Positions 1 to 64,000 of a DNA stretch of 64,000 bases are shown here, in pieces; within the stretch, counting starts at the first letter, position 1; every line of letters starts with the position of its first letter. This DNA is from Promethearchaeia archaeon (lineage in GTDB: Archaea > Asgardarchaeota > Lokiarchaeia > Sigyniarchaeales > SOKP01). Position numbers and translations under genes: made by a program. The notes under the pieces are model-generated. The model ran no database searches. It saw only the letters and a list, made by a program, of their open reading frames with translations, and was not told where the DNA came from. The stretch spans positions 1 through 64,000 of the forward strand of contig JAWOCD010000110.1 in assembly GCA_046483985.1 (NCBI GenBank), given 5' to 3'.

Positions 1-193
1 CATTTTCAAACCTCACCAAATCATAGATATCTTCTCTAAAGGAAAAGAACAAACATCAATAAGCAATAATCGGCTTATCGTATATTAAAATAATAATAAA
101 ATATCCTATTTGTTAAAATATAATGAAATTATTAATATTTTTTCTTTATACTTTGACAGTCAGAAAATTTCCAATTTCCAATTTTATATGAAA

Positions 194-2422
194 CTATTTA
201 AGGTATAAATGTTTTTTGTCCGAGTAAATCTCATGGAAGCGTTTTACCACGTATTGATAGAAGAACCGCTCTCGAAGCACATCGTAATGTGATTTTTCCT
301 TTAAACTTGTCAATTTTGCGATATCCTCGCTTTCGATTTTATCCTCAGAAATCAGGTCCATTCTGGCTTTAAACTGGTCCACCATCGAGATCGGACGCAA
401 AATTACCTCAATCGCCTCGGTAATCTTGTCCATAAGTTCTTCGTACCTCTTTTTTTCCTTCTCCTCCTCCAAAAACCCTTGAATTCGGTGTAAAATGGGC
501 TTCTTTTTAAAATAATTAACTTTTTCTTGTTTGTTCAAGATTTCCTTTAAGTAAGAAATAACCTTGTCGATATTAGAAGCCTTGATCCCCGTGGTTTCCA
601 ACTCCTTTCCCAATTTTTTTAGAAATTGCTGTTTCAGAAATTGTTTATATTTAATTACAATTGCTTCATTTTCCTTGATATCCGAACATATCTCCACCAC
701 TTCCCCGCGCGGAGTAGAATAGGTAAATCCATGCCCTTGCGGACCAAGCCCGCCCATCAACACCATAGACAAACTGTAAAAATTATAAATCTGCTTGGAC
801 AACATCTTCTCCTTGTTTTTTAAGATATTTTTGGGGGCAATCAGATGTTTTTTCCGTTTATAGGAAAATTCCATGAATTTCAGTTTTTTAGTCTTCTCTT
901 TCTCGCTTAGCTCCTCCTTGCGTTCAATTTCCTTCTTATATTGGGTATATTCCCGTTCAAATCGCCGGATAAATCGATCTAGGGTCCCAATCTTCTCAAC
1001 GCTTAACCCGTATATGACATATTTGTTAAAAAATAACTCTACCACGTTGACCGTCTGCTCAATATCGGTAAAAAAGATGCTGGTATTTCGATTAATCACC
1101 AGGTAATTATAGAGAATTTGGGGAATAATTTTATCCACGTAATGGATTAATGAATTGGAAACCGTGCCGAACAGCTCCTTCAGATTTTCTACAAAAAGGA
1201 CATTTTGCTTCAACTCTTCAGCTTTCTTCTGCTCTTGTTTAGTTAATTCTCGCTTCAATAAGTTGAACTTGTTTAATTTCCGTATAATTTCGAGTAAATA
1301 ACCCAAGCTGGAAATCTTGCCCATTAACACATCTTGAAAACAGTCTTTGAGGAGGCTTTTGATTAAAGTAAACCGGCTTTCAATTTTGTCTACGTTAATA
1401 TAAATTCCGAGTTCGCTCCCCAAATCGCAAAGATCTTCAAATACTTCGAACTGATGACTGCTTAATGCCTCCGAAAGTCCTAAATAGAAATTCGATTCGA
1501 ATTTCTTCCGATATTTTTCTTTTTCTTCCAAGATCTCAATGATATCGAGGTGATTGGCTTCAATAAAATGTTCTAAGACGTATTTTAGATGGAATGATTC
1601 TGCATGTTTCAAAAAATATAGTTGGGCGTCTAACACTAACTCGATAATCCGTTCTTCCAATTTGTTTGAAAAAGCCCCAAATTCCCTGTTATAAAATGTC
1701 TTTCCTTCTAAAAAGTCATAGAAATTCTTCTCTTCTAACGCGTTAACCATTTTCTCTATTAAAATTTCTTTTAATGCACTTCGTTCTTGTTCTCCCTTCT
1801 TGACTTTCCCGTTATTGTTTAAGATCTGATAAAACAAGAGGAAAGAACTAATATTTCCCTTTTTTTTGAAGTATTCATACATATCTTGAAATAAGTAATA
1901 GATAAAATCGGGTTCTGGCTCATAGTCGGCCCGGAGGGTTATTTGTCGGAGATTCTTCTCTGTCGCCCATTTTTTAAGATAGACCAAAAATATCGGTAAA
2001 AATTGCCCTTCTTTGAATACTTTTACATTCTTTTGACAATTTTTACAAAAATAAATAGTTCTGGTCTTAGATGAGTGAGGCGAATCCATTAAATTACTGG
2101 AATTGCATTCCGAGCAAAACTTTTCTGCTACCAAGAAATTCACGATCTGATCTCGCAGTGAATCCAAAAACGCTTGATCGACCTCTTCTGGCGATCTTTT
2201 CTCATTGTTTAGATTATTTTTCACAAAGTTTTTGATAATCCGAAAAAGAGTGGAGAATTTATCAAACTGATTGTAAAAATTGAAATTATAGGATAAGTCC
2301 TTTAAATTCTTTAGCAATCGTTTTTTTTTATGAGAAATCAGCAGTTTTTCTATGTCCTCTAAATCAAGATCATGATTAATAATAGATTTATTCAAGTAGG
2401 TTTTCAGTTCATCTAAAAACAT
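194..2422 (-). CDS. Hypothetical 742-aa protein: Zn-ribbon (CSEC...CKNC), helical middle, Gly-rich C-terminal motif (GGLGPQGHGFTYSTPRGE)
   Basis: Long ORF with genome-typical composition and two CxxC pairs; no recognisable family. Confidence 0.8.
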   Translation of the reverse strand: MFLDELKTYLNKSIINHDLDLEDIEKLLISHKKKRLLKNLKDLSYNFNFYNQFDKFSTLFRIIKNFVKNNLNNEKRSPEEVDQAFLDSLRDQIVNFLVAEKFCSECNSSNLMDSPHSSKTRTIYFCKNCQKNVKVFKEGQFLPIFLVYLKKWATEKNLRQITLRADYEPEPDFIYYLFQDMYEYFKKKGNISSFLLFYQILNNNGKVKKGEQERSALKEILIEKMVNALEEKNFYDFLEGKTFYNREFGAFSNKLEERIIELVLDAQLYFLKHAESFHLKYVLEHFIEANHLDIIEILEEKEKYRKKFESNFYLGLSEALSSHQFEVFEDLCDLGSELGIYINVDKIESRFTLIKSLLKDCFQDVLMGKISSLGYLLEIIRKLNKFNLLKRELTKQEQKKAEELKQNVLFVENLKELFGTVSNSLIHYVDKIIPQILYNYLVINRNTSIFFTDIEQTVNVVELFFNKYVIYGLSVEKIGTLDRFIRRFEREYTQYKKEIERKEELSEKEKTKKLKFMEFSYKRKKHLIAPKNILKNKEKMLSKQIYNFYSLSMVLMGGLGPQGHGFTYSTPRGEVVEICSDIKENEAIVIKYKQFLKQQFLKKLGKELETTGIKASNIDKVISYLKEILNKQEKVNYFKKKPILHRIQGFLEEEKEKKRYEELMDKITEAIEVILRPISMVDQFKARMDLISEDKIESEDIAKLTSLKEKSHYDVLRERFFYQYVVKRFHEIYSDKKHLYLK

Positions 2423-2574
2423 ATCTTAAAAAATGAAGTTTGTAAATAATTTCTTAATTATTAAACATAAATGAGTCTTATTATATTTGATTGTAGTTAA
2501 AAAACAATCCAATCATTATATTATGATTGCTGAAGGACTTCAGGGATAAAGAGAATCAATAAAGATTGTCCACA

Positions 2575-2946
2575 TTAATCAAGTAAGAGAGCAATTTTTT
2601 TAGAAGTAGATTGTACGTGAAGAAATACCATTCCTAATGAGGCATTCTCTTGTAATAAGACACATATGATCGCGTTTTGTCCCGCCCGGGACAACAAGAC
2701 TGTACCATCCACACCCTCGATAAGAACGCGTTTCAAATCTCCCCTGGAAAGTTCTTCTACCGCTCGTTCAGATACACTCAAAATGGCCGCACTCATCGCA
2801 GACACTATCCCCTCATTTGTTTCATTTGGAAGTGCGGAACAAATTGGAAGTCCTTGAATACTTACAATGCTACTTCCCGTTATATCGCTGTTCATTGCTT
2901 GCAATTCTCGGAGCAAGTTAGTCAATTCTGTGATGTTTTCAGTCAA
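2575..2946 (-). CDS. Roadblock/LC7 domain protein
   Basis: ITGSSIVSIQGLPICS...SAMSAAILSVSERAVEEL..GDLKRVLIEG pattern; TTG start. Confidence 0.92.
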   Translation of the reverse strand: MTENITELTNLLRELQAMNSDITGSSIVSIQGLPICSALPNETNEGIVSAMSAAILSVSERAVEELSRGDLKRVLIEGVDGTVLLSRAGQNAIICVLLQENASLGMVFLHVQSTSKKIALLLD

Positions 2947-3144
2947 GGTAAATTCAACTATACTTCGATTATTAGGAAAATAACTTAATAAAATAATATA
3001 ATTATTATTAATTAATATTATTATTATCTTTCTTGATTTTAAAAGTTTTTAGTTAAAGCTTCATATTCCCGAATTACTAAGAATTACTAAATAAAGAGAA
3101 AGAAGTAATAAATTATTTAATCAACTTTTCATATTTTAAAACCA

Positions 3145-4125
3145 ATGAACGCGAAGGAAAAAACGAAATCGGAAGAAGAAAAAAAGAAGAATAAAAGTTC
3201 GGAAAAGGATGAGAAAGAAGAAGAGAAAAAAAAACTTGACTCATTGAAAAAAGCTGGGGAAATAGCGAAAAAAGTAAAGAAATTCATAAAGCCCAAGATA
3301 AAAGTCGGCGAAACGGTATTGGATATCGTTGAGGCTGCAGAATTAAAGATTGATGAACTGGGCGGTAAATGCGCTTTTCCGGTGAATTTAAGCATTAATA
3401 ATCTCGCGGCCCACTATACAAGTCCTGCAAAACCCGATGATCTTACCATCAAAGAAGGTGATATTGTTAAACTGGATCTGGGAGTCCATATCGAGGGTTA
3501 TATTGTGGATACAGCATTTTCTGTTAGTTTCAATGACGATGAATCTTTAGAAAATATCATTACTGCCACAGAAACCGCGCTCGATGCTGCAAAGATGATG
3601 GCAAAACCCAAAGCCCACACAAAAAAACTCGGAAAAAAGATAGAAGATATTGTAAAAGGTTTTAACTATACGCCCATTAAGCAGTTGGGGGGACACCAAT
3701 TAGAGCCATGGATAGTCCATGGAACTAAACGCCTCCCTAACTTTGGCACCCAAGGCGGTTCCATAATGGAAGTGGGGGATGTCTTTGCTGTTGAAATATT
3801 TGCCTCAACAGGTGAAGGGTCCGTCCACGATACAAATTCTGCCTATATCTACGAGATGAATCCGTATGCGGGGAGAGTTCCTTTACGCCGAAAGACATCA
3901 AAGAAAATTTTAGGATTAATAAAAAGGGAGTATAAAACCCTCCCATTTGCGGAGAGATGGTTAGCGAAAGAATTTAAACTTGGAGTTGCTTTCGGATTAC
4001 AAGAATTGGTAAAACAAAATAAGGTAAAGGCACATTATGTCCTTTCGGAACAAAAAGATGCTTTTGTTGCACAGACCGAGGAAACTATTATTATCACCGA
4101 AGATGGTTACGAACAACTTACTTAG
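3145..4125 (+). CDS. map: Methionine aminopeptidase type II
   Basis: AFPVNLSINNLAAHYT, KLDLGVHIEGYIVDTA, GGHQ and AVEIFAS metal-site motifs. Confidence 0.96.
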   Translation: MNAKEKTKSEEEKKKNKSSEKDEKEEEKKKLDSLKKAGEIAKKVKKFIKPKIKVGETVLDIVEAAELKIDELGGKCAFPVNLSINNLAAHYTSPAKPDDLTIKEGDIVKLDLGVHIEGYIVDTAFSVSFNDDESLENIITATETALDAAKMMAKPKAHTKKLGKKIEDIVKGFNYTPIKQLGGHQLEPWIVHGTKRLPNFGTQGGSIMEVGDVFAVEIFASTGEGSVHDTNSAYIYEMNPYAGRVPLRRKTSKKILGLIKREYKTLPFAERWLAKEFKLGVAFGLQELVKQNKVKAHYVLSEQKDAFVAQTEETIIITEDGYEQLT

Positions 4126-4221
4126 AAAAATTGTAAAGAGTTCTATACAAAGAGCTTCCCTTTCCAGTTTTTTATTGGCATTATGTAAAAAAGAATTAAG
4201 ATATGACAATTTCTAATTAAA

Positions 4222-5349
4222 ATGAAAAAAGTGAAGATCTGTTTGGTCTCTTTAACCATTCCTCCAGATTACGCGGGAGGGGAGGGAAAATTTTTTAGAG
4301 GGATTTTTAATTATTTGAAGCAAAAAGGATATGATGTGACCCTCTTAACTGGAAAGTGGACTTTTGAATTGGATGATCCTCAAATTGTTCAAATTGATTT
4401 GATACCGAAACGCTTTTTTTGGGTTCCTCAGTTTAGTTATGGGGTGATTAAATATCTTAATTCCCATCGTTTTGATATTGTTCATGGAAATGGACCAAAA
4501 GGAACTTTGCCAATCATATTTTCCCAAAATAAGCAATTTATTTCCACCATACATGACTTAGGACCATTCGAAACGCCCTTTACCCGCTTTCCAATTGAAA
4601 AATTATTAGTTAAGTACGTGGTAGATCGGGCGACTTACATTACAACTTGCTCAGAGTTCATCCGAAGGGAAATAAATTACTATATGCCCTATACTTCCCT
4701 TAGCCAAATTTTTAATCTTTATTCCGCAATAGAAGAAAAATTTAAACCTTATCCCCGAGAAGCACAGAAATTAAAGGAAAGGTTAGGATTAGATGGCCCT
4801 GTTATGTTATATATCGGAAGAGTTGCGCATTATAAGGGGGTTGAAGATATTATAAATGCGTATTTAATCGCCAAGAAATCACTTCCTGATTTGAATCTCG
4901 TGGTAGGCGGGAAGCCAGACTTTGCCATGCAAGAAACCTATAAGAGATGGAAGAGGAGATATGAAGATATTAGATTTGTGGGATTTGTGCCAAATGAACA
5001 GATCCCCTATTACTATTCTATGGCAGATGTGTTTGTTACTTATTCTCATGCCTCAGAAGGATTTGGATTAACACCAATCGAATCAATAGCGTGTGGAACT
5101 CCCGTTATTTGCTCGTCGCTGCTTGCATATAAAGAAGTACTTCAAGATAATGCGGTATTTGTTCCCCCCAAAACTCCAAAAAAATTAGCAAAAGCAATTC
5201 TCAATCTCCTAAAGGATGAGCAGTACAGAGAAGATTTAACTGAACGTGCTCAATCCTACATTACCCGTTATACGTGGGATGAGGTCGGGAAAAAATTAGA
5301 AAAAGTCTACGCTCAATTTTTAGAAAACAAGAAGATTAATCCGAACTAA
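4222..5349 (+). CDS. Glycosyltransferase family 4 (GT-B)
   Basis: GGE N-terminal motif, YIGRVAHYKG, EGFGLTPIESIACGTPVI. Confidence 0.93.
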   Translation: MKKVKICLVSLTIPPDYAGGEGKFFRGIFNYLKQKGYDVTLLTGKWTFELDDPQIVQIDLIPKRFFWVPQFSYGVIKYLNSHRFDIVHGNGPKGTLPIIFSQNKQFISTIHDLGPFETPFTRFPIEKLLVKYVVDRATYITTCSEFIRREINYYMPYTSLSQIFNLYSAIEEKFKPYPREAQKLKERLGLDGPVMLYIGRVAHYKGVEDIINAYLIAKKSLPDLNLVVGGKPDFAMQETYKRWKRRYEDIRFVGFVPNEQIPYYYSMADVFVTYSHASEGFGLTPIESIACGTPVICSSLLAYKEVLQDNAVFVPPKTPKKLAKAILNLLKDEQYREDLTERAQSYITRYTWDEVGKKLEKVYAQFLENKKINPN

Positions 5350-6413
5350 CGGATTCTTTTATGAAATTCATTCAGTGCAATTTTGATGGGATTATCTAAT
5401 TGTTCAATTTTTTCTTCTGTGTTGATCTTATAATCACCTTCAAGGAATTGGATTGCAGTTTGTAGAATCTTTTTTTGATCTTTAACATGATTCAGCGGAA
5501 ATCCGTTATCCATTAAGAACTGTTCTTGGGGATAAGTTGCCAGAGGAAAGAATTCAATACTCGGTACACCGAGGAGCGCAGATTCTCTAACCATGGTTCC
5601 CCCTCCCGTTATAACTAATTTAGAAAAATACATGAGATCCGACAAATTTTCCAAGCTCTTATAGATTCGTATAATCCCTTCTTCTATCTCCTTTTTAAAG
5701 AATGTATTTAGGTGCTTGTGTTGTTCTGGATATCGTGTGAGAATTAAATAAGTCAGCTCTGGATGACTTTTTAATAATTGTGGGATAAATTGGGTCAACC
5801 GAGTTTCATGTGGCTCCATTTTATCCGCTAAATACTGCGCTTTCGTCGCCTCAGTCCGACAAACAACATATTGATTCTCAACTAAATCCATGTTTTCAAT
5901 AACTTTTTTTCTTGGATTGAAGTCTCCCAACCATCCCACTTCGTCAATTCCGTGAAATCTAATTAATTTCTTTTCCTTTGATATATATCTTAAGTACCAC
6001 TCCAACGGAATACATTCGGGCACAATAACTTGATCCGCAAGGTTTAAGGTAAGTCTGACCACCCCTTCTGACCGGGGTTCATCATTAAAAATAATATTGG
6101 GAATTCCCAACCCATAACTAATTCTCAGGGCTTCGGGGCTTGCTAACGAAAAGAGAAAGTCAGGTGATTGTTGTTCTGTAATTTTAATTAACTTATCTAA
6201 TCGCTCTGAATATGCCTTTAGTTTTCCTAGCTTGGAACCCCCTCCGTGTTTTCCAGCTTTTATGTGCGGTAAATTGTTTTTTTCTAAAAGGTAAAACGTG
6301 GCATCAAAGTCTCTGGACGTAATATATACCTCATGCTCCTTTTTTAATTTGTGATATAACGGTTTTAACATAATTACGGTTTTGGGTTCACAAGCATCGA
6401 TCCAGATTTTCAT
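5346..6413 (-). CDS. DUF354 family protein (GT-B-like)
   Basis: MKIWIDACEPK start, GKHGG, ITGGGTMVRESALLGVPSI. Confidence 0.85.
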   Translation of the reverse strand: MKIWIDACEPKTVIMLKPLYHKLKKEHEVYITSRDFDATFYLLEKNNLPHIKAGKHGGGSKLGKLKAYSERLDKLIKITEQQSPDFLFSLASPEALRISYGLGIPNIIFNDEPRSEGVVRLTLNLADQVIVPECIPLEWYLRYISKEKKLIRFHGIDEVGWLGDFNPRKKVIENMDLVENQYVVCRTEATKAQYLADKMEPHETRLTQFIPQLLKSHPELTYLILTRYPEQHKHLNTFFKKEIEEGIIRIYKSLENLSDLMYFSKLVITGGGTMVRESALLGVPSIEFFPLATYPQEQFLMDNGFPLNHVKDQKKILQTAIQFLEGDYKINTEEKIEQLDNPIKIALNEFHKRIR

Positions 6414-6444
6414 TATATTAACTAGTTGGGATTATTAGATAAAT

Positions 6445-6741
6445 TTATTTCTTTTTATGGCATACACAAGGATTAGAACCGCATTTTAAACACTTATTTG
6501 GATATTTTTCGAATAAAGCTTCCTCTAAATCAATATCGAATAAATTTGCCAAAGAACATGTCCAAGCAATTATATCTGCTAATTCCTCTGATATTTTCTC
6601 TTTTCCAAAATCATTATTAATTGCTTCTGATAATTCGCCCATCTCCTCCACTAGCCACATATAAGTCTCAGGAATTCCACGCGAAGTATCACTCTCAAAA
6701 TAAAGAGTTTTCATAAGCTCCTGAAATTCGGAAATCTGCAT
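6445..6741 (-). CDS. MazG-like nucleotide pyrophosphohydrolase
   Basis: WLVEEMGEL...EELADIIAW; C-terminal CLKC..PCVC. Confidence 0.9.
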   Translation of the reverse strand: MQISEFQELMKTLYFESDTSRGIPETYMWLVEEMGELSEAINNDFGKEKISEELADIIAWTCSLANLFDIDLEEALFEKYPNKCLKCGSNPCVCHKKK

Positions 6742-6804
6742 TTTGTCTCCTCCACTATTTCGAATACTCGCTCGGTAAATTAAAAAAAGAGAAATTTTAA
6801 AACT

Positions 6805-7017
6805 TTAAGTTGCGGGAGAAAACAACCATTCGAACACTCCGAAATGTCCCATAATTACAACGGCAATTAAGGCTGCAGACATAATAACCGCTGTGATAGG
6901 TCCGATTTTCACGCCGATCGAGCTGTCTTCGAAAAACCGGATAAGACCGGCGCCTCCCATGGGCATTCCGCCACCGCCTTGCCTTCTTTTTTGCCGTCTT
7001 GACATTTTCTTTGGCAT
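6805..7017 (-). CDS. secG: Preprotein translocase subunit Sec61-beta (archaeal SecG)
   Basis: GAGLIRFFED..GVKIGP followed by a single TM helix; ATG at 7017 preferred to GTG at 7029. Confidence 0.9.
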   Translation of the reverse strand: MPKKMSRRQKRRQGGGGMPMGGAGLIRFFEDSSIGVKIGPITAVIMSAALIAVVIMGHFGVFEWLFSPAT

Positions 7018-7198
7018 ATAAATAATCACTCTTTTAATGCTTCATTCAATATGTTATTATATATTATAAATAAACAAAAGAACTTAAAATTTTATGTGTT
7101 AAAATTCCAATTATATTCTATTTAAACAAAAAATTTTATTTTCCTTATATTTTTTATTTATTTAATTTGTTTAATTCTTAGGAAAAAATGACAATAAG

Positions 7199-9064
7199 AT
7201 GCTGAAAAAAATAGGTAAGAAAGGAATAATCCTTATCTCAATTTTAGTAGTTATGATTTTTTTCTCAAATATCATAATGCTTGATAATGTGGAAGTCGCA
7301 GATCAAGACAATCCAAACACCCCCCAAACATCTGCTACATTCGATGCTTCGGTAATGGATAATATTGAAATTACCGAAATTGATAGGAAAATGAATGTAA
7401 GCGGATTTGGGCTGTTAAATGTTGAAGATAAGTTAACTGTTAAGAATTTAAATGATAATCCAGTAAGTTCAATGTTTATTGCGATACCTTCTCATCTTTC
7501 AGAGGATTTAATATTTTATGAAGCCAAAGGTTCTCAAAAGGAATCAATATTGGTGGATAAAACTGATAAACTGACGGAGGATCACGAATTATTTGTAATT
7601 TATTTTAATTCTCCCATATTACCCTCTGAGAGCAAGGAGATTACATTTATTCAATCATATAAAGATCGAATTTCATTTTCCCCTCAACAAACCGAAGAAG
7701 GGATAACCCAAGTAGTTTCTTATATTGGAAGTGTATATCCCACCCTTCCATATAAAGCGAAAGGAGAAATAGAAACTCGTATCCAGATCCCTGAAACGGC
7801 GAGTTTAGAGGAAGGGGACTGGGGTACTGCTGATGAAAATAATATGATCACCTATAATATTGACGATTTTGATGGTGCAAATACGCTTGATCCTCTTTTG
7901 GAAAATATGGGGAAGAAAAACATCACAATCCATTTTACTGATTCAACTCAGACCAAATTAGAATTTCAAAGCGTCAATCGCAAAATTAAAGTATCTCCGT
8001 GGGGCATCCTCCGGGTTAAAGAGGAATTTCTTATTCAAAATCTAGGGGCAATTGAAGTTACCCAATTGTCGATGAAAATTCCAGGTCCAGCCAGACAAGT
8101 GAACGTATATGATGATTTAGGAGAGATCTCGGGAACGGAAATTACCCCAGAATCTAACTATACTCATTTAGAATTTAAAGACCTTGATATTTCACTCATT
8201 GAAAATCGAGTAAAACTTGACCCTTACTCAAAGTTCAGATTTTCTATAGAGTATCATCTCCCATACGGAGAGTACTTTAATCTGAATTGGTTCCAACATT
8301 CTTGCGAGTTAGAAACTCTAACTTCGCAGTATGATTACCTCGCCAAAGAACAAGAGACGGAAATACAGATAGAAGGCGCTTTTAGTTTAGATTCTCTATC
8401 TAGAAATCCTAATGATATTGAAAGGGCAGTGAATTACATCGAGTTGTCTTATAATTCTGATTATATAACTCCGTATGATACCCAAGAACTCCAATTCACA
8501 TATACCATTAATCTCTTTGATATACTTTTTCGCCCTATTGTTCTCATGCTGCTTATTGCTTCTATCGGAGCGCTATACGTAGTGATTATCAAATCCAGAG
8601 AGCGTGAGGTAGAAGGTACCTTTATTGTGAGGGAGGAACTTCCTGATACTGAAATTAGAGAATTTTGCTCATTATATGAGGAGAAATTTGCTTCAATGTT
8701 AGAAATTCGGAGAGCTCAAGAGGCGCGAAAGCGAAAAAAGATCTCCAAAAAGAGATATAGGAATTTAGTTGAGAAAAACAAGGACAGAGTGGAAGAAATT
8801 GATGAGGAAATTAAGCCCTTCAAAGAAAAGCTCAGGGAGACGAATGAAACATTTGCCAATATAGTAAAAAAGCTTGAATTTCTGGAAGCAGAAAGTATCT
8901 CTGTGAAAGATTCATTGCAAATTTTACGGGCGAGATACAGAAAAGGGAGATTACCCTCGAAGAACGCTTATCTTAAATTAACCGACCAATTAAAGCGAAG
9001 GCGGAAGAAAATAGAGCGAAACATGAATAAATTGATTACTCAGCTCCGTTCTTATCTGTTATAA
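7199..9064 (+). CDS. Ribophorin I (OST1/RPN1)-like oligosaccharyltransferase subunit
   Basis: Signal anchor, duplicated luminal domain (RKMNVSGFG / RKIKVSPWG; VYDDLGEI), TM helix (FRPIVLML), cytosolic helical tail. Confidence 0.8.
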   Translation: MLKKIGKKGIILISILVVMIFFSNIIMLDNVEVADQDNPNTPQTSATFDASVMDNIEITEIDRKMNVSGFGLLNVEDKLTVKNLNDNPVSSMFIAIPSHLSEDLIFYEAKGSQKESILVDKTDKLTEDHELFVIYFNSPILPSESKEITFIQSYKDRISFSPQQTEEGITQVVSYIGSVYPTLPYKAKGEIETRIQIPETASLEEGDWGTADENNMITYNIDDFDGANTLDPLLENMGKKNITIHFTDSTQTKLEFQSVNRKIKVSPWGILRVKEEFLIQNLGAIEVTQLSMKIPGPARQVNVYDDLGEISGTEITPESNYTHLEFKDLDISLIENRVKLDPYSKFRFSIEYHLPYGEYFNLNWFQHSCELETLTSQYDYLAKEQETEIQIEGAFSLDSLSRNPNDIERAVNYIELSYNSDYITPYDTQELQFTYTINLFDILFRPIVLMLLIASIGALYVVIIKSREREVEGTFIVREELPDTEIREFCSLYEEKFASMLEIRRAQEARKRKKISKKRYRNLVEKNKDRVEEIDEEIKPFKEKLRETNETFANIVKKLEFLEAESISVKDSLQILRARYRKGRLPSKNAYLKLTDQLKRRRKKIERNMNKLITQLRSYLL

Positions 9065-9142
9065 TAGAAAATAATGTAGATCGAAAAAAATAATTAAACT
9101 AACGATAATATGATAGTAGGTGAATTATAAGGTGATGATCAA

Positions 9143-9769
9143 ATGAAACCATGGCTTTTAGATATTTTGGCATGTCCCATGGATAAGCATTTTCCTCTTC
9201 AATTATTTATCTTTTCTTATGAAACCCCTGAAGAAGAATTTAAAGATTTTCACAAAATTTACCAGAAAAGGGATTTAGATTCAATTAAATCAGAAAAAAT
9301 AATAAATATATCAAAGAATGAAGAAGATGTACTGGTAAAGGATTTGATCGTTATCAAAAAAACTCCCGTGGATAAATATCTTGGCAAAGTTCGGAATAGC
9401 ATTGATGAGTTGGCTAATATAAGTGATAGGTCCCAGTCATCATTCACTGAAAAATGCTTTCAAATTGCTCTAAATGAGATAAAACCAAACATAAAGGATT
9501 TTATTAATAGAGGGGAACTTCACAAATTAGATAATATCCTTCCTGAACTCTATTTTTTAAATAAATTAAAAATCGACGTTGAAATTGAATCCGGATTATT
9601 ATTCTGTGAACAATGTAATCGATGGTTTCCTATAATTGAGACCATCCCTCAAATGCTTCCCGATCAATACAGAGATCGGAAAAAAGAGCTAAAATTTCTG
9701 AAAAAGAAAAAAAATTTATTAGACAAATCCTTTTTACAACAAGAACTACAACCATTTGGTATTAAATAA
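9143..9769 (+). CDS. Trm112 family methyltransferase activator with large helical insertion
   Basis: MKPWLLDILACP...IESGLLFCEQCNRWFPIIETIPQMLPD. Confidence 0.88.
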   Translation: MKPWLLDILACPMDKHFPLQLFIFSYETPEEEFKDFHKIYQKRDLDSIKSEKIINISKNEEDVLVKDLIVIKKTPVDKYLGKVRNSIDELANISDRSQSSFTEKCFQIALNEIKPNIKDFINRGELHKLDNILPELYFLNKLKIDVEIESGLLFCEQCNRWFPIIETIPQMLPDQYRDRKKELKFLKKKKNLLDKSFLQQELQPFGIK

Positions 9770-9783
9770 CACATATCAAAAAA

Positions 9784-9884
9784 AGCCCGGTGGTGTAGCG
9801 GCCAAGCATTTGGGGCTTTGAAGTTCCTCTCTTGCAGAGGATCGAAGACACCCTGCGACGACGGTTCGAATCCGTCCCGGGCTA
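9784..9884 (+). tRNA. tRNA-Gln(UUG) with 28-nt intron at canonical position 37/38 (intron 9822-9849)
   Basis: Acceptor stem AGCCCGG/CCGGGCT, T-arm GACGG-TTCGAAT-CCGTC, anticodon TTG at 9818-9820, bulge-helix-bulge CTTT/GAAG with GAA and ACA bulges; no encoded CCA. Confidence 0.95.
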
Positions 9885-10071
9885 TCTTATTATTTCTTTT
9901 CTTACTTGAAATCTTCCTAAATCCATAAAGAAGGATCCTCTCTCGTAATGTTATCTCTTGACAGTTAAAACATTCTCCGATTTTATGACAAAAATATTTT
10001 TATTTGCTAAATATTTTAATGTTTATTCTTATTTATAACAAAATAGAATTAATTCAAGTTTAAATGGAAAA

Positions 10072-11430
10072 ATGCATTCTATCGTAAATTTAAATTGGTC
10101 AATTGCAGAGGTTTTCTATCTAATCCTTATTTTTACGGTGACTTTTGGATTAACATATGCGTTGTTTCCCTATATTATTAGAAAAATGAAGGAAAAAGGC
10201 TATGTGGGCTATGATATCCATAAATCGGATCGACCAGAAGTTGCTGAGTCCGGAGGATTGGGAATAGTTATCGGACTTGTGGTTGCTTCTCTAATGGTGA
10301 TTTTCTTTTTTCCAATATTGCTTTATGAAATGCTTATATTTATAGTGACTATTGCTTTATCGGCAGCGATAGGTTTTGTCGATGACAGAATTAAGTTACG
10401 ATCTGGGATAAAAATCTTTTTAGTTCTATTTACTGGTGCGGGTATTTTCCTCGCTAATTATTTGAACTTTATTCATATTGAGTCTCCCACAATTCCGATA
10501 CTCGGGCAATTAAGGCTCACGATTTTATATCCCTTTGTTGTCCCCATTATCGTGGCGGTATTTGCTAATACAGTTAACATGTTAGAAGGATATAATGGAG
10601 AAGGTTCGGGGACTTGTTTAATTGCTTCTATTTTCCTCCTGATCTGTGGAATAATTTGGAATTCTCTGGAGGGTTTAATTTTGACCTTGATTTTAATTGC
10701 CGTTTTAATTCCATTTTATGTATTTAACAAATATCCCGCGAAAGTATTCCCGGGAGATATTGGAACATTGACAATCGGTGCAACCATGGCGTGTATTGCA
10801 TTATTTGGCTCACTAGAGGTTGCAGTTTTTTGTGCCTTATTAATCCATATCTTTAACAGTTTTTATGTTCTCTCATCAGTGAGGGGGTTTTTTGAAAGTA
10901 GCACCATTCAAGAAGAGAAAAACGATATTATCATGCTAGAAAATGATCTCATTAAAGCCTCTCCCCAAAAAGATGCCGCCCTTACCTTACCGAGGTTGAT
11001 ACTCGCCCGAGGACCCTTAAAAGAACCTGAATTAGTTAAACGTTTTTATTTAATCTCTCTCATTTGCGGTTTTTTCTCCATTTTCGCTACTCTCTTTACG
11101 AAATGGACAATATCCAATTTAGATTTTATTTTTATTATTGTTGTAGTTATTGTTTTTTCTATCCCTACGACAATTTTACTCTATTATTATCCTAGAATTA
11201 GGAGTGTGGTGATTTTAATGATTTCATTACTCGTTATCGGGTTGGCTTCTCTGTATTTTATAGAAGTTGTGATTATGCCTAATTTTACAGAAACAATAGA
11301 TATTTTCTTTATTAATATCCCAACCAATCTCGTGGCTGCATTTATCATTGCCGCTCCGGGGTTTTTGATATGGTATCTTATCACGCTCAAACATTTCTTT
11401 TGGCAGATTAAAAAAATCAGCAGCCCCTAA
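10072..11430 (+). CDS. UDP-GlcNAc:dolichyl-phosphate GlcNAc-1-phosphotransferase (Alg7/AglH, MraY-like)
   Basis: GYDIHK..PEVAESGG, GFVDD, NTVNMLEGYNG and FNKYPAKVFPGDIGT motifs; multi-TM. Confidence 0.9.
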   Translation: MHSIVNLNWSIAEVFYLILIFTVTFGLTYALFPYIIRKMKEKGYVGYDIHKSDRPEVAESGGLGIVIGLVVASLMVIFFFPILLYEMLIFIVTIALSAAIGFVDDRIKLRSGIKIFLVLFTGAGIFLANYLNFIHIESPTIPILGQLRLTILYPFVVPIIVAVFANTVNMLEGYNGEGSGTCLIASIFLLICGIIWNSLEGLILTLILIAVLIPFYVFNKYPAKVFPGDIGTLTIGATMACIALFGSLEVAVFCALLIHIFNSFYVLSSVRGFFESSTIQEEKNDIIMLENDLIKASPQKDAALTLPRLILARGPLKEPELVKRFYLISLICGFFSIFATLFTKWTISNLDFIFIIVVVIVFSIPTTILLYYYPRIRSVVILMISLLVIGLASLYFIEVVIMPNFTETIDIFFINIPTNLVAAFIIAAPGFLIWYLITLKHFFWQIKKISSP

Positions 11431-11500
11431 TTTTAATTTTTAACATATTTTAATATAATTAATTAATTTACTCTATTATCAAAAAAGGATTTAGACCAAG

Positions 11501-12571
11501 ATGAAAAAAATACTAGTGACGGGTGCGGGAGGTCCGGCCGGGGTTAATTTTCTCCGGTCTTTAGATTCAACCAAGGAAGATTTCGTATTGTATGGAACAG
11601 ATATTAATAAATATCACTTAGAATTTGCAAAACCGTGGACACAGAAAATGTTTCTGGTCCCTCGTGCTACTTCAGAGAATTATATCTCCGCAATAAATGA
11701 TATAATAAATAACTATGGAATTGAATTGGTTCATCCGCAACCCGATATTGAGGTTTCTGTAATTTCTAAAAACCGCGAAAAACTCAATGCGAAGACTTAT
11801 TTACCAAAAAAAAAGAGCATTCAGATCCTACAAGATAAGTTCCAAAGTGCAGAGATCTGGAAAGAAAATGGTTTTCCTATGGCGAAAGCAATAGAAATTC
11901 GACCGGATCATTTGGAAGAAGATATAGGGAAGGCACTAGAGGTATTAGGAGAAAAAATATGGGTCAGAGCAAAACGAGGAGCCGGAGGAACGGGAAGCAC
12001 TCCTGTAGAAAATGTTGAAACTGGTGTAAGCTGGATTAAATATTGGCGTTCTAGAGGAAAGGAGTGGGAATTTATTGCGCAAGAATACTTACCGGGAAGA
12101 AATATAGCATTTCAAAGCGTATTTAAAGAAGGAAAATTAATCACTTCTCAAGCACGTGAACGTTTAGAGTATATTTATCCCTATTTAGCCCCCTCCGGAG
12201 TAACTGGTACCCCAATCGTAGCGAAAACAATTCATAATGAAGAAGTAAATGACTTAGCAACCAAAGCCGTCCTCTCTATTGATTCAGAGGCGACTGGTGT
12301 ATTTTGTGTGGATATGAAGGGGGATAATGAAGGAACTATGTGTCCTACAGAGATCAATTCGGGGAGATTTTTCACAACCAGTTATTTTTTCTCTGCTGCG
12401 GGGAACAAATATAATATCCCAAAAGCAAATATGCCCTATATGCTTGTTAAACTCGCCTTTGAGGAAAAGATTCCGAAAGGCCCCAATTATAATGTTCTAC
12501 CCCCAGATTTATACTGGATCCGGCATATCGATTGCGGCAATCACCTCATTTCAGAAGAAGATTTACTTTAA
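11501..12571 (+). CDS. ATP-grasp domain protein (CarB-like)
   Basis: ILVTGAGG, QDK, QEYLPG, TEINSGRF. Confidence 0.85.
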   Translation: MKKILVTGAGGPAGVNFLRSLDSTKEDFVLYGTDINKYHLEFAKPWTQKMFLVPRATSENYISAINDIINNYGIELVHPQPDIEVSVISKNREKLNAKTYLPKKKSIQILQDKFQSAEIWKENGFPMAKAIEIRPDHLEEDIGKALEVLGEKIWVRAKRGAGGTGSTPVENVETGVSWIKYWRSRGKEWEFIAQEYLPGRNIAFQSVFKEGKLITSQARERLEYIYPYLAPSGVTGTPIVAKTIHNEEVNDLATKAVLSIDSEATGVFCVDMKGDNEGTMCPTEINSGRFFTTSYFFSAAGNKYNIPKANMPYMLVKLAFEEKIPKGPNYNVLPPDLYWIRHIDCGNHLISEEDLL

Positions 12572-12641
12572 TTTTTTTATACCTATTTAAAATTATTATT
12601 CAAAGATATAACATATCAGACCACTATAACGGCTCAGAATT

Positions 12642-15188
12642 ATGAAAAAAAGGATTAGGCTTCTTTTATTCACCATTTTTATTATAGGTTTTCTCAGCGG
12701 ATTTCTGGCTTATTATTTCTTATTTGATATAGAATTAACAGGTTTTCTCTTCGATTGGCTTTTCTGGCTTTTGGTCATTTCTTTTTTTGCCACCGTTAAT
12801 GAATTTTTTTATTTTGTCAAAGTGGGAAAGCGCAGTGAAATGAGCGACCTTGTCGTGCTCGTGTTTATGGGGGTCCTAATAGGATTCTTTACCAGAGATG
12901 TGATGACCGCCTTATTTGGCTCTTTTTCCATTTATCTGTGGTTTGGTATTTATGAAATAAGAGAATATCCTATAATCAATAAAATTCTGGTCATCTCGCT
13001 GGTGACTTATAATATTATTTTTGTGGCGGGTCTTATTTCATTTTATCTCGGCGATCCGATCTTTATCAATACTGCTTTTTCCTTTTCCTTTTGGATCATT
13101 TTAGCCCTCGGTTTTTTACTCTTTGGAAGGAAATATATTGTAGTGTGGCGTTTTATGTCTCCTAATTATTTAACTCTTTTTTTATATATAATCGCCTGGA
13201 TAGCCGTGATCTTTGTTGATCAATATACATTTCTGAACTTTACCTCCAATGAGCCCTTTATTTTAAACTTTGGAAAATATTCTCTCGCAGATTTCGTGTT
13301 AAATATTTATTTCGTTTTAATAGTCGTCAATTGGATTATATATTTCAATTCAGGGGCAATATTGGATAAAATGTTAGGAATAAAACGGACCACCGCTGGA
13401 CGATTGAATGATACCGTGGAAGAAGTGAAAAGGGATCTAAACATCAAAGGGGATGTAAAAGTAGGTTATGGAGAATATCCTATTTTAAATGCAATGGCTT
13501 ATGGGTCATTTCTTGACCAAAGAATTGCAATAATTGCTGAAGATCCAAAACAAATTCCGAAAGATGAATTAAAGGGCATTGTTGCCCATGAATTGTCTCA
13601 TACAAAAGGAAAGCATACCTTCATATTAACTATCATTACGTGTTTAGATTTAGTGGGTAGAATGCTTCTGGGATTACCCGCCACTTATTATGATTATACC
13701 TTTGGAGATCCGAGAATCCCAATGATCTCCTTTATTTTATTGAATATCTCAATTGCTGTTATCTTGTATATTTTTGTAAGAATCCTCGAGGGAAAAGCAG
13801 ATCTTATGAGTAAAAAAGCGGGCTATGCTGAAGAATTAGCTAAAGCACTTTACAATTTAGAAAGCTTTTATGCGACGGGGCGGGAGATAGGTCTAAATAC
13901 AATGCTTTTATGTGAAGAAGAAATAACAAAGAATAATCAAAAGCTGGACTACTTAAATACGGCCCAACATATTCATGAATCTCTAATCCAGCCATCGAGA
14001 TTGGGCTTACTCTCTAATCTTTTAAATTCTCATCCGCCCACCTATTATAGGATTGCAGCGATTTTAGATGATCATTTAAAACCCGGAAAGGAAGCTTTGT
14101 TGCCCTTTATCTGCTTGAGTCGCTCAAAACAGAAAAAGTATGCCAAAGGATTTGAAACATCCAGGAGAAAATTTGACTCTATCGCCACTAAAAAATTCAA
14201 GCAATTTTTTGATATCTCGGATATTAATGATTATTTAAATCAGTTAAGCAAATCAGAAATGTATAAATATGATTTACACAAAACATTCTTATTCGAACAT
14301 AAAATCAGTGGCCAATTAATTCTCGGAGAACTCGAAGATGTCAGATTTAACGATAACGCTGCCGAACCTGATCAGTTCATAATTAAAGATTTCTACTCTG
14401 AGGACGGAAAAAAAATCATTAATAAATCATTTTACTCGAAGAAGAGGGTTGATCTTAATTCAATGTATTATCTGACCTATGATGAACCGTTAATACTCAA
14501 GGATATTGAACTTAATTCCGAGATAGAAAATGCCACTTATGTTTTCATCAAACCAGAAAATGGACAAAAAATAAAAAAGCCGATAAATGAGGTAAAACTG
14601 AAAAATTCTGTAAAATTCTTATATGAATTGGTAAATAAGGACGTGTTCTTTAAAACTTCACGAGGCTTAGAAATTCTAAGATGTGTTAATGTGGAGAAGA
14701 ATAATAATTTTGAAGATATTAGATTATCGTTTCTTAATAAGCGGAAAAAATCGCCGAACGAGGAAAAATTCTCTTATACTTTAAAGGAATTAGTTATAAA
14801 GCCGTATAATATTGGGCTAAATATTAGACGAAGTGAAAAATTCAGAGAAAACGAATTAAAAATCATACAATGGCTAATTGAGAAGAATATTCGGAGTTAC
14901 GTGTATTTAAAAAAACCTGTAAATAATTTAGAAATCGGCTATCTTCAAAAATTGGACCATCTCAAATCCCCAGATCAAACAAAAAGTTCAAAAAATAGAG
15001 AAAATCTCTCTCTAAGAATGAATAATATCTTTCATGAGGATAAGGAGATTCCATATAATCAATTAGAGGCAATTACGTTCACTTTTGAAACGGGAGTAAT
15101 CCAAAAAAAGGCTGAAACCAGCCTAACTTCGAAATTAGGTTATTATGTTATAAATAGGTTTAAACCAGATAAGTATATAATTGTTTAA
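12642..15188 (+). CDS. M48 (HtpX-like) membrane zinc metalloprotease with N-terminal multi-TM and long C-terminal extensions
   Basis: NAMAYG, ELKGIVAHELSH (HExxH), E..AD, SHPPTYYRI. Confidence 0.85.
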   Translation: MKKRIRLLLFTIFIIGFLSGFLAYYFLFDIELTGFLFDWLFWLLVISFFATVNEFFYFVKVGKRSEMSDLVVLVFMGVLIGFFTRDVMTALFGSFSIYLWFGIYEIREYPIINKILVISLVTYNIIFVAGLISFYLGDPIFINTAFSFSFWIILALGFLLFGRKYIVVWRFMSPNYLTLFLYIIAWIAVIFVDQYTFLNFTSNEPFILNFGKYSLADFVLNIYFVLIVVNWIIYFNSGAILDKMLGIKRTTAGRLNDTVEEVKRDLNIKGDVKVGYGEYPILNAMAYGSFLDQRIAIIAEDPKQIPKDELKGIVAHELSHTKGKHTFILTIITCLDLVGRMLLGLPATYYDYTFGDPRIPMISFILLNISIAVILYIFVRILEGKADLMSKKAGYAEELAKALYNLESFYATGREIGLNTMLLCEEEITKNNQKLDYLNTAQHIHESLIQPSRLGLLSNLLNSHPPTYYRIAAILDDHLKPGKEALLPFICLSRSKQKKYAKGFETSRRKFDSIATKKFKQFFDISDINDYLNQLSKSEMYKYDLHKTFLFEHKISGQLILGELEDVRFNDNAAEPDQFIIKDFYSEDGKKIINKSFYSKKRVDLNSMYYLTYDEPLILKDIELNSEIENATYVFIKPENGQKIKKPINEVKLKNSVKFLYELVNKDVFFKTSRGLEILRCVNVEKNNNFEDIRLSFLNKRKKSPNEEKFSYTLKELVIKPYNIGLNIRRSEKFRENELKIIQWLIEKNIRSYVYLKKPVNNLEIGYLQKLDHLKSPDQTKSSKNRENLSLRMNNIFHEDKEIPYNQLEAITFTFETGVIQKKAETSLTSKLGYYVINRFKPDKYIIV

Positions 15189-15234
15189 GCCCATTCAATA
15201 AGTTTAATTTTAATGGGCAATTAGGAATAAAATA

Positions 15235-16188
15235 ATGCTCAAAGAAAAAATTAAAAACATATTAACGCTGCTTCGAATACGACAATACTACAAGAATGGT
15301 TTAATTTTTGTTGGAGCTTTCTTTAGCAAAATGATGCTCTCCCGGAGCAATTTTCCCCTCTTAATTTTAGGATTTATTATTCTCTGTCTTGTTTCCTCTA
15401 TTAATTATATCATTAATGACATTAGAGATATAGAAAAAGATAAACATCATCCTGAAAAACTCCAAAAAAAACCACTAGCTTCTGGAGATATCTCTAAATT
15501 AACTGCTTATTTGATGATTCTGCTCATCATTGCTTTTGTCGGAGTTATGCTCATTTTTGTCATTCCCAATATGGGATTTACTATAATGCTAATCTTGTTA
15601 ATCCTTACTGGACAAGCATATAACCATTTATTTAAAAATTTTGCTTTTGCGGACATCGTTGTATTGTCGCTGGGGTACATCTGGAGATCTCTTTCCGGCT
15701 GTTTATTGATCAATGTCTATATATCTCCTTGGTTGCTCTTAGCGATCTTTGAAATTGCGCTTTTTTTGGTAATTGCCAAACGAAAAGGAGATCTTATATT
15801 GCTCGGTGAAGAGAAAGCGGGGAAACATAAAGAAAGTTACGATCAATACTCTCTAAAATTATTGGAGCAATTTCATATTATGATCGGGGCAAGCTTATTT
15901 ATCACCTACTCATTATATTTAATTATAAGGTTTGATTTGTTCTTAAGGGAAGGAATATTAATCAATGATTATTTAGTATTTCTTACATTGCCCGCATTAC
16001 TTTACATAATTATGCGATATTTATATTTAATAAATGATAGCCCTGAAACCGCACGAAAGGCAGAACTTCTATTTTTAGATAAAGGCATACTTATTGCAGT
16101 AATTTTTATGGCGGGGATTTTGGGTTATGTATTTTATTTTGAATTAATTTTGAATGTAATCGATACCTATTTATTTGATATTTTATGA
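15235..16188 (+). CDS. UbiA-family prenyltransferase, polyprenyl-phosphate phosphoribosyltransferase-like
   Basis: LLRIRQYYKNGLIF, YIINDIRDIEKDKHHPEK..PLASG, AKRKGD. Confidence 0.87.
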   Translation: MLKEKIKNILTLLRIRQYYKNGLIFVGAFFSKMMLSRSNFPLLILGFIILCLVSSINYIINDIRDIEKDKHHPEKLQKKPLASGDISKLTAYLMILLIIAFVGVMLIFVIPNMGFTIMLILLILTGQAYNHLFKNFAFADIVVLSLGYIWRSLSGCLLINVYISPWLLLAIFEIALFLVIAKRKGDLILLGEEKAGKHKESYDQYSLKLLEQFHIMIGASLFITYSLYLIIRFDLFLREGILINDYLVFLTLPALLYIIMRYLYLINDSPETARKAELLFLDKGILIAVIFMAGILGYVFYFELILNVIDTYLFDIL

Positions 16189-16883
16189 ACCTTCTAAAGA
16201 TAGATCTTCATTTGCATACTACATTTTCTGGAGACTCTCTTATAACCCCGAAGGAGCTGGTAAAATACGCAAAACGAGAAGGTCTTGATGGCGTGGCAAT
16301 AACGGATCATAACACTATGAAAGGCTGCAAATCAGTCGAGGAAGCTGCGAAGAAGGATGACTTAATTGTGATACCAGGAGTAGAATTCGAAACTCAGATT
16401 GGGGAAGTTATCGGTTTGTTTATAGAAAAGGAAATAGAATTCCCCATGGATGATTTTTTCGCTGTTGTAAGGCGAATTAAACAATATGGAGGGATTATTG
16501 TTATCCCTCATCCTTTTGATTTTTTGCGGGATAATCATCTGAAAATGGACCTGCTTACTGAAGGGGTAATAGAGCGATATATTGATGGAGTAGAGGTATT
16601 AAATGCTCGGATAATTTTGAGAAGATGCGTGAAAAAGGCTGCAACGTTTTGTGAAGATCATTCTCTTTTTGAACTGGGGGGTTCTGACGCACATACTCCA
16701 AAAGAAATAGGTCAAGCTTATACGGAAATATGGAATTATTCAGACACTTCTTTAAGATCAATTAAAAATGCATTATTACAAGGATACTCAAAAAGTATGG
16801 GTTCATTATCCAGTCCATTTGTCCATTTATCTACAATTTTTCATAAATTAAAGAAGGGCGCATATTTTAAGGAGTTTTTCTAA
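16185..16883 (+). CDS. PHP domain metal-dependent phosphoesterase
   Basis: DLHLHT, AITDHN, PGVE, PHPF, GGSDAH; ATGA overlap with upstream gene. Confidence 0.92.
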   Translation: MNLLKIDLHLHTTFSGDSLITPKELVKYAKREGLDGVAITDHNTMKGCKSVEEAAKKDDLIVIPGVEFETQIGEVIGLFIEKEIEFPMDDFFAVVRRIKQYGGIIVIPHPFDFLRDNHLKMDLLTEGVIERYIDGVEVLNARIILRRCVKKAATFCEDHSLFELGGSDAHTPKEIGQAYTEIWNYSDTSLRSIKNALLQGYSKSMGSLSSPFVHLSTIFHKLKKGAYFKEFF

Positions 16884-17018
16884 ATATATGGAGAAACTTA
16901 ATTCTCTTGGGGAAATGGATCCTTTTTTCTTGAAATAAATTAAAAAGAAATTCTACCTTTTTTTTTATATTAAGATTAACTAAATATTATATTATTAAAT
17001 AGAAGTAGGAAATCTATA

Positions 17019-17951
17019 ATGGAAGCGATCTTTGCTGTTCTTTTAGGTCTTTTATTTGGTATCATTTTCTCTAATATATTGCATCTCGCGAAAGCGATGG
17101 AAAAACACGGACTAACCCTTTTGCTTTCAAGAGAGGAGGGAGAAGAAGAACTGACTTTTAAAGAGAAGGCTAAAAAGAGTCCTATATATATCGTTGGTCT
17201 AATCCTTAATAATACTGTTTTCGTTTGGCAATTTATTGGCGTTTCTTTTTCCTCCGCTGCAGTTTTTTCTTCAATGTTTGGCACGGGACTTATTGTTTTA
17301 ATGTTGTATTCCCATTACATTTTGGAAGAAAACATAATAAAGACGGAATTAATTGGTGCCTTTTTAATCATGATGGGAACCATTATGATTGGCGTTCTAC
17401 ACATCATCCAACCCCCTCCGAATGAAAATTTTCTCTATTCACGCTTTTATATTATCTTGTTCGTGCTGGGGGTTGTGTTCACCTCTCTCATAATTTTTTC
17501 TTCTAAAACACGAATTGGTGTAGCAATTATCTTTGGCTCGATTGCCGGCTCTTTTGGGGGAATGGACAACATCTTTAAGCGAATGAGTTTAAAAGATATG
17601 TCTCTTCTAGAAGTGATCGAAGGAGTATTTAAATTAAATCCCGTAAGTTATATCTTCTTGTTCTCTTTTATTATAGCGGGATTAGCTTTTGCCCTTACGC
17701 AAATTGGATTTGGTCTAAATGCCGATGCAAGTAAATTAGTTCCTATGTATAACTCCTTCTATATTTGTGCCCCAATATTTATAGAACTGATTATCGTTGA
17801 AGATGCTACAATTTCCGTTGCTAAACTTATTGCAATTGGGGTCATTATCGTGGGAATCTTTGTAATGAATGTCTTTAAATCGCCCAGAGAAATGACGCGA
17901 GCACAACTTGTAGAAATGGAAACAGAAGAAGGATCAGTCCAAAAAGATTGA
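17019..17951 (+). CDS. DMT-superfamily (NIPA-like) membrane transporter
   Basis: About 9 TM helices; ASKLVPMYNSFY motif resembles NIPA/DMT proteins. Confidence 0.65.
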   Translation: MEAIFAVLLGLLFGIIFSNILHLAKAMEKHGLTLLLSREEGEEELTFKEKAKKSPIYIVGLILNNTVFVWQFIGVSFSSAAVFSSMFGTGLIVLMLYSHYILEENIIKTELIGAFLIMMGTIMIGVLHIIQPPPNENFLYSRFYIILFVLGVVFTSLIIFSSKTRIGVAIIFGSIAGSFGGMDNIFKRMSLKDMSLLEVIEGVFKLNPVSYIFLFSFIIAGLAFALTQIGFGLNADASKLVPMYNSFYICAPIFIELIIVEDATISVAKLIAIGVIIVGIFVMNVFKSPREMTRAQLVEMETEEGSVQKD

Positions 17952-18021
17952 ACCACCACGTCCTAAGGGGCGGTGGATTCGTGCTCCCTAATGTGCTATA
18001 CACACCTTAGACAATACAGGA
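17948..18021 (-). mobile_element. 74-bp IS200/IS605-type right-end mini-element (copy 1)
   Basis: Minus strand reads ...GAAT-CCACCGCCCCTTAGGACGTGG-TGG-TTCAA; 68/74 identical to the copy at 41541-41614. Confidence 0.8.
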
Positions 18022-18068
18022 TTTTTTTGAAAATCTTTCTTTTAACCTTTTTTTTAGACTTGCCAATA

Positions 18069-19262
18069 TTAGCGAGTATTTAATTTCCCTGGTGCTTCAG
18101 TGGGGTATTCAGCAAACTTTTTACCCCACTTAGTCTTCATAAATTCTCCTATTCTCTGTTTTCCCACAGTAGGATACCAAAACATGTCATGATACAGAAG
18201 ACTGCCCAAGATTGGTAAGGCAAAAAAGAGTTTATTGTGAAGTAAAGGTTCTAAAAAACTTAATGGTCCTTTTCTGACCATTTGATCACCCCATATTACC
18301 AAACTTCGTTTAACGTGGAAATTCCAATTTATATCAGATACATCCTCTCCAATTATTTCAATTTGGTCAAAATCGCCGCAGCCTAATCCTTCATTATGTG
18401 CCATTTTTATTGCGGGCAATTTTAATGGTTCGAATCCAAGCATCTTCGCCACCACGGTATCCACCGCAACTTGGTCATATCCGGCTAAAAGGTAATTCTT
18501 AATGCGAGGTATCATGGTTCTTGGTCCAGAACCATCTCCGCAGACGGTTCCGTCCACTATTGCCATAAGTTCGGGATGAATCTGTTTTTGAATGATTAAG
18601 AGATCCACCAACACTTCAGACATAAATTGATGACTGAAATGGCGCCGCTTGGTGAGCAACCCGCCGAATGCATTCTTCATAGAACATGTTATCCCCCCGT
18701 TTTTTAGGTCTTTTTCGGTTTTCTTGAGTGATCCTCCTTTAGCACCTGTATGCCCATGTGTTTTCATCGTGGGTAAATGCATAATTGGTTTTCCCATATA
18801 AAATTTTGGAATTGAAAATCCTTCTGGGAAAACTTTTGAATCCAATACATGAAGTTCATGATCTTTCATATCAAGGAAATTAGGTCGTAACGATTCATAC
18901 GGGACAAAAGGAACCCGAGTTAAAGGGACAAACCATGTTCCATATTTTTTTATGATCGGTTTCCACTTATTTCCTGTCAGGCCTTTAGCAATATTGGTAA
19001 CAACTGTCCGGTTTTCCGCTGTGAAGATATCTTCTGGGTTATATCCATCTTCAGTCATCGTCTTTAAAATCCCCTCTAATTGCCAAGGGGGACTAGAACA
19101 CGCAGGAAAGAATTTTGACCAACTTAAATTCAGTTTCAAAATGGTATCTTGTCCCTTAGGATAATGGTTTTCATAATCTGCCATATGCATTAACTTTCTA
19201 TAATCCTTTAGCACAGTTTCTGGCGATGTTTTTACAACATAAATTTTAGAATTAGAACTCAT
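18069..19262 (-). CDS. DUF362 domain (Fe-S associated) protein
   Basis: KLNLSW, LPTMKTH, TCSMKNAFGG, VDGTVCGDGSGP, DQVAVD. Confidence 0.87.
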   Translation of the reverse strand: MSSNSKIYVVKTSPETVLKDYRKLMHMADYENHYPKGQDTILKLNLSWSKFFPACSSPPWQLEGILKTMTEDGYNPEDIFTAENRTVVTNIAKGLTGNKWKPIIKKYGTWFVPLTRVPFVPYESLRPNFLDMKDHELHVLDSKVFPEGFSIPKFYMGKPIMHLPTMKTHGHTGAKGGSLKKTEKDLKNGGITCSMKNAFGGLLTKRRHFSHQFMSEVLVDLLIIQKQIHPELMAIVDGTVCGDGSGPRTMIPRIKNYLLAGYDQVAVDTVVAKMLGFEPLKLPAIKMAHNEGLGCGDFDQIEIIGEDVSDINWNFHVKRSLVIWGDQMVRKGPLSFLEPLLHNKLFFALPILGSLLYHDMFWYPTVGKQRIGEFMKTKWGKKFAEYPTEAPGKLNTR

Positions 19263-19340
19263 CTTATTTAGTCTAAAGAGAAATTCTTTTTTTATTTTAT
19301 TATTATGAATGAAAAGTAAGAACTTATGATAAACAACACA

Positions 19341-20600
19341 TTATTTAAAGATCTCAACCATTTCTGGTGATTTCTTTATGCTTTTGATATACTCGAAGTA
19401 CTTTGACACATCATATCCGTATTTTTTTCCAATATCTAAAACATTTTGCAGAATTCGAAGCTTTCTCACACCTAATTTACAAGTTTTGAAGAATGATCGA
19501 AATAGCATAGAAAGCGGTAATACATTGTCGAGATTTTCCAAGGGTCGAAGAACAATTCCTTCTGGAGAGAATTTAAATAATTTTTCTGTTTCATAGATCA
19601 GTTCATCTTCCAGTTCGCCAATTTTTTCATATTTATAATATTCTTGGATTTTTTTAAAATGTTTTATCATAAATATAATTGTTTCGTTTATATCTCGCCC
19701 TAATTGCAAAACCTTCATGGTCTGGTCAAAACCGGGGATAATTTTGAGTAAGGGTTCGAAGTTCTGTACGCCAAATCGTTTAAGACTCTCGTGAAGCTCC
19801 CCGAAAAGTTCTGCTCGTTCTTTATCGCATGCAAGATAATTATATATGAGATAACGCCCTGTTTTTGTATCAAACAAATCCATTTTCTTGTCTAATTCCT
19901 GAAAGGGCAAGATTTTTACTTCAAAGTCAAAATGAATGAAATGTTCCTTCTCGATTTTCTTATTGTTAATCTCTAATAAACGAGCAGTTAGTGAATAGAT
20001 ATGGGTCTCTTTTGCCTTAATTTGGAACGAAACTGCCTTTGGCTTTTCAGGCGGAAGTTCTATTATAAAACCATTTCCTTTACTCTTACGCTGTTGGCTC
20101 GGATTCCTTGAAATATTCAAACTTACTTCCATTTTAATATGTTGAGCCCCCCGCTGAATTAACATTCCGGTTACTGGGAAATTTTGGTTCCGGATTCCAA
20201 TTGGGGGATAGTATAACTCGAAAAACCCTAATTCTAATTGTTGTTCGCCCATATAGCCAGAGAGATATATATTCGCTTTATTGACCAGTTCTTCGAATTC
20301 TGTCTTAAAAAGGGAAATTAAATTTTTTGCCTTTTTGGATATCTGCAGTTGTTGCGTCTCTTCCTCTTCTCTTTCGCTTTCTTCTTGAATTCGTAAATTA
20401 AACTCGAGACTTTCTTTTAATAATGAGATCCGCTTAAGAATTGTCCGTAATTTTTCTTGAAGTCCTTTTCGTTTCGCTCTAAATTCTTGTAGAGAAATAT
20501 TTGATTGTTTTAATTGTCGTTTCGACAGTTGAATCTTTTTTACAATTTCTTTAACTTTTGCTTTTAGCCGTTTTAATTCTTCGCTGGTAGATTCTGGAAT
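19341..20600 (-). CDS. Hypothetical protein (about 419 aa) with N-terminal coiled coil; probable ATT start, 116 codons upstream of the ORF-track ATG (20252)
   Basis: Frame stays open from 20252 to 20603 and encodes heptad-like IPESTSEELKRLKAKVKEIVKKIQLSKRQLKQ...; AGGTGA SD-like motif 7 nt before the ATT. Confidence 0.75.
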   Translation of the reverse strand: MPESTSEELKRLKAKVKEIVKKIQLSKRQLKQSNISLQEFRAKRKGLQEKLRTILKRISLLKESLEFNLRIQEESEREEEETQQLQISKKAKNLISLFKTEFEELVNKANIYLSGYMGEQQLELGFFELYYPPIGIRNQNFPVTGMLIQRGAQHIKMEVSLNISRNPSQQRKSKGNGFIIELPPEKPKAVSFQIKAKETHIYSLTARLLEINNKKIEKEHFIHFDFEVKILPFQELDKKMDLFDTKTGRYLIYNYLACDKERAELFGELHESLKRFGVQNFEPLLKIIPGFDQTMKVLQLGRDINETIIFMIKHFKKIQEYYKYEKIGELEDELIYETEKLFKFSPEGIVLRPLENLDNVLPLSMLFRSFFKTCKLGVRKLRILQNVLDIGKKYGYDVSKYFEYIKSIKKSPEMVEIFK

Positions 20601-20603
20601 AAA

Positions 20604-21653
20604 TTATTCACCTGATTCAAGTTGTTTTTTGACCATCTTCTCAAAACCAATCGAATTCGAGAATATGGGATCTTCGACTTTAATAATACGATCTAAATCT
20701 AAATCTCGTATTAAATTATGCTCGAGAATTAACATTTCAATCTCAGTCCAAAATAATTCCACCGCTTCACCAGTTATAATATAATATTCCACATCCGCTT
20801 CCAAGGGTAAACTATTTAGAACTTCTGAAAGATTATCTACGATATCATTGGCAATTTGCCGAATATAATGCTCTTTGACGTTTCCAATGTCATAATTTTT
20901 TCCCGCAAGAATCACTTGATCTTGTTTCTTTCTGATATTTCCTAAAATCGTATGAGGATTGACGATTTCCCCCGTCTGTTGCTGTAATGCTTGAGAAATT
21001 TTATTAGCTAAAACAAATAGAGAGGCATTTGTTAGATTAAGGGAAGCAGTTCGTATGATTTCCCCATTATATACTGTTAGAATCTCCGTTAATAAATCAA
21101 GCGAAATAACGACCGCGTCTAATGCAATCCCTTTTTCTAAGTTTGATACAATAGAATAGTAAGATCCATAACTCTGAGGCATGATGAACGCTTTTTTGAT
21201 GGTTTTCTCAACCTCGATAATCTCATTGGTTGCTTCGTTTTTAATTTTTATTTCACATTTTCCCTTAATTTTTGCACTTAATTCCTTCATACGCTTGACA
21301 CTGGTTGAGATCGGCACACCAATTCCAAGTATAATGTCGGACTCCTCTTTATCTACGATAAGAGGCAAGATCGATTTAATTATCTGAAAAATTTCATCAA
21401 TTTTTTCTAAATTTCCTTGGTCCAAAATAAATTGTTTTATTTCGCTCTGAGTCCGAGCCAACTCACCGATATAGAATTCCTCTTCGTTCTCTATGAGGAT
21501 TAAGTTATTTTCCCAACTTTTATCAGAGGTAAGCTCTCCAAAGCCTATAGGATCGCTGCTCCCAATTACATTGGGTATTCTGAACTGCTTCTCTTTGCTG
21601 GAAAACTTAATTTCGGATCCGATGTCAATTCCAATGCCAACTGTATTAGTCAT
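20604..21653 (-). CDS. ParM/StbA-like actin-fold protein, degenerate (pseudo-ATPase) paralog
   Basis: IGIDIGS, YIGELARTQSE, GVP and DPIFSNSIGF retained; phosphate-2 reads SLDLLTE and adenosine motif reads TGEA. Confidence 0.85.
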   Translation of the reverse strand: MTNTVGIGIDIGSEIKFSSKEKQFRIPNVIGSSDPIGFGELTSDKSWENNLILIENEEEFYIGELARTQSEIKQFILDQGNLEKIDEIFQIIKSILPLIVDKEESDIILGIGVPISTSVKRMKELSAKIKGKCEIKIKNEATNEIIEVEKTIKKAFIMPQSYGSYYSIVSNLEKGIALDAVVISLDLLTEILTVYNGEIIRTASLNLTNASLFVLANKISQALQQQTGEIVNPHTILGNIRKKQDQVILAGKNYDIGNVKEHYIRQIANDIVDNLSEVLNSLPLEADVEYYIITGEAVELFWTEIEMLILEHNLIRDLDLDRIIKVEDPIFSNSIGFEKMVKKQLESGE

Positions 21654-21761
21654 TTAATATTATCCCTAAAAATTCTGATACGCTAAAAAACTAAAAAATG
21701 AATAAATTATATTATAGTATTATAGTTAATAATAAAAATTAATTTTTAAGTTGAATAAAAT

Positions 21762-22784
21762 ATGAAAAACGTCGGAATTGACCTTGGAACATCTACGGTA
21801 AAGATCTCATGCGGAGATCAGCAGTTCTTAATCCCCTCAGTGATTGGTGAGCCGAATCCTGGGTGGACGGGTACTACTTTCGAGAAGGATCTCTCAAAAA
21901 ACCTCGTACTAATAGAAGGAAGAGATAAATATTATATTGGGGAATTAGCCCGAATGCAATCCGAAGTAAAAAGAGCGTTGGCAAGTGATGGACAAATGAA
22001 GTCGGCAGAAGAAACATTCCTCGCAATAAAAGCCGCACTCTCTTTATTATTAGAAAATGATAATGAAGATGTTAATATTGCCACGGGCGTACCAGTTGCA
22101 ACTCCGCTTGACTCCATGAAAAACCTCAGTAAGATGTTAAAGGGAAATTTAGAAATTTATGTAAAAAACGATGCAACCGATGAAACAAAAAGGCTAAATG
22201 TCAATGTAAATACATGCATGGTGCTCCCAGAGCCATACGGAACGTATTACAAGACTCTAAAAGACAGGGGGGAAGACACCGCAGTCGATACAGTAATAAT
22301 TGATATCGGCCATGGCAGTACAGACATTTTGACAATGTACCAAGGTAGACCCATGAGAACCGCAAGCGGTTCCATGCGGGAGGCCACAGATACCTTAACC
22401 AGTCGAATGGCAAAATCACTCCAAGATAAAACGGGATCAATTATAAAACCATTCGACTTGATGTCCACAATCAGAAAACAAAAAGAAACAGTAATGATTG
22501 GCGGTCAAACATATTCGATTAAGAAAATCAAGAATTTTTATGCAGATCAAATTTCAAAAGTTATGGTGGACGAAGTGATGCGTCTCATCTCTAATCTACC
22601 TCCGGATGCATTCGTTGAGTACTATATTATTTGCGGAGGAGGAGCCTACACCTTCGGAGATACCATTCGAGAAGCAATTATTGATAAAAAATTAGTTGCC
22701 TCTCCAGAAAATGTAGTCATTCCGGATGATCCAGTCTTAAGTAATGCAGTTGGGTTTGAATTGGTTGCAAATGCCAAATCTTAA
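21762..22784 (+). CDS. ParM/StbA-like actin-fold ATPase
   Basis: Phosphate-1 VGIDLGTSTVK, PEPYG, phosphate-2 IIDIGHGSTD, adenosine ICGGGA, DPVLSNAVGF. Confidence 0.92.
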   Translation: MKNVGIDLGTSTVKISCGDQQFLIPSVIGEPNPGWTGTTFEKDLSKNLVLIEGRDKYYIGELARMQSEVKRALASDGQMKSAEETFLAIKAALSLLLENDNEDVNIATGVPVATPLDSMKNLSKMLKGNLEIYVKNDATDETKRLNVNVNTCMVLPEPYGTYYKTLKDRGEDTAVDTVIIDIGHGSTDILTMYQGRPMRTASGSMREATDTLTSRMAKSLQDKTGSIIKPFDLMSTIRKQKETVMIGGQTYSIKKIKNFYADQISKVMVDEVMRLISNLPPDAFVEYYIICGGGAYTFGDTIREAIIDKKLVASPENVVIPDDPVLSNAVGFELVANAKS

Positions 22785-22965
22785 TTGTTTTTTCCTTCTT
22801 TTTTCTCTTTATTTTCTCAGACATTTTTGGGATGTGAAATTTATTTTGGAATATTTAAAAAATCATCCGAAGAGAAAATAAAAAATAAATAACCTCAATT
22901 CTATTTGTTTATCAAGTATTACTTGTTATACTTTCTAAGGAATTATCTAAAAAATAAGGTTATGT

Positions 22966-24255
22966 TTGAAAGTGGATGATAAAACTTCTAAAAGGGATAT
23001 CGAAGAATTAGAAAATACGGTTAAAGGTATTTTGGGTAAGGAGGGGAGTTCAAAAAAAGAAGGATCTTCAAAAAAAAATTCAGAAATTGGTTCGGAACTT
23101 TCAGAACTTGAGTCAATGGTAAAAGGGGCACTCACGGAACTAACTGATTTGGAAAGTAATCTTATTAATGTAATTAGTCCTTCACCAGATATGAACAATA
23201 AAAAAGAAGGCAACTATCTAATGGCAGTGCGAAGATTCCAAAATGCTATGAAAGCGGCGCTTATAGATGGCGCTAAGAAAAGGAATCTTGATACTTTTCA
23301 AGAAGGCTTTAATTTTTATGAAAACGCCCTCGAAATTATAGAATCCACTGGAAATAAAGCTGAACGAGATCAACTCAAATCGGAGTTTTCCAAACTTTTA
23401 ATGAAGATTATCTCCGAAGATAAAAATAGACGGGATCCGAAATTTATTCCCTTTCTTCAGAAATCGTGTATTAAACTAGCCGAGATTTATGAATCGTTTG
23501 GACAATATGATGCAGCCATAAAATTTCACGATAAAAATATTGAACTCTTTAAAAACAAGCCGTTGCAAGGAGACTTAGAACGGTTTCAAGTCATCGTGAA
23601 CTATCTTCTCTTAAAAAAAAAGTCCACGGCCAAAGACTATGTTACTCATCTCAAGTTCAAACCCATTAAAAAACTCACCGAACAACTACTAAATTCAATA
23701 AATACAGGTAATTTAACTAACCTTGAAGGTATAAAAACTCGAATAGAAGTCTTGGGAACACAAAAAGGCTTGAAAACTCGAAGTGCATTAAATTTAATTG
23801 ACCGCCTTTCAGAACAATATGAGACACCGAAACCAGATGCAGCTGAACAAATTAAAGTTCCCGAAGGTGCACAAAACCTCTCAAACGAGAAAATTAATGC
23901 CATTAAAAATTCACTTTCTAAAGGAATAGAACAACTAAAGACGACTCATCCCGATCTTAAAATTTCCGCCAATATTGATACAGAATCCATCGTGAATGAA
24001 TTGAAAACCGCGATATCCTCTGAAATTAGTAAAGAGATTAAAACGCTGTCAAGCTCTATTGTCTCTCAAATTGTGAAAAAAATGCCTACCAGCTCATCCT
24101 CATCCTCAAGCTCAAGAGCTCCCGCATCCCGCTCTGCAGGTAATATCTCGGATGAGGCAGCTCCCGAGATTGATGTAGTTGAGGGGGGAGAGAAACAGAA
24201 ACCTAAACGTCCAAAACTGGATGATATGCTTGATAATGTAATCGTCTCAGAGTAA
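22966..24255 (+). CDS. Hypothetical alpha-helical (TPR/SNAP-like) protein with Ser-rich linker and short C-terminal motif
   Basis: Helical repeats (LAEIYESFGQYDAAIKFH), SSSSSSSS tract, terminal KPKRPKLDDMLDNVIVSE. Confidence 0.75.
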   Translation: MKVDDKTSKRDIEELENTVKGILGKEGSSKKEGSSKKNSEIGSELSELESMVKGALTELTDLESNLINVISPSPDMNNKKEGNYLMAVRRFQNAMKAALIDGAKKRNLDTFQEGFNFYENALEIIESTGNKAERDQLKSEFSKLLMKIISEDKNRRDPKFIPFLQKSCIKLAEIYESFGQYDAAIKFHDKNIELFKNKPLQGDLERFQVIVNYLLLKKKSTAKDYVTHLKFKPIKKLTEQLLNSINTGNLTNLEGIKTRIEVLGTQKGLKTRSALNLIDRLSEQYETPKPDAAEQIKVPEGAQNLSNEKINAIKNSLSKGIEQLKTTHPDLKISANIDTESIVNELKTAISSEISKEIKTLSSSIVSQIVKKMPTSSSSSSSSRAPASRSAGNISDEAAPEIDVVEGGEKQKPKRPKLDDMLDNVIVSE

Positions 24256-24262
24256 AGTCCGG

Positions 24263-25051
24263 CTAAGGCAGTTTTGCTAACTCGTTTTGAATCTTCTTAT
24301 GGTAATCGAAATCCGCTTTTTCTTTGAATTTTAAATGAATTAAAAACTCACGGGTGCCCCCTTTTCCTTTTAATGGGGAAAGGATTAAACCGTGAGGGAA
24401 GAATCCATGATTACAGCACCATTCCATAAATTTTTCCAAAATTTTCTGTAGATCTTTAGATTTTTTGAGATTATTTTCATTTACAGAGAGATCCTCCGTG
24501 ATTTCAAAAATCGGTTTGATAAGCCCAACGATTTCACCTTCTTTCTTTGTAAAATTCTCCACGTTCGGTAAAATATTTCTTAGAGATGTCATGGTAATAT
24601 CAATAGTACATAAATCCACATTTTGTTCTAAATCCTTTAATTCTCTGGCATCTATCCCTAACATGGGGATGACCTTTCCTTCCATTTTTTTACAGCGTAA
24701 TGAGAGATGTAAAAGATTAGTAGAGGAATCAATAGCGTATACTTTTTCCGCCCCATGCTTAATCAAACAATCCGTAAATCCCCCGACAGATGCCCCAATA
24801 TCCGCGCAAACTTTTCCATTTATATTGATTTTAAATGTGGCTAAAGCCTTTTCTAATTTTATTCCGCCTCTGCTCACATAGGGAAATTGTTTGGTCAATT
24901 CGATTTCTAACTCGTTGTCAATTTGTTTGCCCGGTTTAGCTATCTTTTCTCCATTTACTAGCACATATCCATTATTGATTAACCATTGAGCTTTTCGTCT
25001 GCTGTCCACTAATCTTCTTTCTACCAAAATTAAATCTAACGATTCTTTCAT
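24263..25051 (-). CDS. tlyA: TlyA-family rRNA methyltransferase (S4 + FtsJ domains)
   Basis: LDLILVERRLVDSRRKAQ, YVSRGGIKL, DIGASVGGFTDCL, LIKPIFE. Confidence 0.9.
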   Translation of the reverse strand: MKESLDLILVERRLVDSRRKAQWLINNGYVLVNGEKIAKPGKQIDNELEIELTKQFPYVSRGGIKLEKALATFKININGKVCADIGASVGGFTDCLIKHGAEKVYAIDSSTNLLHLSLRCKKMEGKVIPMLGIDARELKDLEQNVDLCTIDITMTSLRNILPNVENFTKKEGEIVGLIKPIFEITEDLSVNENNLKKSKDLQKILEKFMEWCCNHGFFPHGLILSPLKGKGGTREFLIHLKFKEKADFDYHKKIQNELAKLP

Positions 25052-25087
25052 TTTTCTCCAAATTTTTAAGATTCTAAAGTTAAAAAA

Positions 25088-26170
25088 TTATTCTTCATTC
25101 ATATACGAAATTCTGGTGGCAATTTGGGCTATAATGTATTTCAATGAAATCCTATGCCCAAATCTCTTATATAAAAAGCGTAGCCCAATCGCCCATACTA
25201 TAAATGTCCCTATAATAAAAAACCAAACATTTATTGGGTTAAGTTGATTTAAAAATAAGAAATACATAATATTATGGGAAAGGTAAACCGTTAAGGAGAA
25301 ATATGAAAAGTAAAACAAAAATCGATAACTTTTCTTGGTATCAAAAAATCCTAGTTCCTCGAGTACTATTAAAGTTGTTATTAAAACGACCTCTATCCCT
25401 AATGCATATATATACCAAGAATTAGTTCTATTAATTAAGAAGTTGGGAAAATTGTAAATGACTCCGAGGAACACAAGAAACCCACCTCCTAAATATCCTG
25501 GGATTATTAATTCTTTTTTCAATCTCCGCCGATGTTCCTTTATCTCGTCAATATGATAGATATCAAATATAATATCACCAAGTATGGTTCCTACAATAAA
25601 AAATGGAAGATTTGGTAGAATAGGGTTCTGGTCCCGAGAAAAATAGAGAAAATAATAAATCATTTCTAAGAAAACGGAGTTTTCCTTCAAATTTAGAAGA
25701 ACGGATAAGAGGATCAGATGACCAATAAAAATTATTATAGCAACACAAATTCTTGAAACTCTGGATATCTTTAAGAGAGGCCAACTTAAGAATAAGCATA
25801 CTGGAATTGTTATGAGAATAAACCATTTCCACGCGTATAAAATATTACCTGTAAATATTGCTATAGATATATTATAGATTAATCCGATAATAAAAAGTAA
25901 AGATGCGCGAGTATAATATTCTCTTTTAATTATTGTAGGGTGATATCTTTCCTTCTTTTCCGCTTTGGAAATCCTTTTTCGGTATGATATCATGGTACTT
26001 ACACCCGCAATAAAAAGAAACGCTGTGGCTCCGATGACATCGAAAATATTCATTACAATCTGTTCAAACCATTGGTATTGTGCTTGTAGCCACCAATCAA
26101 GGATATGACCCGTGAACATCCAAAACATTGAAACTCCACGGACCAAATCAATCCCTTTAACTCTTTTCAC
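25088..26170 (-). CDS. DUF1624/HGSNAT-type membrane acyltransferase domain protein
   Basis: RVKGIDLVRGVSMFWM..H, FLFIAGVS, SLTVYLSH; GTG start. Confidence 0.8.
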   Translation of the reverse strand: MKRVKGIDLVRGVSMFWMFTGHILDWWLQAQYQWFEQIVMNIFDVIGATAFLFIAGVSTMISYRKRISKAEKKERYHPTIIKREYYTRASLLFIIGLIYNISIAIFTGNILYAWKWFILITIPVCLFLSWPLLKISRVSRICVAIIIFIGHLILLSVLLNLKENSVFLEMIYYFLYFSRDQNPILPNLPFFIVGTILGDIIFDIYHIDEIKEHRRRLKKELIIPGYLGGGFLVFLGVIYNFPNFLINRTNSWYIYALGIEVVLITTLIVLEELGFFDTKKSYRFLFYFSYFSLTVYLSHNIMYFLFLNQLNPINVWFFIIGTFIVWAIGLRFLYKRFGHRISLKYIIAQIATRISYMNEE

Positions 26171-26201
26171 TTCTTATCCCAGAAATTACATTCTTTTGAA
26201 A

Positions 26202-27074
26202 TTATTTTTCAATAGATTGTCCAATATTAAAAAACTTATGAATTTTTTGCTTTGCGTTATTAAGAGAAAGGTGATTGTGGAGTATGTCACTGCTTACCTC
26301 TCTGTAAAACTTAATGCTTTCTTTACCCAAGGCAATCTTTGTCTTTTTTCTTAAAGATCTCCCCTTTTTCAATTTCTTACTTTTTAATTTTGAACATATC
26401 TCATCATAGGTTGTTTTGGTTGTCTTTATTCCGTCTCTTAAGGCTAACAACAAGGCGGAAGCTTCATCCTTGGATATCCGGTTTGATTTATTATGGATCC
26501 TTATCTTTGATGACTTAGACTCGTCAATTAAAAAAACATCTAACTTACGCTTGAAATAGAAGGAATTAAATATGAAATCTACAAATTCATAACAAATCGG
26601 TAAAATACCTCTGCCAATTTTGAAACTTAAATGAATTAAATTATAATCTGAATTATCGAAACAATTTACGAATGTTTGAACATCTTTTTTTAGGCTTTTT
26701 TGGCGGTAATATGTTTTGGACCTAAGAAAATAGTCGTCTAAAAAGACAGTCATTCCTATTCTTTTTGTCCCGGGGTCTATAGAGAAAAGTAAGTTTGAAT
26801 ACTGCTCTTTATAACCGATCCTATGAGCCGCGAGAACTTTAATTAAAAATATTTCAAAATCAGCGTCCTTTTCGAAAATAAGAAGGTTTAATTCATTTTT
26901 ATCAGGAACTTCAATTTTATCCACTTCTTTTTTGGTGGTCAAAATAATGCCCGAGTCTTTTGGAACTTTTTTCCAATTATTCCAAATCTTGAATTTAACC
27001 TTTAGACGTGATAATCTTTTATTAATCTGATAAAAAAATCGGCTGTTGTTGGTTAAGAGATATAAATTATGCAA
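26202..27074 (-). CDS. Hypothetical protein with YqgF/RuvC-like RNase H fold
   Basis: SIDPGTKRIGM, IDESKSS and DEASALLLA acidic residues. Confidence 0.65.
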   Translation of the reverse strand: MHNLYLLTNNSRFFYQINKRLSRLKVKFKIWNNWKKVPKDSGIILTTKKEVDKIEVPDKNELNLLIFEKDADFEIFLIKVLAAHRIGYKEQYSNLLFSIDPGTKRIGMTVFLDDYFLRSKTYYRQKSLKKDVQTFVNCFDNSDYNLIHLSFKIGRGILPICYEFVDFIFNSFYFKRKLDVFLIDESKSSKIRIHNKSNRISKDEASALLLALRDGIKTTKTTYDEICSKLKSKKLKKGRSLRKKTKIALGKESIKFYREVSSDILHNHLSLNNAKQKIHKFFNIGQSIEK

Positions 27075-27204
27075 AGAAATTTGAATTCTCCATTTTTTGA
27101 ATCAATTATAAAATCTTTAATTTAACCTTAAATGGGATAATTTTTTTATGCAATCTGATTTATAAAATTAATAATAAAATTAATAATTTGTATTTATAAA
27201 AAAT

Positions 27205-27915
27205 ATGCTTCTTCCAGTCCCTCAATTAGATTCGTACTTCAAACCAATTAAAAGAGACAAAGGCTTATATTCAGTCTGGGGACAATTTGGAGTAGGAAAA
27301 ACATATTTTGCTTTACAAACCGCTCTAAGTTATGCTAAGAAGGGGGAGCATGTGCTTTATATTTATACTAAACCAAAATTGCCTTCTCATCAGCTTCAAT
27401 CTTTATTAACTAGTCAAAAAAACGAAAATCAAGAAAATTGCCTTAATTATCAGACATTTTTACGGGTATATGATTTTGATGAACTTTTTTCCCTCTTATT
27501 TCAACTGGAGTTCCTATTTTTGAAGCAAAAAAAGGGAACTGGACCCACTCCCTCCCTTCTTATAGTAGATAATATCATTAATTTGTATCAACTGGAACTC
27601 AATCCTCAAAAAAAGGAAATTAATGTGGACTTAAACTATTCGTTAAATCAAATGCTTGGACTCCTTACATACCTGATAGAAGAATACGATATTGACATCT
27701 TGCTGATAAATAATATGTCTTATGCAGATAAAGGAGAAGGCACAATTGAACATCCGGCTGGAGGAAATGTAATCGACTACTGGGTTCCATACTCTATCAA
27801 AATCCAACGTACCTCTAAAATAAACCAGAGAAAATTTGTAATAAAGACTCCAGAAGATTCCGATTTAACTGACGGAGAATTTCAATTTAAGCTGACTGAT
27901 GAGGGGTTTCAATAA
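27205..27915 (+). CDS. RadB-like RecA-family ATPase
   Basis: Walker A GQFGVGKT, Walker B LLIVDN, PAGG...W motif. Confidence 0.75.
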   Translation: MLLPVPQLDSYFKPIKRDKGLYSVWGQFGVGKTYFALQTALSYAKKGEHVLYIYTKPKLPSHQLQSLLTSQKNENQENCLNYQTFLRVYDFDELFSLLFQLEFLFLKQKKGTGPTPSLLIVDNIINLYQLELNPQKKEINVDLNYSLNQMLGLLTYLIEEYDIDILLINNMSYADKGEGTIEHPAGGNVIDYWVPYSIKIQRTSKINQRKFVIKTPEDSDLTDGEFQFKLTDEGFQ

Positions 27916-28112
27916 TCGCCCGACAACTCATAACCATTGGGGTAGATAAATTAAAGGTGCTATAAATTAGAAAAACTGGAATGATAAAAGATAAAAAAAC
28001 TTATGCAAAAGACTATAAAACTTTTAATAAATAATTTAATTAAAAAATTATTTTCACACATAATCTGTATTTTTCTGATATGATTTAAATTACCTTGGAA
28101 TGATTTTCTAGT

Positions 28113-29633
28113 ATGACAGAAGAAACTCCAGAAGTAATCGAAGAAATTAAAGAACACGCCGTTTCGAAACCTGTTCCCTTTAAGGAAAAACTAGCGTATT
28201 CCTTTGGTCAAATGCCTGGAACTTTTTATGGAGGAGTTATGGGCGTCATTCAATCTTTTTACTATGGATGGATGGGTCTTCAAAACATTTGGATAATTAT
28301 TGCACAAATCATTTATGCGATTTGGAATGTGGCAAATGACCCTCTCTTTGGCCAGTTAATCAATAATACAAGAGTCTATAACAAACGGAGGGGAGAATAC
28401 CAGCGATATATCCCATATATTAAATATGGAGCTCCTTTGTTCAGTTTGGCGTTTGCAATAGTTTTCTTTCCGCCCGCTGCATGGAGAGGGAGCGAAGAAT
28501 TAACGGTTCAAGTGTGGCTATTTGTTTGGTATTTAGTCAGTCAGCTTGCATATGATACGATGTTTACACTGGTTTTATGTGCCCATGTTGCATTATTACC
28601 GCAGATGACATTGGAAAAGAAAGAACGGGAACAAATTCAAATATTATGTTCCATTTTCAGCCTTCCGGCAATTCTTCTGGGATTTCTCTTGCCAGTGATT
28701 TTTCTTGCCAATCCCACCGCGCAATCGGTGAGAAATTTCCAAATTTTAGTTATCGTAATAGCCATTTTTGGAGTTGTTCCTTATTGGATTTTATCTTACG
28801 TTGTCCATGAACACTCTGAACATATTCCAGAAGAAAAGAGGCCTTTAATAGAAAGTATGAAACTAGCCTTTAAAAATAAATCCTATCTCATCTATCTTAT
28901 CTATGATGCAGTTTCTGTATTTTTGCTCAACTTACTTATTGCGACTCTTCCGTTTTATTTAACTTGGGTGCTAGGAGAATTGGGGACTGACATGTTATTG
29001 TTTTGGATTGGTCCAATAATTTGTCTCTTTTTATCAATATATATTGAACTGAAACTTGCAGAAAAGTTTTCCACTAAGGCGGCCCTTAGCTATTATTTAG
29101 GAGTGACAGCGTTTGGATTTTTATTCACGTTCTTTGTTTTTTTCACATATAATTGGGTATTGATTTCGGTTGGCTTTTCCATTGTAATGCTTGCCTTTTC
29201 AGGTGATTTCATCTTCCATAACCCCATGCGGGCTGATACGATTGATTACGATTTCTGGAAAATCTCGGGCGAACGACGAGAAGGTTTATATGCGGGTATA
29301 GGTCCCCTCCTCAGTAAGCCAATGATAAGCGTAGCTCTGGCCACACCTACTACTTTGATGACTTTATTTGGTTTGAAAAACGTAGAAGGAACATTAACAC
29401 CAACGCAAGGAATCGAAAATGCAATGTTGAGTTTAAATATTGCAATGGGACTCATCCCCGGATTAGTAGCATTAATTGGTTTTATTATTTGGGTTAAATT
29501 TTATCCGCTCACAGGAGAAGTTGTTGAAGAAATGAAAAATGAACTACGCACGATTCACGAAGAGAAGCGGAGGAATTACTTGGAAGAATTAAAGGAGTCA
29601 AGAGAATCTGAAGAATCAAAACCTTCGAATTAA
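28113..29633 (+). CDS. MFS transporter, glycoside-pentoside-hexuronide (MFS_2) family
   Basis: WNVANDPLFG, ADTIDYD...GERREGLYAG, YPLT. Confidence 0.9.
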   Translation: MTEETPEVIEEIKEHAVSKPVPFKEKLAYSFGQMPGTFYGGVMGVIQSFYYGWMGLQNIWIIIAQIIYAIWNVANDPLFGQLINNTRVYNKRRGEYQRYIPYIKYGAPLFSLAFAIVFFPPAAWRGSEELTVQVWLFVWYLVSQLAYDTMFTLVLCAHVALLPQMTLEKKEREQIQILCSIFSLPAILLGFLLPVIFLANPTAQSVRNFQILVIVIAIFGVVPYWILSYVVHEHSEHIPEEKRPLIESMKLAFKNKSYLIYLIYDAVSVFLLNLLIATLPFYLTWVLGELGTDMLLFWIGPIICLFLSIYIELKLAEKFSTKAALSYYLGVTAFGFLFTFFVFFTYNWVLISVGFSIVMLAFSGDFIFHNPMRADTIDYDFWKISGERREGLYAGIGPLLSKPMISVALATPTTLMTLFGLKNVEGTLTPTQGIENAMLSLNIAMGLIPGLVALIGFIIWVKFYPLTGEVVEEMKNELRTIHEEKRRNYLEELKESRESEESKPSN

Positions 29634-29776
29634 TAACTAAATCCGATCTTTTCTTTTCTCCCCCATCTTTTTTATAATTTCCGTATTCTTAATTCATCAT
29701 CATATAATTTTTATGTAGGAAGATTTCTTATTCTAAAATAGAATCTAAATTAAAAATATAGAAAGGAAATAAAAAA

Positions 29777-30757
29777 ATGCCAAAAATTAAACTCTCTCGA
29801 TGGCTAGAAAAGAATGTCCCTCATCATTTCCCTCATAGAGGAGAGTTAATTGAAATTATTGATATTATTGCTGAGGCTACAGTTCCAATCCGTGGATTAC
29901 TAGAGCGTGGTATAGCCTCACGAGAATTACAATCACGAATGAATTTAGAAGAACCCGAAGAAGGAAAAAAGAACATATACCAAGAGGAGCAAATTCATGA
30001 AGATATGCTTACTCATTCCATAATCTTAAAAGCCTTAAAAGACGGGAATATTGATTTCTCATTCGTAGCTTCGGAAGAGTCCAAACCCCTTCTCGGAAAT
30101 GGACATTTTGGTATTACCACCGATCCCGTAGATGGATCCTCAAATGTTGCTGTAAATCGAACTGTTGGAACGATCGTTGGCATTTATAATGAAGAAGGAG
30201 AGATTATCTGTAGCTTTTATGCGTTGTATGGGATTTTTACAAACTTAATCATTGCTCTAAATGGAAAAGTGGCAGAATTCATTCTGGACACCGTTCCGTA
30301 TTCGATGACCTTTTACCATTATGTCTTTAAAGACGAAATAGTTATGCCAAATAAGGATTCGGGGGGTATACGATGCCTCGGAGGAGATCCTGCTGAGTGG
30401 CCGGAAAAATGCAAAGAATATAAAAAACTATTAATTGAAAAAAGCTTTAAAGACAGATATAGCGGTAGCTTCGTGGGAGACTTTCACGCAATCACATATT
30501 ATGGAGGAGTTTATTCCTATTTTCCTTCGCCGAAGGGAAAAATCCGGCTCTACTATGAATGGCTTCCGTTAGCGTTTATTGCCCGAACCTTGGGGGGAGA
30601 CTTTCTTATCATCGAGGAGGAGCAAGCCGATGTGGATTTTCGCCCTATGGAGTCAATGACACCATTGACAAAGCATAACATTAAGGAAATCCATTCTAAT
30701 ACTTGCGGGGGGTTAATTGGAAGCAAACAAGCAGTAGATTTTTTTAAAACCCTTTAA
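29777..30757 (+). CDS. fbp: Fructose-1,6-bisphosphatase class I
   Basis: ASEE, DPVDGSSN, GTIVGI, RYSGSFVGDFH, GKIRLYYE. Confidence 0.88.
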   Translation: MPKIKLSRWLEKNVPHHFPHRGELIEIIDIIAEATVPIRGLLERGIASRELQSRMNLEEPEEGKKNIYQEEQIHEDMLTHSIILKALKDGNIDFSFVASEESKPLLGNGHFGITTDPVDGSSNVAVNRTVGTIVGIYNEEGEIICSFYALYGIFTNLIIALNGKVAEFILDTVPYSMTFYHYVFKDEIVMPNKDSGGIRCLGGDPAEWPEKCKEYKKLLIEKSFKDRYSGSFVGDFHAITYYGGVYSYFPSPKGKIRLYYEWLPLAFIARTLGGDFLIIEEEQADVDFRPMESMTPLTKHNIKEIHSNTCGGLIGSKQAVDFFKTL

Positions 30758-30788
30758 CTTTCCCTAATTTATTTTATTAGATCGTTAA

Positions 30789-32030
30789 ATGATTATTATG
30801 GAGAAAAAAAATCTTATTACAAAACAGGAGGGATTAGTCCAGTTTTATTTATTTAAAGGGGATCAGCGTTCAATACCCTCAAAATCCATGAATGTGTTTT
30901 ATAATAAAAAGATGCGCATCAACCGAGATATGACCAGTTTGGCAATTAATGCTTATAATCAATTTATAAACCCCAATGGGTTAAGAGTTATTGACGCCAT
31001 GGCGGCGTCTGGTGTGGGAGCAATTAGAATGCTAAAAGAATCCCAGAATATTGAAAAGATATATATTAACGATATTAATCCAACGGCTGTAGAACTAATT
31101 CGAAAAAATCTGAAATTAAATTCCCTTTCAGAAAAAGATTCAAATATTGAGGTATCCCGAAAAGATGCCAACTTTCTCTTTAATGAACTTTCTCAGCGAT
31201 ATCTCATTCAAGAAAAACCCAACATCTGGAAGCCAAATGTTATTTCGATTGATCCGTTCGGGACGCCCAATTTATATTTGGATGCTGCAGTAAAACTTAT
31301 TCAAAAACAAGATGGTTTATTCTGTATTACTGCCACAGATACTGCTGTTCTCTTTGGAGTTCGCTCTAAAGCATGTCAGCGAAAGTATATGGCTAAACCC
31401 CTTCACAATGATTTTTGTAAAGAAATCGGTGCCCGAATTTTGTTTTATTTTCTCTCTCGTTTGGCAAACTTTAACGGAATCGGGATAAAGCCCTTGCTTG
31501 TCTTTTATCATGCTCATTTTGTCCGAATTTTTGGACTTACGTATAAAAATAAAAATAAAATTGCTGAAAATTCTAAATTGTTTGGATATCTTATCCATTG
31601 TCGTAATTGCGATTACCGTGTTCCCATGGATTGCGATATTTTAGACATTCCTTCCCGATGTCCTAATTGTGGTAAAGCTGAAACCTTAGACTATGCGGGA
31701 CCGTTATGGATTGGGAAATTGCATGATAAAAAATTCGTCAAGATTCTATTAAAATCAAACAGATCGGTGACCTTCATTCAAAAGGATAAGCTGGATAAAT
31801 TGTTATCGATTATAGCAGAGGAAACAAATATGCCAATTTCCTATTATGATATTCATAAATTGAGCAAAAAATTACACTTAACCCATGTGCCGAAAATGGA
31901 AGATTTACTCCGTTTTATCAGAGAGCAAGGGTTTTCAGCTTCCCGTACCCATTTTGAGTATACAGCAATTAAAACTGATATGGATATCTCCCAGCTGAAA
32001 GAAATTTTATTAGAAATGGAAAACTCATGA
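30789..32030 (+). CDS. trm1: tRNA (guanine26-N2)-dimethyltransferase
   Basis: VFYN..M..NRD, DAMAASGV, IDPFGTP, TATD, AGPLW.G, SRTHF. Confidence 0.95.
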   Translation: MIIMEKKNLITKQEGLVQFYLFKGDQRSIPSKSMNVFYNKKMRINRDMTSLAINAYNQFINPNGLRVIDAMAASGVGAIRMLKESQNIEKIYINDINPTAVELIRKNLKLNSLSEKDSNIEVSRKDANFLFNELSQRYLIQEKPNIWKPNVISIDPFGTPNLYLDAAVKLIQKQDGLFCITATDTAVLFGVRSKACQRKYMAKPLHNDFCKEIGARILFYFLSRLANFNGIGIKPLLVFYHAHFVRIFGLTYKNKNKIAENSKLFGYLIHCRNCDYRVPMDCDILDIPSRCPNCGKAETLDYAGPLWIGKLHDKKFVKILLKSNRSVTFIQKDKLDKLLSIIAEETNMPISYYDIHKLSKKLHLTHVPKMEDLLRFIREQGFSASRTHFEYTAIKTDMDISQLKEILLEMENS

Positions 32031-32043
32031 GAATAAAGAGCTA

Positions 32044-32676
32044 ATGTCAGAACGTCACAAACAAGATAAATATTATAAGAAGGCCAAGCGACAGAATTAT
32101 CGAGCACGTTCAGCTTATAAATTATTAGATATTCAGAAACGTTTTTCAATTTTCGAACGGGCATTTTATATTATTGATATTGGGAGCCACCCGGGATCTT
32201 GGCTACAAGTCGCTCAAGATTATGCGGAGCAGAATATAGAGAAATACAAAAATGATAGATATTACTCATTAGATCATTACAAGATTCTGGGAGTAGATAT
32301 AAAACATGTATCCCCGATTGAGGGAGTAGAAACGCTAAAAATGGACGCGACCGATCCTGAATTTAAACAAAAAATTAGAGATTTCTTTTCGGGAAAAAAG
32401 GTTGATTTACTTCTCTCGGATGCAAGTATTAAAAAAATCGGGAATCAATTTAGTGATCATGTGCGGCAGATTAATCTTTGTTCTAAGATTTTGGACTTGG
32501 CTTCAGAATTCCTAAAAAAACAAGGGAGATTCGTTGTAAAAGCATTCAGAGGACAAGATTTCTCAAAATTCCGTAATAGTGTGAAATCTGTCTTTCAAAA
32601 TGTAAACGTATATAAGCCTAAAGCTTCTAAAAAACACAGTAATGAGATTTATATCGTAGCAAAAAAGAAAAGATAA
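32044..32676 (+). CDS. rlmE: 23S rRNA Um2552 methyltransferase (RlmE/FtsJ)
   Basis: YRARSAYKL, DIGSHPGSW, LSD, VKAFRG, KPKAS...SNEIY. Confidence 0.94.
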   Translation: MSERHKQDKYYKKAKRQNYRARSAYKLLDIQKRFSIFERAFYIIDIGSHPGSWLQVAQDYAEQNIEKYKNDRYYSLDHYKILGVDIKHVSPIEGVETLKMDATDPEFKQKIRDFFSGKKVDLLLSDASIKKIGNQFSDHVRQINLCSKILDLASEFLKKQGRFVVKAFRGQDFSKFRNSVKSVFQNVNVYKPKASKKHSNEIYIVAKKKR

Positions 32677-32677
32677 A

Positions 32678-33304
32678 TTATGATTCTTGGTCCAATCTTG
32701 CTTTTATTTCTTCGAAATTTATATTGAATTCCTTTTCGCCTTCCATGGATACTTGAATCCAACGCATTAAGAAGGGACAATGCTTAGGATTAAAGATTTC
32801 TTGGTTTGTATCATTACATCTTTCTGTGAAAGGACAAATAAAACACGGAACTCTTCGAAATAGGTTCCATACAAAATCATCTTTCTTCCTATTAACCTTT
32901 ACCCCTCCTAATTCAACCTCATTTGTTAATTGTTGATTCCATCGGATAATTTTAGTCCACGAACCTTCCATGAGATCACGCTTTACCTTAACAGTATCTC
33001 GTAACTGGAGCACTTCCAAAATATCATCTAATTCTTCGTATGTATTTCCTACTTTGTCTTGTAGTTCTCGAAATTCAACCTTTCCTTCTTCTTTTATTAT
33101 CTCTAATACTTCTTTCTCTTTTTTATTTAACTTTCGATTCAATAACTTTTTACGTGCTTCCATTCGTTCCTTTCTACGTTCAGCATCTGACTTTTGATCT
33201 ACTTCTGCCTCAAGACGTGCCTTTACTTTGCATTTATGACGTGAAAGATACACGTACCATTTCCCACAGTATGGGCACTGTTCTTTCTTTTTTTTACGAG
33301 CCAA
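32678..33304 (-). CDS. RPC34-like / TFE-beta homolog (winged helix + C-terminal Fe-S motif) with N-terminal zinc finger
   Basis: CPYCGKWYVYLSRHKC N-terminus, wHTH-like middle, PCFICPFTERC...PKHCP..W. Confidence 0.7.
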   Translation of the reverse strand: MARKKKKEQCPYCGKWYVYLSRHKCKVKARLEAEVDQKSDAERRKERMEARKKLLNRKLNKKEKEVLEIIKEEGKVEFRELQDKVGNTYEELDDILEVLQLRDTVKVKRDLMEGSWTKIIRWNQQLTNEVELGGVKVNRKKDDFVWNLFRRVPCFICPFTERCNDTNQEIFNPKHCPFLMRWIQVSMEGEKEFNINFEEIKARLDQES

Positions 33305-33470
33305 TTTTTAATCATTCCGCAATAGATTTTTATTAAAATAATTCTCTACAAATTCTTCTTTTATAAAAAGAATTGATCAAAATTAATCTTTTGGTTTTGA
33401 ATGAGCTAACTTTTAAGAAATATTATAATTATAATCATGTTAGACATTTTTCAACTTTGAGTAGAATGAC

Positions 33471-34334
33471 ATGAAGCTTAAAAATATTTTAAATATTAAG
33501 GAACGAAATCTGATAAAAAAAGATAAATTGATGCAAAAGATCCAAACTTCTCAAAAATTTCACAACTTGTTCATTCCAACGAATTCTCAAAATTTTGATG
33601 GGATATTAGGAAATGGCTTTTTAGTAGGTGCGAAATATTTGATGTTTGGGGCGAACCGAACGGGTAAAACCCAATTTGCTCATCATATATGTGTCCAGTT
33701 TTATAAGGTATTGCAAAACTCGTCCTTTAAAAAACAGATTTCCAAAAAATATAATCTTCAGGAGGAATTCATTTTTGATGAGGGGCGAATCTATTTTTTG
33801 GATTGTGAGAACACATTTCGACCAGAGCGGATTGAAGGTATTGCAACAGCCCAAAACCTTCCTTATATGGAAATCTTGAATATGATTCAAGTATCAAAGA
33901 TTTATAACCTTAATGCACTTCTAAAAAAAATCAAAGAAATTCGAAAGATACCATCTGATCGGAAACCTCTTCTTTTGATAATTGATTCAATTAACAAATA
34001 TTATCGGGGAGGGATTACAGATGAGATGTTAACTTTTCATAAGACTCAAGAACTTATGAAAGAACTCCTAACAGAAATTCATATGCTCCACGAAACTACG
34101 CGGGTTTCCATCCTTGCAACGGCGCAAGTATCCGCTGTATTTGCGGAAGAGGCCTTGATAAAGGAACTTCCCACGGGCAATAGATTCCTAAACCAAATCT
34201 TTTCCGAATATGTGTATTTACAAGTAGATGACCGAGACCTGCGGTACGCGCAGTTAGTAAATTCCTCCCGCTTTCCAGAAAAACGACTCAGATTTCAGCT
34301 TACCGAAAAAGGCATAGAGGATTATAACATTTAG
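33471..34334 (+). CDS. RadA/Rad51 paralog (core ATPase only)
   Basis: DGILGNG, GANRTGKTQFAH, DCENTFRPERI, LLIIDSI, LTEKGIED. Confidence 0.85.
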   Translation: MKLKNILNIKERNLIKKDKLMQKIQTSQKFHNLFIPTNSQNFDGILGNGFLVGAKYLMFGANRTGKTQFAHHICVQFYKVLQNSSFKKQISKKYNLQEEFIFDEGRIYFLDCENTFRPERIEGIATAQNLPYMEILNMIQVSKIYNLNALLKKIKEIRKIPSDRKPLLLIIDSINKYYRGGITDEMLTFHKTQELMKELLTEIHMLHETTRVSILATAQVSAVFAEEALIKELPTGNRFLNQIFSEYVYLQVDDRDLRYAQLVNSSRFPEKRLRFQLTEKGIEDYNI

Positions 34335-34347
34335 AATACCCTTGAGG

Positions 34348-35265
34348 TTAATCTTGATTTAAGGTATATTCTTTAGATTTTTTCACTAATTTTATAAAAT
34401 CTTCTATGGTTATTGCGGAGAATTCTTCTAATCTTTTCTTAGGCTCCACAAAATAGCACTGATTCGGTATTTCATCAATGACCCTTTTGATTAGAAGACG
34501 AGCATAGTGCAATTTTTTCTTTTTTATTTTGTTTGCTTTTTTATCTGTGTGGAATTCCGATTTTGAATATTTTCCCACAGATGATCCAAAATCCATCCCG
34601 AAAAAGCAAATTTTTTGTGAAGGCAAGAGGAGATTTTTTAGGAAGAATATGATCCGATCGCCGTCTGTAAATCCCCCGGGATTAATGATTAAGTGTTCTG
34701 CTTTTACTTGTCCAGTACCTATTATCTTATGTTTTTTCCTAATTTCCTCCTTAAACATTCTTAATTTCTCTGTATTGTCTCCGTGTGCATGAACAATGAG
34801 GTACGTTCCATAGCGAAATTCCTTTGAGGTTATTCCATCTAAGTCGGTGAATATCCCATCAAGGAATATTTTTTTTTTTCTTAGAAACACAGATCCGCCA
34901 TCTGCGGCTAAATTTATCGTGTATTTGAATATATTTTTATGAGAGGTTTGAATCAATTTGTTGATACAAGATTCCAATGAAGGACCCGCACCGAAGATAC
35001 ATATCACTGGTTTCTTTTGTATTTGGTGGTGAAATGCGTGAATTATCTTTTCTCTATCCCAATCTTTTCCCTTTTTTTCTAACAACCGATTCAGATATTT
35101 TTGAGCTTCTTTATCCTTTTGTTGGTCGAAATTGAAGTCTTGCACTATCTGATAGTATGTTTCCTTAAAAGCGCTAAAATTATTTAGTAGATCTGCATAC
35201 TCTCTGCTTTTTGCGGGTCTTTTTTTCATCTTTTTGGATGTATATTTTTTATCTATATTGCTCAA
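34348..35265 (-). CDS. mptE: 6-hydroxymethyl-7,8-dihydropterin pyrophosphokinase (MptE, DUF115)
   Basis: GAGPSL, AADG, TDLDG, VHAHGDN, GGFTDGDR, GMDFG. Confidence 0.9.
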   Translation of the reverse strand: MSNIDKKYTSKKMKKRPAKSREYADLLNNFSAFKETYYQIVQDFNFDQQKDKEAQKYLNRLLEKKGKDWDREKIIHAFHHQIQKKPVICIFGAGPSLESCINKLIQTSHKNIFKYTINLAADGGSVFLRKKKIFLDGIFTDLDGITSKEFRYGTYLIVHAHGDNTEKLRMFKEEIRKKHKIIGTGQVKAEHLIINPGGFTDGDRIIFFLKNLLLPSQKICFFGMDFGSSVGKYSKSEFHTDKKANKIKKKKLHYARLLIKRVIDEIPNQCYFVEPKKRLEEFSAITIEDFIKLVKKSKEYTLNQD

Positions 35266-35418
35266 TTTTTCTTATCAATCTTTTTTTTCAAGACTATTTA
35301 ATATTCAAGTGAATTTAAAATTTGGAAAAATATATTTAAATTTTATTTTATTATTGTAAAACATACCAATTAATTAATTGAAAAAAATTAACTTATAAAA
35401 AACGAGATGTATTAAGAA

Positions 35419-35838
35419 ATGAGCGAAATTAAAGACGGATTGCACTATACTAAGACGCACCAATGGTATAATCCCGATACGAACAAAGTTGGACTCACAG
35501 CATACGCAGCAGATTCTTTAGGAGAGATTTCATTTGTTGATTTGGATGCCATTAGGGGAGAAGATCTTTCTCAAGTTGAGATGGATGGGGATGAACCTTC
35601 CAGTGCTCCTATCGATGCAATGGTAGAAAGTAACAAAGCCGTTGGCGATATCTTCAGCCCCCTTTCAGGAAATGTAACAGCAATTAATGATGAATTATTA
35701 GACTTTCCTGAAAAAGTAAATGATGATCCTTATGGAGAGGGTTGGCTTTTTGAACTCGATCCTTCGGACTTTGATGGCGAGAAAGGGGAACTCCTTTCAG
35801 CCGACGAATATGCTGAATTTGTCGAAGGGTTAGATTAA
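35419..35838 (+). CDS. gcvH: Glycine cleavage system H protein (lipoyl carrier)
   Basis: YTKTHQW, GLTAYA..LGEI, VESNKA (lipoyl Lys), VNDDPYGEGW. Confidence 0.93.
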   Translation: MSEIKDGLHYTKTHQWYNPDTNKVGLTAYAADSLGEISFVDLDAIRGEDLSQVEMDGDEPSSAPIDAMVESNKAVGDIFSPLSGNVTAINDELLDFPEKVNDDPYGEGWLFELDPSDFDGEKGELLSADEYAEFVEGLD

Positions 35839-35936
35839 ACAAAAGCAATTTTAAGTATTAATTAATTTTCAATTCTCTCTTTTTTTCTTTTTTTTTACTA
35901 TTAGAAGTCTTAAATCCTATTAGCCATATTTAACTA

Positions 35937-37166
35937 GTGAATGTAATGAATTCTCAAGATTTTCAAATTGGATTAATTATTAATCCTATATCTGGGATGG
36001 GGGGTTCCGTTGGATTAAAGGGAACCGACGGCCGAAACATTCTTAAAAAAGCGGTAAAGATGGGCGCAAAACCCAATGCTACCAATCGCATGGAACATGT
36101 ACTCCAAGAATTGGAGATAATTAAATCCAAGTTAAGGTTTATCACATGTCCAAATGGAATGGGAGAAAGCGTGTTAAAAAAGGCAGGATTTAATTATACC
36201 TTAGTAGATTCGGTTCCTGTACCCGACCTAGAGCAAATAAAAGTAAAAGCGGAAATATCCGAGGATTCAAAACAAAAAACAATTTCAGCATTTAGTGAAA
36301 TAAAGGATATTTACGATACTCGGGCCTACCATACGAAACTTGCTGCAAAGATTATGAAGCAGATGGAACACATTAGACTAATAATCTTTGTTGGTGGGGA
36401 TGGCACAGCCAGAGATGTGTATGAAGAAGTCGATCAAGAGCTCCCGTGCTTGGGTATTCCCGCTGGAGTGAAGATCTATTCCAGTGTCTTTTCTTTAAAC
36501 CCCGAGAAAGCGGCCTCGTTAATCATGCGATATTTATGGGATGAAGCCGGGTTGAAAGAAGCAGAAGTATTGGATATCGATGAAGAAGAATTTCGAGAGG
36601 GGCATCTTGTGTCAAAATTATACGGATATCTCCTCACCCCCTTTGATCCCGGTTATAGACAACGTTCGAAATTAGGGACTCCGACTTCAGATTTGGATAA
36701 CCAAGAACGTATTGCAAAGCGTGTTATTGAACTCCTTGAAGACGATACATACTATTTTATCGGACCCGGAACGACCACAAAAGCGATCACCGATCGGCTT
36801 GACCAAGAAAAAACTGTGTTGGGGGTTGATTTATTACATAATCAGGAGATTATTGCAAAAGATCTAAATGAAACTCAAATTTTGAATTATATCAATGAAG
36901 GTAGTCCGGTAAAAATCATTATATCTCCGATCGGTCGTCAAGGGTTCATATTTGGCCGTGGAAATCTGCAATTTTCCCCTGAAGTGTTGCAAAAAGTGGG
37001 GTCGAAAAATATTATTATTCTCTCTACGCAATTCAAACTCCAAAAAATACCCAATCAGATTCTTCGATTAGATACCCGAGATCCTCAAGTTGATAAAGAA
37101 TTTGAGGGATTATACAAAGTAATCACGGATTATGACCAAATAAAGATATGCCGTGTTAAAAAATAA
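35937..37166 (+). CDS. ATP-NAD kinase family protein (AcoX-like)
   Basis: NPISGMGGSVGLKGTDG, GGDGTARD, GIPAGVKIYS, GRGNLQ. Confidence 0.9.
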   Translation: MNVMNSQDFQIGLIINPISGMGGSVGLKGTDGRNILKKAVKMGAKPNATNRMEHVLQELEIIKSKLRFITCPNGMGESVLKKAGFNYTLVDSVPVPDLEQIKVKAEISEDSKQKTISAFSEIKDIYDTRAYHTKLAAKIMKQMEHIRLIIFVGGDGTARDVYEEVDQELPCLGIPAGVKIYSSVFSLNPEKAASLIMRYLWDEAGLKEAEVLDIDEEEFREGHLVSKLYGYLLTPFDPGYRQRSKLGTPTSDLDNQERIAKRVIELLEDDTYYFIGPGTTTKAITDRLDQEKTVLGVDLLHNQEIIAKDLNETQILNYINEGSPVKIIISPIGRQGFIFGRGNLQFSPEVLQKVGSKNIIILSTQFKLQKIPNQILRLDTRDPQVDKEFEGLYKVITDYDQIKICRVKK

Positions 37167-37214
37167 ATTTTTGAGAGGATTCTACGGGGAAAAAGCATAT
37201 AACGTAAATTTTGC

Positions 37215-37745
37215 TCAAGCGTCAATATTGCCAGTCTTCACGCCAATCATATATTGAAGTAATACGAATGTGACAATAATAAACAGAAACCCAATGACTA
37301 AAATACGTAAAGCAATCTTTCTATCATATAGATGTTTACTGGCTTGATATAGCAAGATGAACCCTGTGGAATTAAGAAAGAGTAAGATGGAGGCAACAAT
37401 TGATTCGATGATAAAGGCATCACTCGTTGATGTGTATAAAAATATAGCATCACCGCTCCTATCTGCTCCAAGTGCGGGTACGTCCTTGTATACCAAATAT
37501 ACCACGCCCGTCTGCAAGATAAAAAGGATAGTATAAATTACGATAAGGGCCAAAGTTTTTGAAGGCATCGGAATAGAAATGCGCCGAGTTTTTAATTTCG
37601 GGAATTTTATTTTAGGTTTTCGCAGCGCCTTTCCGAATATCCATGGAGTTTTTTCTTTTAATTTCTCTCCAATGGTTTCTGAACCGATACTATAATCATT
37701 AACTTTTTTACTTCGATTCTTAATCTGCCTTCTCTTTGACGACAT
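37215..37745 (-). CDS. OSTC/DC2 (OST3/OST6 TM-like) oligosaccharyltransferase accessory subunit
   Basis: MPS...GVVY....P.LG...F...AFIIES..S.L....GFILL pattern with 3 TMs, matching my recollection of eukaryotic DC2. Confidence 0.72.
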   Translation of the reverse strand: MSSKRRQIKNRSKKVNDYSIGSETIGEKLKEKTPWIFGKALRKPKIKFPKLKTRRISIPMPSKTLALIVIYTILFILQTGVVYLVYKDVPALGADRSGDAIFLYTSTSDAFIIESIVASILLFLNSTGFILLYQASKHLYDRKIALRILVIGFLFIIVTFVLLQYMIGVKTGNIDA

Positions 37746-37840
37746 TTCAATCTCATATACAAATTATAATTGATATCTAGATAGAGTAATATGTTTCTAT
37801 TTAAAATATTTTATTGAAATAATGTGAAAATGTTTGGATA

Positions 37841-39367
37841 TTAATTGGAGAGGGAAGATTTAAGATTTTTAAGAAATCCGATAATGAATTTCCACATCTT
37901 TTCCACGCTTTTGACTTGTAATTTTTCATCGGGAGAGTGCGGATTTTCTATCTGTGGGCCGATAGATATTAATTCGGTTTCGGGGAAGCGGTCCTTCAAT
38001 ATTCCACACTCTAAGCCGGCATGGATCGCTCGCACTTGTACTTTTTTACCGAATAATACTTTATAGGTCTCTTTTGCAACATTTAAAAGGGTGGAATCGA
38101 AATTAGGAGTCCATCCAGGATAATCACCGATATGGCTTACTTTTATTCCAAGATCGGCTAACTGAAATAACGCTTCTATTTTTTCATAAATAATACGCTT
38201 AGAGAGAGGGTCCATGCTTCTCTGACTCGTCGTAACTTTAAAGGATGTATCGGTCGTTTTCAAGGCCGCTAAATTTGTAGATGTATATACTAACTTCTTA
38301 ATCTCCGGATGCATATCAATTACTCCGTTTGGGCACACATATAGCATATGTAATAGCTGATTTTGAACTCGTGTTGGAAAAATCAAATTTTCTTTACTTT
38401 CTTTACTAATTTCGTAAGAGAGGGTCATATTGGATTCTCTTGTTCCTATTTCCAACTCAATTTCCTCAAAAATATCTTCTAAAAGTTCTTGTATCTCTTC
38501 CTTTTCTTTCATTTTAAAGAAGAAAAAAGCTTTTGCTTCCCTGGGAATTGCATTCGGACGATTCCCTCCATTCACGGAACTTAAATAAATGGTATATTTA
38601 TTATTGACTTTCCAGAGTATTTTGGCGATAAGTTTTATGGCGTTTTCATGTCCTTTGTTGATATCAACTCCCGAATGCCCTCCCCGTAATCCCGAAATCG
38701 ATAAATTGATGGCCCCCATTTTTTCTTTCGTCTTATTTTCTATTTTCTCCAAATCTATATCTAATTCACCAATCGTACTTATCCCCCCGGCACACCCTAT
38801 AGTGAACGTATCATCATCTTCTGAGTCTAAGTTTATTAAGAAGGCGAGATTTGAAATAAGAGTGGGATCGATATCAAATGCACCCTGTAATCCTGATTCT
38901 TCATCGACCGTGCAGAGGCATATTATTTTACTACCCCCGAGATCTATTTGCGCATTTGCAATACGATCCATTAAGACTAAAATATAAGCAAGCCCCACAC
39001 CGTTATCTGCCCCCAATGTGGTACCCTTTGCGGTTATCCACTTCTCACTTTCCAACTCAATAACTTTCAAATCAAGGCCGTCTTTTTTAAAGTCAAATTC
39101 CACATTTTCGTTTTTCTCACAGACCATATCTAAATGGGCTTGAAGAACAACGGAATTTGCATCCTGCTCTCGTGAATAATCATACAAATAAATAAAAAGG
39201 TTTCCAGCTTTATCGATTCTATGCTCGAATCCAAAATTCTCAGCTTTTTTTACCATATACTCCCGAATTTTCTCTTCATATTTCGAACATCGGGGGATCT
39301 CACTTATTTGCTGAAAATAGCCCCAAAATTCTTGGGGTTTACTTAAATCATTCATTTCCAATTTCAT
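37841..39367 (-). CDS. pepD: Aminoacyl-histidine dipeptidase (M20C)
   Basis: QAHLDMVCEKN, TTLGADNG, DEESG, NLDSED, GGHSG, IHAGLECG, PHSPDE. Confidence 0.95.
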   Translation of the reverse strand: MKLEMNDLSKPQEFWGYFQQISEIPRCSKYEEKIREYMVKKAENFGFEHRIDKAGNLFIYLYDYSREQDANSVVLQAHLDMVCEKNENVEFDFKKDGLDLKVIELESEKWITAKGTTLGADNGVGLAYILVLMDRIANAQIDLGGSKIICLCTVDEESGLQGAFDIDPTLISNLAFLINLDSEDDDTFTIGCAGGISTIGELDIDLEKIENKTKEKMGAINLSISGLRGGHSGVDINKGHENAIKLIAKILWKVNNKYTIYLSSVNGGNRPNAIPREAKAFFFFKMKEKEEIQELLEDIFEEIELEIGTRESNMTLSYEISKESKENLIFPTRVQNQLLHMLYVCPNGVIDMHPEIKKLVYTSTNLAALKTTDTSFKVTTSQRSMDPLSKRIIYEKIEALFQLADLGIKVSHIGDYPGWTPNFDSTLLNVAKETYKVLFGKKVQVRAIHAGLECGILKDRFPETELISIGPQIENPHSPDEKLQVKSVEKMWKFIIGFLKNLKSSLSN

Positions 39368-39496
39368 ATTAAATTTAACTCCATTGATAATTTTGGGAAT
39401 AACATCTGAGCTATATTATCAAATTATTTATATTGATACTCTTTTATTAATTACTAGAGTAGAAAATAAAAACAAGTCCTCAAGAGAGATAAGAAC

Positions 39497-40720
39497 GTGA
39501 GTTTTAAAGATCTTTATTCCGAAGTCAAAAAACGGAAAATGCAAGCTCTAAATAAGAAAGATGTGGTGAAAGCCGTTGAAAAACATGGAAAAATTCTTGC
39601 TGTTGACGGAAAATTCGAAAAAGTGAAAAAAGTCATTAAACACATATATGCCTCTGAAAAGGAGATTATTAAAACCAGAAACTTAAAAGATATTCTTAAA
39701 ACAGATCTCAACCGCTTTGACGTGGTGTTATTAGGATGTCCTGGAAATAATATCCCGCGGGCTGCACATCCCAAAATTAAAAGGTATGTGGAACAAGGGG
39801 GATGGCTTATTACCACCGATTGGGTAATAAAAAGTATTATTGAACCAGTCTTTCCGGGATATATTCGTTGGAACGGCAACAGATCTGATGATACGGTCGT
39901 GTCTTGTCAAATACTGGAACCAAATCATCCGTTTCTTGACGGAGTGATCAGTGAAATCAGCAAAAGCAAGTGGCAGGAGTCTGCGAAAGACGTAAAAAAA
40001 AAAGAATTTAAATGGTGGCTTGAAAACAGAAGTTTCCCCATCCAAGTTGTGAATCATCAAGCGGTGCGGGTATTAATTGCCTCTTGGGAGCTAAAAAATA
40101 AATACGGCGAGGCTCCGGTTTTAGTCTATTTTGATTATGGAAAACAAGGGGGGAGAATTATTCATATGATAAGTCATACGCATTTACAAAAAGGAGGAGA
40201 AAAAGGAAAGTATGCCTCTGCACTTATATTGACTAATATCTTAGATGAGAAAGTTGCCAGGAAAATGGGCATATCAAAAGGTCAACCTGCTAAACCAGCT
40301 CAACGTTATCAAGATCCTTCTTCTCCCAACCAAAATCAAAATTATGTGACACCGCAAATGCCCCCAGCTCAATCAAATCCCCCATCAAATCAATCTGCTT
40401 TTGAAGAAAATTGGGTTTTCTCTTCGCAGAACCAATCGGACCAAAATGATTATGTAACTCCCGATAACATCGGCTCTGAAGGAGGGAAAGGGGCTGAAGG
40501 CGTGGACTTGACAGGCACCTCAAAAATTGTGGAAACCGATGTAAATGATCCTAGTTTTTCCTTTGCTGATGAATGTGCTTATTGTGGATATGATTTTGGG
40601 GAATATCAAGGAAAGGTGTTCACTTGTAATGAATGCGGAACGCACTATCATGAAAATTGCATTAACCAACAAGTGCAAGAGGGGGTATGTAAAAAATGTG
40701 GTAGGATCCTCCTTTGGTAA
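39497..40720 (+). CDS. Hypothetical protein: GATase-fold-like domain, Q/P/N-rich linker, C-terminal PHD/RING-type zinc finger
   Basis: GCPG..YVEQGGWLITTDW; CAYC..CNECGTHYHENC..CKKC (C4HC3). Confidence 0.75.
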   Translation: MSFKDLYSEVKKRKMQALNKKDVVKAVEKHGKILAVDGKFEKVKKVIKHIYASEKEIIKTRNLKDILKTDLNRFDVVLLGCPGNNIPRAAHPKIKRYVEQGGWLITTDWVIKSIIEPVFPGYIRWNGNRSDDTVVSCQILEPNHPFLDGVISEISKSKWQESAKDVKKKEFKWWLENRSFPIQVVNHQAVRVLIASWELKNKYGEAPVLVYFDYGKQGGRIIHMISHTHLQKGGEKGKYASALILTNILDEKVARKMGISKGQPAKPAQRYQDPSSPNQNQNYVTPQMPPAQSNPPSNQSAFEENWVFSSQNQSDQNDYVTPDNIGSEGGKGAEGVDLTGTSKIVETDVNDPSFSFADECAYCGYDFGEYQGKVFTCNECGTHYHENCINQQVQEGVCKKCGRILLW

Positions 40721-40768
40721 ATCACACCACTCATTTATTTATTATTCTATAGTTTTTCAAATTAAAAT

Positions 40769-41530
40769 ATGAAAGTTACCTTTTTGGGAACTGCGGGAAG
40801 TACTATTTCAGCACATAGAACCTATCCTTCTATCTTGATTAATGATGATTTTTTATTGGATTGTGGAGAAGGGACCACTCAAAAATTAGTTAGCTTGGGA
40901 TATATTGACGATATTTCGATAATTTGCATTACTCATCTTCACAATGACCATTTTCTAGGAATATTTTCGCTGCTTTGGTATTGGTATATTAATCAACGAG
41001 AAAAACCGTTGCATCTGATTTCCCCTCCCAATATTCAGAAGACGATAGAACAGATTTTAGATTTAACCAACACTCCGGAGAGTATGCGAAAATCATTTGA
41101 AATTCACTATAGCCCATTAAAAAATATAGAGGGAATGCAAAAATTGGATACTAAATACAAGATTAACGCCCTTAAGATGGAACATCTGGATCCGACCTTT
41201 GGATTCAGAATTAGCCACCGGGGTCGCATTGTTGCTTATTCTGGAGATAGTAGACCCAATGAAAATTTGGTAAAATTGGCTAAGAATTGTAACCTTCTAA
41301 TTGGAGAAGCAACCTATTCTGATTCTCTTAAGGATCTTGCAGAAGAGCACTTTCATTCGACGCCATCACAGATGGCACGTGTTGCACAACGAGGGGGTTG
41401 TAAAAAATTAGCATTAGTTCATATATCTCCCTTCTTTCATGGAAAATTACAGGATTTTCAAGAAAACGCGGCCCAAATATTTAAGGGTGATATAATTATC
41501 CCCCAAGATCTCGATGTACTTGAATTATAG
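40769..41530 (+). CDS. RNase Z-like metallo-beta-lactamase hydrolase
   Basis: FLGT, LDCGEG, THLHNDH, YSGD, EATY, HST, LVHISP. Confidence 0.9.
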   Translation: MKVTFLGTAGSTISAHRTYPSILINDDFLLDCGEGTTQKLVSLGYIDDISIICITHLHNDHFLGIFSLLWYWYINQREKPLHLISPPNIQKTIEQILDLTNTPESMRKSFEIHYSPLKNIEGMQKLDTKYKINALKMEHLDPTFGFRISHRGRIVAYSGDSRPNENLVKLAKNCNLLIGEATYSDSLKDLAEEHFHSTPSQMARVAQRGGCKKLALVHISPFFHGKLQDFQENAAQIFKGDIIIPQDLDVLEL

Positions 41531-41540
41531 ATATTAAGCA

Positions 41541-41614
41541 TTCTGTGTTGTCTAAGGTGTGTATAGCACATTAGGGAGCACGAATCCATCGCCCGTTAGG
41601 GCGTGGTAGTTCAA
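41541..41614 (+). mobile_element. 74-bp IS200/IS605-type right-end mini-element (copy 2)
   Basis: ...GAAT-CCATCGCCC-GTTA-GGGCGTGG-TAG-TTCAA; similarity to copy 1 stops exactly after TCAA. Confidence 0.8.
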
Positions 41615-41775
41615 ATTAGAAGGCTGAAAGACATTAAAATCAATTTTAAGGAATTAGTTCATCTTTTGTGGAGATTTGTAAAAAGTAACTTCCCTAACTG
41701 AATGTAGAGAAAAATTGAAAAAGAAAAAAAAGAAAAAAGAATTAAAATGGGGATATACAATTTTGTAAACGATTT

Positions 41776-41973
41776 TTATACTTCTGTAATAATGATGGCT
41801 TCTTCAGGGCATTGTGTTTCGCAAGCTCTGCAACCAACACATTCATCTCTCCTTTCTTCAATAACCGTTACCTTTCCGCCCTCTGGTTCTCCAAAATTCT
41901 CGGAGGGACAAACTTCATAACAAGTACCGCATCCTGTGCAAGCATCCATATCAATCTCTATATCAAAGCTCAT
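41776..41973 (-). CDS. 2[4Fe-4S] ferredoxin
   Basis: CTGCGTCYEVCP and CVGCRACETQCP. Confidence 0.95.
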   Translation of the reverse strand: MSFDIEIDMDACTGCGTCYEVCPSENFGEPEGGKVTVIEERRDECVGCRACETQCPEEAIIITEV

Positions 41974-42198
41974 AAAATGTCACTTCTTCTAATTAATATT
42001 TTAAAATTACTTAATTATTAAAATAATATAAATAATATAAATTTCGTTCTAGGTCTAATATAAGAGAATTGAAATTTTTCTTCTAAAAATAAAACTCCAC
42101 TTTTAAATAAGTTTCCGGGATTATTTCTTTTATAAACCTAATTTAAAATAAAATAATTAACTACGCATATATAAGTAGTGTAAACGGAGTAAATCAAT

Positions 42199-43314
42199 TT
42201 GCTTGGAGAACAACTTTGGAATTATAAAACACAAGGAGCAATTCTCGGTATTAAGGCGATTAAAATATCAAATAGTGGGGATAAGAGATTAATTGCCCAT
42301 TCGAAATCGGGAGATCTTTTCATTTTTTCATCGGATGGGACTTTATTATTTCAAGATACTATTACAGAAGATACTTCTATATGGTGTTCCGAGTTTTACG
42401 ATCTCACAGGAAATGGGAAGAAAGAAATTATTTTAGGAAGTTATGATGGACTTCTTAGGACATTTCAATTTTCTGACGGAAATAAATTAGATCCGCTCTG
42501 GGCTCATCGATTTGGAGGCTCAATCAGCGGAATTCTCATAGAAGATATTAATAATGACGGTAAAAAGGAATTAATTGTTTATTCTCTAGATCAGTCACTC
42601 CGAGTCTTAAAGGCTACCGATGGCTCCTTAATCTGGGGGCAAATGTTTGAAGAAGGAATCGGAGATATTGTTGTCTGGGAGGGAAAAACGAAAACTACTC
42701 AAAAAGAGATATATGCGGCCGGAAATGATCATACCATTCGAGCTTTCAAGGGGAACGATGGTGCACTATTATGGTTTAAACGGTTTACCAATAAAGTCCG
42801 GTGCGTTGATTATCTTCGTCACAAAGGGAGCGATTATATCTTTTGTGGAGGGGATGATAAAACATTACATATTCTTAGGCGAGACACACAAGAGGAAATA
42901 AAAACTATGTCCTTTGACGACTATGTGTGGAAAGTGTTGAGTTACCCCCCGCAAGAGCATGAGCATATGATAATCTCTTCATATTCTTTTGCCTATTTTG
43001 ATGACTCAGTTTCCATCGATGAGATTTCTTTTACCTCAAAAATGATTGAAATGAATCGTGCGCTTGAGATCGAGTGGGAGGTTGCTTCTAAAAACGTTGA
43101 GTGTATTGATTATTTGGAGTTGAATTCATCATCTTTCCTTGGAGCAGGGACCACAAAAGGGAAATTTCTCTTGATAGCTCCTAGAACGGGGAATATTGAA
43201 TTAAGTATGCGAAAGGAAAGCTGTCTTAACTCCTTTACGCTTTTTCCTTCCGATAAAACCATTTTTACTGCCCATGACGATGGGAATATATATGCATACA
43301 ATCTTGAGATTTAG
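42199..43314 (+). CDS. Beta-propeller protein with FG-GAP-like DxxxDG repeats
   Basis: DLTGNGKKEIILGSYDG, DINNDGKKELIVYSLDQ, repeated D-x-x-(I/L)-R blades. Confidence 0.8.
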   Translation: MLGEQLWNYKTQGAILGIKAIKISNSGDKRLIAHSKSGDLFIFSSDGTLLFQDTITEDTSIWCSEFYDLTGNGKKEIILGSYDGLLRTFQFSDGNKLDPLWAHRFGGSISGILIEDINNDGKKELIVYSLDQSLRVLKATDGSLIWGQMFEEGIGDIVVWEGKTKTTQKEIYAAGNDHTIRAFKGNDGALLWFKRFTNKVRCVDYLRHKGSDYIFCGGDDKTLHILRRDTQEEIKTMSFDDYVWKVLSYPPQEHEHMIISSYSFAYFDDSVSIDEISFTSKMIEMNRALEIEWEVASKNVECIDYLELNSSSFLGAGTTKGKFLLIAPRTGNIELSMRKESCLNSFTLFPSDKTIFTAHDDGNIYAYNLEI

Positions 43315-43615
43315 CGTAAGTGCCGGATGCTTTTTCACTGTTCACGGAAACCATTTCAGATTCAAGAAGAAATCTTAGAAAGATTACAGGAAAAGCGAGA
43401 ATTGTCTCCAATTTTCATCATTTTAATCTTGAATTAGCCGACAATCAGATAAATAACCTTATGTGATGCGGTTATTTTAAAGAAATTAGGCATTGACCTC
43501 CTAAAATGAAGTGGCTGGAGATATCCCAATTTCAGAAGAAATAAAAAGTAAAAGAAAAAAATAGAAAAAAGATTGTGGTAGCTTTAATTTTTGGTAAGTA
43601 CACTATATTAGACCT

Positions 43616-43987
43616 TTACGGACTTGGTTGTGGATTCGATTCGCTGGCTTTTTCTTCTGGTTCTCCTTCCTCTTCAACTTCTACTTCTTCTTCCATTTCT
43701 AACTCTGCTTCAAGTTCTTCAAGTGGAACTGGTGCAGGAGTAGTAAGCATACTATATCCAATCCAAACTGCAATAACGCAGACAAGGATTACTAAGATCC
43801 AAAGCGGGAGAACAGTAAATAGACGCCAGTCTAATAGGTCCACTCCAAAAATCCTAAATACAATTCCATGAGGCTCTCCACCTATTGTAGCTAGGTAGAG
43901 GTCTACGATGGAACCGAGAGTATAAACAATAGCGACAACTACGCCGAGTATCGCCACGATAAGGCCGATTATTTTATCCTTCGACAT
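43616..43987 (-). CDS. Small 2-TM protein (DPM2/PIG-P-like) with acidic tail
   Basis: DKIIG...YT..., LPLWILV...WIGYSMLTTPAP. Confidence 0.6.
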   Translation of the reverse strand: MSKDKIIGLIVAILGVVVAIVYTLGSIVDLYLATIGGEPHGIVFRIFGVDLLDWRLFTVLPLWILVILVCVIAVWIGYSMLTTPAPVPLEELEAELEMEEEVEVEEEGEPEEKASESNPQPSP

Positions 43988-44378
43988 TTTTTTGTTTGTT
44001 TTTTTTTTAATAATTTTATTTATATTAGTAATTTATTTATAATCAAATAAAAACCATATTATCCTTAATTGTTAAAATCTAAAATTATATCTAAAAATTC
44101 CTCTATTTCGTCTTCATCACACTCTCCAACTAGGAATTGGAAAACGATTAAAGGAAAACCATACTTGCCTATACGATCTTTACGGGAGGCAATTACGGTT
44201 CTGCTTGGACATCTGGTAAAGATTAGAAAAAATAAACCAAAATCCTCAGAAAGCTATGGGAATAGACGTGCTAAAATCCAAAATAATTTATATAGGATCC
44301 TTGCTAATCTTACAAATTTATTTTATTCTTTATAAATGTTAAATTTCAGAAAAAGTATTTTAAAAAAAGATTTGAAAA

Positions 44379-44696
44379 TTATTTGGATTTAATCATTATC
44401 AGCATCATTTTGTACTTTTCGATAGCTTTTAGGGCATGGGGTTCATTGGCAGGCATAATAATGGTCTCCCCTTTTTTTACATTAAAAGGCTCCCCATCAA
44501 TAGTTATTTCCACTTCTCCATCAAACACATATACAAGAGCATCATAGGGGGTTGTATGCTCCCTTAATCCTTCTCCCTTGTCGAATGCAAATAAGGTAAT
44601 TGTTCCAACCTCTTTATCAATGATAGTCTGACTAACTACTGAATTTTCTTGATACTCGACTAAACTTTCTAATTCTTTAATTTGTGCTGGTTCCAT
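44379..44696 (-). CDS. Cupin domain protein
   Basis: TLFAFDKGEGLREHTTP..., MPANEPHAL. Confidence 0.92.
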   Translation of the reverse strand: MEPAQIKELESLVEYQENSVVSQTIIDKEVGTITLFAFDKGEGLREHTTPYDALVYVFDGEVEITIDGEPFNVKKGETIIMPANEPHALKAIEKYKMMLIMIKSK

Positions 44697-44728
44697 ATTT
44701 TTTCCTCCTTGATTAGTTTATAATTTTT

Positions 44729-46633
44729 TTATATCCCTAATTTATCCCGATTAGTTTCTATATGGTCCATCATTGCGTCTACAGCATCTTCGGTATCCGT
44801 TTCCACATGTAGAATGCCGCCGGTAATATCTTTGCAACCTTCCGTTAGCAATTTAACCAAGTCCGGACCGCCAGTTACCGTTGGAATGGGATTTACATAG
44901 GTGTATAAGCCAAAAGCAAGCGCAAAAATGGCATCGATCGTCGCCTTTTGTTCCATATATTCGGGAGCAACTGCAACAATAGGTAAATCAGGTATAGAGA
45001 CTCCCCCCAAGGCATCAGAGACAGCACCTATAAGATCGGCAATCCTCCCAGTATCTGTACACGTGCCATAACTCAACACGGGCGGTATACCCAGTTTTTC
45101 GCAAAGCGCCTCAAGCCCCGGTCCAGCTAATTCCTTTGCTTCTGGAGAACATAATCCAGCAACTTGTAAGGCAGCATTTCCACACCCCATAGAAAGGACT
45201 AATATATCCCTTTTGATAAGTTCTTTTGTAATATCAACGGTATGCACATCTTGTCCCTTATCTCTTAGACTTGTACAAGAAACTAATCCCGCAATACCTT
45301 TTATTGTTCCTTCTTTAAGAGCATCTAGTAATGGCTCCAAAGATCCTCCAAGGGCTTCAAGGATGCTTTCTGTAGAGAATCCCACCATTGCTTCATTAGT
45401 TTCTAATCCAGATACTGGTTCAACTGTATTGTGTCGTTCCTCAAAGTTATCTAATGCCATTTGTAAAATTTTTCTTGCTTGATCTTCGGCCTTTTCTGGA
45501 ATATAGTCAACCCTCTCATCAATGCCCTCAAAAGAGACAACTTCACTTGCGGGAAGTAATTTAAACTTATATTTTTCTGCATAGATCGGATCAATTGGTA
45601 ATGAGCAGTTCATATCTGCGACAAATACGTCAACACACCCACTTGCTAGAATTGCTTCTTGCATTATCCAATTTCCTGTAAATCCATAAAATACATCATC
45701 CATTTCCCACCTTTGGATCATCTCTTGACCTGTTTCTATGTTTGCGATTATTCTCAATCCCTTCGCTCCAACTTCTTCCGCTTTTTCTTGCCATTTTGAT
45801 TTTCTCGCTTCTTGTACCAATGCAAACCCTAAGAAAGGCTCATGACCGTTGGGAAGCACATTTACATAATCAGGATCCAGGACTCCCAAATTAACCCTCA
45901 TATTATGGGGTTTGGGTATGTTAAACAAAATATCTTGGCAAAATTCATTAACAATTTGACTCTGATATGCCATTGTAATCCCCAATCTCATGGCCTTTAA
46001 TGCTAAACTTGCGTAATATCCATCAACATTCGTCAAACAAGAACTTGTCGAGAGCATCATTTCTCCATAAATTCCTCCTGGAAAAATATCTAACTTTTTC
46101 CATGCTTCTTGCCTTTCCTTTGGTGCTAATATTTCTACGATTTTACTATGTTCATGATAGGGACGATTGAAATCTTTCTCAACAAAGTCACACAATCTTA
46201 AGGCAACATCTACATCGGAACCAGATGTTTCTACCCCTAATCTTTCTGCAAAATCTTGTAATTTCTCCGGCTCGCTTATTTTATAAGGAGTGTTTCCTTT
46301 AGCTGTTGCCCTCAATGTCCTAATCGTCGTAGCTGTATGATATTGATACGTAGATGCCCCCATAATATTCCTTAAAAGCATCTTCCTCATTGCCATCCCA
46401 TCTGCGGTGATTCCACATACCCCTCGTTTATCTAATGACGCATCTGCTCGGCAAGGGCCGTTAGAACATAGATCACACCGAGCCCCCTTCATACAGTAAG
46501 AACATCGCTTATCGGGATCATCACCGAATCCTTGGGCTACATATCGATCCCAGACATTTATCATGCCATCATTTTTAATTCGATCATAGACTTTCTGAAC
46601 CGACTTATGGTAAGATATTCTTTCCTTTTCCAT
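44729..46633 (-). CDS. cooS: Ni,Fe-CO dehydrogenase (CooS)-family protein with atypical C-cluster ligand segment
   Basis: RCSYC..GARCDLCSNGPC..CG, GHEP, DMNC, SCT, GCG, GTCTD, EQKA. Confidence 0.9.
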   Translation of the reverse strand: MEKERISYHKSVQKVYDRIKNDGMINVWDRYVAQGFGDDPDKRCSYCMKGARCDLCSNGPCRADASLDKRGVCGITADGMAMRKMLLRNIMGASTYQYHTATTIRTLRATAKGNTPYKISEPEKLQDFAERLGVETSGSDVDVALRLCDFVEKDFNRPYHEHSKIVEILAPKERQEAWKKLDIFPGGIYGEMMLSTSSCLTNVDGYYASLALKAMRLGITMAYQSQIVNEFCQDILFNIPKPHNMRVNLGVLDPDYVNVLPNGHEPFLGFALVQEARKSKWQEKAEEVGAKGLRIIANIETGQEMIQRWEMDDVFYGFTGNWIMQEAILASGCVDVFVADMNCSLPIDPIYAEKYKFKLLPASEVVSFEGIDERVDYIPEKAEDQARKILQMALDNFEERHNTVEPVSGLETNEAMVGFSTESILEALGGSLEPLLDALKEGTIKGIAGLVSCTSLRDKGQDVHTVDITKELIKRDILVLSMGCGNAALQVAGLCSPEAKELAGPGLEALCEKLGIPPVLSYGTCTDTGRIADLIGAVSDALGGVSIPDLPIVAVAPEYMEQKATIDAIFALAFGLYTYVNPIPTVTGGPDLVKLLTEGCKDITGGILHVETDTEDAVDAMMDHIETNRDKLGI

Positions 46634-46743
46634 ATTTTATACACTTAGACAATTTCTAAACACTATTGAATTTACGATTTATTTTAAGTATGTTTTATTT
46701 TTACTAAATCATAAAATATTTTCTTATAATTTAAAAAATAACT

Positions 46744-46755
46744 CGAACATGTTCG
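46744..46755. promoter_or_regulatory. Perfect 12-bp palindrome CGAACATGTTCG about 110 bp upstream of cooS; candidate operator
   Basis: GC-containing palindrome in an otherwise AT-rich promoter region. Confidence 0.35.
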
Positions 46756-46758
46756 GTT

Positions 46759-47239
46759 AAAAGGGAAGATTGGAATTCTAATTAATTTATTACAAGGATT
46801 TATTGATGAATTTAGTGAACGTAAAATTAATTACCAGGATCCTCCCAAGCTTTATATCGCTCTTACAACCAATAATTTCTTCGGTTCAGAATACTTATAC
46901 GATTTGTTATCCCCAAGGAATACCTGAACCTTGCGAATAGAGAAATTTGAAGACACACTAAGAAATTTAGGAAATAACAACTAATGAAGTGTTAGTAAAA
47001 AATTTAAATGAAAAGATAGAAGGTCTGATGAAAAGATGGGCGGTGTAATGGACACTAATCCTACTATTAAAAGAACGGTTGGAGAGATTCTGCAAAAAAA
47101 GCCGATAAGAGAAGATGTGAAGCCGGATATAAAATTATGGCTACCCATGTCATTATCGGAAAATGCACCTTCAAAAGCCAAAACCGTGGAGGATAATTAT
47201 TCGAGAGGATTTCGGATTCGATCAACGCATTCATTTTGA
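46759..47239 (+). pseudogene. Possible decayed gene remnants between cooS and rbsK
   Basis: Protein-like fragments broken by stops and a frameshift; TAATG stop/start overlap near 47046-47050. Confidence 0.3.
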
Positions 47240-47334
47240 TATCCGAATAAAATGATACAAGCAAACTTAAGACTACAAAAACCCTTATATGGGAATAGAA
47301 TTTAATTATTTTTAGCGATATAATATTAAATGTT

Positions 47335-48291
47335 ATGACTCAAAAAAATTATGTCTTAATTATTGGATCCAGTAATATGGACCTCAACATCTATTCCGAG
47401 CGCTTTCCAAAACCTGGAGAGACCGTGACAGGTGGTACTTTTAAACAATTTTTAGGAGGAAAGGGAGCGAATCAGGCGGTGGCTGCCGCTCGCTCTGGGG
47501 CAGATACCGTATTTATCGGAAAGATCGGCCAAGATAAGTTTGGCGACCAAATGATGGACCAACTGCAGAGCGAAGAAATTAATATTGACCATATTATACG
47601 AGATCCCGAAGAAGCAAGCGGGGTTGCCTTTATTTTGATAAATAACAAAGGGGAAAATATGATAAGTGTTGCACCTGGAGCAAACGCCAAATTATCTCCC
47701 GAAGATCTTAATGACCAAAAGGATATCATTAAAAATGCGTCGGCAATTGTAACCCAGATGGAAATTCCCCTTAAAACCATCGAAAGAATCTATGAATTTG
47801 CCGCGGAGGGAGATACAATAAAGATTTTGAACCCTGCCCCCTTAAAACCGATCCCCAAAACCATTTTACAGAATGTTGATGTCATCATTCCTAATGAGGG
47901 CGAGCTGTATCGTCTCTATAAACTTCTGGGTTTAGGCGATATCTCAGAGAGCTCAAAGGAAGCAATGATAAAAGCTTCGAAAGATATCTCCACGCTTGGG
48001 GTGCAAACCATAATTACTACATTAGGAAAAAGGGGCTCCTTACATTTTGACGCAAGAAAAGAAATTGCTAAAATATTTCCGGCGATAAAGGTCCAAGCAA
48101 AAGATACTGTGGGTGCGGGAGACTGTTTTAATGGAGTCTTAGCCAGCATGCTGACGCAAGGAAAATCCTTTCCAGAGGCAATTAAACATGCAACTGCAGC
48201 GGCAGCTGTCGCCGTGACGCGTGAAGGTGCCCAAAATTCGATGCCAACTCTCAATGAAATTAAGGAGATGGTAAAGAATTTTAATTTTTAA
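47335..48291 (+). CDS. rbsK: Ribokinase
   Basis: GSSNMD, GGKGANQAVAAAR, NPAP, PNEGE, DTVGAGDCF. Confidence 0.95.
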   Translation: MTQKNYVLIIGSSNMDLNIYSERFPKPGETVTGGTFKQFLGGKGANQAVAAARSGADTVFIGKIGQDKFGDQMMDQLQSEEINIDHIIRDPEEASGVAFILINNKGENMISVAPGANAKLSPEDLNDQKDIIKNASAIVTQMEIPLKTIERIYEFAAEGDTIKILNPAPLKPIPKTILQNVDVIIPNEGELYRLYKLLGLGDISESSKEAMIKASKDISTLGVQTIITTLGKRGSLHFDARKEIAKIFPAIKVQAKDTVGAGDCFNGVLASMLTQGKSFPEAIKHATAAAAVAVTREGAQNSMPTLNEIKEMVKNFNF

Positions 48292-48348
48292 GCATTTTTA
48301 TATCATAGTTTAATTTCAACACTTGAAAATACCTATTGGTGTCTGGAA

Positions 48349-49014
48349 ATGAAAAAAGAACTACTTCAGCCGGAACGAGGGACCAAGCTTCGGAGAAATA
48401 AGGAGGATTCATTAACCATTACCATCGATAATAAGTTCCTCCCAAATATATTTATAATCAATGAAACTCGGTTTATCACCGACAACGTTTCTCCGGCAGA
48501 TCTGATTATCAAGCCGAATCATCATTACATGTTGATTAACAAAAACGATGAGCCACTCCCGATACACTACAGTGAAGATATTGGAACCCATCCTATTATA
48601 TATGATCCCTATAAATATGAACAAGCCGAACATAAAAAGCTCTCTGCTGACACATTCCTTGAGAAATATGATATCCCCGAAGGGTACATCGATGTCCTTC
48701 CTAAATGGTATAGTTTCAAATTTACATATCCCGAGTATAATTTGATTTTTATTCGACCTGAATTGGGCATTTCCTTCCAAATTCATCAAGAGCGTTCAGA
48801 GCAATGGGAAATTTTGAAGGGGAGTCCAATTATTCTTAATGGAAATAGGGTATACTATAATGTGGCGAATGGAAGCATATTTGTGATTTCTCAGCAAGAA
48901 TATCACACCGTGATAAATCCCCATTCTGATAATTTTGTATTACTCAAAGAACAGTGGAAGGGAAATTTTGCTGAAGAAGATATTACGCGGGTCTTTAATC
49001 CAAATCACTATTAA
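48349..49014 (+). CDS. Cupin protein, type II mannose-6-phosphate isomerase-like C-terminal domain
   Basis: ISFQIHQERSEQW, H....N, F.EEDI.R. Confidence 0.7.
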   Translation: MKKELLQPERGTKLRRNKEDSLTITIDNKFLPNIFIINETRFITDNVSPADLIIKPNHHYMLINKNDEPLPIHYSEDIGTHPIIYDPYKYEQAEHKKLSADTFLEKYDIPEGYIDVLPKWYSFKFTYPEYNLIFIRPELGISFQIHQERSEQWEILKGSPIILNGNRVYYNVANGSIFVISQQEYHTVINPHSDNFVLLKEQWKGNFAEEDITRVFNPNHY

Positions 49015-49228
49015 TAAGAAGAGATATTAGTCAAAGCCATCGATAAAAAAAGATTTTGGATTGAAATCCAAACGAAACCTTATAAGTTTTATGCTTTTTG
49101 CTTGTTTTTTTCCATATCTTTGAGAGAGTAATAATAAAATTAATAAAATTTCTTCTACTATTTCATTACAAGTTTACAAATTTTATAAAAAAAAATAATA
49201 GTTGTATTATATTTTAAATTGATGTGTT

Positions 49229-49753
49229 ATGGCTCCAGAAAAAGAACCTGAACAAGAAAAGAAGGATTCTTCAGCAGATGGAGAAAGTGCTGAGGAAGAA
49301 GGAGAAGCGGAAGAGGCTGATAAACGTATTGATGCAAAACAAGAATTAAACAAGCTAAAATTCAAATATCGCGGTTATACTATTGAAGAATTGAAAAAAA
49401 TGAGTATGGATCAATTTATCCAACTTTTACCCGCACGAGCACGACGTTCCCTAAAACGTGGATTACCTCCCCGTCAAAAGAAATTACTCCAAAGATTAAG
49501 ACGGGCATATAGAGCAAAAAAGCGAGGGAAGGATTTAATCATCCGTACTCATGTTCGCGACATGCTTATCTTTCCAGAAATGATCGGATTATCTATTGGC
49601 GTATTTAACGGACAACGGTATAAAGTCGTGGATATCAAGCCAAATATGATCGGTCATTATTTAGGGGAATTTGCCCTAACTCGGCAGCGTGTGGAGCATG
49701 GAACGCCAGGAATTGGAGCAACACGAAGTTCAAAATATGTGCCACTAAAATAA
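49229..49753 (+). CDS. rps19p: 30S ribosomal protein uS19 (acidic N-terminal extension)
   Basis: [32 protein letters not shown]. Confidence 0.97.
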
Positions 49754-49787
49754 TTCAATATATATAATTTAAGTGTGATTAAGCAGA

Positions 49788-50267
49788 ATGCCGTCATGGA
49801 AATATTCCTTTGAGGAGGCTCGTTATGACAGTGAAAGGTTAGCGAAAGCAGCCGGAAGAGATTTGCGAATTAAACCCAAACACTCGCGGGAAATTTGTAA
49901 TGTAATTAAAGGAATGAAAGTGTATGAAGCCAAATCATTTCTCGAGCAAGTCATAATGAAAGAGCAATCCGTGCCCTTCCGACGTCATAAAAAGAAAGTA
50001 CCACATAGAAAGGACTTAAAACGCTTCAAATGGTATGCCGGAAAATATCCAGTAAAAGCTGCAGCGCGGATTTATGAAGTTTTAACCGCAGTTGAGTCTA
50101 ATGCAGAATACAAAGGTTTAGATGTAGATTTATGCAGAATTATTCATGCTGCCGCCCAACAAGGAAGAAAAATAAAGCGATATATTGAGCGAGCGCATGG
50201 TCGTTCGACAGCCCGATTTAAGCGCTTAACACATATTGAATTAGTGATTTATGAAATTCCAGCTTAA
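49788..50267 (+). CDS. rpl22p: 50S ribosomal protein uL22
   Basis: GKYPVKAA, NAEYKGLD, RAHGR, THIEL. Confidence 0.97.
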   Translation: MPSWKYSFEEARYDSERLAKAAGRDLRIKPKHSREICNVIKGMKVYEAKSFLEQVIMKEQSVPFRRHKKKVPHRKDLKRFKWYAGKYPVKAAARIYEVLTAVESNAEYKGLDVDLCRIIHAAAQQGRKIKRYIERAHGRSTARFKRLTHIELVIYEIPA

Positions 50268-50325
50268 ATTAAATGTGAAAAATGATTGTATTAGTAGAAA
50301 AAAATATGGAGAAACGACTTAAATA

Positions 50326-51162
50326 ATGCCCTTAGCAAAAAAATTTATTGAAAACGGAATAAAATTGATGCAAATTAACGAATACCTGAGGTCCGAGTTA
50401 GATAGAGCGGGTTTTGCAGGTATTGATTTTAACAAGACTCCATTAGGAGTACGCATTACTCTCAGAACTTCTCGGCCAGGACTTGTAATCGGTAAGGGAG
50501 GAAGTCGTATTCGTGAAATTACAGAGGAACTAAAGAATAATTTCGGTTTAGAAATGCCTCAAATTGAGGTTGAAGAGGTCAAAAGACCAGATCTTAATGC
50601 CCAAATTATGGCGGAACGTTTAGCATATTCTCTCGACAGAGGGAGACACTATCGGAGAGCGGGCTATTATATCTTACGTAAAATAATGGATGCGGGCGCA
50701 TTGGGAGCTGAAATAACAATATCTGGAAAGGTGACTTCTCAAAGATCGAGGACGCAAATCTTTAGATCAGGAATAATGACGAAGAGTGGTCATCCCGCCC
50801 AAGAGGCAGTAGATAAAGGTTTATCAACATGTATACAAAAATCTGGCGTATTAGGTATTATTGTAAAAATTTTACATTCAGATTATGTAGCTGGTGACGA
50901 AGTAAAAATCAAACATAATTTACTGGAAAAAGCGCAGAAGGAGAAAAAGAACGAAAAAGCCAAGAAGGCGGCTAAGGCTGAGGCAGAAGCAAAAGCTGAA
51001 GATGAAGAATATGAGATCGAAGAGGAAGAGCGAGAACTAACCGCCGCAGAGCGGGAATTATTTGATGATATTGATGAGGAAGAGGAAGATATCAAAGAAA
51101 TTTCATTAAAACCTTCAGAAAATGAAGATGAAGAAGAAAAGAATGAAGAAGAATCAGAATAA
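50326..51162 (+). CDS. rps3p: 30S ribosomal protein uS3 (long acidic C-terminal tail)
   Basis: RPGLVIGKGG KH motif, GA.GAEITISGK. Confidence 0.97.
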   Translation: MPLAKKFIENGIKLMQINEYLRSELDRAGFAGIDFNKTPLGVRITLRTSRPGLVIGKGGSRIREITEELKNNFGLEMPQIEVEEVKRPDLNAQIMAERLAYSLDRGRHYRRAGYYILRKIMDAGALGAEITISGKVTSQRSRTQIFRSGIMTKSGHPAQEAVDKGLSTCIQKSGVLGIIVKILHSDYVAGDEVKIKHNLLEKAQKEKKNEKAKKAAKAEAEAKAEDEEYEIEEEERELTAAERELFDDIDEEEEDIKEISLKPSENEDEEEKNEEESE

Positions 51163-51178
51163 AAAGGTGAGATAATAA

Positions 51179-51382
51179 ATGGGAATAATTAAAGCTTCAG
51201 ATGTACGAGAAATGTCAGTAGAAGAGCGTCAGAGGGCGCTTAAAGAATTGCGAGAAGAATTAATGATGTTACGCTCTATGCAAACGGGAGGAGGTCTCCA
51301 AGATAACCCCGCAAAAAGTAAGATCTTAAAAAAGCAAATCGCTAGAATCTTGACAGTAATGAATGAGAGTAAGGAACAATGA
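51179..51382 (+). CDS. rpl29p: 50S ribosomal protein uL29
   Basis: ELREEL..., NP....KKQIARILTVMNE. Confidence 0.95.
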   Translation: MGIIKASDVREMSVEERQRALKELREELMMLRSMQTGGGLQDNPAKSKILKKQIARILTVMNESKEQ

Positions 51383-51693
51383 AGTATAATCCTAATTATT
51401 TAATTTATCATGATCTCATTGGAATTCATAGTTATGCACGAAATAAATTCCATTCACATCAGTCACAATTCGCAGATATTGGTGTCGTGATTGATGACAC
51501 GGAACAATTATTATTTACCAAAATAAATGAAACAACTAAAAAATATATTAAAAAAGATTATTTATTTCGGTTTTCCCTGCCCGAAACTACGTGGGGAGAA
51601 TCAGTTTTATTAGAAGTGGACGGGACAAGGATAGTTGGACGTCCCGAAAACCGATTAAGATCATTAAGAAAAAAGAGATGGTATAAAATATGA
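51379..51693 (+). CDS. rnp1: Ribonuclease P protein component 1 (Rpp29)
   Basis: HDLIG, GVVIDDT, VDG..IVGRPENR; conserved operon position. Confidence 0.9.
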   Translation: MKYNPNYLIYHDLIGIHSYARNKFHSHQSQFADIGVVIDDTEQLLFTKINETTKKYIKKDYLFRFSLPETTWGESVLLEVDGTRIVGRPENRLRSLRKKRWYKI

Positions 51694-52037
51694 GTAGAAA
51701 TATAGGAGTACCGAATGTAAGTCCTCCACCAAAAATATGCTCGGACAAATATTGTCCGTTTCATGGAACAACCCGTATTCGGGGGAAGATCACCACTGGG
51801 GAAGTGGTGAGTAAAAAATCCAATAATACGGTTATCATTCGACAAGATTATGTACATTTCGTCCCCAAATATCAACGATATGAGCGCAGAAATACTCGAA
51901 TTACGTGTCATTTACCCGGGTGTTTAAATGATAAAGTAACAGTGGGCGATGATGTAATTATAGGTGAATCACGGAAGATTTCAAAAACCAAGGCTTTTAT
52001 TGTATTAGATAAAGTTTCAAAGGAGGAAGTGATTTAA
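51690..52037 (+). CDS. rps17p: 30S ribosomal protein uS17
   Basis: DKYCPFHG, PKYQRYERR, GESRKISKTK. Confidence 0.97.
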   Translation: MSRNIGVPNVSPPPKICSDKYCPFHGTTRIRGKITTGEVVSKKSNNTVIIRQDYVHFVPKYQRYERRNTRITCHLPGCLNDKVTVGDDVIIGESRKISKTKAFIVLDKVSKEEVI

Positions 52038-52038
52038 A

Positions 52039-52470
52039 ATGGGTACACGTAGAAAAACGGGTCGAAAACGATTAGTAAAGCCCCGTACTTCCTATGGAGT
52101 TCAAAATGGCTCAAAAATCTTCATTACCGATAATTCTGGTGCCAAAATTGGTGAAATTTTAAATGTGGACCATTCTAAAACCCGTTTACGAAGGCTTCCC
52201 AAAGCGACTGTCGGGGACGTAGTTACTGTATCAATTAAGAAAGGAAAAAGTGAGCTTCGGGGTCAGATTATGAAAGCGGTGATTGTCAGACAAAGAAGAA
52301 TCTACCGGAGACCCGATGGAACTCGCTTAAGCTTTGAGGATAACGCGGGAGTCATTATTATGGGGGATGGATTGGGTTCACCAAAAGGTACTGAAATTCG
52401 AGGACCTATTGCTCGGGAAGCCGCAGAATTATTTCCACGCATAGCATCCATCTCATCATTAATTATTTAA
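52039..52470 (+). CDS. rpl14p: 50S ribosomal protein uL14
   Basis: DNSGAK, AVIVRQ, FEDNAGV, KGTEIRGPIA. Confidence 0.97.
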   Translation: MGTRRKTGRKRLVKPRTSYGVQNGSKIFITDNSGAKIGEILNVDHSKTRLRRLPKATVGDVVTVSIKKGKSELRGQIMKAVIVRQRRIYRRPDGTRLSFEDNAGVIIMGDGLGSPKGTEIRGPIAREAAELFPRIASISSLII

Positions 52471-52509
52471 TTATGTAACTAAATTATATATGAAAAGTGA
52501 ATAAGATAT

Positions 52510-52965
52510 ATGAAAATTCCCAGCAAAAAACCTAAAAAACAAAGGAAGTCCCTCAAAACTGCAAAAAATCATCAGAGATCGAAATTGTTATCCACTCGAT
52601 TAGCCGATTTTCTGCAGGAAGAGTATGGAGTTAAACAATTACCGCTTCGAGTTGGCGACTCAATTCGCATCGTCAAGGGAGAGTTTAAGGATTTCGAAGG
52701 TGAGGTGGTTGAGATTGATTCCAAGAAACAGAGAGCTAAAATCAAAGAAGCGGTCTTTGAAAAAACAGACGGAACTGAATTTCATCCGTCTATCCATATT
52801 TCCAACCTAATTATTACCAGTTTCAAAGAAGAAGGAAAAAAGATGGATCCTTGGAGAGCGCACATGATTGAACGGAAAGAGGCGTTTCTCTATGATGAAG
52901 AAATCTTAGCACCAAAAAAAGAAAAAGCAAAAATGGAAAAAGGAAAAAAAGAGGTTAGAGAATAA
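52510..52965 (+). CDS. rpl24p: 50S ribosomal protein uL24
   Basis: SKKPKKQRK, KOW motif GDSIRIVKG, IHISNL. Confidence 0.95.
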   Translation: MKIPSKKPKKQRKSLKTAKNHQRSKLLSTRLADFLQEEYGVKQLPLRVGDSIRIVKGEFKDFEGEVVEIDSKKQRAKIKEAVFEKTDGTEFHPSIHISNLIITSFKEEGKKMDPWRAHMIERKEAFLYDEEILAPKKEKAKMEKGKKEVRE

Positions 52966-53720
52966 TGACGAGACATTCAGGTCAAAAAAGATTAAAACGA
53001 TTTAATACTCCAAAGTATTTCCAAATTAAGCGAAAACATGGAAAATTTACGGTGAAACCATCTTCAGGACCTCACCCCAGTAAGTTTTGTTTGCCCCTTT
53101 CACATATCCTCCGAGATATTTTGAAGATCTGTGATAGTTTTAGAGAAGCGAAAAAGCTTCTTCAATTGGGGGTAGCCAAAGTGGATGGTCGTGTGGTACG
53201 TGATGTGGCTTTTCCATTAGGGTTAATGGATGTATTAACACTTAAAGATAAATTATATTATCGTGTTCTTCCGCATTCACATTATGGATTAATTTTACAA
53301 GAAATTGACGAAGCCGCCAGCCAGTTTAAAATCTGTCGAATAAACGAGAAAACGACCGTCAAGGGCGGAAATATTCAATTAAATCTCCATGATGGAAGAA
53401 ACATTTTGATTGAAGTGAAGGATCCGGAAGAACCAAAAGAAGATGTCTATCAACGAATGGATGTTCTAAAAATATCCGTTCCGGAACAAGAAATTTTACA
53501 AACAATCAAATTACAAACAGGCGCAATTGGGCTGATCATCGATGGATTGAACATCGGGAACTTCGGCAAGATTGTGGAAATTTCCAAGCGATTTGGACCT
53601 AATGCAAGTACTGTAACTATTGAAGATGAGGAAGGAAATTTGATTCAAACTTCTTACGATTATATCTTTCCCTTAGGAACCGAAGCGCCTGAAATTGAAA
53701 TAGAAAAGGAATCTGAATAG
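52965..53720 (+). CDS. rps4e: 30S ribosomal protein eS4
   Basis: LKR..TP, PSSGPH, KVDG.V..D..FPLGLMDV, LHDGRN. Confidence 0.97.
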   Translation: MTRHSGQKRLKRFNTPKYFQIKRKHGKFTVKPSSGPHPSKFCLPLSHILRDILKICDSFREAKKLLQLGVAKVDGRVVRDVAFPLGLMDVLTLKDKLYYRVLPHSHYGLILQEIDEAASQFKICRINEKTTVKGGNIQLNLHDGRNILIEVKDPEEPKEDVYQRMDVLKISVPEQEILQTIKLQTGAIGLIIDGLNIGNFGKIVEISKRFGPNASTVTIEDEEGNLIQTSYDYIFPLGTEAPEIEIEKESE

Positions 53721-53745
53721 ATAAATATAAATGGTGAAATAAAGT

Positions 53746-54327
53746 ATGGCAAAAACGACTCAACAATTAAGTCCCACGGACTATGATGAAAAGTGGAAAA
53801 ATCCCATGAAACGTCCGTTTCTTGAGAAATTAGTGCTTAGTATCGGTGTCGGAGGTGGAGGGGAAGAATTAGAAAGAGCGGTTGCTGTCTTGCGTACGAT
53901 CACAGGAAAAGAACCGAAGCGTACACTTTCTAAAAAGAATGTTAAAGAATGGGATGTGAGGAAAGGTCGTCCCGTTGGCTGTAAGGTTACAGTTAGGAAC
54001 GAGGAAGCGGAGAAATTACTTAAACGCTTATTAATCGTTAATAACAATAAAATGCTCAGAGAAAGTTTTGATGACCGGGGCAACTTTGGCTTCGGGATCA
54101 AGGAACACATTTCCATCCCGGGCATAGAATATGATAATGCAATCGGGATATATGGATTAAATGTAACAGGGCGAATTGTTCGTCCAGGGATGCGTGTACA
54201 GACTCGGCGAATACGCAGAGCAAAAATCCCAAAAGATCATTATGTGTCAAGAGATGAGGCACAATACTATTTAAAGAAAAAGTTTGATATAGAAATTGTC
54301 GAAGAACTAGAATTAGATTATATTTAA
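53746..54327 (+). CDS. rpl5p: 50S ribosomal protein uL5
   Basis: NPMK, GCKVTVR, FDDRGNFGFGIKEHI. Confidence 0.97.
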   Translation: MAKTTQQLSPTDYDEKWKNPMKRPFLEKLVLSIGVGGGGEELERAVAVLRTITGKEPKRTLSKKNVKEWDVRKGRPVGCKVTVRNEEAEKLLKRLLIVNNNKMLRESFDDRGNFGFGIKEHISIPGIEYDNAIGIYGLNVTGRIVRPGMRVQTRRIRRAKIPKDHYVSRDEAQYYLKKKFDIEIVEELELDYI

Positions 54328-54357
54328 ATTTATTATATTAAAAAGAGGAAGATTATT

Positions 54358-54507
54358 ATTCCACAAAATAAAAAATATGGAAAAGGAACTCGAACTTGTC
54401 GGCGCTGTGGCACAAATCGCGCCATTATTCGGCGTTATGGGTTAAATATCTGCCGCAGATGTTTTAATGAGGTTGCCGAAAAAATAGGGTTCGAAAGTTT
54501 CCATTAA
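54358..54507 (+). CDS. rps14p: 30S ribosomal protein uS14 (zinc-binding), missing from ORF track; ATT start
   Basis: Translates (M)PQNKKYGKGTRTCRRCGTNRAIIRRYGLNICRRCFNEVAEKIGFESFH*; lies between uL5 and uS8. Confidence 0.95.
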   Translation: MPQNKKYGKGTRTCRRCGTNRAIIRRYGLNICRRCFNEVAEKIGFESFH

Positions 54508-54528
54508 CAAAAAGGAGGTTTATTAAGA

Positions 54529-54912
54529 ATGGTTAATCCACTAGCAGACGCAATGAATATGCTTAAGAATGCCGAAGCGGCACGTAAAAAAGAAGTAATT
54601 ATTAGTCCTGCGTCCAAATTAATTCAAAGGGTCCTTAGAATTTTCCAAAAATATGCTTATATCGGGGAATTCGAAAGATATGATGATGGACGACAAGGAA
54701 AGTTTAAAGTATCCCTTTTAGGAAAAATTAATGAGTGCAAAAAGCTCCTTCGGCTAAATTATAAAGTTGATCAATTATCAAAATTAGAAAGAAAAAATTT
54801 ACCTGCCCCAGGCTTCGGCTTGGTTATAATCAGTACCAATCAAGGATTAATGACAAGCAGAGAAGCGGGAAAAAAAAATATTGGGGGAGTAGCAATAGCA
54901 TTTGTATATTAA
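54529..54912 (+). CDS. rps8p: 30S ribosomal protein uS8
   Basis: PLADA, YIGEFE, ISTNQGLM, IGG. Confidence 0.97.
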   Translation: MVNPLADAMNMLKNAEAARKKEVIISPASKLIQRVLRIFQKYAYIGEFERYDDGRQGKFKVSLLGKINECKKLLRLNYKVDQLSKLERKNLPAPGFGLVIISTNQGLMTSREAGKKNIGGVAIAFVY

Positions 54913-54932
54913 TGTAGCGAGGATGATTAAAA

Positions 54933-55517
54933 ATGGTAAAAGTAGCATTTTTTAGAGAAACAATCGACATCCCTGAGGATGTAGATGTGCAAGTTGAAGA
55001 AAATAGTAAAGTTACGATTAAAGGCCCAGAAGGAGGACCGTTGGAAAAGGATTTTTCTCATGCTCGAGGCATTAAAATTTCTAAAGAGAATGATCAATTA
55101 GTATTTTCAGCCAATTTCCCGAAGGGATCTACCGTTAGCTTGGCTAATACTATCATTAATATAGTCCAAAACATCATTAAAGGGGTACAAAAATCCTACA
55201 AATATGTATGCAAGATATGTAGCTCTCACTTTCCTTTCACCGTTGAGGTTAAAGAGCGGAAAAAGGAATTACATGTTGTTAATTTTCTCGGCGAGAAAGC
55301 TCCACGTGTGATAAAATATAAACCATCGTTAATGGATGTCGAAGTAAAAGATGATGATGTTTATTTAATTGGACCCGACAAGGAACTTTTAGGCCAAGTT
55401 GCTGCAAATCTCAAGAAAATATGTCATATTAAACTAAAAGATCCCAGAATCTATCAAGATGGAGTTTATTTATTCCAAAAGAAGTTAGGAAACAAAATTT
55501 TATGGGAAATACGTTAA
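54933..55517 (+). CDS. rpl6p: 50S ribosomal protein uL6
   Basis: SHFP, NFLGEKAPR, GQVAAN, DPRIYQDGVY. Confidence 0.97.
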   Translation: MVKVAFFRETIDIPEDVDVQVEENSKVTIKGPEGGPLEKDFSHARGIKISKENDQLVFSANFPKGSTVSLANTIINIVQNIIKGVQKSYKYVCKICSSHFPFTVEVKERKKELHVVNFLGEKAPRVIKYKPSLMDVEVKDDDVYLIGPDKELLGQVAANLKKICHIKLKDPRIYQDGVYLFQKKLGNKILWEIR

Positions 55518-55594
55518 TAAAATTAAATAATACAAAATATTTTTAATCAGCAAACTCATCAATATTGAATTATGTTTATGAAAGAGTGTCTAAA

Positions 55595-56128
55595 ATGAGT
55601 AATGAAAAAGAAAGATTAATGAAACTTCGGAAGAAATTAAAGAAAAAGAAACCGTCGTTTAACCGGGTGGAATCGTGGCGCCATAAACGCGTTAAGGATT
55701 CCTGGAGGAAAGCGCGTGGTATCGATTCCAAAACAAGGAAAAAAACAAAATCCGGTGTCAAATCGCCTAATGTAGGCTATAGAAGCCCGAAAGCTGTGCG
55801 TGGCTTACATCCCTCTGGCTATGAAGAAGTACATGTGATTACCAAGAAAGATATTGAAGGATTGGATCCTAACAAACAAGCATTGACTCTTTCTGGGAGA
55901 TTAGGCGCCCGAAAACGTATGGATTTGATCGATTATGCCCAAAAAAGAGGCTTTAAAATTTTGAATTTGGGTGTTTCAGAAGCAGAGTTAGAAAGTATTG
56001 AGGAAATGTTGGAGACCTCTATTGAGGATATTGAAGGCTTTGAAGATTTTGATGAGGAAGAATTGGGAGGATTTGAGGAAGAAGATTTTGAAGATTTTGA
56101 TTTTGAAGATTTTGATGAGGAAATATAA
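55595..56128 (+). CDS. rpl32e: 50S ribosomal protein eL32 with acidic repetitive C-terminal tail
   Basis: WRKARGIDSK, GYRSP..VRGLHPSG; ATG at 55595 preferred to TTG at 55565. Confidence 0.95.
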   Translation: MSNEKERLMKLRKKLKKKKPSFNRVESWRHKRVKDSWRKARGIDSKTRKKTKSGVKSPNVGYRSPKAVRGLHPSGYEEVHVITKKDIEGLDPNKQALTLSGRLGARKRMDLIDYAQKRGFKILNLGVSEAELESIEEMLETSIEDIEGFEDFDEEELGGFEEEDFEDFDFEDFDEEI

Positions 56129-56153
56129 ATACCGAAAGGAGGAATGAGAAGAA

Positions 56154-56609
56154 ATGAATTTAAAGGCTCAAAAGCGAATGGCTGCGGATATTCTCAAATG
56201 TGGGGAATCTCAAGTATACTTTGACCCGTATTTAATCGAGGATATCAAATTGGCCATCACTCGAGATGATATTCGGAGTTTAATTAAAGAGGGGGCAATT
56301 CGCAAAAGATATGAAAAGGGAATTTCAAAAAGCAGAAAGAAAAGACAACATCAACGGAAAAAAAAGGGAAGAGCTCGCGGTTTGGGAAAAAGAAAAGGCA
56401 CGAAAAAAGCCCGGACCCCGAAAAAAAAATCGTGGATTCAAAGAATTCGCCCACAAAGAAAAGAGTTAAAAAAATTACGTGATCGAAAATCCATAACACG
56501 TTCGACATATCGGGATTTATATAAGAAAGCAAAAGGTGGGATGTTTGATAGCGTCCGGCAACTTCACAAGTATATAGAGGAAAATGACTTAATGCGGAGG
56601 GGAAGATAA
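56154..56609 (+). CDS. rpl19e: 50S ribosomal protein eL19
   Basis: QKRMAADILKCG, GKRKGTKKAR, LYKKAKGG. Confidence 0.97.
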   Translation: MNLKAQKRMAADILKCGESQVYFDPYLIEDIKLAITRDDIRSLIKEGAIRKRYEKGISKSRKKRQHQRKKKGRARGLGKRKGTKKARTPKKKSWIQRIRPQRKELKKLRDRKSITRSTYRDLYKKAKGGMFDSVRQLHKYIEENDLMRRGR

Positions 56610-56611
56610 AA

Positions 56612-57205
56612 ATGGCAAAAGGACCGAGATATAGACGACCATTCCGAAGAAGGGTAGAAGGAAAAACGAACTATCATAGAAGATTAAAATTAATCAAGTC
56701 CCGAAAGCTTCGGTTAGTAATTCGGGTTTCTTCTAACCATGCAAGAGTGCAAGTAGTTAAATCAAAAATCGGAGGCGATGAGGTGCTAGTTTCAGCCTTT
56801 TCAAAAGAGCTTGTGAATGATTATGGATGGGATGCAAATACTGGAAATATTCCTGCTGCCTATTTAACGGGTTATTTGGCTGGAAAACGAGCACAAGAAG
56901 AGGGCATTGAAGAGGCAATTCTTGATTTAGGTCTTTTTTATCATCGAAATCGGGTATTAAGTGCGTTTAAAGGATTTTTAGAATCTAAAATTTTAGTTCC
57001 TTATAGAGAGGACTTTTTTCCGGATGGATTAAAAGACCAGATTGATGGCGCTCATATTCAAAATTATGCGAAAACTCTTAAAAATTCAGATAAAGAAGAA
57101 TATGAAGAAGTATTTTCAGGGTATTTACAAGAAAAAAAAATGGATCCTACTAAATTTACGAAACATTTTCAAAAAATTTTAAAAAAAATAGATAAAAACT
57201 TTTAA
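56612..57205 (+). CDS. rpl18p: 50S ribosomal protein uL18
   Basis: RRRVEGKTNY, N.PAAYLTG, LDLGL. Confidence 0.97.
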   Translation: MAKGPRYRRPFRRRVEGKTNYHRRLKLIKSRKLRLVIRVSSNHARVQVVKSKIGGDEVLVSAFSKELVNDYGWDANTGNIPAAYLTGYLAGKRAQEEGIEEAILDLGLFYHRNRVLSAFKGFLESKILVPYREDFFPDGLKDQIDGAHIQNYAKTLKNSDKEEYEEVFSGYLQEKKMDPTKFTKHFQKILKKIDKNF

Positions 57206-57217
57206 ATGTGAAATAAT

Positions 57218-57832
57218 ATGGCTAGAAAAAAGGAAAATCTTAAAAAATGGGTTCCGAAAACGAAACTCGGAGATCAAGTCAAAAATGGATTAATCACATT
57301 AGATAAAATTTACCAGAAAAATCTAATTGTGAAAGAGAAAGAAATCATTTCTATGCTTTTACCCGAACTCACAGAAGATGTCATTACAATTTCAATGGTT
57401 CAGCAAATGACTACTTCTGGCCAGAAAAGAAGATTTAAAGCAGTAGTAATTGTGGGAACTGAAGGATATTTGGGAATCGCGACTTCAAAATCTCCTGAAG
57501 TGGGACCCGCAATTCGTTCGGCGATTGATAAAGCAAAATTAAATTTAATACCAGTTAGGCGGGGCTGCGGTAGTAAAGAATGTGGGTGCGGCGGAAATCA
57601 TAGTATACCCTTCCGTATAGAAGGTAAATGCGGTTCAGTCCGTATCCATTTAATACCTGCGCCAGCTGGTGTTGGCTTAGCATGTGCTGATAAAGTTAAG
57701 CAAGTATTAAGCTTATGTGGTATCCAAGATATTTGGAGCAAGACATTCGGAGATACTCGTACGAGTGAAAATCTGGTAAAAGCCACGTTTAATGCACTTC
57801 GTAATGCACATAAATATTCCTATAATTTATGA
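57218..57832 (+). CDS. rps5p: 30S ribosomal protein uS5
   Basis: WVPKTKLG, GKCGSV, PAPAGVGL, N.VKATFNAL. Confidence 0.97.
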   Translation: MARKKENLKKWVPKTKLGDQVKNGLITLDKIYQKNLIVKEKEIISMLLPELTEDVITISMVQQMTTSGQKRRFKAVVIVGTEGYLGIATSKSPEVGPAIRSAIDKAKLNLIPVRRGCGSKECGCGGNHSIPFRIEGKCGSVRIHLIPAPAGVGLACADKVKQVLSLCGIQDIWSKTFGDTRTSENLVKATFNALRNAHKYSYNL

Positions 57833-57837
57833 GGTAA

Positions 57838-58371
57838 GTGATTGTAATGGCTAAAGTTAAAAAGAAAAAAAAGTCGAAAAATTTACAAGATAATGCTCAA
57901 CTCTACTTTGTTGTGCGCATTAGAGGTGCTCCTGGTATGAGAAGGACAATCCTGGACACGCTCCAAATGTTGCGAATGCATAAGGTAAATCATGGTGTGC
58001 TTATTTGGGGCGAAAAAAGTTTTAAAGGAATGCTCCAGAAATGCAATAATTATATTACTTACGGGGAAATTGATGAAGAAACGCTTATTTCCCTCCTTAG
58101 AGAACGAGGTCGAATAATCGGAGATCGACGGTTAACTGATTCTGCCGTCGAAGATCTTATGGGATATGAAAGTATTGAAGATTTTGCAAGAGCATTATTG
58201 GATGGGGAAATTCAATATAAAGCTAATGATTTAAACAAAATCAAACCTGTATTTCGATTACATCCTCCCCGAAAAGGTTTCAAAGGTACTATAAAACGCC
58301 ATAGGAAAGAAGGTGGAGCTTTAGGATATATTGGAAAGGATATTAATCAACTTATACAACGTATGATATAA
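57838..58371 (+). CDS. rpl30p: 50S ribosomal protein uL30
   Basis: VVRIRG, TL.MLR, FRLHPPRKG, INQLIQRM. Confidence 0.96.
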   Translation: MIVMAKVKKKKKSKNLQDNAQLYFVVRIRGAPGMRRTILDTLQMLRMHKVNHGVLIWGEKSFKGMLQKCNNYITYGEIDEETLISLLRERGRIIGDRRLTDSAVEDLMGYESIEDFARALLDGEIQYKANDLNKIKPVFRLHPPRKGFKGTIKRHRKEGGALGYIGKDINQLIQRMI

Positions 58372-58375
58372 TGAG

Positions 58376-58867
58376 GTGGAAAAATTGAGAAAGCATAAGA
58401 AAAAAACAAAAAAGAAGCGAGGCTCTCGAGTTATGGGCTACGGAAGAGTTGGTCAGCATCGAAAGACTGGACAACGAGCCGGAAGAGGTAAGACGACCCA
58501 ATGGAAGAAGAGTAAAAAATCATATTATTTGAAACAGAAGGAGTTAGGTTTTCCAGATGAGGATTGGAAGGTAGGAAAGCGTGGATTTAAGCGCCCGCAA
58601 AAAGTAGTAAGGAGAAATATTACGAATATAATGAACGTCAAGGATTTAGATTTAAATCTTGAGGATTATATTGAAGAGGATGTTGCGGAGAAGTCTGGAA
58701 AAACCTATTCAATTGATTTAACTGATTTAGATATCCAAAAATTACTCGGACGGGGGAAAATTACCAAGCCCGTTAACATTAAGGTTCAAAAAGCTTCCAA
58801 AGGAGCCATTAAAAAAGTGGAGGAAGCTGGTGGTAAAGTGACCTTGCTTTCGGAATCTGAAGAATAA
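58376..58867 (+). CDS. rpl15p: 50S ribosomal protein uL15
   Basis: RGS...GYGRVGQHRK, KLLGRG, AIKKVEEAGG. Confidence 0.96.
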   Translation: MEKLRKHKKKTKKKRGSRVMGYGRVGQHRKTGQRAGRGKTTQWKKSKKSYYLKQKELGFPDEDWKVGKRGFKRPQKVVRRNITNIMNVKDLDLNLEDYIEEDVAEKSGKTYSIDLTDLDIQKLLGRGKITKPVNIKVQKASKGAIKKVEEAGGKVTLLSESEE

Positions 58868-59074
58868 TTCCTATTTTTATTTAATTTTCTACTTTTATTA
58901 CTATAGTCTTTTGCATAAGTTTTTTACATTTTATAATTCCAGTTTTTCTAATTTATAGTAACTTTAAATATCTACCCTTAATTCTGAAAAGAAGCGTGAT
59001 ATCTGGATATATATGATTAAAAATTATTATAGCAAAAGACTATAATACCTTTTACCCTTTTAAATCATCCATTA

Positions 59075-59653
59075 TTATAGATCAAGCATTTTATAGATAG
59101 TTTGTATTAATACGGGTAAAACAAAGATGAAGAGTAAAATATTTGCAATTAAATGAACTGTGGTAAATGAAATTCCAATTAGATATGTGGGCCAAAAGGC
59201 TTCTAATGTGCCAAAAAAGAAAAGTGCATGGATCATTGTGGTTGATATATCAAATATAAATGTTAATAATCCGCCTGTGGAGCCAAAAAGGAGTATAACC
59301 TTTAATTTATATAGATCCTTCTGGGGCTGAAAATATGGTTTATCTTTAATGAAATCCTTCATAAATCCCCCTATTAGAGCAATAGAAGCGTAATAGACAA
59401 TCTGAAATACAAGAAGCGGTAAAGGTGATGCTCCCATCGGGTTAAAAAAACAAAACAAAAAAGAACTCATCAATCCTATTACGGCTCCATCTTTTTTTCC
59501 CATAATAAATCCCGATAGAAAGAGCATTATAAAAACTAATTGAATATTGGGAATATAGATTAGTAAAAATCCCAAGACAATAATTAAAGCGGTAAAAATC
59601 GCCATTATGGTAAATCGAAAGGATTTTTTGTCTAACCACTTCGGATCACTCAT
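59075..59653 (-). CDS. ECF transporter substrate-specific (S) component, CbrT-like (probable corrinoid)
   Basis: A.FTAL....IPNIQL.. motif, about 6 TMs; ATG at 59653 (MSDPKW) preferred to 59791. Confidence 0.75.
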   Translation of the reverse strand: MSDPKWLDKKSFRFTIMAIFTALIIVLGFLLIYIPNIQLVFIMLFLSGFIMGKKDGAVIGLMSSFLFCFFNPMGASPLPLLVFQIVYYASIALIGGFMKDFIKDKPYFQPQKDLYKLKVILLFGSTGGLLTFIFDISTTMIHALFFFGTLEAFWPTYLIGISFTTVHLIANILLFIFVLPVLIQTIYKMLDL

Positions 59654-59676
59654 TGTTTCCTTTTCTGTCTTTTTAC

Positions 59677-59758
59677 GCGGGTATCTGACTTCCCTCTCTT
59701 CAAGGTTATAACTTGAAGTGGGGCAACCCTTCCCTTTTATCTTTTGATCCAAGGTTAC
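59677..59758 (-). ncRNA. Candidate structured 5' leader with cobalamin-riboswitch-like motifs
   Basis: Minus strand: AAAAGGGAA, CCACT-hairpin(CTTCAAG/CTTGAAG)-GGGAAG and AAGTCAGATACCCGC (B12-box-like), 24 nt before the ECF start. Confidence 0.4.
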
Positions 59759-59851
59759 ACTTATTTCATTTTTATTGTTCTCTACTGTCATGAGTCATCC
59801 GAGTCTAATTTTTCCTGACTATTTTAATAAATACACTTTCGTTTTTATAAT

Positions 59852-59872
59852 ATAGGATAAATTTCCTATTTG
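59852..59872. promoter_or_regulatory. Palindromic operator-like site ATAGGATAAATTTCCTAT next to a TATA-like box
   Basis: Reverse complement CAAATAGGAAATTTATCCTA matches 60122-60141 at 17/20. Confidence 0.55.
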
Positions 59873-59882
59873 TAATGGATAC

Positions 59883-60036
59883 AGAGATTATGTTTCCTAA
59901 AATCGATGAAAGTGATTATAATAAGATCACCCGAAATATGTTACTCAATAACAGTATATCTTTTATTATGAAGTGACATCAGTAGGGAATGAGGTGTACA
60001 ATAAGTCTCTTGAAAATGCCGGGATTCCCGTTTTTT
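59883..60036 (+). ncRNA. Candidate structured non-coding RNA or leader (nested stems, multibranch junction) ending in hairpin + T6
   Basis: Four compatible stems, three with G-U pairs valid only on the + strand; CGGG-ATT-CCCG-TTTTTT at the 3' end. Confidence 0.45.
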
Positions 60037-60121
60037 AACATTTTATTTTTCACATTTATTTTTACACTAAATTTTTTTTATCAGCCAAAACCTAAATTTT
60101 TTATTTATTGGAAACTTTTTT

Positions 60122-60157
60122 CAAATAGGAAAGCTAACCTAGGATACCTTATCCTAA
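60122..60157. promoter_or_regulatory. Two overlapping TAGG...CCTA palindromes (DtxR-box-like operator)
   Basis: TAGGAAAGCTAACCTA (60126-60141) and TAGGATACCTTATCCTA (60140-60156), 26 bp before the ATG. Confidence 0.55.
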
Positions 60158-60182
60158 AAAATATTAGAAATTTGAATTAAAA

Positions 60183-60992
60183 ATGAAAAAGAAGAAATAC
60201 TGCATAATCTTAGCAATTTCGGTCTCGCTTTTATTAGGAATTAGTTTTTTCTTAGTTCCACAAGCACACGCAGAAAGCCAGGTTCCATCGGATTACTCTG
60301 AGGATTTGAGTCTAAATAAAACCTACATTTATAATGTTACTGGATTTGATTCGGTCCTTTATTTTTACGATTATCATTATAATAGTATCGCCAATGTAAG
60401 CTCAAATGATGGAGGGCAGATTTGGATCAATTTCACTGGGTTCTATGACAAAGACTCGGCAGATATGAATACATTTTCAGAGCCCGTTCCTTATCTCAAT
60501 ATATCGTTTTGGAAAAAAGAATCTAATTCTATGGTATTAAATGATACCATTTCAAATGTTTCTAGCAGCCTTGCAGGGTATGATTTAGCAATGGCGTTTA
60601 ACGATTTCAGGCCAGGTTTTCTCATTCCCACAGAGGATACCGACTCCGTAATTCAAAAAGCTGAAGATGAAGAATTGGGTTATATTAATGGAACGGTTGA
60701 GACTCAAGAATTTAAGTATTTATCCATGCTTGATATCACATTTAAAGCCAATAATACATCTCAAAATACAACTCTAATTTACGATACGGAAACAGGAATT
60801 TTAGAATATTGTGAGGTTGAGAGCACATTGGGGCCTAATTTTGGACTAGAACTGCATGAAATAAAAGATCTTGGCTACGAAGAACCCGCAATTTCCGGAT
60901 TTTCGGTAATATTCCTTCTGTTATCAATAGCAGTATGCTCTGGAATTATTTTGCTAAGATTGAGAAAGAGAAGAAAAAAATATCAATCTTAA
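60183..60992 (+). CDS. Secreted surface protein with C-terminal Loki-CTERM-like anchor
   Basis: Signal peptide (..AHA/ES), many N-x-S/T sequons, ISGF + TM + basic tail. Confidence 0.8.
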   Translation: MKKKKYCIILAISVSLLLGISFFLVPQAHAESQVPSDYSEDLSLNKTYIYNVTGFDSVLYFYDYHYNSIANVSSNDGGQIWINFTGFYDKDSADMNTFSEPVPYLNISFWKKESNSMVLNDTISNVSSSLAGYDLAMAFNDFRPGFLIPTEDTDSVIQKAEDEELGYINGTVETQEFKYLSMLDITFKANNTSQNTTLIYDTETGILEYCEVESTLGPNFGLELHEIKDLGYEEPAISGFSVIFLLLSIAVCSGIILLRLRKRRKKYQS

Positions 60993-61051
60993 AATTTTTA
61001 CATAACAAATAAACATCTATTATTTTTTTATTATTTTTTGGTTTAAAACCT

Positions 61052-61660
61052 ATGGAAAAAAGGAAAAAATATATTATAATAGCTTTTATTGGTTCTTTAT
61101 TGTTTTTGGGATTGATCCTCTATAATTTTAATGTTATTCAGATCAATCAAGATGAAAATGAAATAGAGGAAGGAGACAATGAGGATACCTCTGAAATTTA
61201 TGAACCTGAAGAGGGAAATTTCTCCGGTATAGCTTTAATCGTAGATTACAATAACGGTTCAAAAAAAGTCGAGGATGAAATCAATGTAGATTCGGGAAAT
61301 GATACTGTTTTTGATATTCTATTAGCCTATTGCGATGTCGAATACACCGAATATTCTAATGGAGAGGTCTTTATTGAGGGAATAGACGGAGTACGGAATA
61401 AAAATTCGAACAATTGGCTATATTGGGTTAACGGAGAATATGCTGAAGTTGGCGCTGCTTCATATCATGTTGAAGACGGTGATGAAATTAAATGGATTTA
61501 TGGAGATCAAAGCGATGAAAATGGCACCAGTGATAGTAATAATACAGAGATTTCGATATCTGGGTATTCAATTACGATAATTATTTCTGTGCTGTCTTTC
61601 GGTATGATTATCGGAATGTACCATTATAGAAGTGGCATGGTGGAAAATAAGAGTTTTTGA
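61052..61660 (+). CDS. DUF4430 (transcobalamin-like beta domain) membrane-anchored protein
   Basis: TVFDIL...FIEGIDG...WLYWVNGEYAEVGA..Y.VEDGDEIKW; N-terminal TM and ISGY + TM at the C-terminus. Confidence 0.85.
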   Translation: MEKRKKYIIIAFIGSLLFLGLILYNFNVIQINQDENEIEEGDNEDTSEIYEPEEGNFSGIALIVDYNNGSKKVEDEINVDSGNDTVFDILLAYCDVEYTEYSNGEVFIEGIDGVRNKNSNNWLYWVNGEYAEVGAASYHVEDGDEIKWIYGDQSDENGTSDSNNTEISISGYSITIIISVLSFGMIIGMYHYRSGMVENKSF

Positions 61661-61698
61661 ATTTTTAAGAATTTAAAATAAGAAATTAGTAGTTTCCA

Positions 61699-62136
61699 TT
61701 ACATATCTTCTGCTTCTACTTTTTCCAAGAGCGGCTCCATTCTTTTAAATGCTTTTCTAATTTTATGGAAATAATACCCCAATTTATACCCTTTTTGACA
61801 ATTGGTAAAGAGCATGAAGTTGTTATCCTTTGCGCCTACTAAGATGATGGTATATCCTTCATTTCCTCGTATGACGATATCACGAAGTTCTCCTTGCTCG
61901 AGCCCTTCACTTATTTTTTGTCCTAAAGAAATAAGCGTTGCTGGACTTGCGCTATAGACATCAGCAACTACATCGGACGTTTCTGAACTTGCAATGCGGA
62001 GTCCTTGCTTCGACACCACTGCAGTTCCCTCTAAATCGGTACTGCTTTCTAAATCTTCGAGAGATTTCATAATCTCGATGAGGGTCTCTTTTCCTACATC
62101 AGGTTGAGAGAAATCGATTCTCTTTTTTTCTTCCAT
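61699..62136 (-). CDS. Roadblock/LC7 domain protein
   Basis: LEGTAVVSKQGLRIAS, GELRDIVIRGNEGYTIIL. Confidence 0.88.
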   Translation of the reverse strand: MEEKKRIDFSQPDVGKETLIEIMKSLEDLESSTDLEGTAVVSKQGLRIASSETSDVVADVYSASPATLISLGQKISEGLEQGELRDIVIRGNEGYTIILVGAKDNNFMLFTNCQKGYKLGYYFHKIRKAFKRMEPLLEKVEAEDM

Positions 62137-62201
62137 TTTTACGTCTCCTCGTACTATTATAAATATAGTTTTTAAAATTTTAAATGTTTTTTCTTGTATT
62201 T

Positions 62202-63614
62202 TTATTTGATATGAAAACTCCGTAATTCTTTCAAAATGACGGGCTCTGATTTGTCTATCTCCGAGATATCTTCTTCTGTTCCCACGATGACCGCGCCCTT
62301 TGTCCCAAAACTACCGAGAATTTTCGTAAAGGGAGCTTCCAGTTCTCTCCCGGTAATTTCTTTCGCTCCCTTGACACTTTGAGCTAATCCTTCACAAACT
62401 ATCCCTTCAGAATGCTCTAAATATTTGATTCGCCCTTTCTTATACTTGTATTTGTAGAATAATGGCGCTTGTTCGTGGGTTTTCAAAAGATTTGCTGATC
62501 CGATTATCCGCAAGGTGGTTGGGGGGAGGTCCAATCGGCTTAATAAGAATATGACTTTATTTTTTGGAATTAATATCCGCTTGTTAAACCGAAGAATAGC
62601 CCGAAATTTAGATTGGGTCTGAGAAATGGACTTTTTCAACCGTTTCCCCTCAATCTCTTTATAAGGATAAATATTAGCCACATCTGTTTCCATTCCAATA
62701 GTGACGTGCACTTGCGTTCCAAATTCTGTTTTTGGTTTGAAATGCTCCGTTTTATTCACAATAACTTCCGCAATAGTGCAGAATTCAAACGCGTTTTTAT
62801 TATCAGTTACATATGTTCCTCGGTAGACCTTATCAATGTCAATATTTTTGATATTAACCCCTACTCGATTACCTGCCTCGGCAAAATCAACATCCTCGTG
62901 AAAGATTTGGATGTTTTTAACTTTTCCGGTTTCATTTATAGGGAGTATGTAGACCTGTTGATCTTTTTTCAGCGTTCCCGTAATTAGCGTTCCCGTAATG
63001 ATCGGTCCTAAACCTTTTGCGGTAAAGTGGTGATCAATCGGAATGATCACATCTCCGTCTGTATCTCTGTCGATTTCTAACGATTTAATCAGATCGAAGA
63101 TTCCTTCTTTTAACTCTGTGAATCCTTTTTTTTCTTTTGCTGAAACAGCAAAAATGGGAACATTCTTGCCAAATGAAGTAGTTTTAAAGAATTCTTGAAT
63201 GTTTTCGATTTCTTTTTCAATATTGCCCTTGAATAGATCTATCTTATTTAAGACCACGATGATGTTTTCAATTCCTAAGGATTCGATCATGACTAAGTGC
63301 TCTCCAGTCTGAATCTGCGGCCCTTTGTTGATATCTATTACTAATAGTGCACAGTCAATTATTTCCACCGATGATGCGCTAATTTTAATTAAATCTGCAT
63401 GCCCAGGTCCGTCTACAAGCGTAATTAAATACTCATCCATAAGAAAACTGGTGAATCCGATATCAATAGTTATTCCCCGTTCCTTACTCTGTGGATGAGC
63501 ATCGATTCCTGCCGTAGAGATAATCTCGGACAATACTGAGGCAACTGCTGTTTTGCCGGAGTCAATATGACCAAATAACCCAAAGTTGATAGGAATTTTT
63601 TCTTCGATATTCAT
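62202..63614 (-). CDS. selB: Selenocysteine-specific elongation factor (archaeal/eukaryotic type, no wHTH domain IV)
   Basis: GLFGHIDSGKT, ERGITID, DGPGH, QTGEH, NKID, IDHHF, RLDLPPTTLRI. Confidence 0.9.
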   Translation of the reverse strand: MNIEEKIPINFGLFGHIDSGKTAVASVLSEIISTAGIDAHPQSKERGITIDIGFTSFLMDEYLITLVDGPGHADLIKISASSVEIIDCALLVIDINKGPQIQTGEHLVMIESLGIENIIVVLNKIDLFKGNIEKEIENIQEFFKTTSFGKNVPIFAVSAKEKKGFTELKEGIFDLIKSLEIDRDTDGDVIIPIDHHFTAKGLGPIITGTLITGTLKKDQQVYILPINETGKVKNIQIFHEDVDFAEAGNRVGVNIKNIDIDKVYRGTYVTDNKNAFEFCTIAEVIVNKTEHFKPKTEFGTQVHVTIGMETDVANIYPYKEIEGKRLKKSISQTQSKFRAILRFNKRILIPKNKVIFLLSRLDLPPTTLRIIGSANLLKTHEQAPLFYKYKYKKGRIKYLEHSEGIVCEGLAQSVKGAKEITGRELEAPFTKILGSFGTKGAVIVGTEEDISEIDKSEPVILKELRSFHIK

Positions 63615-63740
63615 CTTAACTACTAATTATAATTAACCAATAAATAAAATCTTACAAAATTGGACTCACAAAATTTAATTAATTTAAATTTGATTTTAAT
63701 AATAACAACAAGATTAATAATGTTTTGAGGATTAAAAAAT

Positions 63741-64000
63741 ATGACTCGACATTGCCCGTATTGCGGGGAGCCAGTCAAAGATGATGATAAATTTTGTATA
63801 TCGTGCGGAAAACCTCTTATTTCCAACATTCCTTCCGAAGATAAGATAAACGAGAAGGAAAAGAAGAAGCAAAAAGAAGAAGAAACAAAAAGGGATAAAG
63901 AGGAGAAAGAAGAGGAGAAAAAAGAAAAAAAGAAAAATGAGAAAAAAGCAGACGAAGAGAAGAAAGAGGAAGAAGAGGATTTACCCGAATTACCAGAAGA
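63741..64000 (+). CDS. Zinc-ribbon domain protein, 5' part only (truncated by window edge)
   Basis: MTRHCPYCGEPVKDDDKFCISCGKPL followed by a K/E-rich segment; absent from the ORF track because no stop falls in the window. Confidence 0.85.
   Translation, partial: MTRHCPYCGEPVKDDDKFCISCGKPLISNIPSEDKINEKEKKKQKEEETKRDKEEKEEEKKEKKKNEKKADEEKKEEEEDLPELPE

Follow-up and report, generated by a model that had tools for sequence, protein, structure and literature searches.

What kind of system is formed on an archaeal chromosome when a ParM-type actin gene lies head-to-head with a degenerate copy of itself and each of the two carries a partner gene of its own? Asgard cell biology is debated almost wholly via lokiactin, actin-related proteins (Arps), profilin/gelsolin, ESCRT and tubulins, and an earlier note on the window analysed here (64,000 nucleotides of a Promethearchaeia archaeon, contig JAWOCD010000110.1) proposed that this four-gene cassette is an Asgard filament system that converged on the logic of actin and Arps. 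The reading that we favour, with modest confidence, is a different one, namely that the cassette is an accessory chromosomal descendant of a ParM/ParR-type (type II partition) locus, rebuilt with a new adaptor and with an added regulatory pair.

The locus and its two actin-like genes

All four ORFs were confirmed where they had first been read. The forward strand carries actA (21762..22784; 340 aa), a ParM/StbA-superfamily actin-like ATPase, and, starting 181 bp downstream, the adaptor gene (22966..24255; 429 aa), which encodes a SNAP/TPR-like helical repeat with a C-terminal tail. The reverse strand carries psA (20604..21653; 349 aa), a paralogue of the ParM/Ta0583 actin-fold type with rebuilt nucleotide motifs, and the gene for CC (19341..20600; 419 aa), the coiled-coil partner of this dead actin. 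The spacer from which the two pairs diverge (21654..21761; 108 bp) is as AT-rich as had been claimed (13% GC) and presumably contains the promoters of both psA and actA. The two actin-like proteins share 36% identity across 334 residues (E 3e-78) and the motifs that the earlier note quoted as shared are present in their alignment, so that, with the ORFs and Pfam domains confirmed, its description of a head-to-head paralogous actin-fold pair, each with its own partner gene, holds.

The cassette is situated in a conserved housekeeping neighbourhood (M48 peptidase, UbiA, PHP, EamA and DUF362; further FtsJ/TlyA, an acyltransferase, a RadA-like protein and an MFS transporter) on a contig of at least 64 kb without mobile-element genes, and its GC content equals that of its surroundings. 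Within ~8 kb on either side there is no RHH or ParR Pfam match and, in agreement with the earlier note, neither a parC-like array nor any integrase or plasmid gene; transposase, replication and conjugation genes were not found nearby, nor were flanking repeats. No iteron array is present in the spacer or around the cassette, the repeats found being short, two-copy and at chance level, with no tandem array scoring above 41. Among the PADLOC anti-phage defence models, none is matched by the four proteins except for a generic TPR model (E 8e-4).

The actA protein matches Pfam ALP_N (PF17989; 70.6 bits, gathering cut-off 26.3) and MreB-like_C (PF21522; 50.0 bits, cut-off 27.8), and all its nucleotide motifs are intact: phosphate-1 reads DLGTSTVK (criterion DxGxxxxK), phosphate-2 DIGHGSTD (DxGxGT/S) and the adenosine motif CGGGA(Y) (a GG(G) loop). 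The NCBIfam ParM and PRTRC_D models are matched below cut-off (E 1e-13), and the sequence matches in the PDB comprise pCBH ParM, Ta0583 (2fsj, E 1e-6), Dh-cParM1 (E 2e-6) and, weakly, CorM (E 0.0044). As far as sequence goes, it is strongly supported that actA is an intact ParM-superfamily ATPase. Its orthologues are 46-76% identical, and in a profile search of 1.84 billion representatives the Asgard actA clade scored 561 bits against at most 164 bits for other ALPs; by these scores actA is a member of a tight, Asgard-specific clade with a large gap to other ALPs. This ParM-like clade, which has up to four paralogue groups, occurs almost throughout several Heimdall families. Assignment of actA to the eukaryote-type actins was rejected (Pfam Actin, PF00022: a partial match of 22.9 bits, cut-off 27), as was orthology to CorM/FcmB (NCBIfam FcmB: 29.7 bits, and 15.7 for psA, cut-off 300). 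psA has no match to Pfam Actin either, and the statement that these proteins are not lokiactin-like is upheld; four eukaryote-type actin-family genes (165-440 bits against the same Pfam model) are encoded elsewhere in the genome.

In psA both Pfam domains still score above gathering (ALP_N 42.7 bits, MreB-like_C 28.6 bits), whereas the nucleotide motifs have been rebuilt: phosphate-1 is DIG-SEIK, with one residue deleted, phosphate-2 is SLDL-LTE where actA has DIGHGSTD, and the adenosine motif is TGEAVE where actA has CGGGAY. These degenerate motifs are identical in all 10 psA sequences aligned, and remain unchanged in orthologues that are overall only 47-64% identical to the copy in the window; the ORF is intact in 10/10 genomes of the class that hold psA. 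Compared with the syntenic relative L084, psA shows 89% amino-acid identity and a dN of 0.064 at saturated dS (>1.7), that is, it is about as conserved as actA (92%) and more so than most flanking housekeeping genes (62-64% for PHP and FtsJ). The constancy of the motifs across orthologues and the identity retained at saturated dS together strongly support psA as a paralogue kept by purifying selection, with a conserved, rebuilt nucleotide pocket that is probably non-hydrolysing, so that psA would be a pseudo-ATPase. Neutral evolution of the degenerate copy, which the earlier note had named among the results that would refute its proposal, is thereby contradicted.

The partner proteins and a predicted docking tail

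In the adaptor, the true start of which may be the GTG at 22972, the SNAP/TPR-like helical repeat (~36-291) is followed by conserved helices (307-372), and a disordered linker leads to the tail. Its structural model (pLDDT 71, and ~90 in the repeat region) is an all-helical repeat that matches gamma-SNAP (Z 14.4) and alpha-SNAP/Sec17 (Z 13.5, rmsd 4.2 over 201 residues) best, with the proviso that the Foldseek E-values against SNAP reach only 2e-3 and that helical repeats attain such Z scores without kinship. At the sequence level the adaptor has no SNAP match in Pfam, TPR matches that are weak and below cut-off, no RHH, ParR or other DNA-binding domain in Pfam, no RHH or ParR in NCBIfam, and an insignificant match to NCBIfam arcadin-2 (E 0.093). 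Its 35 homologues are all of Loki/Hel type.

The C-terminal end of the adaptor reads RPKLDDMLDxIIVSE-COOH, and RPKLDDM is invariant in the alignment of 19 homologues. Searched as a regular expression, the tail was found in 19 ORFs within 82 loci plus the window, each directly downstream of an actin-like gene, and in only one ORF out of the 17,603 of the genome, the window's own adaptor. Within the phylum it occurs in 15 of 301 genomes, including 11/11 of one Heimdall family in which (12 loci) the tail terminates an adaptor of ~230 aa that is unrelated in all other respects and whose gene overlaps the actin gene; the window and Heimdall tails align with an hhalign E-value of 1e-4 over 34 columns.

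A complex model of actA with adaptor residues 380-429 yielded an ipSAE of 0.84 in three runs, against a best value of 0.03 in the controls (n=3), with a run agreement of at least 97% and a partner pLDDT of at least 73; the part of the adaptor used in the complex is residues 412-429 (24199..24252, forward strand). In the calibration of the modelling tool the mark was reached by 58/80 solved complexes and 2/110 mismatched pairs, counts that hold only roughly here because the docking used its own supplied alignments. The adaptor tail is thus predicted to dock into actA, and the interaction check suggested in the earlier note gives in silico support for contact in the actA-adaptor pair. The predicted contacts on actA involve residues 107-127, 151-176, 194-197, 282-286 and 335-339, and actin-fold topology would place the site between subdomains IA and IIA, in the cleft that ParR occupies on ParM and CorR on CorM. 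The docking score may owe something to solved ParM-ParR peptide complexes that the model has retained. Moreover, groove residues (L166, K167, Y163 and others) are conserved also in Heimdall and Njord paralogue groups without a tail-bearing neighbour, so that polymerisation, and not binding of the tail, may be what keeps the groove conserved.

The earlier note stated that the locus has no ParR-like gene. That is correct inasmuch as no RHH or ParR match was found, yet the adaptor occupies the position of ParR and ends in a ParR/CorR-style docking peptide. Together with the occurrence of this peptide on a different adaptor in the Heimdall family, this argues for descent from ParMR logic rather than for convergence on actin/Arp logic.

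CC begins with a coiled coil or three-helix region (~5-110), continues with an Ig/CARDB-like beta-sandwich (113-232) and ends in a helical domain (247-419); its model (pLDDT 71) has only generic fold matches, no family was found in Pfam, NCBIfam or PADLOC, and the tail motif is absent. ATG, GTG and TTG codons do not occur in its ORF before 20252. Nevertheless, two relatives of 419 aa (P0156, 85%; P0157, 82%) have their M exactly at the ATT at 20598-20600 of the window, where L084 has a TTG, and a Shine-Dalgarno-like hexamer AGGTGA (20608..20613, reverse strand), inside the 3' end of psA, precedes this ATT by 7 nt; both points make it the probable start codon. The position of the hexamer, the gap of 3 nt between psA and CC, and the fact that the CC start in orthologues overlaps the psA stop by 4 nt or directly follows it suggest that the two genes are translationally coupled.

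Distribution of the cassette and its possible functions

psA was found in 10/161 genomes of the class and in 6/135 of the family. In 8/10 of these class genomes a single contig carries the head-to-head pair, and wherever the locus extends far enough each partner gene is adjacent, the complete quartet being conserved in nine Hel/Loki-type loci as well as in L084 and L085. The expectation that the quartet is kept together is borne out by this synteny survey; the flanks, by contrast, change, with no flanking ORF in common in 26/28 locus pairs. The cassette is missing from six genomes of this family in which the neighbourhood of the site is otherwise conserved (an empty site); in the three of these that keep FtsJ (L109, L113, L114) this gene is directly beside DUF362. 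It is therefore strongly supported that the four genes travel as a single unit, and the cassette is a patchy, accessory, insertable unit and not a general Asgard system. In one genome of 82% completeness (G294) an adaptor homologue is present and the actin gene was not found.

Our preferred reading, descent from a ParM/ParR-type locus, can be worded as a mechanism in which actA would polymerise on ATP and the adaptor tail, docked in the putative IA/IIA site, would couple the ends or sides of the filaments to cargo held by the SNAP/TPR-like repeat. Given that there is no RHH domain and that there are no centromere repeats, this cargo would probably be something other than DNA. We regard this actA-adaptor mechanism as rather likely. 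The psA-CC complex would then cap, nucleate or anchor the filaments of actA without hydrolysis, a specific role that we put forward tentatively. More speculative still is the proposal that psA, held by CC, has become specialised as the nucleator, cap or anchor of actA filaments, independently and in a ParM-type system; if true, a polymerising actin would share the labour with an actin-related protein that does not hydrolyse, and such a division would have arisen among the closest archaeal relatives of eukaryotes, beside the lokiactin cytoskeleton.

The cassette might also still serve DNA partition, as the type II par locus of an element that is integrated or was once mobile, or in chromosome segregation, with the adaptor linking filaments to DNA via an unrecognised DNA-binding surface or a DNA-bound partner. 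Membership of the ParM/StbA superfamily, the ParM and PRTRC_D matches and the 1244 plasmid records, with ParMs ~25% identical to actA over the full length, are in line with this, and the patchy spread, variable flanks and empty site in relatives would fit a mobile cassette. The Heimdall adaptor adds a basic N-terminus and a strand-helix-helix core that by eye resembles an RHH domain, and among the named Atlas clusters a StbB/ParR-like one (PF10784) is closest to it, although its score is only 0.82; the sequence searches, however, gave no support for such a domain in this protein. The window's adaptor is an all-helical repeat without an RHH or other DNA-binding Pfam domain, and the lack of iterons, mobile-element genes and flanking repeats in or near the cassette, like its unexceptional GC content, also argues against partition, which we consider unlikely.

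Equally improbable, in our view, is that actA-adaptor and psA-CC are two independent modules that merely share a divergent promoter region, with psA serving as a non-filament scaffold with CC and having no effect on actA filaments. The two pairs can be separated, as they lie on different contigs in Hel_GB_B, CC has no tail motif, psA and P0169 form their own branch in the free tree, and the psA groove differs from that of all active groups (K167->S, L166->V or I, F284->acidic). Yet an actA-type gene is present in every genome in which psA was found, while many genomes have an actA-type gene without psA, and the head-to-head order has been retained in most psA genomes in spite of the changing flanks.

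An obligate stoichiometric heteropolymer of psA and actA, comparable to alpha/beta-tubulin or BtubA/B and distinct from a substoichiometric cap or nucleator, has a lower probability still. The full length of psA, its conservation equal to that of actA and the many surface motifs that it keeps (YIGELAR, GVP, PE-YG-YY, SN-GFE) would suit such a polymer, but Heimdall and Njord actA-type proteins occur without psA, and the non-canonical starts of psA in L003, L004 and L082, and of CC in the window, suggest low expression. That psA is a decaying duplicate without function is, despite its loss of the canonical nucleotide-binding motifs, contradicted by its intact ORFs, constant motifs and low dN, and can be set aside.

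Together with the Asgard ParM-like clade, the cassette suggests that Asgard archaea possess a second actin-like filament system, one of prokaryotic type, the relevance of which to eukaryogenesis is limited by the patchy, cassette-like distribution. It also offers a natural example of an adaptor whose body has been exchanged around a conserved docking peptide (cf. CorMR), and as it encodes four small soluble proteins, it allows direct testing in vitro without culturing the organism.

Comparison with known systems

In the literature we found neither a published description of the four-gene module nor an earlier candidate for a pseudo-ATPase partner of a ParM-type filament; psA is the first such candidate that we know of, and the psA/CC pair is without a known counterpart. 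Arp2/3 and other Arps resemble it by analogy only, in that a divergent paralogue is kept beside a filament-former; unlike psA, Arps keep their nucleotide-binding motifs, and the homology does not extend further than the actin fold. Crenactin of Pyrobaculum is reportedly (Izore et al., 2016) regulated by the product of a neighbouring gene, arcadin-2, the C-terminal peptide of which is placed in the actin groove, and it is thus likewise an archaeal actin with a neighbour-encoded C-terminal peptide binder, but it is a eukaryote-like actin and not an ALP. Ta0583 of Thermoplasma acidophilum is an archaeal, chromosomal ParM-like actin fold, and both actA and psA match PF21522, which is built on it; to our knowledge no adaptor or dead paralogue has been described for Ta0583, and the profile scores given above set the Asgard clade apart from it as from all other ALPs.

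The plasmid ParMRC systems (ParM/ParR/parC of R1, and the pCBH and pSK41 types) share with the cassette an ALP ATPase gene directly followed by an adaptor gene, and an extreme C-terminal adaptor peptide predicted to dock in the ATPase, in what actin-fold topology suggests to be the matching pocket. The cassette differs in being chromosomal and free of plasmid or mobile-element genes, in its 429-aa SNAP/TPR-like adaptor without RHH, in the lack of parC iterons, and in its dead paralogue and coiled-coil partner, which we know from no described ParMRC system. ParM-type genes also occur on bacterial chromosomes (Dh-cParM1 and others; PMC12270681), as single actin genes according to the part of that source considered here, which mentions no archaeal ParM. 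By analogy, the cassette is closest in logic to CorMR of the cyanobacterium Anabaena sp. PCC 7120 (PDB 9rmi; NCBIfam FcmB), a chromosomal ParMR repurposed away from DNA segregation, in which CorR has kept the C-terminal ParM-binding peptide and changed its attachment target (bioRxiv 10.1101/2025.06.27.661541). Both are chromosomal ParMR-type pairs with a C-terminal peptide adaptor; CorMR is bacterial and without a pseudo-ATPase paralogue, and whereas CorR remains an (RHH)2 protein that has gained an amphipathic helix at its N-terminus (bioRxiv 10.1101/2025.06.27.661541), the body of the window's adaptor, which has no RHH, has been replaced as a whole.

Layout, family and distribution of the gene quartet

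The four open reading frames that had been claimed at 19341-24255 are all present at the positions described. The gene CC (19341-20600) and the actin-fold gene psA (20604-21653) lie on the minus strand, and the actin-fold gene actA (21762-22784) and the gene encoding a helical-repeat protein, the adaptor (22966-24255), lie on the plus strand, so that psA and actA diverge from a spacer of 108 bp with a GC content of 13%. The true start of the adaptor is probably the GTG at 22972 rather than the TTG at 22966, relatives opening with M/V-D-x-K-S-P there. PsA and ActA share 36% identity across 334 residues (E 3e-78) and both pass the Pfam models ALP_N and MreB-like_C (i.e. the Ta0583-type C-terminal domain). 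The closest solved structures by sequence are pCBH ParM, Ta0583 and the chromosomal Dh-cParM1, and plasmid ParM/StbA proteins show about 25% identity to ActA over the full length. The assertion that these proteins are not lokiactin-like is correct: the Pfam Actin match of the cassette actin lies under the cut-off, and the same genome carries its four true, eukaryote-type actin-family genes elsewhere (C101:111660-112772, C85:4030-5121, C107:39138-40085 and C59:98059-99168; one of lokiactin grade at 440 bits, three weaker). The ParM-like cassette thus constitutes an additional actin-fold system.

A family profile search of 1.84 billion representatives recovered a tight Asgard clade (561 bits), the psA type (369 bits) and three further subfamilies (322-358 bits), followed after a score gap by generic ParM-like proteins at 164 bits or less. 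The family occurs in 53 of the 301 sampled genomes of the phylum and is therefore not Asgard-wide: it is near-universal in four families (26/28, 11/11, 5/5 and 6/7) and has no member among the searched genomes of several large families (0/76, 0/21 and 0/19). The psA type is found in 10 of 161 genomes of the window's class and in 6 of 135 of its family. In eight of the ten psA-bearing class genomes the two actins are arranged head-to-head on a single contig, with one more at a contig edge; in Hel_GB_B the actA-adaptor and psA-CC pairs reside on different contigs. The surroundings change, as 26 of 28 locus pairs have no flanking ORF in common, and the proposed conservation of the quartet as a group was borne out by this survey. 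Six cassette-free genomes of the family retain the neighbourhood around the DUF362 gene, and in the three of these that have kept FtsJ (L109, L113 and L114) FtsJ directly adjoins DUF362. The cassette has the GC content of its surroundings, and no att-like repeats of at least 8 nt were found at its borders. The DUF362 gene (18069-19262 in the window) is inverted relative to four of the six cassette-free relatives (L109, L110, L111, L113 and L114 compared), L112 having the window's orientation, which suggests a local rearrangement on arrival of the cassette. Judged by this comparison of loci, the quartet is an accessory unit whose genes are gained, moved and lost together. Such behaviour supports the view that the four genes are functionally coupled, and the accessory distribution argues against a core cytoskeletal role.

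The psA copy and its coiled-coil partner

Ten psA and ten actA sequences from Loki/Hel-type genomes were aligned with Heimdall, Thor, Sigyn, Loki and Njord family members. ActA retains the motifs DLGTSTVK, DIGHGSTD and CGGGA; every aligned PsA instead shares GIDIG-GxIK (with one residue deleted), V[IV]SLD[LY]-LTEI and ITGE[AG], from which PsA is probably a pseudo-ATPase. This rebuilt set is constant, yet the orthologues are just 47-64% identical to the window copy. Compared with the syntenic close relative L084, PsA shows 89% identity (dN 0.064) and ActA 92% (dN 0.054), against 62-64% for the flanking PHP and FtsJ genes; dS for this pair is saturated (>1.7 or undefined) and only dN and amino-acid identity were used. 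Neutral evolution of the degenerate copy, which the earlier note had named as an objection to its own proposal, is contradicted by the invariant motifs and by the identity to L084: on these alignments, psA is a gene kept under selection and not a decaying duplicate.

As to its origin, the unconstrained tree places PsA together with the half-degenerate protein P0169 (L083:5464-6564) on a separate branch of an Asgard polytomy, and a duplication within the Hel lineage is not rejected by the AU test (p 0.051). In P0169, which is the closest relative of the PsA clade, the phosphate-1 and phosphate-2 motifs are intact and the adenosine region is PsA-like (TGDGVELFW). The protein may be an evolutionary intermediate; no homologue of CC or the adaptor lies near it at locus L083.

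The frame of CC is open from the psA stop onward and lacks ATG, GTG and TTG before 20252. That CC is a separate gene and not a read-through fusion follows from four observations, namely that the initial M of the 419-aa relatives (82-85% identical) aligns to the window's ATT at 20598-20600, that relatives have ATG or TTG at this site (TTG in L084), that an AGGTGA lies inside psA 7 nt upstream of the ATT, and that the start of CC in other lineages overlaps the stop of psA or sits right next to it. The arrangement suggests translational coupling of CC to psA. Non-canonical starts recur within the module, in the CC of the window and in three psA orthologues (L003, L004 and L082), where ATC or ATT comes right after a stop and ATG, GTG and TTG are absent for about 50 codons. 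The structure model of CC (pLDDT 71) comprises an N-terminal coiled coil or three-helix region, an Ig/CARDB-like sandwich and a helical C-terminal domain. Searches with Pfam, NCBIfam, Foldseek, VIA-wide and Atlas gave nothing specific, i.e. generic coiled-coil/three-helix and Ig/CARDB-like matches that hardly cover the C-terminal helical domain, and the CC proteins of other Hel-type lineages, which are shorter (250-320 aa), have only the N-terminal ~115 residues in common with that of the window.

The adaptor and the predicted docking of its C-terminal tail

Homologues of the adaptor (35 detected) are exclusively of Loki/Hel type. The model shows a helical repeat (residues ~74-285, pLDDT ~90), two helices, a disordered linker and a C-terminal tail. 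Structurally, the repeat (residues 36-291) is nearest to gamma-SNAP (Z 14.4) and alpha-SNAP/Sec17 (Z 13.5), an adaptor fold of eukaryotic membrane traffic, though the likeness may reflect just generic TPR-like geometry, as such Z values need not imply kinship.

The best-conserved part of the protein is its extreme C-terminus, in which RPKLDDM is invariant over 19 sequences. A regular expression for the tail retrieved 19 ORFs from all fetched loci, every one directly downstream of an actin-like gene, and a single one among the 17,603 ORFs of the window's own genome; the tail profile was found in 15 of the 301 phylum genomes, among them 11 of 11 of the Heimdall family with a tail-bearing adaptor. 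Genome G273, of the window's family, has no ParM-like actin gene; a 99-aa ORF in it (L104:8960-9259) consists of the adaptor's C-terminal helix, linker and tail only, and another fragment of the tail lies about 1 kb from this ORF, which is either what remains of a cassette since lost or a tail protein that stands on its own. Genome G294 (window's class, 82% complete) has a tail-bearing adaptor homologue (L106:6212-7375, 27% identical) and yielded no actin-like gene at E <= 1e-30.

Modelled as a complex, ActA and adaptor residues 380-429 reached an ipSAE of 0.84 in three runs (best of three controls 0.03), with at least 97% of the contacts in agreement and a partner pLDDT of at least 73. Of 80 solved complexes 58 attain the mark used for this test, and of 110 mismatched pairs 2 do, counts that are rough for self-supplied alignments. 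The predicted interface joins tail residues 412-429 to ActA 107-127, 151-176, 194-197, 282-286 and 335-339. Placed via the topology of the actin fold, this site would be the IA/IIA cleft, where ParR docks on ParM, and part of the score may derive from solved ParM-ParR peptide structures. At three interface positions PsA departs from all active groups (K167 to S, L166 to V/I and F284 to an acidic residue), which hints at a specificity of the tail for ActA. Paralogue groups that have no tail-bearing neighbour keep identical groove residues, however, so that the groove may be conserved primarily for polymerisation. Overall, the in silico support for docking of the adaptor on ActA by its tail is fairly good.

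At the 12 loci of one Heimdall paralogue group, the actin gene is overlapped at its 3' end by a gene for a ~230-aa adaptor. The body of this adaptor is quite unlike that of the window's adaptor, whereas the ending is identical (KPDRPSLDDAIGAIVVVE-COOH), and hhalign relates the two tails with an E-value of 1e-4 over 34 columns. Neither Pfam (a single protein and all 12 members) nor a PDB profile search returned an RHH domain for this adaptor; the Atlas leads were StbB/ParR-like (0.82) and CopG (0.78), and by eye it looks RHH-like (strand, helix, G-rich turn, helix). Up to four paralogue groups (H1-H4) occur in Heimdall genomes, each with its own conserved context. A small Ras/Arf-like GTPase lies within 1-3 kb in H1, H2 and H3 (L017, L026 and L030), those of H2 and H3 forming a single sequence cluster, and the H3 operon also encodes a 371-aa Zn-ribbon/helical protein and a 1400-aa SNF2/DEAD helicase. 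Descent of the window's adaptor from the Heimdall 371-aa downstream protein by fusion to the tail was rejected, as hhalign shows no relation. In H4 (L063:6086-9906) the actin-like gene is the last of an operon with a MoxR AAA+ ATPase, a DUF58/VWA protein and an uncharacterised 455-aa protein, an arrangement unlike the tail-adaptor layout.

Relation to known ParM-type systems

A defence function was rejected, PADLOC giving no match. The module would operate by a ParMR-like logic, in which a filament-forming actin-like protein, ActA, is bound by a downstream adaptor through its C-terminal peptide. It has in common with ParMRC the actin-like protein and the downstream adaptor with a (here predicted) docking peptide, and it lacks the three defining features of an RHH adaptor, parC repeats and a plasmid location. 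The earlier note's statement that a ParR-like gene, a parC-like array and plasmid or integrase genes are missing holds in so far as the window's adaptor has no RHH domain (Pfam and structure model), no parC-like or iteron repeats occur in the window (and no convincing ones upstream of three Heimdall operons) and no mobile-element genes surround the cassette; it does not extend to the adaptor's C-terminus, which is predicted to be a ParR-like docking peptide.

Full-text searches of a limited literature set returned no publication that describes an Asgard ParM-like system, and no counterpart of a dead paralogue paired with a partner was found in any ParM-type system. The nearest described logic is that of CorMR of Anabaena, a chromosomal ParMR in which the adaptor peptide is kept, DNA binding is lost and the membrane is bound instead (bioRxiv 10.1101/2025.06.27.661541). 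In contrast to CorMR, the whole adaptor body is swapped here, and psA with its own partner CC is added. The cassette is a real feature, and by this comparison it would be a variant of the ParM-type systems, novel in its swapped adaptor body and its psA-CC pair.

Follow-up and report, generated by a model that had tools for sequence, protein, structure and literature searches.

A stretch of 64,000 nucleotides from a Promethearchaeia archaeon (the window of what follows, which belongs to contig 17 of a 4.06-Mb assembly with 35% G+C) codes for an actin-fold protein of the ParM type, here called B, whose nucleotide pocket did not drift but was rebuilt and then fixed by selection. The closest homologues are labelled Promethearchaeia or Promethearchaeota, i.e., they belong to Loki-type Asgard archaea. 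In the window it is transcribed divergently from, and head-to-head with, a canonical paralogue, A, and each of the two is followed by a further gene, C and D, respectively (Table 1). With slightly better than even confidence, B is taken here to be a functional, selectively maintained paralogue that acts as a fixed-state, non-ATPase subunit within this C<-B<->A->D module.

Table 1. Genes of the module and the nucleotide-site segments of B, by position in the window
Feature	Position	Strand	Size	Description
Gene C (C2 form)	19341..20600	-	419 aa	N-terminal coiled coil, UEV/RWD-like domain and lineage-specific C-terminal extension
Gene B (P0001)	20604..21653	-	349 aa, ATG start	ParM/Ta0583-type actin-fold protein with rebuilt nucleotide-site motifs
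Adenosine motif of B	20760..20780	-		IITGEAV vs IICGGGA of A
Phosphate-2 hairpin of B	21081..21110	-	1 residue shorter	VISLDL-LTEI vs IIDIGHGSTDI of A
Connect-1 region of B	21171..21179	-		PQS for PEP (MPQSYG vs LPEPYG of A)
Phosphate-1 hairpin of B	21606..21632	-	1 residue shorter	GIDIG-SEIK vs GIDLGTSTVK of A
Intergenic region B/A	21654..21761		108 bp	AT-rich, divergent; presumed shared promoter region
Gene A (P0002)	21762..22784	+	340 aa	Canonical ParM-like paralogue; DLGTSTVK, PEP, DIGHGSTD and GGG intact
Gene D	22966..24255	+	429 aa	Follows A; a helical protein containing a Ser-rich linker; conserved C-terminal peptide RPKLDDMLDNVIVSE (24199-24252)

Fold and nucleotide site of B

B scores above the Pfam cut-offs for both ALP_N (PF17989; 42.7 bits, cut-off 26.3) and the Ta0583-type MreB-like_C (PF21522; 28.6 bits, cut-off 27.8), as does A. 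The Pfam Actin model PF00022, with its cut-off of 27 bits, found no match in B and only 22.9 bits over a partial stretch of A; similarly, the NCBIfam ParM equivalog PRK13917 (cut-off 417 bits) was without a match in B and reached 51 bits, i.e., below the cut-off, in A. The AF2 model of B (pLDDT 89.7, pTM 0.88) displays the complete four-subdomain actin fold, and its best structural matches by Foldseek are pCBH ParM (E 6.5e-20), Ta0583, the chromosomal Dh-cParM1 and CorM, with TMq values of 0.71–0.76 to ParM, Ta0583 and CorM. A sequence-profile search of the PDB with B recovered the same ParMs as its only matches. B is a ParM/Alp/Ta0583-type actin-fold protein and not a eukaryote-type actin or a Lokiactin. 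An earlier note on this DNA had termed B an actin paralogue with an intact full-length reading frame: a paralogue of its neighbor it is (36% identity over 334 columns, E 3e-78 in BLASTP), with a frame of 349 codons against 340 in A and a full actin fold predicted, but the family is the ParM/Alp/Ta0583 one, the eukaryote-type actin model being unmatched.

The alignment and a check of the coordinates bore out the changes that the earlier note had listed in the four nucleotide-site segments. The ASKHA signature of the phosphate-1 hairpin, D-x-G-[ST]-x-x-x-K, is lost from B, which keeps D10, G12 and K16; the consensus of the B clade, GIDIG-GxIK, is devoid of Ser or Thr. B likewise departs from the phosphate-2 signature, D-x-G-x-G-[ST]-T-D: in all B orthologues the first Asp is replaced by Ser and both Gly are gone, with L185, D186, T189 and E190 being invariant in the clade. 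At the adenosine motif, where the ASKHA proteins have G-G-G, the B clade shows GEA, or GEG in the Hel-type members, with G295 and E296 invariant. These changes are not due to chance, because identical replacements are seen in every full-length orthologue found.

The connect-1 region is a different matter. PQS is a lineage-specific variant confined to six tabulated homologues (P0001, P0003, P0004, P0008, P0024 and P0025), and most B orthologues have PES or PEA, thereby keeping the Glu. In the wider, distant and active-looking ParM-like relatives, PQP is the commoner form; PQS is therefore uninformative on activity. The earlier note had itself cautioned that the Gln alone does not inactivate, and PQS was dropped as a sign of inactivation, given how frequent Q is in canonical relatives and that E is found in most B orthologues.

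Constraint and descent

Searching 5.8 billion proteins yielded 63 relatives of B and 168 of A, with the four motifs being tabulated over 170 sequences. About 50 of these are B-type proteins, 45–89% identical to B and labelled, where named, Promethearchaeota, Lokiarchaeota or Helarchaeota; all of the approximately 50 share one motif set (DIG-GxIK, [IV][ST]LD[LY]-LTE[IL] and GE[AG], with PE[SA]YG in most). The roughly 115 A-type proteins, on the other hand, uniformly display DLGTS[TS]xK, PEPYG, D[IV]GHG[ST]TD and GGG. All the more distant ParM-like relatives examined have DxGxG-T, and the exceptions to GGG among them are P0064 and P0191 (both GDG), P0203 and P0231. The motif combination of B was found in no other relative from the searches. 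A further search over 1.8 billion protein representatives marks the family as compact: only 12 fall at or below 1e-30, followed by a sharp drop to ordinary ParM-like proteins.

The earlier note had described the motifs as selectively eroded, and here the comparison points the other way. Mean column entropy in the B clade is 0.48 for the phosphate-1 and 0.45 for the phosphate-2 segment, against 1.20 for the whole protein, and only 2.9% and 0.6%, respectively, of equally long windows of B are as conserved. The pocket did not drift: few parts of the protein vary as little as the replaced segments, and six residues are invariant. The description of the gene as maintained has fared better. Relative to the 89%-identical orthologue in locus L027, dN is 0.066 while dS is at least 1 and saturated, and comparison to L027 and L028 places omega at no more than about 0.04–0.07, to be read as an upper bound. 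In A, C and D the synonymous sites are saturated, and the dN/dS figures pertain only to B against these two loci. B is a real gene, expressed by its looks, under strong purifying selection.

A decaying duplicate—whether through strain-specific erosion or as a nascent pseudogene—could have been suspected from two features. First, B evolves faster than A, being the less conserved of the two in 45 of the 45 genome pairs that can be drawn from the ten genomes with both (the pairs are not independent), with a median B:A difference ratio of 1.54; even so, it is more conserved than D. Second, some B orthologues begin without a canonical start codon: among 14 loci, six, including that of the window, have ATG, four GTG or TTG, and four only ATT or ATC, starts from which low levels of B would be expected. 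However, the frame is unbroken in all 14, and the same replacements in the now most conserved loops recur across orthologues of 45–89% identity under the low omega given above. The non-canonical motifs are common to all orthologues rather than particular to a strain, and with this comparison we consider decay to be ruled out for practical purposes.

That the new residues are so strictly conserved points to another task for them, perhaps that of holding the two lobes fixed in a single conformation or, less likely, that of binding another ligand; given the conserved charged residues of the cleft (D10, K16, the connect-1 Glu of most orthologues, D186, E190 and E296), there may be a non-canonical ligand or metal site. 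These same residues are the basis for a reading in which B is still an ATPase or nucleotide switch, with the shifted Asp186, Glu190 and Glu296 making the metal and phosphate contacts within a non-canonical pocket. The greater conservation of the pocket residues relative to the rest of the protein would fit such a reading, as would the retention of D10, G12 and K16 and that of the connect-1 Glu in the majority of orthologues. Yet both phosphate hairpins are short of one residue and of their phosphate-holding glycines, a Glu occupies the adenosine-motif Gly that contacts the nucleotide, and the combination has no counterpart among the relatives retrieved; an active B appears improbable on these grounds.

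The A family spans Loki-, Hel-, Heimdall-, Thor-, Sigyn- and Njord-type Asgard archaea. In a quick IQ-TREE analysis of 78 sequences, B is monophyletic (SH-aLRT 99), and its sister, with a support of 97, is a small clade, X, comprising P0064, P0191 and the members at loci L031, L047 and L049. B and X together branch from the unresolved base of the Asgard A radiation. The hairpins of clade X are full-length (DFGSSLIK and DIGFGSAE), but GGG is replaced by GDG followed by ELFW as in B, and PEP by YGP. These traits are suggestive of a stepwise change toward the state of B. The order would be one in which an acidic residue first entered the adenosine motif, with both hairpins being shortened later on the stem of B, though X is long-branched. 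The split between Hel-type and Loki-type members inside B mirrors the split of the linked A genes, from which we infer that the duplication giving rise to B predates the divergence of these two types.

Partner genes and distribution of the module

Gene C begins 3 nt past the stop codon of B with an ATT (20598–20600) placed behind AGGTGA. The list of open reading frames held only a 303-aa form with an ATG start; C is nevertheless to be read as the longer protein of Table 1 because its frame is open from the B stop codon and because its relatives in L027 and L028 start at the same codon, three bases past B stop, with ATG and TTG, respectively. This C2 form is homologous to the C1 genes, the C proteins sharing the N-terminal coiled coil and a domain with an invariant YP..P. 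For C1, the shorter C paralogue of the same genome, the AF2 model (pLDDT 82) points to a UBC/UEV/RWD superfold at residues 99–205: by VIA-align it matches the UEV-like domain of VPS37A (Z 10.4, rmsd 2.7, 101 aligned), followed by an E2 (Z 9.7), the RWD of GCN2 (9.3) and the UEV of Tsg101 (9.1). Foldseek of this model against the PDB gave no match at E <= 0.001, and Pfam nothing above cut-off on C. C has no conserved cysteine, and its UEV/RWD-like domain is non-catalytic.

Full-length C1 is present in exactly the 10 B-bearing genomes and one sister genome of the 400 considered below; outside of these, the UEV-like domain alone recurs within unrelated proteins of 550–600 aa. Across the C<-B<->A->D loci, the B stop and C start codons overlap or lie 3–25 nt apart. 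C is made together with B and probably binds it. Complex prediction supported the pairing of B and C2 weakly: the ipSAE, as a median over three runs, was 0.51, and the best of the three controls reached 0.02; contacts agreed at 37% or more between runs, and the partner pLDDT was at least 49. Among reference pairs, the mark used is passed by 58 of the 80 complexes with solved structures and by 2 of the 110 mismatches (counts that are approximate with custom alignments), but a pass at 0.60 or below was scored by only 7 of these 80 and by both of the passing mismatches. The prediction would raise the odds of B–C binding only mildly, these having been reasonable beforehand given translational coupling and co-occurrence.

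D shows only weak Pfam matches to TPR models, none above cut-off, and a SNAP/TPR lead with an Atlas score of 0.82, to be taken as a lead only. Its most distinctive part is the C-terminal tail, which conforms to RPKLDDMLD[NS][IV]IV[SC]E at every locus. In Thor-type loci, a protein of 219–244 aa overlapping the end of A carries a comparable tail, ERPSLDDAIG[SA]I[IV]VVE; the tail thus predates the duplication that produced B. By analogy, it is likely to be an A-binding element. Tail-in-groove adaptors are known from the ParR–ParM and arcadin-2–crenactin pairs, and D resembles ParR and arcadin-2 in ending, past a flexible linker, in a short amphipathic peptide that is conserved, and in being encoded directly after the gene of its presumed target. 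It differs in that its body is TPR/SNAP-like as opposed to the DNA-binding RHH of ParR; C is without such a tail. The possibility of an RHH/ParR domain in the short Thor-type adaptors, which had come from reading the sequences alone, was dropped as Pfam found no match there. Likewise rejected was the idea that C and D are paralogues stemming from the duplication of a two-gene module: hhalign gives a probability of 1.3%, and only a coiled-coil resemblance is left.

The order C<-B<->A->D is that of the window, and it recurs at 10 other distinct loci (L014, L015/L016, L027, L028, L032–L037 and L040). To assess its spread, 400 Asgard species genomes were searched with P0001, with B being called at 48% identity or above. 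The whole family occurs in 68 of these and B in 10, namely in the family of the window (its own genome and 5 of 134) and in three other families of the same class. A is present in all ten B-bearing genomes and adjacent to B, head-to-head, in eight (related genomes, so that their independence is overstated); the other two are G166, where the genes are on different contigs, and G163, where they lie about 1.2 kb apart. B is also away from A at locus L017. In other families, A alone is near-universal (29/31, 12/12 with three copies each, 6/7 and 5/5). The A–B pair is an accessory, patchily distributed in the family of the window and kept as a unit where kept; it is not a core function, because it is absent from most genomes of that family (5/134).

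The main rival to the favored reading is that B and C are a separate scaffold co-inherited with A and D: a self-sufficient system, e.g., one in which C decorates a scaffold or filament of B that needs no nucleotide, only co-regulated with or derived from the A–D pair and without any contact between B and A. Several of the above observations lean this way. B and A do not share a partner, that of B being translationally coupled to it; hhalign sees no relation between C and D; B lies apart from A in some genomes; and such mild support as the complex prediction offers concerns B with C. Moreover, divergent neighbors may share regulation alone. Against this stand the constant presence of A with B and their prevalent head-to-head placement, the joint gain and loss of the four genes within the family, and the long non-catalytic blocks that are identical in B and A (YIGELARxQSExK and SNAxGFE). 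Weighing these, we hold a self-sufficient B–C system to be doubtful, though well short of negligible.

Proposed mechanism and known systems

Under the favored reading of B as a fixed-state subunit of the four-gene module, the ancestor of the B-carrying Loki- and Hel-type lineages would have had both phosphate hairpins cut by one residue, with the loss of the Gly, Ser/Thr and Asp of the signatures; an invariant Glu would have taken the place of the second Gly of GGG, and the pocket so rebuilt would then have been frozen. In actin-fold ATPases, according to what Bork, Sander and Valencia reportedly set out in 1992, the beta- and gamma-phosphates are held by the backbone amides of two Gly-rich hairpins, with the nucleotide lying against the GGG turn. 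With both hairpins shortened and stripped of their Gly, and with an invariant Glu set into the GGG turn, B should be unable to bind ATP in the canonical way, because phosphates sit on precisely those amides and the nucleotide against that turn. B would, by this token, no longer bind or hydrolyze ATP as actin-fold ATPases do and would serve as a structural subunit of fixed state, with A as the nucleotide-driven filament former, which D presumably addresses through its C-terminal peptide, in the manner of ParR with ParM and arcadin-2 with crenactin. In the arrangement preferred here, B together with C would dock on A as a cap, a nucleator or an interspersed subunit, thereby modulating or anchoring A filaments without itself cycling nucleotide. 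It is from gene linkage and paralogy that such a seed, cap or co-polymer role is proposed. The earlier note had arrived at much the same picture, with B as a maintained pseudo-ATPase that acts as seed, cap or alternating subunit.

A fuller version goes further. It holds that the four genes are an undescribed Asgard cytoskeletal module in which C holds B, free of nucleotide, and B serves the ATP-driven polymer of A as cap, nucleator or alternating subunit while D addresses A, amounting to an independently evolved division of labor akin to that of Arps or of alpha/beta-tubulin, and derived from a ParMR-type cassette whose DNA-binding adaptor was swapped for protein-binding ones. Taken as a whole, this is put forward tentatively, as a rather unlikely reading.

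Comparison with characterized ParM/Alp proteins (pCBH ParM, 6ixw/6izr; Dh-cParM1, 8x1i; Ta0583, 2fsj; and CorM, 9rmi; PMC12270681) shows the same fold and Pfam domains as in B, and with the cParMs it further shares a chromosomal gene. However, these proteins keep the phosphate-1, phosphate-2 and adenosine motifs and form ATP- or GTP-driven polymers, whereas B has none of the three motifs. ParMRC type II partition systems combine an RHH-type ParR with iterated parC repeats; beside B are instead the UEV/RWD-like C and, after A, the TPR-like D, and neither an RHH ParR gene nor parC-like repeats were found there. A repeat scan near the A–B pair gave only short two-copy matches and no centromere-like iterated repeats, and an Rfam scan of the window was without matches; centromere-like repeats or a structured RNA by the pair were ruled out by these two scans. 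As its sequence and surroundings stand, B, although of the ParM/Alp family, should be kept out of the class of ParM partition ATPases, because all of the ATPase signatures fail and both ParR and parC are absent.

Closer parallels might be struck with systems in which one of two related proteins has given up its cycle. Arp7 and Arp9 of SWI/SNF-RSC and the Arp4–actin pair are non-cycling subunits paired with another actin-fold protein. By analogy to B, the nuclear Arps are actin-fold paralogues acting as structural subunits beside a canonical member, with the nucleotide cycle reduced or lost; yet they belong to the PF00022 branch and B to the ParM/Alp one, so that the analogy would be functional only. 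In magnetotactic bacteria, MamK and MamK-like are two paralogous bacterial actins acting together, one with an altered ATPase site. MamK-like has point changes in an otherwise canonical pocket, whereas in B both hairpins are shortened, GGG is lost and a dedicated partner gene is present. TsaB (YeaZ) and TsaD, of tRNA modification, provide the case of a degenerate ASKHA-fold paralogue that is the obligate partner of an active one; they form an enzyme complex and not a cytoskeletal family, and their relation to B is at the superfamily level only.

Asgard archaea attract study for what they may reveal of the origins of the eukaryotic cytoskeleton, with the focus being on Lokiactin, Arps and tubulins. 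A full-text literature search found no description of an Asgard ParM-like pair or ParM-like pseudo-ATPase, or of a ParM-type actin family across Asgard lineages; in the paper on Lokiarchaeum ossiferum, the tally of actin homologues stops at four, of the actin/Arp type, ParM serving there solely as a reference group. The significance of the module is limited by its accessory nature and its occurrence in 10 of the 400 species genomes searched. Within that compass, one subclade of the Asgard ParM-type family appears to possess a conserved pair of an active and an inactive paralogue, either of which has a partner to itself. Being small and, by its looks, soluble, the pair would make a tractable in vitro system, with A being assayed with or without B, C and D. 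Clade X, as an apparent intermediate, would make it possible to tell in which order the steps occurred; and if B is truly nucleotide-free, it would be a natural and well-sampled case of an actin-fold ATPase turned structural subunit.

Start codons and the divergent intergenic region

The gene that follows B (the actin-fold protein with replaced ATP-site motifs) encodes C, a coiled-coil and UEV/RWD-like protein, and opens with ATT, placed 3 nt past the TAA of B and 7 nt past AGGTGA. ATG, GTG and TTG are all absent from its first 116 codons, under standard ORF calling it shrinks to 303 aa, and the codon matching this ATT is ATG and TTG in two close relatives. Among the B orthologues themselves, those of L033, L034 and L004, which belong to one genus, and that of a further locus in the same state, L040, have only ATT or ATC upstream of the GIDIG motif, with no ATG, GTG or TTG; their database entries are N-terminally truncated (261–315 aa). 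Between B and A, its canonical ParM-like paralogue, the tandem TATTATAG pair may serve one or both genes as a TATA sequence or promoter element.

Features of the module and related loci
Feature	Position	Strand	Remark
Gene after B (C)	window 19341-20600	-	start codon ATT at 20598-20600
TATTATAG, two tandem copies	window 21710-21727		middle of 108-bp divergent intergenic region
C1 (short form of C)	G000:C29:72543-73367 (L019:1486-2334)	-	C-family member
UEV/RWD-like domain outside C	G000:C96:7905-8195; G000:C50:20270-20722		recurs in some 80 further genomes of this family
Short Thor-type gene	L030:6064-6723	+	overlaps end of canonical actin-like gene
Short Thor-type gene	L051:4256-4987	-	overlaps end of canonical actin-like gene
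Clade X members	L031:5001-6113; L047:4237-5352; L049:3700-4809		P0064, P0191
Altered A-type paralogue, f18	L042:5237-6307 (G123:C84)	-	PVC for PEP, TN for TD

The C family and the Thor-type short proteins

C-family proteins (the other genes considered being those of L014, L016, L017 and L032–L037) are built of a coiled-coil hairpin, a non-catalytic UEV/RWD/UBC-like domain, to which the UEV-like domain of VPS37A is the closest match (Z 10.4), and a helical C-terminus. At L014, C1 and the long form C2 stand in tandem; in the window's genome C2 is still behind B, and C1, on contig 29, is relocated away from the actin pair. Within the window's family, most genomes also have this domain inside proteins of 550–600 aa, whose presence is independent of the actin pair, and it looks like a large domain family.

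The Thor-type genes encode short proteins (219–244 aa) ending in ERPSLDDAIGSIIVVE, the tail of D, the product of the gene after A. A Pfam search of the L030 and L051 proteins gave no match; a segment, NIVITL...EWVRDSxRLKMRIERG, reads like a ribbon-helix-helix and, on this sequence likeness, would make them ParR-like.

Altered paralogues and distribution of the module

Clade X, the small sister clade of B, conserves a motif state that appears intermediate, with intact hairpins, GDG for GGG and YGP for PEP; its genes show no linkage to A, C or D. Genomes of f18, an Asgard family, carry three A-type paralogues each. The PVC/TN paralogue of this family, its loops otherwise intact, is another independent change at the catalytic positions.

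Within the window's own family, the phylum-wide scan recovered the A/B module in 5 of 134 other genomes, and one of its genera has it in 1 of 54; such a patchy spread would reflect either repeated loss or lateral transfer.
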